Shown here: one piece after another, positions 1 to 64,000 of the stretch
Position numbering within the stretch: position 1 is the first letter of the stretch
Layout: the number at the start of each line of letters is the position of its first letter
From: Escherichia coli O127:H6 str. E2348/69
GTDB lineage: Bacteria; Pseudomonadota; Gammaproteobacteria; Enterobacterales; Enterobacteriaceae
DNA length: 64,000 nucleotides
Reading direction: 5' to 3' (one strand)
NCBI RefSeq assembly: GCF_000026545.1
Contig: NC_011601.1
The notes under the pieces: generated by a model
What the model was told of the DNA's origin: nothing
What the model saw: the letters and a program-made list of their open reading frames with translations, nothing else
The model's database searches: none
Translations under genes and position numbers: made by a program

Positions 1-165
1 GAGCGAATATAACTGGAAGTCCATAAATTCAAGCGCAGTGCCCAACCATCCCGATACTGCTGCTTTCACCAAATCCTTAGTACTTCTTTCGTGTTTTTCT
101 ATTGTCATAATGGTTATCTCTAAAAAAGAGGTAAGATGCGTACTACTTACTCGCCGTTATTGGTA

Positions 166-1185
166 TTATTCAGAAAAAGTGAGTAAGACTTTGCAGCAAT
201 GTTTTTGATCCTGTTCAAATAAACTAATGGCATCCGCAACATGCTGGAAATCAAATGTATGGGTAATTAGTTTTTCTGCTTTAATTAACCCTTTACTTAA
301 CCAGTCGATAACGACCGGGAATTTATTTGCATTTAAGCGTGAAGAGAAAATAGAGAGTTCTTTTCCGGTAATTCCTTGCTGAATCACTTCAGACGGTTCA
401 CTGGAGAAGCCCATCAATACAATACGTGCCGCTGGAGAAGCCAGCGTTACGGCCTCTTTCAAGATTGAAGGATGACAAGCGGCATCGATAATTAAAGTCG
501 GCTTGATGCCTTTTTCAGCGAAACTCTCGCCAAGCGGTGTCTGGCTGTTATTAATCGCCCAGTCTGCCCCGCTCTCTTTCGCTTTTTCCAGTCGTTCATC
601 AATGCGATCGGCAACAATCACATTTTTAACGTTATAGACGCCTTTTAATACCTGAACGATCGTCAGGCCGATTGGGCCGGCACCGTAAACCAGAACGGTA
701 TCATTTTCAGTCGGTTGACCATGACCGGTAACGTTAGCCGCAATGGTAAAAGGTTCGATCATCACCGCATATTGATCGGCCACTGCTTCAGGAATTTTCC
801 ACGCATTTTTTGCCGGAACCACGGCATATTCACTGAAACCACCGTCAGCGTGCACACCTAATACAGCAAGTGTCGTACAAACGTTCGGCTTACCTATAGA
901 GCACGGATAGCAATGCCCACAGCTGACCACCGGATCGACAGCAACGCGTTCACCGACTCTGGCGCTTTCCACGCCGTCACCCACTGCATCAATGACGCCA
1001 AAGAATTCATGACCAATGACGCGCGGATATTTCGCAAAAGGATTATGCCCACGGTAAATATGGCTATCTGAACCACAAATTCCGGCAAGTTTAACTTTTA
1101 CTCGTACTTCACCCGCTGACGGGGTGGGTATTTCACGTTCGATAATCGACAGTTGATTCGGTTTTTCAATTAAAATGCTTTTCAT
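166..1185 (-). CDS. rspB: Zn-dependent medium-chain dehydrogenase, starvation-sensing protein RspB
   Basis: ORF 166..1209; Zn-ADH-type motifs (GHEFFG, Cys cluster, GxGxxG); start placed at internal ATG 1183-1185 preceded by AAGGAG; synteny with rspA. Confidence 0.9.
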   Translation of the reverse strand: MKSILIEKPNQLSIIEREIPTPSAGEVRVKVKLAGICGSDSHIYRGHNPFAKYPRVIGHEFFGVIDAVGDGVESARVGERVAVDPVVSCGHCYPCSIGKPNVCTTLAVLGVHADGGFSEYAVVPAKNAWKIPEAVADQYAVMIEPFTIAANVTGHGQPTENDTVLVYGAGPIGLTIVQVLKGVYNVKNVIVADRIDERLEKAKESGADWAINNSQTPLGESFAEKGIKPTLIIDAACHPSILKEAVTLASPAARIVLMGFSSEPSEVIQQGITGKELSIFSSRLNANKFPVVIDWLSKGLIKAEKLITHTFDFQHVADAISLFEQDQKHCCKVLLTFSE

Positions 1186-1196
1186 TACCTTACTCC

Positions 1197-2411
1197 TTAC
1201 CAGTTCCACAGCGTGCCATCTTCCAGACGTGCGACTGGCAGATAAGCAGGTTCATAGGGATATTTCGCCGCCAGCTTTTCATCGAATTCGATGCCAAGAC
1301 CCGGTTTTTCTCCCGGATGCATATAGCCGTTATCGAAAGTCCAGTTGTGCGGGAAGACTTCGAGCATTTGTTCGGAATAACCCATGTATTCCTGGACACC
1401 GAAATTGGGTACCCACAGATCAAAGTGCAGCGCCGCAGCCATGCAGACTGGTGACAAATCGGAAGGACCGTGTGAGCCAGTACGTACCTGATACAGCGAA
1501 GCAAAATCGGCAATCCGGCGCATACCGGTAATTCCGCCTGCATGGGTCAGCGTGGTACGGATATAATCGATGAGTTGCTCTTCAATCAGTTGTTTGCAGT
1601 CCCAGATGCTGTTGAAGACTTCACCCACCGCGATGGGTGTGACGGTATGTTGGCGAATGAGACGGAAGCATTCCTGGTTTTCCGCAGGCGTCGGGTCTTC
1701 CATCCAGAACATGCGATAATCTTCAATGCTCTTACCAAAGCGCGCCGCTTCAATAGGCGTTAAGCGATGGTGCATGTCATGCAGCAGATGTTCATCAAAA
1801 CCAAACTTGTTACGTACCGCGTCAAACAATTTCGGCATGAAATCGAGGTATTTCTCCGTCGACCACAGCTGCTCTTCCGGCCACTGTCCTTTGGTTGCGG
1901 GTTCATAAGCCAGACCTTTACCTTTCGACATGCCGTAGGTGGTTTTCATACCAGGGATTCCGCACTGCACGCGGATGGCTTTGAATCCCAGCTCCTGATG
2001 ACGGGCATAATCATCCAGAGCTTCATCAATACTGTGACCGGTGGTATGGCAATAAACCATCACCCCTTCACGAGACGCGCCGCCGAGTAACTGGTAAAGC
2101 GGCATGTTGGCAGCTTTGGCTTTAATATCCCACAGCGCCATATCAACCGCTGAAATGGCCGACATCGTAACCGGACCGCGACGCCAGTAAGCACCTTTAT
2201 AGAAAAACTGCCAGATATCTTCGATACGGTGTGCATCGCGACCAATAAGCTGCGGACAAAGGTGATCCTGCAAATAAGAGGCCACGGAAAGCTCACGTCC
2301 ATTTAGGGTGGCATCCCCAAGGCCCGTAATACCGTCCTCAGTGGTGATTTTTAATGTGACGAAATTACGCCCCGGACAGGTAACAAAAACTTCAGCCTTT
2401 ACGATCTTCAT
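1197..2411 (-). CDS. rspA: enolase-superfamily mannonate dehydratase-like protein RspA
   Basis: ORF 1197..2444; translation from [17 protein letters not shown] recognised as RspA; start at internal ATG 2409-2411. Confidence 0.9.
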
Positions 2412-2616
2412 GTTCGATTCCTTGCATCGCTTGTCGTGATGCATGAAATCTACGCAACTGAGCTACTACCATACAAGTATGAAGATCAAAAAAAGCCGGA
2501 GTGATCACAAAAAAAGGCGTATATTTGCGCCGTGAATGGTTGACAAAAGATGAAACAGAATACCTTTTGTCAGCTGACACTTCCTCGTATCTTATTGATA
2601 AAATGGATTTATGTTC

Positions 2617-2943
2617 CTACGTGCGCCCCCAGCCCGCAACAATGATCAACATGCCGCAAAGCGCAATTAACGCCCCCGTCCAGTCATAAAGAGTCAGTTT
2701 CACGCCATCCACAACGCGCAGCCAAATCAACGCCGTGCAGACATAAACGCCACCATAAGCCGCGTAAACACGCCCACTCGCCGCAGGATGCAACGTTAAC
2801 AACCAGACAAACAGCGCCAGTGAAATCCCCGCCGGAAGCAACAGCCAGATACTGGCGTTTCGCTTCAACCACAGCCAGGGCAAAAAGCATCCAATAATTT
2901 CACACAGCGCAGTAGCAAAAAATAGTAACGTTGTTTTAATCAT
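2617..2943 (-). CDS. ynfA: UPF0060 family inner membrane protein
   Basis: ORF 2617..2952, hydrophobic 108-aa product from internal ATG; position between rspA and ynfB as in E. coli. Confidence 0.85.
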
Positions 2944-3077
2944 CTTTGTCACTTATTGACATCACGTATAGTTATAGGGCGACATAATATCATCAATATA
3001 AACACCCTCCTTGAACGTTTTGCGTTCGCAGTGGATGGTGTAGAATCAGCTTTAATCATTCATACAGGGAATGAATT

Positions 3078-3419
3078 ATGAAAATCACTCTCAGCAAACG
3101 AATCGGCCTGCTCGCTTTTCTGCTGCCTTGCGCACTGGCATTGAGCACAACTGTTCATGCCGAAACTAACAAACTGGTGATTGAGTCTGGCGACAGTGCA
3201 CAAAGCCGCCAGCGCGCCGCTATGGAAAAAGAGCAATGGAATGACACGCGTAATCTGCGCCAGAAAGTGAATAAACGCACTGAAAAAGAGTGGGATAAAG
3301 CCGACGCTGCTTTTGATAACCGCGATAAATGTGAGCAAAGCGCCAACATCAATGCCTACTGGGAGCCAAATACTTTGCGCTGCCTGGACCGTCGAACTGG
3401 CCGCGTTATTATCCCCTAA
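3078..3419 (+). CDS. ynfB: UPF0482 family secreted protein
   Basis: ORF 3078..3419 (113 aa), N-terminal signal peptide, AGGGA RBS upstream; synteny. Confidence 0.85.
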
Positions 3420-3453
3420 CCTGTTATTGATTTAAGGAATGTAAGGACACGTT

Positions 3454-4014
3454 ATGCCAAGCGCCCACAGTGTTAAGCTACGCCCGCTGGAGCGTGAAGA
3501 TTTACGCTATGTACATCAACTCGACAATAACGCCAGTGTGATGCGTTACTGGTTTGAGGAACCCTACGAAGCCTTTGTTGAACTCTCTGATCTGTATGAT
3601 AAGCATATTCACGATCAGAGCGAACGGCGCTTTGTGGTGGAATGTGACGGCGAAAAAGCCGGTCTGGTGGAGCTGGTGGAAATTAACCATGTTCATCGCC
3701 GCGCAGAATTTCAGATAATTATCTCCCCGGAGTATCAGGGGAAAGGTCTGGCAACCCGTGCCGCCAAATTAGCAATGGACTATGGCTTCACCGTTCTCAA
3801 TCTCTATAAGCTGTATCTGATCGTTGATAAAGAGAATGAAAAAGCGATTCACATTTACCGCAAGCTTGGCTTTACGGTTGAAGGTGAATTGATGCATGAG
3901 TTCTTTATTAATGGTCAATATCGTAATGCCATTCGCATGTGTATATTCCAGCATCAGTATCTGGCTGAGCACAAAACACCGGGTCAGACTCTCCTGAAGC
4001 CGACCGCACAATAG
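3454..4014 (+). CDS. speG: spermidine N1-acetyltransferase
   Basis: ORF 3454..4014 (186 aa); GNAT acetyltransferase; sequence recognised as SpeG. Confidence 0.95.
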
Positions 4015-4016
4015 TA

Positions 4017-4727
4017 TTAATAATAATCGATCGTATTTTTGATGGTGTAAACCCGTTCGACGGCGGGTTTTACTCCTTCATCAACAATGATTAGCTGACA
4101 GTCCACCGGATTGGCGTGATTGTCATACTCACAGCTCTGTTTTACATTACCAACCCGTTGATTATTCAGTAAAGTAACCGCTGTGTAATCTAATTTTTTG
4201 ATCGGGTCCGTTGATGGCGTGGCGCTGACAGATAATGTTTTATCGTTACTTGTTGTGGTTTTACCCAGCGGATACCCCTGATCATCATAGCGATATTCCA
4301 TCTGCATCTGTTTGCTGCTGGCTTTAATCACGAAACCATTATCATCGGTTTCCCAACTCACCCCGGCAGAAGGTAATTCTGCTAGCTGGCATTTTCCCTG
4401 CAAACGAACTCTTTTCTCCAGCGTCTCGGCATCACGGTAATAATTGGCGTCCAGTACCAGGGCAACCAAGGTATTATTTTCCAGATCCAGTAATTCGAGA
4501 GAATCAAAACAGCCTTCTTCCGACAAAGTCCCCGAAACACGTTTCGTCACTTCACCTTGCTCATCCATTAATGTCTGAGTGAAATCTTTTACGGGACCAC
4601 GCAGCGGATCAAAATCGAATTCATTAGAGAAACTGGCCATCTCCGGGGTAAATGAAAGTGTTACCTCTGTGCGGTCACATCCTGTGAGTAATATCGCGAG
4701 TAAGCATGGCAGTAATTTGTATTTCAC
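4017..4727 (-). CDS. ynfC: UPF0257 family lipoprotein
   Basis: ORF 4017..4763; start placed at in-frame GTG 4725-4727 giving MKYKLLPCLLAILLTGC lipoprotein signal with lipobox, AGGTG RBS 6 nt upstream. Confidence 0.8.
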   Translation of the reverse strand: MKYKLLPCLLAILLTGCDRTEVTLSFTPEMASFSNEFDFDPLRGPVKDFTQTLMDEQGEVTKRVSGTLSEEGCFDSLELLDLENNTLVALVLDANYYRDAETLEKRVRLQGKCQLAELPSAGVSWETDDNGFVIKASSKQMQMEYRYDDQGYPLGKTTTSNDKTLSVSATPSTDPIKKLDYTAVTLLNNQRVGNVKQSCEYDNHANPVDCQLIIVDEGVKPAVERVYTIKNTIDYY

Positions 4728-4834
4728 AACAGTCACCTGAGAGTAGAGATGATTCTCAATCATAGTAGCAAATACAGTACTTTACACGTTAAATGCTATG
4801 CTTAAAGAAGTTATCTTCGCGTAAGGAGCTTATG

Positions 4835-5140
4835 ATGAAACTCTCAACCTGCTGTGCCGCGCTTCTGCTCGCCCTCGCCTCACCCGCGGTACTCGCCGCG
4901 CCGGGATCCTGTGAGCGCATACAGCGCGATATATCACAGCGCATTATCAATAATGGCGTACCCGAAAGCAGCTTCACGTTAAGTATTGTACCCAATGACC
5001 AGGTTGATCAGCCTGATTCCCAGGTCGTCGGGCATTGCGCTAATGATACGCATAAAATTCTCTACACCCGTACCACCAGCGGTAACGTCTCTGCTCCCGC
5101 GCAGTCTACCCAGGATAACGCGCCTGCTGAACCGCAGTAA
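4835..5140 (+). CDS. ynfD: DUF1161 family periplasmic protein
   Basis: ORF 4793..5140; start at internal ATG giving 101-aa product with signal peptide; AAGGAG upstream. Confidence 0.8.
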   Translation: MKLSTCCAALLLALASPAVLAAPGSCERIQRDISQRIINNGVPESSFTLSIVPNDQVDQPDSQVVGHCANDTHKILYTRTTSGNVSAPAQSTQDNAPAEPQ

Positions 5141-5156
5141 CACATTATCGACTGAA

Positions 5157-5179
5157 CGCCGGATACGACACATCCGGCG
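5157..5179 (+). terminator. GC-rich hairpin downstream of ynfD (stem CGCCGGA/TCCGGCG), REP-like, weak U tract
   Basis: inverted repeat read directly from sequence 17 nt after ynfD stop. Confidence 0.3.
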
Positions 5180-5225
5180 ATTTGAACATACAACATAATC
5201 CCACCTTATTACTCATACCCTTCTA

Positions 5226-5239
5226 TTGATATGGATTAA
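5226..5239 (+). promoter_or_regulatory. FNR-like site TTGAT-N4-ATTAA upstream of ynfE
   Basis: 9/10 match to FNR consensus TTGAT-N4-ATCAA about 100 bp upstream of ynfE ATG; ynfEFGH is an anaerobic operon. Confidence 0.35.
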
Positions 5240-5338
5240 TAATTATTAACCCCAAATGGGTAGACTCTCTCTATTGTTAGCGCGCTAAATATTCAATATA
5301 TAAACATTTATATAACGATAAAGAACAGGGAGTGAGTT

Positions 5339-7765
5339 ATGTCCAAAAATGAACAAATGGTGGGCATCAGCCGCAGAACACTCGTTAAATCTACCGCGAT
5401 AGGTTCTCTGGCGCTGGCTGCAGGCGGTTTTTCTTTGCCGTTTACCCTGCGCAGTGCAGAAGCAGCGGTACAACAGGCCAACGAAAAAGTGGTCTGGGGT
5501 GCCTGTTCCGTCAACTGTGGTAGCCGCTGTGCACTTCGTCTGCATGTTAAAGATAATGAAGTGACCTGGGTGGAAACTGACAACACCGGCAGCGACGAGT
5601 ATGGCAACCATCAGGTACGCGCCTGTTTGCGCGGTCGCTCCATCCGTCGGCGTATTAATCATCCCGATCGCCTGAATTACCCAATGAAACGCGTGGGCAA
5701 ACGCGGCGAAGGCAAATTCGAACGGATTAGCTGGGATGAAGCCCTGGATACTATCGCCAGTAGCCTGAAAAAAACCGTCAAACAATATGGCAATGAGGCT
5801 GTATATATTCAGTACTCTTCGGGGATTGTTGGCGGCAATATGACCCGCTCTTCTCCATCAGCCTCGGCGGTCAAACGCCTGATGAACTGCTACGGCGGTT
5901 CACTAAATCAGTATGGCTCCTACAGCACTGCGCAAATTTCCTGTGCCATGCCCTACACCTACGGCAGTAATGATGGCAACAGCACCACGGATATTGAAAA
6001 CAGCAAGCTGGTCGTGATGTTTGGTAACAACCCGGCTGAAACCCGCATGAGCGGCGGTGGCATCACCTATCTTCTTGAAAAAGCACGCGAGAAATCGAAC
6101 GCAAAAATGATTGTTATCGATCCGCGATATACCGATACGGCTGCTGGTCGTGAAGATGAATGGCTTCCTATTCGCCCGGGCACCGATGCCGCGCTGGTTG
6201 CGGGTATTGCCTGGGTATTGATTAACGAAAATCTCGTTGATCAACCTTTTCTCGATAAATACTGCGTCGGCTATGACGAAAAAACCTTACCCGCAGATGC
6301 ACCCAAAAATGGTCACTATAAAGCCTATATTCTTGGTGAAGGCGATGATAAAACAGCGAAAACGCCGCAGTGGGCTTCGCAAATTACAGGTATCCCGGTA
6401 GACCGTATCATCAAACTGGCGCGTGAAATTGGCACAGCAAAACCCGCTTATATCTGCCAGGGCTGGGGGCCGCAACGCCAGGCAAACGGCGAGCTGACGG
6501 CACGCGCTATTGCTATGTTGCCTATTTTGACGGGCAATGTCGGCATCAGCGGCGGAAATAGTGGTGCGCGTGAATCGACCTACACCATTACCATCGAACG
6601 CTTGCCGGTGCTGGATAATCCGGTCAAAACGTCAATCTCCTGCTTCAGCTGGACAGATGCTATCGATCATGGCCCGCAAATGACGGCAATCCGCGACGGC
6701 GTCCGGGGCAAAGATAAACTAGATGTGCCCATTAAGTTCATCTGGAACTACGCGGGAAATACCCTGGTTAATCAGCATTCTGACATCAACAAAACGCATG
6801 AAATTCTGCAGGACGAATCGAAATGCGAAATGATTGTGGTCATCGAAAACTTTATGACCTCATCGGCAAAATATGCCGACATTCTGCTGCCAGACCTGAT
6901 GACCGTTGAGCAGGAAGATATTATTCCTAACGACTACGCCGGTAACATGGGATATCTCATTTTCCTCCAGCCTGTCACCAGCGAAAAATTCGAACGCAAA
7001 CCAATTTACTGGATCCTGAGTGAAGTCGCGAAACGTCTTGGACCTGACGTCTATCAAAAGTTCACTGAAGGTCGCACGCAGGAACAATGGTTACAACATC
7101 TGTACGCCAAAATGCTTGCCAAAGATCCGGCGTTACCGTCTTACGACGAATTAAAAAAAATGGGTATCTATAAGCGTAAAGATCCCAATGGTCATTTTGT
7201 CGCCTACAAAGCATTTCGTGACGACCCCGAGGCAAATCCACTTAAAACGCCTTCCGGTAAGATTGAAATTTATTCCAGCAAGCTGGCGGAAATTGCCCGT
7301 ACCTGGGAACTGGAAAAAGATGAAGTGATAAGCCCACTGCCGGTTTATGCCTCAACCTTTGAAGGCTGGGACTCCCCTGAACATAGTGCCTTCCCACTGC
7401 AACTGTTTGGTTTCCATTACAAATCCCGTACGCACTCGACCTACGGCAACATTGATGTCCTGAAGGCAGCCTGCCGTCAGGAAGTGTGGATCAACCCTAT
7501 AGATGCACAGAAACGTGGGATTGCCAACGGCGATATGGTGCGGGTGTTTAACCATCGTGGCGAAGTTCGGCTACCAGCCAAAGTGACACCACGCATTCTC
7601 CCTGGAGTTAGTGCTATGGGCCAGGGAGCCTGGCACGAGGCCAATATGTCTGGCGATAAAATCGACCACGGCGGCTGTGTGAATACGCTAACCACTCTGC
7701 GCCCTTCACCACTGGCGAAGGGAAACCCGCAGCACACTAATCTGGTCGAGATCGAAAAAATATAA
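5339..7765 (+). CDS. ynfE: Tat-exported molybdopterin oxidoreductase catalytic subunit, DmsA paralog (selenate reductase YnfE)
   Basis: ORF 5339..7765 (808 aa); twin-arginine motif SRRTLVK; DMSO reductase family; recognised as YnfE. Confidence 0.95.
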   Translation: MSKNEQMVGISRRTLVKSTAIGSLALAAGGFSLPFTLRSAEAAVQQANEKVVWGACSVNCGSRCALRLHVKDNEVTWVETDNTGSDEYGNHQVRACLRGRSIRRRINHPDRLNYPMKRVGKRGEGKFERISWDEALDTIASSLKKTVKQYGNEAVYIQYSSGIVGGNMTRSSPSASAVKRLMNCYGGSLNQYGSYSTAQISCAMPYTYGSNDGNSTTDIENSKLVVMFGNNPAETRMSGGGITYLLEKAREKSNAKMIVIDPRYTDTAAGREDEWLPIRPGTDAALVAGIAWVLINENLVDQPFLDKYCVGYDEKTLPADAPKNGHYKAYILGEGDDKTAKTPQWASQITGIPVDRIIKLAREIGTAKPAYICQGWGPQRQANGELTARAIAMLPILTGNVGISGGNSGARESTYTITIERLPVLDNPVKTSISCFSWTDAIDHGPQMTAIRDGVRGKDKLDVPIKFIWNYAGNTLVNQHSDINKTHEILQDESKCEMIVVIENFMTSSAKYADILLPDLMTVEQEDIIPNDYAGNMGYLIFLQPVTSEKFERKPIYWILSEVAKRLGPDVYQKFTEGRTQEQWLQHLYAKMLAKDPALPSYDELKKMGIYKRKDPNGHFVAYKAFRDDPEANPLKTPSGKIEIYSSKLAEIARTWELEKDEVISPLPVYASTFEGWDSPEHSAFPLQLFGFHYKSRTHSTYGNIDVLKAACRQEVWINPIDAQKRGIANGDMVRVFNHRGEVRLPAKVTPRILPGVSAMGQGAWHEANMSGDKIDHGGCVNTLTTLRPSPLAKGNPQHTNLVEIEKI

Positions 7766-7825
7766 CCCACTACGACCATAAATTTTGACATGACATTTTG
7801 TTTGAAAAGCAATAAGTGAGTAATG

Positions 7826-10249
7826 ATGAAAATCCATAACACAGAGGCGCTCATGTCGGCTGAAATCAGTCGTAGAAGTCTGATGAAAACCTCCGCACTT
7901 GGCAGTCTCGCGCTGGCAAGCAGTGCTTTCACTTTGCCGTTTTCCCAAATGGTCCGAGCGGCACAGGCACCGGTAGAAGAGAAAGCGGTCTGGAGTTCCT
8001 GCACCGTTAACTGCGGGAGCCGCTGTCTGTTACGTTTGCATGTGAAAGATGACACCGTGTACTGGGTGGAGTCTGATACGACAGGTGACGACGTTTACGG
8101 TAATCATCAGGTTCGGGCATGTTTACGCGGGCGCTCTATCCGCCGACGGATGAATCATCCTGACAGGTTGAAATATCCCATGAAGCGCGTCGGCAAGCGC
8201 GGTGAAGGTAAATTTGAACGGATAAGTTGGGACGAAGCCCTGGATACCATCAGTGATAATCTTCGGCGGATCCTAAAAGATTACGGCAATGAGGCTGTAC
8301 ATGTTCTCTATGGAACAGGCGTAGATGGCGGAAACATCACCAACTCAAACGTCCCGTACCGTCTGATGAACTCTTGCGGTGGTTTTCTCAGTCGCTATGG
8401 CAGCTACAGTACCGCACAGATCAGTGCCGCAATGAGTTATATGTTCGGTGCCAATGATGGCAACAGCCCGGATGATATCGCCAATACGAAACTGGTCGTT
8501 ATGTTCGGAAATAACCCGGCAGAAACACGGATGAGCGGCGGTGGTGTCACTTACTACGTCGAGCAAGCCCGCGAACGTTCAAACGCACGCATGATCGTCA
8601 TCGATCCACGTTATAACGACACAGCTGCCGGGCGTGAAGATGAATGGCTGCCCATTCGCCCTGGCACCGATGGCGCACTGGCCTGTGCGATTGCCTGGGT
8701 ACTGATTACTGAAAACATGGTCGATCAGCCATTTCTCGACAAATATTGTGTTGGTTACGATGAAAAAACGCTGCCAGCTAACGCTCCACGTAACGCGCAT
8801 TATAAAGCCTATATTCTGGGCGAAGGGACTGACAGCATAGCTAAGACGCCGGAATGGGCAGCAAAAATCACCAGCATCCCGGCAGAAAAAATTATCCAGT
8901 TGGCACGAGAGATCGGTTCAGCAAAACCGGCTTATATTTGTCAGGGTTGGGGGCCACAACGACATTCCAACGGCGAGCAAACGTCCCGCGCTATTGCCAT
9001 GCTTTCCGTTCTCACCGGTAACGTCGGCATAAACGGCGGCAACTCAGGTGTACGCGAAGGTAGCTGGGATCTGGGGGTAGAATGGTTCCCGATGCTCGAG
9101 AATCCAGTTAAAACGCAGATTTCCGTCTTTACATGGACAGATGCCATCGACCATGGTACGGAAATGACCGCGACCCGTGATGGTGTTCGAGGAAAAGAAA
9201 AACTGGATGTCCCCATCAAGTTTTTATGGTGCTACGCCAGTAACACATTGATCAATCAACATGGCGACATCAATCACACCCATGAGGTGCTTCAGGATGA
9301 CAGCAAGTGCGAGATGATTGTTGGCATTGACCACTTCATGACTGCCTCGGCTAAGTATTGCGATATCCTGTTACCCGACCTGATGCCAACAGAGCAAGAA
9401 GACCTTATCTCTCATGAGTCTGCCGGGAATATGGGCTATGTGATCCTCGCCCAACCCGCAACCTCAGCAAAATTTGAACGCAAACCCATCTACTGGATGC
9501 TGAGCGAAGTCGCCAAACGCTTAGGACCAGACGTTTATCAAACCTTTACTGAAGGTCGCAGTCAGCATGAATGGATCAAATATCTCCATGCGAAAACGAA
9601 GGAACGTAACCCTGAGATGCCCGACTACGAGGAGATGAAAACGACCGGGATCTTTAAGAAAAAATGCCCGGAAGAACACTACGTCGCTTTCCGCGCATTC
9701 CGTGAAGATCCACAGGCAAACCCGTTGAAAACACCTTCGGGGAAAATCGAAATTTATTCTGAACGACTGGCGAAGATTGCAGATACCTGGGAATTGAAAA
9801 AAGATGAAATTATTCATCCCCTTCCTGCGTATACCCCAGGTTTTGATGGCTGGGACGATCCCCTGCGGAAAACCTATCCACTGCAACTAACGGGCTTCCA
9901 CTACAAAGCGCGTACCCACTCCAGCTACGGCAATATTGATGTGTTACAGCAGGCCTGCCCACAAGAGGTGTGGATCAACCCTATTGATGCTCAGGCACGC
10001 GGTATCCGTCATGGCGATACCGTGCGGGTATTTAACAATAATGGAGAAATGCTGATTGCCGCAAAAGTGACTCCGCGTATTCTGCCTGGCGTTACCGCCA
10101 TCGGGCAAGGTGCGTGGCTTAAAGCGGATATGTTTGGTGACCGGGTCGATCACGGCGGCAGTATCAATATTCTGACCTCTCACCGCCCTTCACCGCTGGC
10201 AAAGGGAAACCCGTCGCACAGCAATCTTGTCCAGATCGAAAAGGTTTAA
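7826..10249 (+). CDS. ynfF: Tat-exported molybdopterin oxidoreductase catalytic subunit, DmsA paralog YnfF
   Basis: ORF 7823..10249; twin-arginine motif SRRSLMK; tandem paralog of ynfE; start at second ATG (7826) with better RBS spacing. Confidence 0.9.
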   Translation: MKIHNTEALMSAEISRRSLMKTSALGSLALASSAFTLPFSQMVRAAQAPVEEKAVWSSCTVNCGSRCLLRLHVKDDTVYWVESDTTGDDVYGNHQVRACLRGRSIRRRMNHPDRLKYPMKRVGKRGEGKFERISWDEALDTISDNLRRILKDYGNEAVHVLYGTGVDGGNITNSNVPYRLMNSCGGFLSRYGSYSTAQISAAMSYMFGANDGNSPDDIANTKLVVMFGNNPAETRMSGGGVTYYVEQARERSNARMIVIDPRYNDTAAGREDEWLPIRPGTDGALACAIAWVLITENMVDQPFLDKYCVGYDEKTLPANAPRNAHYKAYILGEGTDSIAKTPEWAAKITSIPAEKIIQLAREIGSAKPAYICQGWGPQRHSNGEQTSRAIAMLSVLTGNVGINGGNSGVREGSWDLGVEWFPMLENPVKTQISVFTWTDAIDHGTEMTATRDGVRGKEKLDVPIKFLWCYASNTLINQHGDINHTHEVLQDDSKCEMIVGIDHFMTASAKYCDILLPDLMPTEQEDLISHESAGNMGYVILAQPATSAKFERKPIYWMLSEVAKRLGPDVYQTFTEGRSQHEWIKYLHAKTKERNPEMPDYEEMKTTGIFKKKCPEEHYVAFRAFREDPQANPLKTPSGKIEIYSERLAKIADTWELKKDEIIHPLPAYTPGFDGWDDPLRKTYPLQLTGFHYKARTHSSYGNIDVLQQACPQEVWINPIDAQARGIRHGDTVRVFNNNGEMLIAAKVTPRILPGVTAIGQGAWLKADMFGDRVDHGGSINILTSHRPSPLAKGNPSHSNLVQIEKV

Positions 10250-10259
10250 GGAGTAGCCC

Positions 10260-10877
10260 ATGACCACACAATATGGATTTTTTATCGATTCCAGCCGCTG
10301 TACTGGCTGTAAAACCTGCGAACTGGCGTGCAAAGATTTTAAAGATCTTGGCCCGGAAGTCAGTTTCCGCCGTATTTATGAATATGCTGGCGGCGACTGG
10401 CAGGAAGATAATGGCGTCTGGCACCAGAACGTGTTCGCTTATTATCTCTCCATCTCCTGTAACCATTGCGATGACCCCGCATGTACAAAAGTCTGCCCCA
10501 GCGGCGCAATGCATAAGCGTGAAGATGGCTTTGTGGTGGTTGATGAAGATGTTTGTATCGGCTGCCGCTACTGCCACATGGCTTGTCCGTACGGCGCGCC
10601 ACAGTACAATGCTGAAAAAGGGCACATGACGAAGTGCGATGGTTGTTATTCGCGCGTCGCCGAGGGGAAACAACCCATATGTGTCGAATCCTGCCCGCTG
10701 CGTGCACTTGAGTTCGGTCCAATTGAAGAGCTGCGCCAGAAGCACGGCACTCTGGCTGCCGTCGCGCCACTGCCGCGCGCACATTTCACAAAACCCAATA
10801 TCGTTATCAAACCTAACGCCAACAGCCGCCCGACCGGCGATACCACTGGTTATCTGGCTAATCCGGAGGAAGTGTAA
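10260..10877 (+). CDS. ynfG: 4Fe-4S ferredoxin-type subunit, DmsB paralog
   Basis: ORF 10260..10877 (205 aa); four CxxCxxCxxxCP clusters. Confidence 0.95.
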   Translation: MTTQYGFFIDSSRCTGCKTCELACKDFKDLGPEVSFRRIYEYAGGDWQEDNGVWHQNVFAYYLSISCNHCDDPACTKVCPSGAMHKREDGFVVVDEDVCIGCRYCHMACPYGAPQYNAEKGHMTKCDGCYSRVAEGKQPICVESCPLRALEFGPIEELRQKHGTLAAVAPLPRAHFTKPNIVIKPNANSRPTGDTTGYLANPEEV

Positions 10878-10878
10878 A

Positions 10879-22221: not shown

Positions 22222-22240
22222 CGGCCTCCGCAGAGGCCGT
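22221..22240. terminator. shared hairpin between convergent tqsA and pntB (stem ACGGCCTC/GAGGCCGT)
   Basis: 8-bp stem, 4-nt loop, located between the two stop codons. Confidence 0.4.
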
Positions 22241-22245
22241 CAGGG

Positions 22246-23637
<1,392 letters not shown>

Positions 23638-23644
23638 TTACCCC

Positions 23645-25240
<1,596 letters not shown>

Positions 25241-25700
25241 TCATGTACGAGCTAAATGTTACTCCGTTAAAATAAATTAGTAACAAACGCCCTATAACGT
25301 ACTGAAAATTATGCCTGTGATCTAGCGCCAAAAATCAGTATTTCGGCGTGAACTCGCAAAATATTAACGATTCAGCCGTGATAGTGGGATAAACACCTTA
25401 GAACGCCGGATAAAGACTGATAATTGTCTTCGACGGCCGGGTAAAACGAGACATCGCCCCGGCACAAATCACTACTTAACATTAAATTAACTTATACAAT
25501 TCAGTTGCTTCAGTAGTATTGATGCTGATACGGCTGTTTTTTAAGCATAGACGGTCATTTGAGCAGAATTAAAATTGGTTTAAGGAATGTGATATGAAAA
25601 ATGACGCAGACAGTTACACCGTTTAAATGCAATAATCAGCCACGTTTCTCGTTAATAACAATACCAGTACCTGGTTTGCGCAAGGCGAAGGATTATTTTT

Positions 25701-26645
25701 ATGAAGCTTAAGAACACCCTCCTGGCGTCGGCACTGCTTTCTGCTACGGCATTCTCCGTTAACGCAGCAACAGAACTGACACCGGAGCAAGCGGCAGCGG
25801 TTAAACCTTTTGACCGTGTAGTGGTTACCGGTCGTTTTAATGCTATTGGCGAAGCGGTGAAAGCCGTTTCTCGTCGCGCAGATAAAGAAGGTGCCGCCTC
25901 TTTTTATGTTGTCGACACTTCTGATTTTGGTAACAGCGGTAACTGGCGTGTGGTCGCTGACCTCTATAAAGCCGATGCTGAAAAAGCAGAAGAAACAAGT
26001 AATCGCGTAATTAACGGTGTTGTCGAACTGCCGAAAGATCAGGCTGTTCTGATTGAACCGTTTGACACGGTCACCGTCCAGGGCTTCTATCGTAGCCAGC
26101 CAGAAGTCAATGATGCCATCACCAAAGCGGCAAAAGCGAAAGGTGCCTACTCTTTCTACATTGTTCGTCAAATCGATGCCAACCAGGGTGGTAACCAGCG
26201 TATTACTGCATTCATCTATAAAAAAGATGCTAAGAAACGTATCGTCCAGAGCCCGGATGTCATCCCGGCAGATTCCGAAGCAGGACGTGCAGCTCTGGCT
26301 GCCGGTGGCGAAGCCGCGAAGAAAGTTGAGATCCCGGGTGTTGCGACTACCGCATCACCAAGTTCTGAAGTCGGTCGCTTCTTTGAAACCCAGTCATCAA
26401 AAGGCGGGCGTTACACCGTCACGCTCCCGGACGGCACTAAAGTCGAAGAACTGAACAAAGCGACAGCAGCGATGATGGTCCCGTTCGACAGCATCAAATT
26501 CTCTGGCAACTACGGCAACATGACCGAAGTCTCCTATCAGGTTGCGAAACGTGCCGCGAAGAAAGGTGCTAAGTATTACCACATCACCCGCCAGTGGCAG
26601 GAACGTGGTAATAACCTGACCGTCAGCGCAGATCTGTATAAATAA
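25701..26645 (+). CDS. ydgH: periplasmic protein with three DUF1471 (YdgH/BhsA/McbA-like) repeats
   Basis: ORF 25701..26645 (314 aa); signal peptide; internally repeated domain. Confidence 0.9.
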   Translation: MKLKNTLLASALLSATAFSVNAATELTPEQAAAVKPFDRVVVTGRFNAIGEAVKAVSRRADKEGAASFYVVDTSDFGNSGNWRVVADLYKADAEKAEETSNRVINGVVELPKDQAVLIEPFDTVTVQGFYRSQPEVNDAITKAAKAKGAYSFYIVRQIDANQGGNQRITAFIYKKDAKKRIVQSPDVIPADSEAGRAALAAGGEAAKKVEIPGVATTASPSSEVGRFFETQSSKGGRYTVTLPDGTKVEELNKATAAMMVPFDSIKFSGNYGNMTEVSYQVAKRAAKKGAKYYHITRQWQERGNNLTVSADLYK

Positions 26646-26663
26646 CTATTCAGTTACTCCTAT

Positions 26664-26696
26664 AAGGCGGCTTGATGCCGCCTTTCGCATTTTTAG
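26664..26696 (+). terminator. rho-independent terminator of ydgH (stem AAGGCGGC/GCCGCCTT plus U tract)
   Basis: 8-bp GC-rich stem, 5-nt loop, followed by TCGCATTTTT, 19 nt after ydgH stop. Confidence 0.65.
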
Positions 26697-26830
26697 TCAT
26701 AAATTTCCCTGCGACCATTGCATGCAGACACATCTCTTCGTAAAATCCCGCGCTTCAGTGGCAAACTCCATTTTTATGCGTTTTGCCCTAATATTTATTC
26801 TTCTTGTCACGTTTTAATCACTGGATATCG

Positions 26831-28213
26831 ATGGAAAAGAAACTGGGACTGAGCGCACTCACCGCGCTGGTATTAAGCTCAATGCTGGGCGCGGGTGTTT
26901 TCAGTCTGCCGCAAAATATGGCGGCAGTTGCCAGCCCGGCAGCACTGCTCATCGGCTGGGGTATTACTGGCGCTGGCATTTTATTGCTGGCCTTTGCCAT
27001 GCTGATCCTCACGCGCATTCGCCCCGAACTTGACGGCGGTATCTTTACCTATGCCCGCGAAGGGTTTGGCGAGCTAATCGGCTTTTGTTCCGCATGGGGA
27101 TACTGGCTGTGCGCGGTCATCGCCAACGTCTCCTATCTGGTGATCGTTTTTTCCGCGTTAAGCTTTTTTACGGACACGCCGGAATTGCGCCTGTTTGGCG
27201 ATGGTAATACCTGGCAATCGATCGTCGGTGCATCGGCTTTATTGTGGATTGTTCACTTTTTGATCCTGCGCGGGGTGCAAACCGCTGCCAGCATTAACCT
27301 TGTGGCGACACTGGCAAAATTGTTGCCGTTGGGTCTGTTTGTTGTGCTGGCGATAATGATGTTCAAACTGGATACCTTCAAGCTCGACTTCACCGGACTT
27401 GCACTTGGCGTACCCGTGTGGGAACAGGTGAAAAACACCATGCTGATCACCCTGTGGGTTTTCATTGGTGTGGAAGGTGCCGTGGTTGTTTCTGCGCGTG
27501 CGCGTAATAAGCGTGATGTTGGCAAAGCGACACTGCTGGCGGTTCTCTCCGCTCTGGGCGTTTATTTGCTGGTAACGCTGCTTTCGCTGGGCGTGGTGGC
27601 ACGTCCTGAACTGGCTGAAATTCGTAACCCGTCAATGGCCGGTCTGATGGTGGAAATGATGGGACCGTGGGGCGAAATCATCATCGCTGCCGGTTTGATC
27701 GTTTCCGTTTGCGGCGCGTACTTAAGCTGGACCATCATGGCAGCAGAAGTTCCGTTCCTTGCAGCCACTCATAAAGCATTCCCACGCATTTTTGCGCGCC
27801 AGAACGCACAAGCTGCGCCATCCGCTTCACTGTGGCTGACCAACATCTGCGTGCAAATTTGTCTGGTGCTCATCTGGCTGACCGGTTCCGATTACAACAC
27901 ATTGCTGACCATCGCCTCAGAAATGATTCTGGTGCCCTATTTCCTGGTCGGCGCGTTCTTGCTGAAAATCGCAACCCGTCCACTGCATAAGGCGGTAGGT
28001 GTCGGTGCCTGCATTTATGGCTTATGGTTATTGTACGCCTCTGGTCCAATGCATCTGCTGTTGTCCGTCGTTCTGTATGCGCCAGGGCTACTGGTCTTCC
28101 TGTACGCGCGTAAAACGCATACACATGATAATGTACTGAATCGTCAGGAAATGGTGCTGATTGGCATGCTGTTAATTGCCTCAGTTCCGGCGACCTGGAT
28201 GCTGGTGGGATAA
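26831..28213 (+). CDS. ydgI: APC-family amino acid antiporter (arginine:ornithine antiporter-like)
   Basis: ORF 26804..28213; start at internal ATG (MEKKLGLS...), 460 aa; 12-13 TM. Confidence 0.9.
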   Translation: MEKKLGLSALTALVLSSMLGAGVFSLPQNMAAVASPAALLIGWGITGAGILLLAFAMLILTRIRPELDGGIFTYAREGFGELIGFCSAWGYWLCAVIANVSYLVIVFSALSFFTDTPELRLFGDGNTWQSIVGASALLWIVHFLILRGVQTAASINLVATLAKLLPLGLFVVLAIMMFKLDTFKLDFTGLALGVPVWEQVKNTMLITLWVFIGVEGAVVVSARARNKRDVGKATLLAVLSALGVYLLVTLLSLGVVARPELAEIRNPSMAGLMVEMMGPWGEIIIAAGLIVSVCGAYLSWTIMAAEVPFLAATHKAFPRIFARQNAQAAPSASLWLTNICVQICLVLIWLTGSDYNTLLTIASEMILVPYFLVGAFLLKIATRPLHKAVGVGACIYGLWLLYASGPMHLLLSVVLYAPGLLVFLYARKTHTHDNVLNRQEMVLIGMLLIASVPATWMLVG

Positions 28214-28249
28214 CGTTCATCCCATCGTTGGATAGCAAAGGAGATAACG

Positions 28250-28972
28250 ATGGGTAAAGTCCAGCCCTTGCCAATATTAATTACTGGCGGTGGTCGTCGC
28301 ATCGGCCTCGCCCTCGCCTGGCATTTCATTAATCAAAAGCAACCGGTGATTGTCAGCTATCGGACGCACTATCCCGCCATTGATGGACTGATTAACGCAG
28401 GTGCGCAGTGTATTCAGGCTGATTTTTCGACCAACGACGGTGTGATGGCGTTTGCCGATGAAGTACTAAAAAGCACCCATGGCCTGCGTGCTATTTTGCA
28501 TAACGCCAGCGCGTGGATGGCAGAAAAACCAGGTACACCACTGACCGACGTACTGGCTTGCATGATGCAGATCCACGTTAATACCCCATACCTACTCAAC
28601 CATGCACTGGAAAGATTACTGCGTGGGCACGGACACGCCGCCAGCGATATCATTCACTTTACCGATTATGTGGTGGAGCGCGGTAGCGACAAACATATTG
28701 CCTATGCTGCAAGCAAAGCGGCACTGGATAATATGACCCGCTCGTTTGCCCGCAAGCTGGCACCGGAAGTGAAAGTGAATTCTATTGCGCCATCGCTAAT
28801 CCTGTTTAATGAACATGATGATGCCGAATATCGACAACAGGCGCTGAATAAATCACTGATGAAAACAGCGCCTGGCGCGAAAGAAGTGATCGACCTGGTC
28901 GATTACTTACTTACCAGCTGCTTTGTCACCGGACGCAGTCTCCCACTTGATGGCGGTCGTCATCTGCGTTAA
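28250..28972 (+). CDS. folM: dihydromonapterin/dihydrofolate reductase, SDR family
   Basis: ORF 28250..28972 (240 aa); Rossmann motif TGGGRRIG. Confidence 0.9.
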   Translation: MGKVQPLPILITGGGRRIGLALAWHFINQKQPVIVSYRTHYPAIDGLINAGAQCIQADFSTNDGVMAFADEVLKSTHGLRAILHNASAWMAEKPGTPLTDVLACMMQIHVNTPYLLNHALERLLRGHGHAASDIIHFTDYVVERGSDKHIAYAASKAALDNMTRSFARKLAPEVKVNSIAPSLILFNEHDDAEYRQQALNKSLMKTAPGAKEVIDLVDYLLTSCFVTGRSLPLDGGRHLR

Positions 28973-29304
28973 TGCAGCTTAATCCAGCATATAATCAACA
29001 CCCATGCGCTTATTCCCCAGCACGCAACAGAACCAACAAAAGCAGCGGGCAAGCGCATCATTCCGGTGAAATACCATAGCGATGCCAGGTAAACAAAATA
29101 GGGAATAATCGACCACATACTAAAAATGATGGTTGCGCGTAAGGCTTCAATGCCGCGTTCGCTGGCAACAATATAATGCGCGATAAGCGCAAAGGTCGGG
29201 AAAAGTGGAATCAGCCCGGCGATATAATAATTTTTCGTTTTTGCTAAAACACCAATCAACAGCACTACCAGCGCACCGAGCGCGGCTTTGATTACCAGCC
29301 CCAT
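28969..29304 (-). CDS. ydgC: GlpM-family inner membrane protein
   Basis: ORF 28969..29304 (111 aa); hydrophobic; convergent with folM, stop codons overlap. Confidence 0.85.
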   Translation of the reverse strand: MGLVIKAALGALVVLLIGVLAKTKNYYIAGLIPLFPTFALIAHYIVASERGIEALRATIIFSMWSIIPYFVYLASLWYFTGMMRLPAAFVGSVACWGISAWVLIICWIKLH

Positions 29305-29432
29305 CTTTTTACCTTAACACTTCCATAACAAGTCATCAGTAGAATACCTGATGAAACCTTGTTTAGAAACGATTGATAGTAAGTAAAAACAGTGCGGTGT
29401 ATTGTGACGTCTTTATATCTACCGTGAATGTT

Positions 29433-30152
29433 ATGAACACTATCGTATTTGTGGAAGATGATGCGGAAGTCGGTGCACTGATTGCCGCATACCTGGCAAA
29501 ACATGATATGCAGGTTACCGTAGAGCCGCGCGGCGACCGGGCCGAAGAAACTATTCTGCGAGAAAATCCGGATTTGGTGTTACTCGACATCATGCTACCA
29601 GGCAAGGACGGCATGACCATTTGTCGTGATTTACGCGCAAAGTGGTCCGGACCGATTGTTCTTCTAACCTCTCTCGATAGCGATATGAACCACATCCTGG
29701 CACTGGAAATGGGCGCCTGCGACTATATTCTCAAAACGACGCCCCCTGCTGTTTTGCTAGCGCGTTTACGTTTGCATTTGCGTCAGAATGAGCAAGCTAC
29801 AGTGACCAAAGGTATTCAGGAAACGTCTCTGACTCCCTACAAAGCCCTGCATTTCGGCACGTTGACCATCGATCCCATCAACCGCGTAGTCACCCTGGCT
29901 AACACTGAAATCTCGCTCTCGACAGCTGATTTCGAATTATTGTGGGAATTAGCTACCCATGCCGGGCAAATCATGGACCGCGATGCATTGCTGAAAAATT
30001 TACGCGGCGTCAGTTATGACGGTCTGGATCGTAGCGTGGACGTGGCTATTTCGCGGTTAAGAAAAAAACTGCTCGATAACGCCGCAGAACCTTATCGTAT
30101 TAAAACCGTGCGTAACAAAGGCTATCTTTTTGCGCCTCATGCGTGGGAATAA
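29433..30152 (+). CDS. rstA: two-component response regulator, OmpR family
   Basis: ORF 29373..30152; start at internal ATG (MNTIVFVEDD...), 239 aa; receiver plus winged-helix domains. Confidence 0.95.
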   Translation: MNTIVFVEDDAEVGALIAAYLAKHDMQVTVEPRGDRAEETILRENPDLVLLDIMLPGKDGMTICRDLRAKWSGPIVLLTSLDSDMNHILALEMGACDYILKTTPPAVLLARLRLHLRQNEQATVTKGIQETSLTPYKALHFGTLTIDPINRVVTLANTEISLSTADFELLWELATHAGQIMDRDALLKNLRGVSYDGLDRSVDVAISRLRKKLLDNAAEPYRIKTVRNKGYLFAPHAWE

Positions 30153-30155
30153 GCG

Positions 30156-31457
30156 ATGAAAAAACTGTTTATCCAGTTTTACCTGTTATTGTTTGTCTGC
30201 TTCCTTGTGATGTCTCTGCTGGTCGGGCTGGTGTACAAATTTACCGCCGAACGCGCAGGCAAACAGTCGCTGGATGATTTGATGAACAGTTCGCTGTATC
30301 TGATGCGTAGCGAATTGCGTGAGATCCCCCCACACGACTGGGGTAAGACGCTGAAAGAGATGGATTTAAATCTCTCTTTCGATCTGCGTGTCGAGCCGCT
30401 GAGTAAATACCATCTTGATGATATTTCCATGCACCGGCTGCGTGGCGGCGAAATTGTCGCCCTGGACGATCAGTACACGTTTTTGCAACGTATCCCGCGC
30501 AGCCACTACGTGCTGGCAGTTGGTCCTGTTCCTTATCTTTATTACCTCCATCAGATGCGATTGCTGGATATCGCCCTGATCGCTTTTATTGCCATTTCCC
30601 TCGCCTTTCCGGTGTTTATCTGGATGCGTCCGCACTGGCAGGATATGTTAAAACTGGAAGCAGCGGCGCAACGATTTGGCGATGGGCATCTCAATGAACG
30701 TATCCACTTTGATGAGGGTTCGAGCTTTGAACGACTTGGTGTTGCATTTAACCAGATGGCGGACAATATCAACGCCTTGATTGCCAGCAAAAAACAGCTT
30801 ATTGACGGTATCGCTCACGAACTGCGAACACCGTTAGTGCGCCTGCGTTATCGACTGGAGATGAGCGATAACCTGAGCGCCGCCGAATCCCAGGCGTTGA
30901 ACCGCGATATCAGTCAACTTGAAGCTTTAATTGAAGAGCTTCTGACTTATGCCCGACTCGATCGCCCACAAAACGAGCTTCATCTTAGCGAACCAGACCT
31001 GCCGTTGTGGCTGTCAACGCATCTGGCAGACATTCAGGCAGTAACGCCCGATAAAACGGTACGGATAAAAACGCTCGCGCAAGGCCATTATGCGGCGTTG
31101 GATATGCGCTTAATGGAGCGTGTGCTGGATAATTTGCTCAATAACGCCCTGCGCTACTGTCATTCAACGGTTGAAACCAGCCTGCTACTGTCGGGGAATA
31201 GAGCGACATTAATTGTTGAGGATGATGGCCCAGGGATTGCCCCAGAAAACCGCGAACATATCTTTGAACCTTTTGTTCGCCTCGATCCCAGCCGGGATCG
31301 CTCAACCGGCGGCTGCGGGCTGGGGCTGGCAATTGTCCACTCTATAGCACTGGCAATGGGCGGTACGGTTAATTGTGACACCAGCGAACTGGGTGGTGCC
31401 CGCTTCTCGTTCAGCTGGCCGTTATGGCATAACATCCCGCAATTTACCTCTGCCTGA
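30156..31457 (+). CDS. rstB: two-component sensor histidine kinase
   Basis: ORF 30156..31457 (433 aa); H-box HELRTPL, HATPase motifs. Confidence 0.95.
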   Translation: MKKLFIQFYLLLFVCFLVMSLLVGLVYKFTAERAGKQSLDDLMNSSLYLMRSELREIPPHDWGKTLKEMDLNLSFDLRVEPLSKYHLDDISMHRLRGGEIVALDDQYTFLQRIPRSHYVLAVGPVPYLYYLHQMRLLDIALIAFIAISLAFPVFIWMRPHWQDMLKLEAAAQRFGDGHLNERIHFDEGSSFERLGVAFNQMADNINALIASKKQLIDGIAHELRTPLVRLRYRLEMSDNLSAAESQALNRDISQLEALIEELLTYARLDRPQNELHLSEPDLPLWLSTHLADIQAVTPDKTVRIKTLAQGHYAALDMRLMERVLDNLLNNALRYCHSTVETSLLLSGNRATLIVEDDGPGIAPENREHIFEPFVRLDPSRDRSTGGCGLGLAIVHSIALAMGGTVNCDTSELGGARFSFSWPLWHNIPQFTSA

Positions 31458-31499
31458 CACTATGCGCACGGTGGTCAAGTCATCACCATTGTGCTATAA

Positions 31500-33862
<2,363 letters not shown>

Positions 33863-33975
33863 GGCCTGCTCCTCACCTGATTAATTTTTTCTTTCTGTTT
33901 TGCTTTCGTTAAGCAACTTTTAGCCCACTCATTATTTACTATTTGATAACAAACGTTTGGTCTTTCGTGCCATGT

Positions 33976-34000
33976 AAAAAAACCGCCCCGAAGGGCGGCT
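33976..34000 (-). terminator. rho-independent terminator of fumA (stem GCCGCCC/GGGCGGC plus T7)
   Basis: minus-strand hairpin followed by TTTTTTT within 30 nt of fumA stop. Confidence 0.7.
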
Positions 34001-34004
34001 CTGT

Positions 34005-35651
34005 TTATTTCACACAGCGGGTGCATTGTGTGAGTTGTATCTGCTGGAAGAAGTCATTTCCTTTATCATCCACAAGGATAAACGCCGGGAAATCTTCCAC
34101 TTCAATTTTCCAGATGGCTTCCATTCCCAGTTCCGGATATTCAACACATTCCAGGCTCTTAATACTTCCCTGCGCCAATACAGCTGCCGGACCACCGATA
34201 CTGCCGAGGTAGAAGCCGCCGTGTTTTTTACAAGCATCCGTCACCTGCTGGCTGCGATTACCTTTCGCCAGCATGATCATACTTCCGCCCTGCGCTTGCA
34301 ATTGATCGACATAAGAATCCATCCGGCCAGCGGTCGTTGGGCCAAGAGAACCGGAGGCATAACCTTCCGGCGTTTTGGCCGGACCCGCGTAGTAAATCGG
34401 ATGATCTTTAATGTACTGCGGCAGCCCTTCACCGTTATCCATCCGCTCTTTCAGTTTGGCGTGAGCAATATCACGACCGACGATAATCGTGCCGTTAAGC
34501 GATAAGCGTGTAGAAACGGGATACTGCGACAACTGTGCGAGGATCTCTTTCATCGGACGGTTAAGGTCAACGCGCACCGCTTCGCCTTCTCCTGCTTTGC
34601 GCAGCTCTTCCGGGATATATTTGCCTGGATTATGTTCCAGTTTTTCGATCCAGATCCCCTGACGGTTGATCTTCGCTTTGATATTACGGTCAGCAGAGCA
34701 GGAGACGCCCATACCGACCGGGCAGGATGCGCCGTGACGTGGCAGGCGAATCACGCGGATGTCGTGAGCGAAGTATTTACCACCAAACTGCGCACCCAGA
34801 CCAAGATTTTGCGCTTCGATCAGCAATTCTTTTTCAAGTTCCACATCGCGGAACGCCTGACCGTGCTCATTCCCTTCCGTTGGCAGTTCATCATAGTATT
34901 TAGCGGAAGCCAGTTTCACCGTTTTAAGATTCGTTTCTGCAGAAGTTCCACCAATAACGAACGCAATATGATACGGAGGACAGGCCGCCGTACCCAGCGT
35001 GCGCATCTTCTCAACCAGGTAATTTTTCAGTTTTCCCGGCGTCAGTAACGCTTTGGTTTCCTGATAGAGATACGTCTTGTTTGCCGAACCGCCACCTTTG
35101 GCGATACAGAGGAATTTGTACTCGTCGCCATCAACGGCATAAAGATCGATCTGCGCTGGCAAGTTGGTGCCGGTATTCACCTCTTTATACATATCCAGCG
35201 GCGCGTTTTGCGAGTAGCGCAGATTATCCTCGATATAAGTGTTATAAACACCGCGCGCCAGCGCTGCTTCATCACCGCCACCGGTCCATACACGCTGCCC
35301 TTTTTTACCAACAATAATCGCGGTGCCGGTATCCTGACAGGTTGGCAGAACGCCTTTTGCGGCGATGTCGGAGTTACGCAGGAATTGCAGCGCCACATAT
35401 TTATCATTTTCGCTGGCTTCCGGGTCACGCAGAATGTCGGCCACCTGTTGTTGGTGAGCCGGACGCAGCATAAATGACGCATCATGAAACGCCTGACGCG
35501 CCAACAGAGTTAACGCTTCGGGTGCGACTTTCAAAATCTCCTGCCCTTCAAATTCAGATACGCTAACGTGTTCGCTGGTTAGCAGGTAATACTCAGTATC
35601 ATCTTTTTTGAGTGGAAAAGGAGCCTGATAATGAAAGGGTTTGTTTGACAT
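34005..35651 (-). CDS. fumA: fumarate hydratase class I, aerobic
   Basis: ORF 34005..35651 (548 aa); recognised as FumA. Confidence 0.95.
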
Positions 35652-35849
35652 TGTTCTCTCACTTACTGCCTGGTTTGGTTATGCTCTGGGCGGGTGTTCC
35701 GTTGCCCTGTTAAAAGCGAGCAACAATATCCTACACACTTTTTTAACAAAAACTGAGACTAGTACGACTTTTTGCGGCTCCAGGTTACTTCCCGTAGGAT
35801 TCTTGCTTTAATAGCGGGATTAATTTCCACATTAAAACAGGGATTGATC

Positions 35850-37025
35850 ATGCAAAAACTCATTAACTCAGTGCAAAACTATGCCTGGGGCAGCAAAACG
35901 GCGTTGACTGAACTTTATGGTATGGAAAATCCATCCAGCCAGCCGATGGCCGAGCTGTGGATGGGCGCACATCCAAAAAGCAGTTCACGAGTGCAGAATG
36001 CCGCCGGAGATATCGTTTCACTGCGTGATGTGATTGAGAGTGATAAATCGACTCTGCTCGGAGAGGCCGTTGCCAAACGCTTTGGCGAACTGCCTTTCCT
36101 GTTCAAAGTATTATGCGCAGCACAGCCGCTCTCCATTCAGGTTCATCCAAACAAACGCAATTCTGAAATCGGTTTTGCCAAAGAAAATACTGCAGGTATT
36201 CCGATGGATGCTGCTGAGCGTAACTATAAAGATCCTAATCACAAGCCTGAACTGGTTTTCGCCCTGACCCCTTTCCTCGCGATGAACGCGTTTCGTGAGT
36301 TTTCCGAGATTGTCTCCCTGCTCCAGCCAGTCGCAGGTGCACATCCGGCGATTGCTCACTTTTTACAACAGCCTGATGCCGAACGTTTAAGCGAACTGTT
36401 CGCCAGCCTGTTGAATATGCAGGGTGAAGAAAAATCCCGCGCGCTGGCGATTTTAAAATCGGCCCTCGACAGCCAGCAGGGTGAACCATGGCAAACGATT
36501 CGTTTAATTTCTGAATGTTACCCGGAAGACAGCGGCCTGTTCTCCCCGCTGTTGCTGAATGTGGTGAAATTGAATCCTGGCGAAGCGATGTTCCTGTTCG
36601 CTGAAACACCGCACGCTTACCTGCAAGGCGTGGCGCTGGAAGTGATGGCGAACTCCGATAACGTGCTGCGTGCAGGTCTGACGCCTAAATACATTGATAT
36701 TCCGGAACTGGTTGCCAACGTGAAGTTCGAAGCCAAACCGGCTAACCAGTTGTTGACCCAGCCGGTGAAACAAGGTGCAGAACTGGACTTCCCGATTCCT
36801 GTGGATGATTTTGCCTTCTCGTTGCATGACCTTAGTGATAAAGAAACCACCATCAGCCAGCAGAGTGCCGCCATTTTGTTCTGCGTCGAAGGCGATGCAA
36901 CGCTGTGTAAAGGTTCTCAGCAGTTACAGCTTAAACCGGGTGAATCAGCGTTTATTGCCGCCAACGAATCACCGGTGACTGTCAAAGGCCACGGCCGTTT
37001 AGCGCGTGTTTACAACAAGCTGTAA
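35850..37025 (+). CDS. manA: mannose-6-phosphate isomerase
   Basis: ORF 35772..37025; start at internal ATG (MQKLINSVQNYAWG...), 391 aa. Confidence 0.95.
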   Translation: MQKLINSVQNYAWGSKTALTELYGMENPSSQPMAELWMGAHPKSSSRVQNAAGDIVSLRDVIESDKSTLLGEAVAKRFGELPFLFKVLCAAQPLSIQVHPNKRNSEIGFAKENTAGIPMDAAERNYKDPNHKPELVFALTPFLAMNAFREFSEIVSLLQPVAGAHPAIAHFLQQPDAERLSELFASLLNMQGEEKSRALAILKSALDSQQGEPWQTIRLISECYPEDSGLFSPLLLNVVKLNPGEAMFLFAETPHAYLQGVALEVMANSDNVLRAGLTPKYIDIPELVANVKFEAKPANQLLTQPVKQGAELDFPIPVDDFAFSLHDLSDKETTISQQSAAILFCVEGDATLCKGSQQLQLKPGESAFIAANESPVTVKGHGRLARVYNKL

Positions 37026-37125
37026 GAGCTTACTGAAAAAATTAACATCTCTTGCTAAGCTTATTAAAGGCTTATAACACCTTCAGGCGGCCAGTCCGCC
37101 TGATTTCATTTTATGGATAATCATT

Positions 37126-38634
37126 ATGAATAAATCGCTGGTAGCGGTAGGCGTCATTGTTGCGCTAGGCGTAGTCTGGACAGGCGGCGCATGGTATACA
37201 GGCAAGAAGATTGAAACCCATCTCGAAGACATGGTCGCGCAGGCGAACGCGCAACTCAAACTGACAGCTCCTGAATCCAACCTGGAAGTCAGTTATCAAA
37301 ACTATCATCGCGGCGTATTCAGCAGCCAGTTGCAACTGTTGGTGAAACCCATTGCCGGAAAAGTAAATCCGTGGATTAAAAGCGGTCAGAGCGTCATCTT
37401 CAACGAATCGGTTGATCATGGTCCCTTCCCGCTTGCCCAGCTTAAAAAACTGAACCTGATCCCGTCGATGGCATCAATTCAAACCACGCTGGTTAATAAC
37501 GAAGTAAGCAAACCACTGTTTGATATGGCAAAAGGTGAAACGCCTTTTGAGATTAACTCCCGCATTGGTTACAGCGGAGATTCCAGTTCCGACATTTCGC
37601 TCAAGCCACTGAATTACGAGCAAAAGGATGAAAAAGTCGCATTTAGCGGCGGCGAGTTCCAGTTAAATGCAGACAGAGACGGCAAAGCTATCTCCCTTTC
37701 CGGGGAGGCGCAAAGTGGTCGGATAGACGCGGTTAACGAATACAACCAGAAAGTGCAGTTAACCTTTAATAATCTGAAAACCGACGGTTCCAGCACGCTG
37801 GCAAGTTTTGGTGAGCGCGTAGGAAACCAAAAACTGTCGCTGGAAAAAATGACCATTTCAGTGGAGGGCAAAGAACTGGCACTGCTGGAAGGCATGGAGA
37901 TCAGCGGTAAATCGGATCTGGTCAATGACGGTAAAACGGTCAATAGCCAACTGGATTACTCGCTAAACAGCCTGAAGGTACAGAATCAGGATCTGGGCAG
38001 TGGCAAGCTGACTTTAAAAGTCGGCCAAATTGATGGCGAAGCCTGGCATCAGTTTAGCCAGCAATATAACGCACAAACTCAGGCGCTGCTGGCACAGCCA
38101 GAAATTGCCAACAATCCCGAACTTTATCAGGAGAAAGTGACGGAAGCCTTCTTTAGCGCTCTGCCGCTGATGCTGAAAGGCGATCCGGTGATTACTATCG
38201 CGCCGCTAAGCTGGAAAAACAGTCAGGGTGAAAGTGCGCTGAATCTGTCGCTGTTCCTGAAAGATCCGGCAACGACTAAAGAAGCGCCGCAAACGCTGGC
38301 GCAGGAAGTGGACCGCTCGGTTAAATCTCTGGATGCGAAACTGACCATTCCGGTGGATATGGCAACTGAGTTGATGACTCAGGTAGCGAAGCTGGAAGGT
38401 TATCAGGAAGATCAAGCGAAAAAACTGGCGAAACAGCAAGTTGAAGGTGCATCAGCAATGGGGCAGATGTTCCGTCTGACCACCTTGCAGGACAATACCA
38501 TCACCACCAGCCTGCAATATGCTAACGGTCAGATAACGTTAAACGGGCAGAAAATGCCACTGGAAGATTTCGTGGGTATGTTTGCGATGCCGACATTAAA
38601 CGTTCCGGCTGTACCCGCTATTCCGCAGCAGTAA
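37126..38634 (+). CDS. ydgA: DUF945 family periplasmic protein
   Basis: ORF 37126..38634 (502 aa); signal-anchor N-terminus. Confidence 0.9.
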   Translation: MNKSLVAVGVIVALGVVWTGGAWYTGKKIETHLEDMVAQANAQLKLTAPESNLEVSYQNYHRGVFSSQLQLLVKPIAGKVNPWIKSGQSVIFNESVDHGPFPLAQLKKLNLIPSMASIQTTLVNNEVSKPLFDMAKGETPFEINSRIGYSGDSSSDISLKPLNYEQKDEKVAFSGGEFQLNADRDGKAISLSGEAQSGRIDAVNEYNQKVQLTFNNLKTDGSSTLASFGERVGNQKLSLEKMTISVEGKELALLEGMEISGKSDLVNDGKTVNSQLDYSLNSLKVQNQDLGSGKLTLKVGQIDGEAWHQFSQQYNAQTQALLAQPEIANNPELYQEKVTEAFFSALPLMLKGDPVITIAPLSWKNSQGESALNLSLFLKDPATTKEAPQTLAQEVDRSVKSLDAKLTIPVDMATELMTQVAKLEGYQEDQAKKLAKQQVEGASAMGQMFRLTTLQDNTITTSLQYANGQITLNGQKMPLEDFVGMFAMPTLNVPAVPAIPQQ

Positions 38635-38678
38635 TTCACAGCCAAAACGCCGGAGATTTTTCTCTCCGGCGTTTTTTC

Positions 38679-58644: not shown

Positions 58645-59340
58645 GTGAGCGAAATTAAAGACGTTATTGTTCAGGGGTTGTGGAAAAACAACTCTGCGCT
58701 GGTCCAGCTGCTCGGCCTTTGTCCTCTGTTGGCGGTCACGTCCACTGCCACTAACGCTCTGGGTTTAGGACTTGCGACTACGCTGGTACTGACGCTAACC
58801 AACCTGACCATTTCGACGCTGCGTCACTGGACACCCGCCGAGATCCGCATTCCCATTTACGTGATGATCATCGCCTCGGTGGTCAGCGCTGTACAGATGC
58901 TGATCAACGCCTACGCCTTTGGCCTGTATCAATCATTAGGGATTTTTATTCCGCTGATTGTCACTAACTGTATCGTTGTGGGCCGCGCTGAAGCCTTCGC
59001 CGCCAAAAAAGGTCCGGCGCTTTCGGCACTGGACGGCTTTTCAATTGGTATGGGCGCAACCTGCGCCATGTTCGTGCTGGGTTCACTACGCGAAATTATC
59101 GGCAATGGCACGTTGTTTGACGGTGCAGATGCGCTGTTAGGTAGCTGGGCAAAAGTATTACGCGTGGAGATTTTCCACACCGACTCCCCTTTCCTGCTGG
59201 CGATGCTGCCACCAGGTGCATTTATTGGCCTGGGACTGATGCTGGCAGGAAAATACCTGATTGATGAAAAAATGAAAAAGCGCCGTACTGAAGCAGCTGC
59301 CGAACGTGCATTGCCAAACGGTGAAACAGGGAATGTCTGA
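58645..59340 (+). CDS. rsxE: Rsx/Rnf electron transport complex subunit E
   Basis: ORF 58645..59340 (231 aa). Confidence 0.95.
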
Positions 59341-59975
59341 TGAACAAAGCAAAACGCCTGGAGATCCTCACTCGCCTGCGTGAGAACAATCCTCATCCCA
59401 CCACCGAGCTTAATTTCAGTTCGCCTTTTGAATTGCTGATTGCCGTACTGCTTTCCGCTCAGGCGACCGATGTCAGTGTTAATAAGGCGACGGCGAAACT
59501 CTACCCGGTGGCTAATACGCCTGCAGCGATGCTTGAACTGGGCGTTGAAGGGGTGAAAACCTATATCAAAACGATTGGCCTTTATAACAGCAAAGCAGAA
59601 AATATCATCAAAACCTGCCGTATCTTACTGGAACAACATAATGGCGAGGTTCCGGAAGATCGTGCTGCGCTTGAAGCCCTGCCTGGTGTAGGTCGTAAAA
59701 CAGCCAACGTCGTATTAAACACTGCATTCGGCTGGCCGACTATTGCTGTCGACACGCACATTTTCCGCGTTTGCAATCGTACTCAATTTGCGCCGGGGAA
59801 AAACGTCGAACAGGTAGAAGAAAAGCTACTGAAAGTGGTTCCGGCAGAGTTTAAAGTCGACTGCCACCATTGGTTGATCCTGCACGGGCGTTATACCTGC
59901 ATTGCCCGCAAGCCTCGCTGTGGCTCTTGTATTATTGAAGATCTTTGTGAATACAAAGAGAAAGTTGACATCTAA
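59340..59975 (+). CDS. nth: endonuclease III (DNA glycosylase/AP lyase)
   Basis: ORF 59340..59975 (211 aa); start overlaps rsxE stop (TGATG); HhH motif and C-terminal 4Fe-4S Cys cluster. Confidence 0.95.
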   Translation: MNKAKRLEILTRLRENNPHPTTELNFSSPFELLIAVLLSAQATDVSVNKATAKLYPVANTPAAMLELGVEGVKTYIKTIGLYNSKAENIIKTCRILLEQHNGEVPEDRAALEALPGVGRKTANVVLNTAFGWPTIAVDTHIFRVCNRTQFAPGKNVEQVEEKLLKVVPAEFKVDCHHWLILHGRYTCIARKPRCGSCIIEDLCEYKEKVDI

Positions 59976-59981
59976 AGATCA

Positions 59982-60015
59982 GGGGTAACACCGATTACCC
60001 CATTCATAACCTTTC
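59982..60015 (+). terminator. terminator-like hairpin after nth (stem GGGGTAA/TTACCCC)
   Basis: 7-bp stem, 6-nt loop, followed by moderately U-rich tract; 7 nt after nth stop. Confidence 0.45.
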
Positions 60016-60585
60016 TTTATCCTCTTTTAAAACATCTTTTTAACGTCAATGATGCCATTGCTTAGCGTTATCATCAGGTAATCCGTTTGCAGATAACCAA
60101 AAATGCAGGTTAATTGTTTTTTTAATAGCGAAATTTTCTATTCATTCGTGATCAAGATCACGATGCTGTGGCAATGTAAAAACATTGCAAGAATCAGGTT
60201 AAAATCATTTAAATTTACACACGCAACAAATATTGACCTACAAAACATTACACTGGCTATTTTTCAGAAACTGGACTATCTCACTAGGAAAAACGCCAAA
60301 TAGTAGAACATATCGCCATTGAGCCATCATCACCCTCTCAGGGTAGTGAAAAAATCTGCCGTTACGTTTTTTGAAAAATTTAACGCTGGATAACATTTCC
60401 CGGAATGGTTGAATTCCCCGCCTCAGTTATATGTAACAGATTATTACAAAGGACTTGTCTGAAAGTGCAAGATAGTGAACATTACCTGCCGTTTCCCCTC
60501 CCACTATAACAATTGCGCGTATGTTTTTTAGGCATAACGCGAGAAAGCACCCCCGTTAATATGGGATGTAAAAAAAGAGGTAAAA

Positions 60586-62088
60586 GTGTCCACTGCAAAC
60601 CAAAAACCAACTGAAAGCGTCAGTTTGAACGCTTTCAAACAACCGAAGGCGTTCTATCTCATCTTCTCGATTGAGTTATGGGAACGTTTTGGTTATTACG
60701 GCCTACAAGGAATTATGGCTGTTTACCTGGTTAAACAACTGGGTATGTCTGAAGCGGATTCAATCACCCTTTTCTCTTCCTTTAGTGCCCTGGTTTATGG
60801 TCTGGTCGCTATCGGCGGCTGGTTAGGTGACAAGGTACTGGGTACTAAACGCGTAATTATGCTTGGCGCTATTGTGCTGGCGATTGGTTATGCTCTGGTT
60901 GCCTGGTCTGGTCACGACGCCGGTATCGTTTATATGGGTATGGCGGCTATTGCGGTCGGTAACGGCCTGTTTAAAGCTAACCCGTCTTCTCTGCTTTCTA
61001 CATGCTATGAGAAAAACGACCCGCGTCTGGACGGTGCATTCACCATGTACTACATGTCCGTCAACATCGGCTCTTTCTTCTCTATGATCGCCACCCCGTG
61101 GCTGGCCGCGAAATACGGCTGGAGTGTTGCGTTTGCGTTGAGCGTTGTAGGCCTGCTGATCACTATCGTTAACTTCGCCTTCTGCCAACGCTGGGTTAAA
61201 CAGTACGGTTCAAAACCAGACTTCGAGCCTATCAACTACCGTAACCTGCTGCTGACCATTATTGGTGTTGTGGCACTGATCGCTATCGCCACCTGGCTGC
61301 TGCACAATCAGGAAGTTGCGCGTATGGCGCTGGGCGTTGTTGCATTCGGTATTGTGGTTATCTTCGGTAAAGAAGCTTTCGCGATGAAAGGTGCTGCGCG
61401 TCGTAAAATGATCGTTGCCTTCATCCTGATGCTCGAAGCCATTATCTTCTTCGTGCTTTATAGCCAGATGCCAACGTCACTGAACTTCTTTGCGATTCGT
61501 AACGTTGAACACACCATTCTGGGCCTGGCCGTAGAACCTGAGCAGTATCAGGCACTGAACCCGTTCTGGATCATCATTGGTAGCCCGATTCTGGCCGCTA
61601 TCTATAACAAGATGGGCGATACCCTGCCAATGCCAACCAAGTTTGCTATCGGCATGGTGATGTGTTCTGGTGCGTTCCTGATTCTGCCGCTGGGTGCGAA
61701 ATTCGCGTCTGACGCTGGTATCGTGTCTGTAAGCTGGCTGGTCGCGAGCTATGGCCTGCAGAGTATCGGGGAACTGATGATCTCTGGCCTGGGTCTGGCA
61801 ATGGTTGCACAACTCGTTCCGCAGCGTCTGATGGGCTTCATTATGGGTAGCTGGTTCCTGACCACTGCCGGTGCAAACCTGATTGGTGGTTATGTTGCAG
61901 GTATGATGGCTGTGCCGGATAACGTTACCGATCCGCTGATGTCACTGGAAGTCTATGGTCGCGTATTCTTGCAGATTGGTGTCGCTACTGCCGTTATTGC
62001 AGTACTGATGCTGTTTACCGCGCCGAAACTGCACCGCATGACGCAGGATGACGCTGCAGACAAAGCGGCGAAAGCAGCCGTAGCGTAA
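60586..62088 (+). CDS. dtpA: proton-dependent di/tripeptide permease (POT family)
   Basis: ORF 60586..62088 (500 aa), GTG start with AGAGG RBS; recognised as DtpA (TppB/YdgR). Confidence 0.95.
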
Positions 62089-62193
62089 AATTCAGGGAAA
62101 CTCTTTTACAAGCCGCTAACTTTTCGTTAGCGGCTTTTTTTTTGTTCAGCAACGCACTACCATACTTTAAACCACAGACAAAAGGAGTTACCG

Positions 62194-62799
62194 ATGAAAT
62201 TGTTCTACAAACCGGGCGCCTGCTCTCTCGCTTCCCATATCACCCTGCGTGAGAGCGGAAAGGATTTTACGCTCGTCAGTGTGGATTTAATGAAAAAACG
62301 TCTCGAAAACGGTGACGATTACTTTGCCGTTAACCCTAAGGGACAGGTACCTGCATTGCTGCTGGACGATGGTACTTTGCTGACGGAAGGCGTAGCGATT
62401 ATGCAGTATCTTGCCGACAGCGTCCCCGACCGCCAGTTGCTGGCACCGGTAAACAGTATTTCCCGCTATAAAACCATCGAATGGCTGAATTACATCGCCA
62501 CCGAGCTGCATAAAGGTTTCACACCTCTGTTTCGCCCTGATACACCGGAAGAGTACAAATCGACAGTTCGCGCGCAGCTGGAGAAGAAGCTGCAATATGT
62601 GAACGAGGCACTGAAGGATGAGCATTGGATCTGCGGGCAACGATTTACAATTGCTGATGCCTATCTGTTTACGGTTCTGCGCTGGGCATACGCGGTGAAA
62701 CTGAATCTGGAAGGGTTAGAGCACATTGCGGCATTTATGCAACGTATGGCTGAACGTCCGGAAGTACAAGACGCGCTGTCAGCGGAAGGCTTAAAGTAA
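62194..62799 (+). CDS. gstA: glutathione S-transferase
   Basis: ORF 62194..62799 (201 aa); recognised as GstA. Confidence 0.95.
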
Positions 62800-62842
62800 T
62801 AGCCATCGGCCCACAGGTCGTTGTGGGCCGAAATGAGATATT

Positions 62843-63706
62843 TCAGAGCTTTGTTGCGCTGAAATAATGTTCTGGATTGGCAATACGATCCTGAGCAGCA
62901 ACCACTTGCAGCTCATATTCCTGCATTGCTTTTGTGGTCACCATGATTTCGTATACTGCAGCGGTCACATGTTCCAGGGCCTCCTGCAGCGTTGCCCCCT
63001 GAAGCAGTTTCACCAGCAGTAAACCGCTCGTCACATCACCAACACCTACCGGCTGGCGCATACCAAAATCCACCAGCGGACGGCTGATATGCCAGGCTTC
63101 ATCGGTGGTGACTAGCAGCATTTCAAAACGGTCACGGCTGTAGCCAGCTCGCGCCAGGTGTTTAACCAACACAATTTGTGGCCCTTGCGCAATGAGTTCG
63201 CGCGCTGCCAGAACCGCTTCTTCGACGTTATTTACCGGATGCTCACAGAGTATTTCCAGCTCAACCAGATTCGGCGCAATGATATCGCTGGCAGGCAAAC
63301 CGTGCCGCACATGAAACTCTGCGACACCCGGTGCAACGATACAGCCTTTTTCCGGATGACCCATTACCGGATCGCAAAAATATTTCGCCTGTGGATTCGC
63401 TGCTTTCACCTGACGAACGATACCGAGGATATGTTCACCCTGCTCCGCCGATCCCAGATAGCCACTTAATACGGCATCACAGGTGTGTAATTTATCAATG
63501 GCGGCAATGCCTTGCACAATTTCGGTTAAATGGCTGGGCGGCATCACGCAACCGGTCCATTTGCCGTATTGGGTGTGATTAGAAAATTGAACGGTGTTCA
63601 GCGGCCAGACGTTCGCGCCCAGGCGGCGCATCGGAAACTCTGCCGCACTGTTACCCGCATGACCATAAACAACGTGAGACTGGATAGCGAGAATATTTTT
63701 CATCAT
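62843..63706 (-). CDS. pdxY: pyridoxal kinase 2
   Basis: ORF 62843..63706 (287 aa); recognised as PdxY. Confidence 0.95.
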
Positions 63707-63764
63707 GTTCCCTGTATAAAAACCAGGGGGAGTGATTTCTCACTCCCCCTTTCCACTTAATGCA

Positions 63765-64000
63765 TTATTTCCAGCAAATCAGACAGTAATTCTTTTTGCC
63801 GCGACGCAGTAAGGTAAAACGACCAAACAGACGATCTTCTTCTTTAAAGAAGTATTCAGGATCGGACTGTTTTTCACCGTTAATGGTGATGGCATTGGAG
63901 GCGATAGTTTTACGCGCCTGACCACGGGAAGGTTGCAGTTCAGAATCGACCAGCGCCTGCATCAGGTCTGCGCCCTTTTCCATCTCAACCATCGGTACGC
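63765..64000 (-). CDS. tyrS: tyrosine--tRNA ligase, C-terminal part only (5' end lies beyond window)
   Basis: ORF 63765..63992 encodes the S4-like C-terminal domain of TyrS; frame stays open to the window edge; upstream of pdxY as in E. coli. Confidence 0.85.

Follow-up and report, generated by a model that had tools for sequence, protein, structure and literature searches.

The question raised by this locus is whether the 14 bp at 5226-5239, which lie upstream of ynfE in a 64,000-nucleotide stretch of DNA from Escherichia coli O127:H6 str. E2348/69 (the whole stretch is referred to as the window), are a working FNR operator of the ynfEFGH-dmsD operon or only resemble one. The earlier note, which was made from the letters of the sequence, had described an FNR-like pair of half-sites followed by a possible -10 element at class II spacing, and had connected them with anaerobic expression of the operon. 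According to the sequence analysis, the comparison of orthologous promoters and the published data described below, 5226-5239 is almost certainly the FNR operator of ynfEFGH-dmsD, whose sigma70 promoter depends on FNR in the class II manner. The coordinates of the promoter elements are listed in Table 1.

Table 1. Elements of the ynfEFGH-dmsD promoter region and their positions in the window
Feature	Position	Strand	Place or description	Basis
FNR binding site, TTGATATGGATTAA	5226..5239	+	centre 5232.5 = -40.5 from the implied transcription start	sequence, PWM, published ChIP-seq, conservation
Probable NarL operator (7-2-7), TAACCCC-AA-ATGGGTA	5247..5262		centre -18.5	conservation, published nitrate repression
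-10 hexamer, TAGACT	5261..5266	+	-12 to -7	sequence; distance from the start that follows from the published -40.5
Implied transcription start, A	5273	+	+1	published -40.5 and coordinate transfer
ynfE	5339..7765	+	first gene of ynfEFGH-dmsD; 808 aa, Tat-signal molybdoenzyme subunit	ORF list, RefSeq

Sequence searches and data sources

FNR sites were scored by using a symmetrised, leave-one-out position weight matrix (PWM) built on 62 other ChIP-bound sites from Table S6 of Myers et al. 2013. NarL operators were searched for as inverted heptamers with the 7-2-7 consensus TACYYMT-NN-AKRRGTA. For the comparison of promoters, the first 300 amino acids of YnfE were scanned against one genome per species, and 80 loci were obtained from Escherichia, Citrobacter, Salmonella, Enterobacter, Klebsiella, Kluyvera, Leclercia, Lelliottia, Cedecea, Serratia and other genera; the 300 bp before the gene were searched for the best PWM match. 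The footprint alignment was made from 45 distinct ynfD-linked promoters anchored on the FNR site. The occupancy and expression data come from K-12 or Nissle, in which the FNR site is identical to that of the window.

The site and the geometry of the promoter

Read on the + strand, 5226-5239 matches TTGAT-N4-ATCAA at 9 of 10 positions. The left half-site is the consensus and the right one is ATTAA instead of ATCAA, with T for C at site position 12 as the sole mismatch. The site lies upstream of ynfE at a distance of 113 bp, and the ORF at 5339-7765 and the RefSeq annotation agree in making ynfE the downstream gene; the RefSeq name of the identical sequence is 'selenate/tellurate reductase subunit YnfE'. 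The match and the assignment of the gene given in the earlier note were therefore both reproduced.

The annotated gene order around the site is ynfC, ynfD and ynfE, with ynfD upstream of the site. The mechanical ORF for ynfD covers 4793-5140 (ATG at 4793, 115 aa) and the 306-nt RefSeq version covers 4835-5140 (101 aa). At 5157-5179, 17 bp past the ynfD stop codon, there is a hairpin, CGCCGGAT-N7-ATCCGGCG, which looks REP-like; it is followed by no T-run and was not called by the terminator scan. Two differences between the window and K-12 (5166 and 5171) sit in its loop.

In their Table 1, Myers et al. 2013 (PMC3688515) give the ynfEFGH-dmsD operon one site, at -40.5, and count the operon in category 1, 'directly activated by FNR'; the transcription start sites (TSS) of that table were drawn from EcoCyc / Kim et al. 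2012. With the site centre at -40.5, +1 falls at 5273 and TAGACT at exactly -12 to -7, and a 5' UTR of 66 nt up to the ATG at 5339 is implied. The FNR site thus lies near -41.5 and overlaps the -35 region, as judged from the published -40.5, for which the TSS is second-hand. According to Myers et al. 2013 (PMC3688515), the site of most FNR-activated promoters is near -41.5, a position from which sigma70 and alpha are within reach of FNR. The hexamer TAGACT was read at 5261-5266, where the earlier note had put it, the published -40.5 gives it the class II spacing that had been claimed, and the published TSS is compatible with a site near 5232.

Among the alternatives, the one that survives best, though it is very unlikely, is that FNR binds here but not in a strictly class II manner, the true start being displaced by anything from a few bases to one helical turn. 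Xu et al. in 2009 may, reportedly, quote a slightly different position for the ynfE TSS. The second-hand origin of the TSS (taken by Myers et al. from EcoCyc / Kim et al.) leaves room for such a shift, and a search of the text of the Kim et al. 2012 supplements for ynfE gave no TSS entry, only the b1587 row of an orthology table. However, in 46 of 46 promoters, and also at dmsA, where the site is at -41.5, a single -10-like element is conserved, 28.5-29.5 bp away from the centre of the FNR site, and this conserved distance between the site and the -10 element keeps the geometry within 1-2 bp of class II.

Strength of the match and occupancy by FNR

A 9/10 match to the FNR consensus is by itself common, at roughly one per 10-20 kb. 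In the window, 7 sites with one mismatch or none were found against 2.78 +/- 1.57 expected from shuffles, and the count of 7 was reached in 2 of 100 shuffles. The leave-one-out PWM score of the ynfE site was 13.46 bits, inside the range of the bound sites (11.8-21.1, median 15.2); counting against it, this score falls in the lower fifth of the bound sites, 10 of 62 scoring below it. Within the window the site ranked 4th, and 4 sites reached its score while 0.64 were expected. By sequence, the ynfE site is a real but modest FNR match, which stands above chance only weakly.

Three other sites in the window scored as high as the ynfE site, and the matches near its score (12.7-13.7 bits) were located at 60148-60161, 42502-42515, 53941-53954, 23808-23821 and 31699-31712. 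In the Table S6 entries of Myers et al. 2013 (PMC3688515), the match at 60148 (GTGATCAAGATCAC, near tppB) and that at 42502 (in uidA) are given as predicted and not ChIP-bound, and so are the weaker ones at 53941 in rsxA and 23808 in pntA. The match at 31699-31712 (TTGAGGTAAAACAA) is within ORF 31521-32462. Since equally good matches in the window were reported to be unbound, a good consensus match is insufficient and the context must decide.

The sequence TTGAGATAGCGCAA at 14578-14591 scored 10.0 bits with the FNR PWM and is intergenic, 74 bp upstream of the minus-strand ORF 13839-14504, which corresponds to ynfK by position. The window probably has here a second FNR site that is already known; for ynfK, the entries of Myers et al. 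2013 (PMC3688515) give a ChIP-bound FNR peak (1665276, ln p -9.37) and an fnr-dependent expression ratio of 0.06.

For the ynfE site, the context is available from K-12, the promoter of which (ynfEFGH-dmsD, also ynfEFGHI) has the same FNR 14-mer, -10 element and spacing as the window; the 14-mer is at 1657956 in NC_000913.3, the coordinate orthologous to 5226. With the 1,976-bp offset between U00096.2 and v3 coordinates, this position corresponds to 1655980 (1655980 + 1,976 = 1657956). The identical 14-mer is entered for ynfE at 1655980 (U00096.2) in Table S6 of Myers et al. 2013 (PMC3688515; PLoS Genet 9:e1003565); the entry has a PatSer score of 13.01 and an ln p of -11.5, is marked at an FNR ChIP-seq peak and is the single predicted FNR site given there for this promoter. 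The centre of the peak was quoted as 1,656,036 (Table 1) or 1,656,063 (supplement) by the same authors (PMC3688515), and is thus not precisely on the motif but 50-76 bp downstream of its centre (1,655,986.5).

The supplements of Myers et al. 2013 (PMC3688515) further give a sigma70 ChIP value at ynfE of 27.27 under aerobic and 708.59 under anaerobic conditions, and fnr-/WT expression ratios of 0.027, 0.026, 0.026 and 0.058 for ynfE, ynfF, ynfG and ynfH, respectively, so that expression of ynfE was down about 37-fold in the fnr mutant. Activation by FNR and repression by NarL of the ynfE promoter were reported by Xu, Busby and Browning 2009 (J Bacteriol 191:3172), according to three independent papers that cite it. 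FNR occupancy, fnr-dependent expression, the anaerobic rise of sigma70 and nitrate repression were thus obtained by published experiment on identical or near-identical sequence. Anaerobic expression of the operon, as supposed in the earlier note, is upheld by these values, and occupancy by FNR, on which that note had made its reading depend, was found in K-12. Papers on ChIP-exo or NarL heptamers that name ynfE were also searched for, and no further FNR or NarL occupancy data were obtained from them. In two papers, RyhB was reported to down-regulate ynfEFGH/ynfF post-transcriptionally. The FNR site, its occupancy and position and the regulation of the ynfE operon by FNR and NarL are already known from the literature of 2009-2013.

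It could be argued from the abundance of near-consensus sites in the window, and from the unbound sites of equal PWM score, that 5226-5239 is a chance match without function and that ynfE is expressed anaerobically through another site or indirectly. This is extremely unlikely, because the published ChIP-seq puts FNR on the ynfE promoter with the 14-mer as its single predicted site, because expression collapses in the fnr mutant, and because the TTGA and TAA of the site are invariant in 45 promoters, where their distance from the -10 element is constant too. Position in the promoter, published occupancy and conservation together raise the ynfE site above chance.

Conservation across genera

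In most ynfD-linked loci, the best FNR match was found 107-117 bp from the ATG. In the alignment of the 45 promoters, TTGA (positions 1-4) and TAA (positions 12-14) had 2 bits per column, while the flanks had 0-0.4 bits. Position 12 was T and never C in all 45 distinct ynfE-type promoters, and the 'mismatch' is therefore itself conserved. All orthologous promoters have TA at an offset of 35-36 bp from the start of the FNR site, and the spacing between the FNR site, the 7-2-7 element and the -10 element is fixed across orthologues. Within E. coli, the exact 34-mer at 5212-5245 is present in 5031 complete genomes, and a 1.1-kb stretch around the site, which matches E2348/69 with 100% identity, was found in 5385 of 5426 complete genomes. 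The sequence match, position, conservation and architecture of the ynfE FNR site were all read directly from these sequences.

Two further conserved blocks were observed. A CCCTT block (5218-5222) lies 4-8 bp upstream of the FNR site across genera, and an ATYRTTAGC-like motif (ATTGTTAGC in the window, 5273-5281) begins at the implied +1. The first could be an extended contact of FNR or of the alpha subunit, and the second an element of the initial transcribed region or one related to an sRNA.

At some loci of Klebsiella oxytoca and Klebsiella spallanzanii, Yokenella, Pluralibacter and relatives (L006 1366-1409, L007, L011 1406-1449, L014, L029, L044 1380-1423 and L047), the FNR position is occupied by TTGACCGGGGATAA, which scored only 3-5 bits with the PWM. 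There, TTGACCGGGGATAA sits in a perfect or near-perfect palindrome of 12-16 bp (for example GATATTATCCCTGG-ATTGA-CCGGGGATAATATC) with a predicted RNA hairpin of -19.5 to -27.8 kcal/mol, and the NarL 7-2-7 and the -10 element are retained. Other genera have a GC-rich hairpin behind ynfD that is placed 10-25 bp further upstream, and the palindrome may combine the ynfD 3' stem-loop with the FNR half-site. Folding of both strands does not discriminate between an RNA hairpin and a protein-binding palindrome.

The fixed distance to the -10 element also bears on the proposal that TTGATA (5226-5231) is the sigma70 -35 element of an activator-independent promoter and not an FNR half-site. TTGATA agrees with TTGACA at 5/6 positions, and many orthologues have TTGAC as their half-site; yet no -10-like hexamer lies 16-18 bp downstream, the conserved -10 element starts 35 bp after the first T and leaves a gap of 29 bp from the end of TTGATA, which is too long, and expression is strictly FNR-dependent. 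No -35-like hexamer partnering TAGACT was found, and a consensus scan of 5100-5400 for stand-alone sigma70 promoters gave 0 against 1.2 expected from shuffles, as is expected of an activator-dependent class II promoter. A stand-alone sigma70 promoter with TTGATA as its -35 element was rejected for lack of a partner -10, and this proposal is hardly credible.

Binding mainly by another protein of the CRP/FNR family such as CRP, the sites of which are inverted repeats related to those of FNR, is just as improbable, and a CRP site was rejected, since ATTGATATGGATTAAT matches TGTGA-N6-TCACA at only 5/10 core positions, the initial T of TTGA, by which FNR sites are told from CRP sites, is invariant in the orthologues, and the published ChIP was done with FNR and the regulation is fnr-dependent. 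Even when all four alternatives are added up, they account for only a small part of the probability, and an FNR operator of class II position is the reading retained.

The probable NarL 7-2-7 element

Between the FNR site and the start, a probable NarL operator was recognised at 5247-5262 from its sequence. Its right heptamer is perfect (the reverse complement TACCCAT fits TACYYMT), its left heptamer matches at 5/7 positions, and the operator shares its last two bases with the start of the -10 element. With 2 mismatches to TACYYMTNNAKRRGTA, the E. coli element is at chance level in the window (3 found, 2.73 expected), and the assignment to NarL therefore rests on conservation and on published nitrate repression. 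As for conservation, all 46 ynfE-type promoters have a 7-2-7 element, always starting 21-22 bp past the first base of the FNR site, with 0 mismatches in 8, 1 in 20, 2 in 12, 3 in 5 and 4 in 1 of them, and its final TA always opens a -10-like hexamer (TAGACT, TAACAC, TAAACT and others). As for regulation, nitrate- or NarL-dependent repression was found in the literature, both in Xu et al. 2009 as cited elsewhere and for the Nissle promoter.

The left heptamer is degenerate in Escherichia: the window has TAACCCC, K-12 and E. albertii share TAACCCA, and E. whittamii has TAACCTA; in Citrobacter, Enterobacter, Lelliottia and Salmonella it is TACCCAT, TACTCCT or TACCCCT.

Going beyond the earlier note, the promoter probably carries a NarL operator that overlaps its -10 element, and it is nitrate-repressed as well as anaerobically activated. 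The exact contact site of NarL in the ynfE promoter would be expected within this element.

Comparison with other alleles and promoters

Six intergenic positions (5166, 5171, 5245, 5253, 5268 and 5306) distinguish the window allele (phylogroup B2) from K-12, and none of them is in the FNR site or the -10 element; the difference at 5253 (C for A) is in the weak left NarL heptamer. Nissle 1917 is identical to the window over the whole intergenic region. The Nissle ynfEFGH promoter, when combined with a stronger synthetic RBS, was reported to give 13.3% under anaerobic conditions and 0% with oxygen or 20 mM nitrate, and with its native RBS it was below the threshold of the circuit. The ynfE promoter has been used as a biosensor of anaerobiosis and low nitrate in the mouse gut.

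A close likeness was found in P1 of dmsA, the promoter of the paralogous operon in E. coli, which has the same layout of a 14-bp FNR site, 7 bp, a 7-2-7-like element and a -10 element with its first base 35 bp past the initial T of the FNR site, as in ynfE. The E. coli dmsA FNR site is TTGATACCGAACAA (474-487 of L082), and the dmsA-type loci, with about 68% identity and no ynfD, show the layout of ynfE. According to Myers et al. 2013 (PMC3688515), who cite Lamberg and Kiley 2000 and Bearson et al. 2002, dmsA is class II with FNR at -41.5 and is repressed by NarL. The two promoters differ in the right half-site, which is AACAA or GACAA in dmsA (C kept, T lost) and ATTAA in ynfE (T kept, C lost), and in the -10 element, which is TAATAC(T) and TAGACT, respectively. 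The best NarL heptamer of E. coli dmsA, TACTCCT, is 3 bp upstream of its place in other genera.

The class II promoters of narG, nirB, yfiD, focA-pflB and pykA (-40.5/-41.5) share with ynfE the position of FNR and the anaerobic rise of sigma70. Stronger sites are found at nirB and narK (TTGATTTACATCAA, 17.06) and at yfiD (17.25), compared with the published score of 13.01 for ynfE. NarL activates at narG and nirB, whereas it represses at ynfE.

Proposed mechanism and meaning

On the class II reading, [4Fe-4S]-FNR would dimerise when oxygen is absent and would bind TTGATATGGATTAA about 40.5 bp upstream of ~5273. The bound FNR would overlap the place of the -35 element, which is absent from the ynfE promoter, and would contact RNA polymerase and recruit it to the weak -10 element TAGACT (5261-5266); these contacts at ynfE are supposed to resemble those at dmsA and other class II FNR promoters. 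With nitrate, phosphorylated NarL would bind the 7-2-7-like element at 5247-5262, which runs into the -10 element, and by occluding the latter would block transcription.

For discovery the result has little weight, since the FNR site of ynfE was already published, and the points that are mildly new, the conservation of a T that departs from the consensus and an FNR-NarL-(-10) module common to dmsA, are descriptive only. A real operator was recognisable here from the raw sequence, for which the 9/10 match alone would not suffice. The footprint across genera is a small and clean illustration of the FNR-NarL-(-10) module in two paralogous operons of the DMSO-reductase family.

More tentatively, and with rather less than even confidence, it may be proposed that the FNR site, the NarL 7-2-7 and the -10 element are one module which was inherited intact by dmsA and ynfE when the ancestral operon was duplicated, and that the defect of the right half-site has been kept by selection and not by drift. 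The latter part is suggested by the T at position 12 in 45/45 ynfE-type promoters, while dmsA-type ones keep the C and lose the neighbouring T. The idea of such a module with tuned affinity was not found stated in the literature examined and may be present in Xu et al. 2009. If it is true, the weak affinity for FNR would be a tuned property of the promoter, for example one that sets a low-oxygen threshold or leaves room for NarL to win.

Follow-up and report, generated by a model that had tools for sequence, protein, structure and literature searches.

In the 64,000-nucleotide stretch of Escherichia coli O127:H6 str. E2348/69 analysed here (the window), the adjacent genes ynfE and ynfF are very probably old, independently evolving paralogs of an already published operon, between which in-register hybrid genes form rarely. 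A more tentative proposition, which we are inclined to doubt rather than to accept as a whole, is that these ynfE'-'ynfF hybrids form repeatedly in nature, in both E. coli and Salmonella, when a deletion guided by homology joins repeats of about 70% identity, with junctions of 1-14 nt, and that at least some of them are working enzymes.

The gene pair and its operon

The features of the locus, with positions counted in the window, are as follows.

4835..5140, + strand: ynfD (DUF1161), the upstream neighbour; mapped from RefSeq to the window, with the translation checked
5339..7765, + strand: ynfE, open reading frame of 808 aa, also in RefSeq; Tat-exported molybdopterin/[4Fe-4S] catalytic subunit of the selenate/tellurate reductase
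7766..7822, + strand: ynfE-ynfF spacer of 57 nt (60 nt to the RefSeq start at 7826), read directly from the sequence
7823..10249, + strand: ynfF, open reading frame of 808 aa from the first ATG; paralogous catalytic subunit
10260..10877, + strand: ynfG, four-cluster FeS electron-transfer subunit common to both catalytic subunits (TIGR02951, 264.8 bits, cutoff 214.1)
10879..11733, + strand: ynfH, DmsC-type membrane anchor, the quinol oxidase subunit (PF04976 DmsC, E = 4.6e-127; RefSeq)
11776..12390, + strand: dmsD, Tat proofreading chaperone for DmsA, YnfE and YnfF (NCBIfam NF008632, 344 bits)

An earlier note on this DNA described the pair as adjacent 808-codon reading frames on the same strand for the Tat-signal molybdoenzymes ynfE and ynfF of the DmsA family, and the open reading frames, the profile HMMs, the motifs and the RefSeq annotation of E. 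coli E2348/69, which is 100% identical to the window and names both genes ynfE and ynfF, all agree with this description. The coordinates given there hold in that both frames have 808 sense codons, while the ynfF start at 7826 trivially mixes counts of 809 and 808 codons including the stops. Position 7826 is the second ATG of ynfF, from which RefSeq obtains a protein of 807 aa.

The two proteins are identical at 567 of 801 positions in BLASTP (71%, with 85% positives and E = 0), a likeness which, judged from the alignment, is far above chance. Both of the long identical peptides quoted in the earlier note are present in each protein, GNHQVRACLRGRSIRRR at residue 89 of YnfE and 93 of YnfF and KRVGKRGEGKFERISWDEALDTI at residues 117 and 121, respectively, and the longest peptide common to the two has 26 aa. 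A twin-arginine (Tat) motif is located at residue 11 of YnfE (SRRTLVK) and at residue 16 of the YnfF reading frame (SRRSLMK), and the FS0 [4Fe-4S] cysteine group Cx3Cx3Cx31CxR extends over residues 56-98 of YnfE and 60-102 of YnfF, with the spacing of 31 residues in each. The Pfam architecture of both is Molybdop_Fe4S4, Molybdopterin (PF00384) and Molydop_binding (PF01568). With TIGR02166, the model of the DmsA/YnfE/YnfF subfamily of Mo-bisPGD oxidoreductases, YnfE scores 1397.6 and YnfF 1285.5 bits (cutoff 777.7). YnfE passes the YnfE model NF041885 of NCBIfam (1792.8 bits, cutoff 1675) and stays below the cutoff of the YnfF model NF041884 (1475.3 bits, cutoff 1650); conversely, YnfF passes NF041884 with 1773.3 bits and stays below NF041885 with 1483.4 bits, and both are under the cutoff of 1600 of the DmsA-specific model (1347 bits for YnfE and 1317 for YnfF). 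According to these profile scores, the two genes belong to the DmsA/YnfE/YnfF subfamily, each in its own curated family.

Directly downstream of the pair come ynfG, ynfH and dmsD, which gives the operon order ynfEFGH-dmsD. The pair heads this operon, with each gene predicted to encode a DmsA-family, Tat-exported catalytic subunit carrying a molybdenum cofactor and a [4Fe-4S] cluster; inside the 57-nt spacer no promoter-like or terminator-like site is seen. This is a well-known textbook operon, the paralogy of which is already published. The operon is attributed to Lubitz & Weiner 2003 and Guymer et al. 2009, as far as their citation in PMC5203670 tells, and the DmsA paralogy of the pair has been in print since 2003. 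YnfE and YnfF are described as alternative isoenzymes of a membrane-bound selenate/tellurate reductase to which YnfG, YnfH and DmsD are common (PMC5203670, PMC12724226), with DmsD binding the signal peptides of DmsA, YnfE and YnfF (PMC5203670) and with most of the reductase work being done by YnfE and a minor part by YnfF (PMC5203670, PMC12724226, PMC12096835); the selenate/tellurate reductase activity is also ascribed to Fujita et al. 2021, in the form in which PMC12096835 cites that work. The window shows no difference from the E. coli/Salmonella operon of this literature, having the same gene order and the same YnfE/YnfF identity, which for Salmonella is likewise given as 71% (PMC5203670, PMC12724226, PMC12096835).

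It is noted that E. coli DmsABC resembles this system in its Tat-exported A subunit with the FS0 cluster and the molybdenum cofactor, its four-cluster B subunit, its DmsC-type anchor and its dependence on DmsD, with DmsA being 67.5% identical to YnfE and 66.5% to YnfF. By contrast, DmsABC has its own locus 717 kb off, a single A subunit and no chaperone gene, and it also differs in the reported substrates, which in the literature are selenate and tellurate for the Ynf enzymes.

Divergence and ancestry of the two copies

The DNA identity between ynfE and ynfF is 69.7%, with 79, 84 and 46% at the first, second and third codon positions, respectively, and the longest stretch without a mismatch has 17 nt, a length that in comparison with shuffled sequences is at the level of chance (P = 0.63). 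From these values the synonymous sites appear saturated and the split of the two genes appears old. The identity of ynfE to ynfF is 69.9-71.3% within genomes versus 69.5-71.8% between genomes, and no signal of gene conversion or concerted evolution is obtained from this comparison, from the longest run against the shuffles or from the clustering of discordant sites near the junctions. The two genes evolve independently. The proteins P0071 and P0075, considered as tandem neighbours that would show conversion, were discarded, since P0071 occupies the ynfE position and its contig stops behind this gene.

The minimal efficient processing segment for recombination is about 20-30 bp, and the identical tracts of ynfE and ynfF fall short of this length. 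Because the identity is only 69.7% and no identical run exceeds 17 nt, the pair is a poor substrate for canonical RecA recombination. The earlier note had regarded the copies as substrates for homologous recombination, implying the classical mechanism, and had named low nucleotide identity as the observation that would speak against it; low identity is what the pairwise alignment gives. It had also taken the pair for a tandem duplication of a dmsA-like gene, and of this statement the tandem DmsA-family paralogs stand, but the split is ancient, with saturated synonymous sites and with YnfF outside YnfE, and ynfF may either have arisen in place or have been acquired.

The phylogenetic evidence is as follows. 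In 200 of 200 neighbour-joining bootstraps the YnfE orthologs, which range from Budviciaceae to Enterobacteriaceae, form a clade that excludes YnfF, and in 0 of 200 is YnfF nested among them; parsimony needs 4,391 steps with YnfF outside and 4,407-4,429 steps (16-38 more) for the nested placements, where either method can misplace a long branch and where the tree of YnfE, YnfF and DmsA, drawn without an outgroup, leaves undefined which two of the three are sisters. According to these trees, YnfF appears to be a separate ancient lineage that branches outside all Enterobacterales YnfE orthologs. The shared-derived-character test, which has only 4-5 informative sites, finds in YnfF three of the four states derived in Enterobacteriaceae YnfE, and since this test leans against the tree, an early burst after a younger duplication may have taken place. 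The conservation is about 92% among the YnfF orthologs versus about 87% among the YnfE orthologs.

Among 80 species loci, the pair of ynfE and ynfF is present in four genera only, i.e., Escherichia, Salmonella, Citrobacter (C. amalonaticus) and Pseudocitrobacter, and in the other Enterobacterales there is ynfE alone in most genera and ynfE with a true dmsA ortholog in Yersiniaceae and Budvicia. The ynfE-dmsA-dmsB-dmsC-dmsD operons of Serratia, Rahnella, Ewingella and Budvicia are similar to the operon in the window in that a YnfE ortholog (79-82%) is directly followed by another A subunit of the DmsA family and dmsD comes last, but this second A subunit is not YnfF; it is orthologous to DmsA proper (74-82% to DmsA of E. 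coli). The single gene of E. whittamii is ynfE-type up to the last two codons and then continues with the ynfF tail and the ynfF-ynfG spacer. As proof of a terminal crossover this case was rejected as ambiguous, because the same tail and spacer are found on any A gene that adjoins a B gene, including the single-copy ynfE of Citrobacter and Klebsiella. In the literature searched, no report of the phylogenetic restriction of ynfF was found.

Natural hybrids and decay of the locus

The earlier note foresaw that the copies could be deleted or fused, and such products exist: 10 of the 5,426 complete genomes of E. coli have them, and so do many draft genomes of E. coli and Salmonella. The survey for single-copy or fused variants that it proposed gives in-frame hybrids, which are rare, and ynfE alone in most related genera; its prediction was right, its implied mechanism probably wrong, and the events are rare. 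The positions of the junctions and of the deletions are as follows.

ynfE 6029..6042 and ynfF 8513-8526, + strand: JCC-EE 7-type crossover tract, AACCCGGCAGAAAC, 14 nt, identical in K-12 ynfE and ynfF
ynfE 6483..6500 and ynfF 8967-8984, + strand: ECONIH4-type crossover, with the last ynfE-type and the first ynfF-type site 1 nt apart
8540..9119, + strand: common ynfF pseudogene deletion of 580 nt, carried by JJ1887 and by about 10% of complete genomes
9894-10167, + strand: second ynfF deletion, 274 nt

When only the flanks were used as the query against the 5,426 complete genomes, they were found to be joined in only 15, and in 10 of the 15 the span is 6,707 nt, corresponding to a loss of exactly 2,484 nt. 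These ten genomes (0.18%), which represent two events, have one 2,484-nt repeat unit gone and carry one intact in-frame ynfE'-'ynfF gene of 2,427 nt. The switch from E to F is clean in two hybrid types, at 730 of 730 and 730 of 732 informative sites. The ynfD left flank is kept before the single hybrid gene (loci L002, L003, L092-L097 and L102), as in all fused variants, and the 57-nt ynfE-ynfF spacer is lost from every one of them. The junction tracts of the hybrids are 14, 1, 11, 9, 5 and 5 nt long, in surroundings of about 70-85% identity; in E2348/69 itself, the ynfE and ynfF copies of the JCC-EE 7-type tract differ by one base.

The exact ECONIH4 hybrid protein is present on 68 contigs. 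The protein databases contain at least nine distinct junctions in E. coli, at least five in Salmonella and at least one in another species, i.e., at least 15 in three species, among the best 120 of more than 6,000 matches to seeds that were mid-gene chimeras, so that these are minimum counts with a biased spread of positions; a hybrid whose junction is close to either end of the gene sits hidden within the main 90% clusters. Beyond the ten complete genomes, the hybrids come mostly from short-read draft assemblies only. The genomic context was confirmed for four more, three of which (P0051, P0055 and P0050) are each found in two assemblies built independently from reads (NCBI and Logan) and the fourth, P0059 of Salmonella, in one assembly. 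The reciprocal product would be a triplication that includes a ynfF-to-ynfE hybrid, and no such hybrid was found with a synthetic mid-gene F-to-E query, which matched nothing better than normal YnfE (87%) or YnfF (84%). Both hybrid lineages in the complete genomes have a substitution at an invariant arginine (R100C and R104W), and these hybrids may be non-functional. In the literature searched, no description of ynfE'-'ynfF hybrid alleles was found. Note also that PGAP names the hybrids inconsistently, calling one ynfF and giving another a generic family name.

Plain decay is commoner than fusion, with internal deletions of ynfF in about 10% of complete genomes. At neither of the two ynfF deletion junctions (8540..9119 and 9894-10167) is microhomology found, and the non-fusion deletions at the locus in general lie out of register, with 0-1 nt of microhomology. 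Decay of the locus is fairly frequent in E. coli populations and is due mainly to illegitimate deletions and to the insertion of IS elements, with ynfF as the gene most affected; dmsD is kept even where ynfE through ynfH' has been deleted (L089).

Explanations, mechanism and implications

It could be argued that the pair results from a fairly recent tandem duplication and that the copies are ordinary RecA-dependent substrates undergoing frequent unequal crossing-over and gene conversion, as the long identical peptides common to both proteins and the existence of fused one-copy variants would suggest. We consider this very improbable, because the DNA identity is 69.7%, with 46% at third positions and a longest run of 17 nt that is due to chance, because the lack of excess identity within genomes implies no conversion, and because YnfF falls outside all YnfE orthologs. 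Moreover, ordinary RecA substrates are inconsistent with the junction identity of 1-14 nt and with fusions in only 0.18% of complete genomes, and ordinary crossing-over is inconsistent with the reciprocal product not being found with the mid-gene query. A different origin of ynfF, which is possible although we lean somewhat against it, is that the ancestor common to Escherichia, Salmonella, C. amalonaticus and Pseudocitrobacter acquired an already diverged gene of the DmsA family horizontally, at a site between ynfE and ynfG, with no duplication on site. The donor lineage is not found, the tandem A-subunit pairs (ynfE and dmsA) of Yersiniaceae and Budvicia imply that operons with two A subunits are an old architecture, and the gene adjoining the B-subunit gene always has the same tail and spacer, which fits a downstream copy that kept the original junction after duplication in place; the small character test also hints at an affinity of YnfF to Enterobacteriaceae YnfE. 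On the other hand, YnfF is about equidistant (69-73%) from every YnfE ortholog and outside them all, the pair is restricted to four genera among the 80 species loci, and a sliding-window scan finds a ynfF-like 3' segment in 0 of 76 single-copy ynfE genes, where repeated loss by in-register fusion should leave such segments. The same scan led us to reject hidden chimerism in the single-copy species orthologs.

The hybrids themselves could be thought to be artefacts, namely collapsed assemblies, assembler mis-joins or chimeric library molecules. Most of them do come from draft assemblies, and two low-coverage metagenome contigs, of ERZ1303434 and ERZ1310463, carry an equally in-register dmsA-to-ynfE hybrid that would need a lethal 717-kb deletion, which means that doubtful, chimeric-looking contigs can occur in public data. 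This explanation is nevertheless hardly credible in view of the hybrids in ten complete genomes from several laboratories, of the same allele being inherited clonally in 8 complete genomes and 68 contigs, of the agreement between the NCBI and the independently built Logan assemblies for three hybrids, and of the isolate genomes in which the two-gene structure is replaced outright with no accompanying minor variant. In addition, a mis-join in the assembler graph is impossible for the E/F hybrids because the longest exact match of 17 nt is shorter than the assembler k-mers. A k-mer mis-join was rejected also for the dmsA-to-ynfE contigs, with junction tracts of only 5 and 8 nt and no shared run above 14 nt; these contigs may be due to an in-vitro chimeric read at 1.4-2.7x coverage.

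We thus return to rare in-register fusion of old paralogs, the mechanism of which we infer from the anatomy of the junctions alone. Rarely, ynfE and ynfF pair in register and exactly one 2,484-nt repeat unit is lost, with the product consisting of the 5' part of ynfE (promoter and Tat signal) and the 3' part of ynfF and leading directly into ynfG. Because the identity at the junctions is 1-14 nt and the polarity is that of deletion only, the mechanism is likely homology-guided and not a classical long-tract RecA exchange. The candidates are template switching during replication or slipped misalignment between the nearby direct repeats, single-strand annealing after a break, and a rare homeologous RecA exchange that escapes mismatch repair. 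Deletion between bacterial tandem repeats via RecA-independent slipped misalignment has reportedly been studied by Lovett and colleagues. The human CYP11B1/CYP11B2 hybrids (PMC8750845) are similar in that one repeat unit is lost in register, giving a hybrid of the 5' part of one gene and the 3' part of the other under the promoter of the first, whereas in the ynf case the repeats are only about 70% identical, the junction identity is 1-14 nt, the host is bacterial and the products seen are all deletions.

Taken by itself, the gene pair offers no novelty, and the hybrids are a modest result. The pair serves as a caution that tandem paralogs need not be recent duplicates, which bears on annotation pipelines and pangenome models for ynfE, ynfF and dmsA, and the in-register hybrids of genes that are 70% identical suggest that homology-guided deletion works at such divergence with almost no identity at the junction. 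As natural domain swaps, the hybrids could help to locate the basis of the major role of YnfE and the minor role of YnfF in selenate reduction. If it is true that the hybrids are recurrent and partly working, recombination of the homeologous or template-switch kind close to the replication terminus would have a natural reporter in this locus, which would also provide a ready-made set of domain swaps between the two isoenzymes.

The gene pair and the age of its split

Over the region tested, the window matches the chromosome of enteropathogenic E. coli E2348/69 at 100% identity. The two DmsA-family genes that head the ynfEFGH-dmsD operon are read from the following open reading frames, with ynfG, ynfH, dmsD and then clcB downstream (RefSeq annotation together with domain and family profiles).

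5339-7765, + strand: ynfE (RefSeq name), 808 sense codons
7823-10249, + strand: ynfF, 808 sense codons; RefSeq start at the second ATG, 7826

YnfE and YnfF share the domain set Molybdop_Fe4S4, Molybdopterin and Molydop_binding, the twin-arginine motif and the Cx3Cx3Cx31CxR cluster motif, while each lies above the cutoff of its own curated NCBIfam model only. By BLASTP 567 of 801 residues are identical (71%), and the two peptides quoted in the earlier note are found in each protein, so that its description of two paralogous Tat molybdoenzymes of 808 codons holds. For YnfE, YnfF and E. coli DmsA no solved structure was found, the nearest being that of Rhodobacter DMSO reductase.

The pair is an ordinary, previously known feature. 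As reported through PMC5203670 and PMC12096835, Lubitz & Weiner (2003) recognised paralogy between the ynfEFGHI operon and dmsABC; according to the account in PMC5203670, Guymer et al. (2009) found that the ynf operon encodes the selenate reductase, with YnfE as the main catalytic subunit and a small contribution of YnfF. The identity of the Salmonella proteins is given as 71% (PMC5203670), the two are termed paralogous selenate reductase isoenzymes, and selenate reduction is abolished in a delta-ynfEF strain (PMC12724226).

Other features noted in the window

38679-39944, - strand: uidC (glucuronide porin), annotated in E2348/69 as a pseudogene interrupted by an internal stop
50446-51037, - strand: region of an IS200C transposase gene, adjoining STnc490
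50914-51037: STnc490, 146 bits, the sole Rfam match in the window
56388-56911: rsxC, internal tandem repeats (period ~96 nt, 89-90% identity; off-diagonal self matches)

In a codon alignment of the E2348/69 pair the DNA identity is 69.7%, with 79%, 84% and 46% at the three codon positions, the last value placing synonymous sites near saturation. The longest identical run, 17 nt, does not exceed the mean of 17.7 nt in shuffles that preserve codon position (P = 0.63), and thus there is no sign of recent conversion. Moreover, the identity between ynfE and ynfF is the same inside genomes (69.9-71.3%) as across genomes (69.5-71.8%), implying that the copies evolve without concerted evolution.

Among 80 loci with a YnfE ortholog, one genome per species, most surveyed Enterobacteriaceae (including Enterobacter, Klebsiella, Kluyvera, Kosakonia, Raoultella, the C. 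freundii group and Escherichia whittamii) have a single ynfE directly before ynfG-ynfH-dmsD or before dmsD alone. Besides E. coli, the pair is present only in Citrobacter amalonaticus, two Salmonella lineages and Pseudocitrobacter, and in Serratia, Rahnella, Ewingella and Budvicia ynfE stands beside a true DmsA ortholog. In 200 of 200 bootstraps of the neighbour-joining tree the YnfE orthologs form a clade that excludes YnfF, and YnfF never groups with Escherichia/Salmonella YnfE; having no outgroup, this tree does not itself settle which of YnfE, YnfF and DmsA are sisters. Parsimony requires 4,391 steps with YnfF outside all YnfE versus 4,407-4,429 with YnfF nested, where it is noted that either method can misplace long branches. 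YnfF is not fast-evolving at present, since between E. coli and Salmonella it is about 92% identical, versus about 87% for YnfE. A tiny character test leans the opposite way, YnfF sharing 3 of 4 derived states of Enterobacteriaceae YnfE. From these sequence comparisons, the split is most likely older than the Enterobacterales radiation. The claim of a tandem duplication of a dmsA-like gene is thus borne out as to paralogy but not as a simple duplication story, the split being old and YnfF lying outside all YnfE; ynfF may have arisen in place or may have been inserted later.

Several further observations concern the surveyed loci. In Salmonella arizonae the two genes have 69.3% DNA identity, and their longest identical run reaches 29 nt, versus 17 nt in E. 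coli. At loci of Enterobacter, Lelliottia and Yokenella (L009, L013, L016, L027, L030, L037 and others) ynfE is followed directly by dmsD without ynfG and ynfH, an arrangement that may be linked to srnA, the single-gene selenate reductase of Enterobacter cloacae (PMC12724226). The lone ynfE of Escherichia whittamii (L007, 7001-9440), 96% identical to that of E. coli in amino acids, has ynfG directly next to it, and its final two codons and the spacer match the E. coli ynfF terminus; since such a tail is generic, the gene may either have undergone a crossover in its final ~10 nt or have stayed single-copy throughout. The 30 nt past the stop (GGAGTAACCGATGACAACCCAGTATGGATT) are the same at the E. 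coli dmsA-dmsB junction (L087, 3905-3934) and at the ynfF-ynfG junctions of Salmonella and C. amalonaticus, with the Pseudocitrobacter ynfF-ynfG junction two bases off, which hints at strong constraint or at dmsB/ynfG exchange.

Losses and natural hybrids

State of the locus among 5,426 complete E. coli genomes

ynfE covered over at least 80%: 5,111 genomes
ynfF covered over at least 80%: 4,739 genomes
ynfF remnant with internal deletions of 580 and 274 nt (window 8540-9119 and 9894-10167), no microhomology: about 10%, on the basis of 6 of 60 evenly spaced rows of the match ranking; e.g. JJ1887 (L088)
neither gene matched: about 110 genomes
6,376-nt deletion (~6.4 kb; window 5171-11546), ynfE, ynfF, ynfG and most of ynfH lost, dmsD kept: e.g. 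L089
JCC-EE 7 type hybrid: 2 genomes; ynfE-to-ynfF switch after nt 690, in a 14-nt identical tract; 730 of 730 informative sites fit one switch
ECONIH4 type hybrid: 8 genomes; switch after nt 1155, with 1 nt between flanking informative sites; 730 of 732 sites fit one switch

Where ynfF carries the 580- and 274-nt deletions, ynfE is intact. The 6,376-nt deletion is present in at least 25 genomes among the matches listed, out of the ~110 with neither gene, and the dmsD that it retains encodes a chaperone that DmsA needs as well. A 2026 pangenome study places ynfE and ynfF among the E. coli metabolic genes most often pseudogenised (PMC13322260). In strain SEV4 (L091, locus 5519-8197) an IS26-aph(3')-Ia-IS26 composite element splits ynfE in two, and in FDAARGOS_1262 (H10, NZ_CP069517.1) a ynfD-ynfG span of 5,447 nt versus 5,401, aligned in two pieces, implies a ~46-nt insertion somewhere in the locus.

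With a query made of the flanks only, two matched pieces were joined only if at most ~2.7 kb apart, so that joining occurs only in genomes with ~2.1 kb or more lost between them. The flanks were joined in 15 of the 5,426 complete genomes, in 10 of them over a span of 6,707 nt; these 10 therefore lack exactly 2,484 nt, equal to the offset between the starts of ynfE and ynfF. In all 10, ynfD and ynfG flank one intact gene of 2,427 nt. These in-register fusions, 0.18% of the complete genomes, are by alignment of two independent kinds.

The hybrids of L002 and L003 have private substitutions at residues 100 and 104 (motif ACLRGRSIRRR; window ynfE ~5636-5650), namely R100C in the JCC-EE 7 hybrid and R104W in the ECONIH4 hybrid. 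The arginine hit is invariant in 92 of 92 YnfE, YnfF and DmsA sequences, and the motif is intact in the other hybrids; judged by this conservation, the substitutions may signal loss of function in the complete-genome hybrid lineages. A single complete genome has its best ynfE match at 90-95% identity, a value that the two hybrid classes, at 79% and 83%, do not explain; the candidates are a third hybrid whose junction lies towards the 3' end, a patch of conversion and a divergent allele.

The exact ECONIH4 hybrid protein occurs in 68 contigs. With this protein as the search seed, which makes the junction counts lower bounds, at least 9 distinct junctions in total were found among E. coli 808-aa in-register hybrids and at least 5 among 812-aa hybrids of Salmonella enterica, together with at least one hybrid in a Citrobacter-like species. 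The context of ynfD, one gene and ynfG was confirmed for four further hybrids: P0051, P0055 and P0050, each in two assemblies made independently from reads, and the Salmonella hybrid P0059, in one assembly. Assembly error is ruled out as their source, since the longest exact ynfE/ynfF match, 17 nt, is shorter than any assembler k-mer and assembly is thus unable to make such joins. In all hybrids the N-terminal part is from ynfE and the C-terminal part from ynfF; a synthetic ynfF-to-ynfE query, which probed mid-gene junctions, gave no match better than normal proteins. A different product, the 1,220-aa E. coli protein P0040, carries a tandem duplication of ~410 residues inside ynfE, joining ...STFPLQL to IRPGTDAALVAG....

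Two metagenome contigs (L098, 8001-10457, and L099, 577-3033; from ERZ1303434 and ERZ1310463) have in-register hybrids with dmsA at the 5' and ynfE at the 3' end, of 818 aa each, with different junctions of 5 and 8 nt identity. The gene order of L098, lrp-ftsK-lolA-rarA-serS-[hybrid]-ynfF-ynfG-ynfH-dmsD-clcB, is that left by a 717-kb deletion, which is expected to be lethal. Both contigs are thinly covered (2.7x and 1.4x). With 14 nt as the longest shared run, a k-mer mis-join is ruled out; both an in-vitro chimeric read and a rare dead-end recombinant are possible.

Mechanism of fusion

The earlier note proposed that the copies, as substrates for homologous recombination, could be deleted or fused, and suggested a survey of other genomes for single-copy or fused variants. 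Such variants do exist, in 10 of the 5,426 complete genomes; but they are rare, and the mechanism that the note implied is probably not the right one. Low nucleotide identity, which it named as refuting its proposal, is what is found (69.7%), and by this criterion the copies should not recombine. Junction identity is minimal (tracts of 14, 1, 11, 9, 5 and 5 nt at the DNA level), and the products seen are deletions only. The hybrid junctions are clean single switches in exact register, with mosaic patches absent. We thus infer an event other than classical long-tract RecA exchange.

The remaining deletions at the locus lack this register and have 0-1 nt microhomology, and out-of-register in-frame ynfE-ynfF fusions (743-1,206 aa) are also many. 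In-register events make up very roughly a tenth to a fifth of the ynfE-ynfF deletions in what is a biased sample, versus about 1 in 2,400 by chance. The pairing of ynfE and ynfF is probably guided by extended similarity of 70-85%, not by junction microhomology alone. Three generally known mechanisms are candidates: template switching during replication, or slippage by misalignment of neighbouring direct repeats; single-strand annealing following a double-strand break; and rare homeologous RecA exchange that would escape mismatch repair. It is also noted that the ynf locus lies in the terminus region, with tus in the window at 31533-32462, and that direct-repeat recombination is reported as raised in this region; the location as a factor in the fusion is only a lead.

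In the searchable literature no description of recurrent natural ynfE'-'ynfF hybrids was found; these hybrids are of modest interest.

Follow-up and report, generated by a model that had tools for sequence, protein, structure and literature searches.

A strong CRP-type palindrome, CGTGATCAAGATCACG, lies in the long intergenic region between nth and dtpA of Escherichia coli O127:H6 str. E2348/69, and cAMP-CRP almost certainly binds it. This CRP site is already known, being present in three genome-scale studies. The one new point of the present analysis is its geometry: in aligned orthologous regions, the spacing from the CRP site to a series of conserved blocks, down to the -10 region of the dtpA promoter, is fixed to ±1 bp across genera. 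We consider dtpA the probable target of the site. A very tight, conserved and position-locked CRP site is found far upstream of a promoter shared by OmpR, GadX and YdcI. Throughout, the window is the whole 64,000-nucleotide stretch of DNA that was analysed, and positions are counted from its first letter.

The nth-dtpA intergenic region

The genes at this locus are arranged as rsxD-rsxG-rsxE-nth, followed by the spacer and dtpA-gstA, with pdxY and tyrS on the opposite strand. The spacer had been described from the sequence as a long, AT-rich region of 610 bp; it extends from 59976 to 60585 (610 bp), with a GC content of 37.0% against 50.1% for the whole window. This spacer is found in 5423 of 5426 complete E. 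coli genomes and carries no annotated feature. That of K-12 has the same length, differs at a handful of positions and contains the identical palindrome.

We rejected a 66-codon open reading frame at 60103-60303, which runs across the CRP site, as a gene because its ATG is present in Escherichia only and other genera have stop codons in it. This frame is probably ETEC_1668A of the original annotation of ETEC H10407. The 'TSS' at 1710182 given for rsxABCDGE-nth by Latif 2018 was likewise set aside: it is the end of the transcription unit, as is 5020 in the thrLABC entry. A hairpin at 59982-60001 lies directly past the nth stop codon and is flagged by the terminator scan on the minus strand only; in K-12, its minus-strand tail is TTTTCTTCA and its plus-strand tail is not T-rich. 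Transcripts coming out of the spacer may be terminated by it, at least as efficiently as those of nth.

The palindrome is an outstanding match to the CRP matrix

The sequence-only reading had reported an inverted repeat with 7-bp arms at 60146-60161, which is one base off: CGTGATCAAGATCACG occupies 60147-60162. The rest of its description was accurate. The arms are CGTGATC and GATCACG around an AA spacer, and 8 of the 10 positions of TGTGA-N6-TCACA are matched: GTGA and TCAC are intact, and the two mismatches are the outermost bases, C for T and G for A. The distance to the dtpA GTG codon (60586), given as about 430 bp, is 431.5 bp from the palindrome centre at 60154.5. The full 22-bp CRP site covers 60144-60165, with its half-sites at 60148-60151 (GTGA) and 60158-60161 (TCAC). 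Of the three GATC (Dam) sites of the spacer, two fall inside the palindrome, with their starts at 60150 and 60156.

As a bare palindrome, CGTGATCAAGATCACG is not beyond chance. Perfect inverted repeats with 7-bp arms and spacers of 0-10 bp occur 97 times in the window, compared with about 41 times in shuffled sequence, and seven of the 97 have a 2-bp spacer. The match to CRP, by comparison, is well beyond chance; GTGA-N6-TCAC occurs only three times in the window. We scored it with a symmetrised position weight matrix (PWM) built from 149 CRP boxes (Shimada 2011, PMC3105977, Table S3), from which the dtpA-upstream site had been left out. It reached 16.15 of a possible 19.73 bits, which ranks it 11th of 150 when placed among the training boxes and first among all 16-mers of the 64-kb window. 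None of 472,116 background positions, taken from the coding flanks of 80 related loci, equalled this score, and shuffled sequence did so at 2 of 3.2 million positions, or about three per 4.6-Mb genome.

The same scan returned two known CRP sites at ranks 2 and 3 of the window, namely TGTGATTAACAGCACA (15927-15942, between ynfL and mlc) and CGTGATATTGATCGCA (43327-43342, between uidR and uidA). Ranks 4 and 5 fall at 34460, within a class I fumarase gene (annotated fumB), and at 4683, within ynfC.

CRP binding at the site in published data

Binding of CRP to this sequence is recorded by three methods. In the genomic SELEX of Shimada 2011 (PMC3105977), Table S3 assigns the box CGTGATCAAGATCACG to a peak located between the two genes ('nth> >tppB'), and Table 2 includes tppB, together with dppA, among the newly identified CRP targets. 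For ETEC H10407 cultured in M9-fructose, Table 1 of Haycocks 2015 (PMC4287617) places CGTGATCAAGATCACG beneath a CRP ChIP-seq peak of high confidence. The peak was assigned to a small strain-specific ORF, since the start of dtpA is more than 300 bp away (PMC4287617). In the H10407 sequence NC_017633.1 we located the 16-mer at 1811609-1811624, between nth and dtpA. The published peak coordinate is about 190 bp lower than this RefSeq position; because the mlc site is shifted in the same way, by about 215 bp, we take the offset to be systematic and not the sign of a different peak (two sites checked). Finally, Footprint-seq by Wang, Stringer and Wade 2026 (PMC12871828, Table 1) gives a K-12 footprint at NC_000913.3 1712342 with the sequence 'ttCGTGAtcaagaTCACGatg'. 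Its estimated Kd for CRP is 2.1 nM, a value that ranks with the 77 tightest of 1,217 regions, and it is one of 37 tight sites more than 500 bp from any earlier curated site, with dtpA as the associated gene (PMC12871828).

The sequence-only reading had proposed a site for CRP or another dimeric regulator here, serving dtpA or an unpredicted transcript, and pointed to a matrix scan and to published CRP and OmpR data. Its CRP proposal is borne out: the scan puts the palindrome at the top of the window, and the same sequence is bound in SELEX, in ChIP-seq and in the K-12 footprint. The occupancy on record in vivo is from ETEC H10407 only, and the K-12 evidence is in vitro.

The half-sites are conserved across genera

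We next consider 80 DtpA-encoding loci of the Enterobacteriaceae, which with K-12 make a set of 81. In all 80 loci, nth is upstream of dtpA, and the spacer is usually 580-630 bp long. In 57 of the 81, the highest PWM score anywhere in the spacer is 12 bits or more and belongs to a match 427-432 bp away from the dtpA start. Among these 57 sites, GTGA is present in every one and TCAC in 53-57; 42 begin with T and 15 with C, and the central positions 7-9 are nearly free (0.2-0.6 bits). Half-sites that are kept around a drifting 6-bp centre form, on this alignment, the pattern expected of a protein that reads two half-sites, and the site is old, with half-sites under selection across at least 15 genera. 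Within E. coli, a 101-bp stretch centred on the site occurs in 5423 of 5426 complete genomes, in all of them at 95% identity or more.

The site is not universal. It has decayed in Kluyvera, Pseudocitrobacter, Superficieibacter, Intestinirhabdus and Phytobacter, and the flanking blocks are still present in Kluyvera, Pseudocitrobacter, Superficieibacter and Phytobacter despite its loss, which suggests that the upstream region works without CRP in some lineages. Several Kosakonia have an nth-dtpA spacer of 1.18 kb with their strongest CRP site at -569, and some of them add a weaker one at -428.

The GATC of the right half (60156-60162 region) is kept in 53 of the 57 loci and, outside Escherichia, is followed by a conserved TGATAAC. 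The G at position 10 carries 1.56 bits of conservation compared with a CRP-matrix weight of 0.31. This excess suggests an additional constraint, such as Dam methylation or an overlapping site, and CRP binding may be sensitive to Dam methylation through the conserved right-half GATC.

The CRP site is in fixed register with conserved blocks

Seven conserved blocks flank the site or lie between it and the dtpA gene, and we measured their offsets from the CRP centre in the 57 loci that carry the site (Table 1). For all blocks but TATTTTTCAGA, the distance to the CRP centre stays within ±1 bp in 53-56 of the 57 loci. When 42 non-redundant sequences were stacked without gaps and anchored on the CRP site, no block slipped out of alignment along the 345 bp covered, even though identity in the intervening segments is only 35-48%. 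All length variation falls outside this unit, in the nth-proximal part, which accounts for a spread of about 50 bp in total spacer length, and in the leader (about 5 bp).

Table 1 Features of the nth-dtpA region. Positions are those of the window; offsets are distances from the CRP centre in the 57 loci with the site.
Feature	Position	Strand	Offset (bp)	Remarks
nth CDS	59340-59975	+		Final gene of the rsx-nth operon
AT-rich blocks CAGGTTAAT-T7 (60106-60124) and ATTTTCTAT (60133-60141)	60106-60141	.	-48.5, -21.5	Conserved
CRP core site CGTGATCAAGATCACG	60147-60162	.		Single occurrence in the window; PWM 16.15 bits
Second palindrome GCAATGTaaaaACATTGC	60171-60188	.		Perfect; Escherichia only; 9 bp past the CRP site
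Variable-sequence, fixed-length segment	60193-60240	.		35% mean ungapped pairwise identity; no net indel
Blocks ACAAAACATTACACTGGCTATTTTTCAG...CTAT.TCACT and AG(T/C)AGAACATATCGCC	60241-60317	.	~+103, ~+147	
Blocks GAAAAATTTAACGCTGGATAACATTT (60373-60398) and TTATATGTAACAGATTATTACAAAGG (60426-60451)	60373-60451	.		Nearly invariant
Core dtpA promoter	60455-60491	+		-35-like TTGTCT 60455-60460; -10 region TGaACATTA 60476-60484
dtpA transcription start	~60490-60491 (U00096.2 1710697)	+		From OmpR peak position
dtpA leader hairpin	60515-60542 (approx.)	+		Compensatory changes; columns 353-382
dtpA (= tppB, ydgR) CDS	60586-62088	+		GTG start
Block CAGGTTAAT			-48.5	
Block AATTTCTAT			-21.5	
Block TATTTTTCAGA			+102.5	Within 1 bp in 40 loci (exception)
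Block AGCAGAACATATCGCC			+146.5	
Block AAATTTAACGCT			+220.5	
Block ATGTAACAGA			+275.5	
Block GATAGTGAACATTAC (-10 block)			+315.5	±1 bp in 56 of 57 loci

The nature of the blocks can be suggested in part. The AT-rich blocks next to the CRP site could represent a UP-like element, bent DNA or the site of another factor, and those in 60241-60317 are probably sites for other factors. The TTATATGTAACAGATTATTACAAAGG block resembles an OmpR site and is covered by the published ChIP-exo peak for OmpR. A comparison by eye of the flanking blocks with the Lrp, IHF, Fis, ArgR, TyrR and sigma-54 consensus sequences gave no convincing match. Where Escherichia has the second palindrome, other genera have TGATAAC and then direct repeats of the form TGTT-N7-TGTT.

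We also asked for RNA structure in the region by RNAalifold over 34 genera. No covariation was detected upstream of the dtpA transcription start, and we therefore regard the upstream blocks as acting at the level of DNA. The only covarying structure of the spacer is the hairpin in the dtpA leader of about 95 nt, in which both sides of one pair have changed in up to 18 of the 34 sequences. As covariation is restricted to this hairpin, a long structured leader starting near the CRP site is not supported. The hairpin may contribute to leader stability, or be an element of sRNA or translation control. The alignments are most simply read as the mark of an assembly on the DNA whose bound proteins must keep their places relative to one another, and of which the CRP site would be a part. 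The spacing constraint could also belong to the other blocks rather than to CRP.

Position of the site relative to the dtpA promoter

Two independent published observations place the dtpA promoter. An A-to-T change 108 bp before the GTG codon (+503/-108; window 60478), described as adjacent to the -10 region, increased the amount of dtpA mRNA some 23-fold and was carried by repeated sweeps in long-term stationary phase (PMC7858067); the dtpA promoter is thus a recurrent target of selection during starvation. An OmpR ChIP-exo peak at U00096.2 1710621-1710680, with its centre scored at -46.5 (PMC5438342), maps to about 60415-60474 of the window. This centre implies a transcription start at 60490-60491, which in turn places the CRP centre near -336. 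Relative to this start, the only one documented for dtpA, the site is neither class I nor class II (-41.5, -61.5, -71.5, -82.5, -92.5). A published dtpA promoter fusion that extends from -201 to +15 does not contain the CRP site and is still regulated by OmpR. Binding upstream of dtpA has also been reported for GadX and YdcI.

Proposed action of CRP on dtpA

dtpA is the only gene downstream of the site and its promoter is phase-locked with it, which leads us to infer that the site serves dtpA. Each CRP subunit reads one GTGA/TCAC half-site across the 6-bp centre and bends the DNA. The site would be the distal element of an upstream dtpA control region of about 365 bp with fixed geometry, through which carbon status (high cAMP in the absence of glucose) would be relayed to the weak OmpR-dependent promoter some 336 bp downstream. 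The chances that the high-affinity operator plays this part, passing carbon status to the promoter as a distal element, are in our estimate slightly short of even.

Because -336 is far outside the class I and class II positions, such an effect would have to be architectural. One candidate is bending of the DNA by CRP so that the upstream blocks, or the alpha-CTD of RNA polymerase, come into phase with the promoter complex; another is relief of silencing of the AT-rich spacer. Given the spacing of ±1 bp across genera, we prefer a long-distance, phase-dependent effect on dtpA to a second, local promoter, and this mode of action is put forward tentatively. The most specific version, in which the CRP site is the distal anchor of an enhancer-like region of about 365 bp and a phase-locked bent or looped complex acts on the OmpR-dependent promoter from about -336, is possible and somewhat doubtful. 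The effect would most likely be positive, raising peptide uptake during carbon limitation, a direction that is guessed from physiology.

The physiology fits: peptides are scavenged more when carbon is limiting, the SELEX targets include dppA as well as tppB, and mutations that increase dtpA expression are selected in starvation. Our literature search returned no experiment in which crp, cya or glucose alters dtpA expression. CRP seldom acts from positions beyond -300. Should it do so here, from -336, the dtpA region would join the few known cases in which CRP works over a long range and in dependence on geometry, and a tie between DtpA-mediated peptide uptake and carbon status would be explained.

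Alternative explanations for the site

The main rival is a weak, unannotated second promoter adjoining the site that CRP activates or represses, and we regard it as possible but rather unlikely. Transcription from it could proceed in the direction of dtpA, which would yield a leader of about 380 nt, or in that of nth, which would yield a short antisense or intergenic RNA. Most CRP sites in the ETEC ChIP-seq data are about 40.5 or 92.5 bp upstream of a start (PMC4287617), and the surroundings of the palindrome offer some raw material for such a promoter. Downstream of the site are the -10-like sequences TGcAAGAAT (60186-60194) and TAAAAT (60200-60205), the latter common, as TAAAAT/TAAATT, to Escherichia, Citrobacter and Salmonella; the conserved AT-rich blocks upstream could serve as a UP element; and on the minus strand, the hairpin at 59982-60001 is followed by a T-rich tail. 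Measured from such hexamers, however, CRP would lie at about -46.5 and -57.5 (plus strand) or at about -48.5 or -28.5 (minus strand). None of these is the canonical -41.5 or -61.5, and no -10-like hexamer is kept beyond close relatives. A search for -10 hexamers anchored on the CRP centre in 42 non-redundant orthologues, on both strands, found none at class I or class II distances. In that search, TAAAAT at 60200-60205 put CRP at -57.5 in Escherichia, Citrobacter and Salmonella only, while the extended -10 TGcAAGAAT, picked out by eye, would put it near -46.5. A consensus promoter scan of 59900-60700 returned nothing and also missed the known dtpA promoter. A local promoter would further leave the fixed length of the variable segment at 60193-60240 unexplained. 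A conserved small RNA is unlikely because the sequence between nth and the first AT-rich block (block A) is poorly conserved and variable in length, and a search of the spacer against Rfam at E ≤ 1 found no RNA family, with a single chance match to a snoRNA.

CRP might also be bound here and regulate nothing, with a role in local chromosome shaping or as a reservoir. About one third of the CRP targets in ChIP-seq are intragenic and without an obvious role at a promoter (PMC4287617), the position at -336 is non-canonical, and the literature search returned no expression data that tie CRP to dtpA. Against an idle site stand the selection on the half-sites across at least 15 genera while the centre drifts, a position that is fixed to ±1 bp relative to the promoter, and an affinity (Kd about 2 nM) that belongs with the 77 tightest of 1,217 regions (PMC12871828). 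On balance, this explanation is improbable, and clearly more so than a neighbouring promoter.

It is very unlikely that the site belongs to FNR or to another dimeric regulator, of the CRP/FNR family or otherwise, instead of CRP. GTGAT-N4-ATCAC does fit TTGAT-N4-ATCAA at 8 of 10 positions. Anaerobic induction of Salmonella tppB is described in the older literature, and this induction is reportedly independent of oxrA (fnr). Yet the base that tells the two types of site apart is G in each half, as for CRP, and is so in 57 of 57 orthologues; direct binding by CRP is on record in vitro and in vivo.

Practically no weight can be given to the idea that the palindrome arose by chance, forms an RNA hairpin or terminator, or serves MatP as a matS site: the window is in the terminus region and has 97 such palindromes, tus and one true matS match, but the CRP-specific match goes far beyond chance and the site is conserved. 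Chance is refuted by the background scan, in which no position among 472,116 reaches the score, and by the binding data. As RNA, the hairpin is unremarkable, with a z of -1.47; it lacks a T-run and is not called by the terminator scan. The 13-bp matS motif (GTGAC-RNY-GTCAC) has five bases between GTGA and TCAC where the palindrome has six, and C at position 5 where it has T. The sole true matS match of the window, exact to the consensus, is GTGACAGTGTCAC at 51816-51828, inside ydgJ. A CytR/CRP operator, in which tandem CRP sites about 52 bp apart flank TGCAA repeats, was rejected as well, there being one strong CRP site only; a single TGCAA is present at 60187-60191, in Escherichia only.

Comparison with known systems

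One close system is the OmpR-dependent tppB/dtpA promoter itself (Goh, Siino and Igo 2004; Seo 2017), which concerns the same gene and spacer and whose OmpR-like block and core promoter stand in register with the CRP site. OmpR acts there from -46.5, whereas the CRP site is outside the -201 to +15 fusions used in its study. Since these fusions omit the site, they may miss part of dtpA regulation.

Like the CRP sites of class I and class II promoters, the dtpA-upstream site is 22 bp long and two-fold symmetric, has GTGA-N6-TCAC, is bound with nanomolar affinity and is occupied in vivo. On the PWM it scores higher than the mlc and uidA CRP sites of the same window. The canonical positions are exemplified by lac (-61.5, class I) and galP1 (-41.5, class II). 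The dtpA-upstream site differs from them in lying at about -336, with no canonical -10 at the right distance on either strand.

In physiological terms, dtpA would resemble cstA, another peptide transporter gene, which is activated by CRP. With cstA and other CRP-controlled peptide-uptake genes it would share the logic of scavenging peptides when a preferred carbon source is lacking.

For action at a distance, a parallel is papBA, where CRP acts from -215.5 together with Lrp and in a manner that depends on helical phase. The distance is larger at dtpA, and neither Lrp or partner sites nor a phase-variation machinery have been identified there. Both regions have a single CRP site hundreds of base pairs upstream, a weak activator-dependent promoter, an AT-rich spacer and GATC sites, and the rigid spacing of the dtpA region across genera is what would be expected if helical phase matters there as it does at pap.
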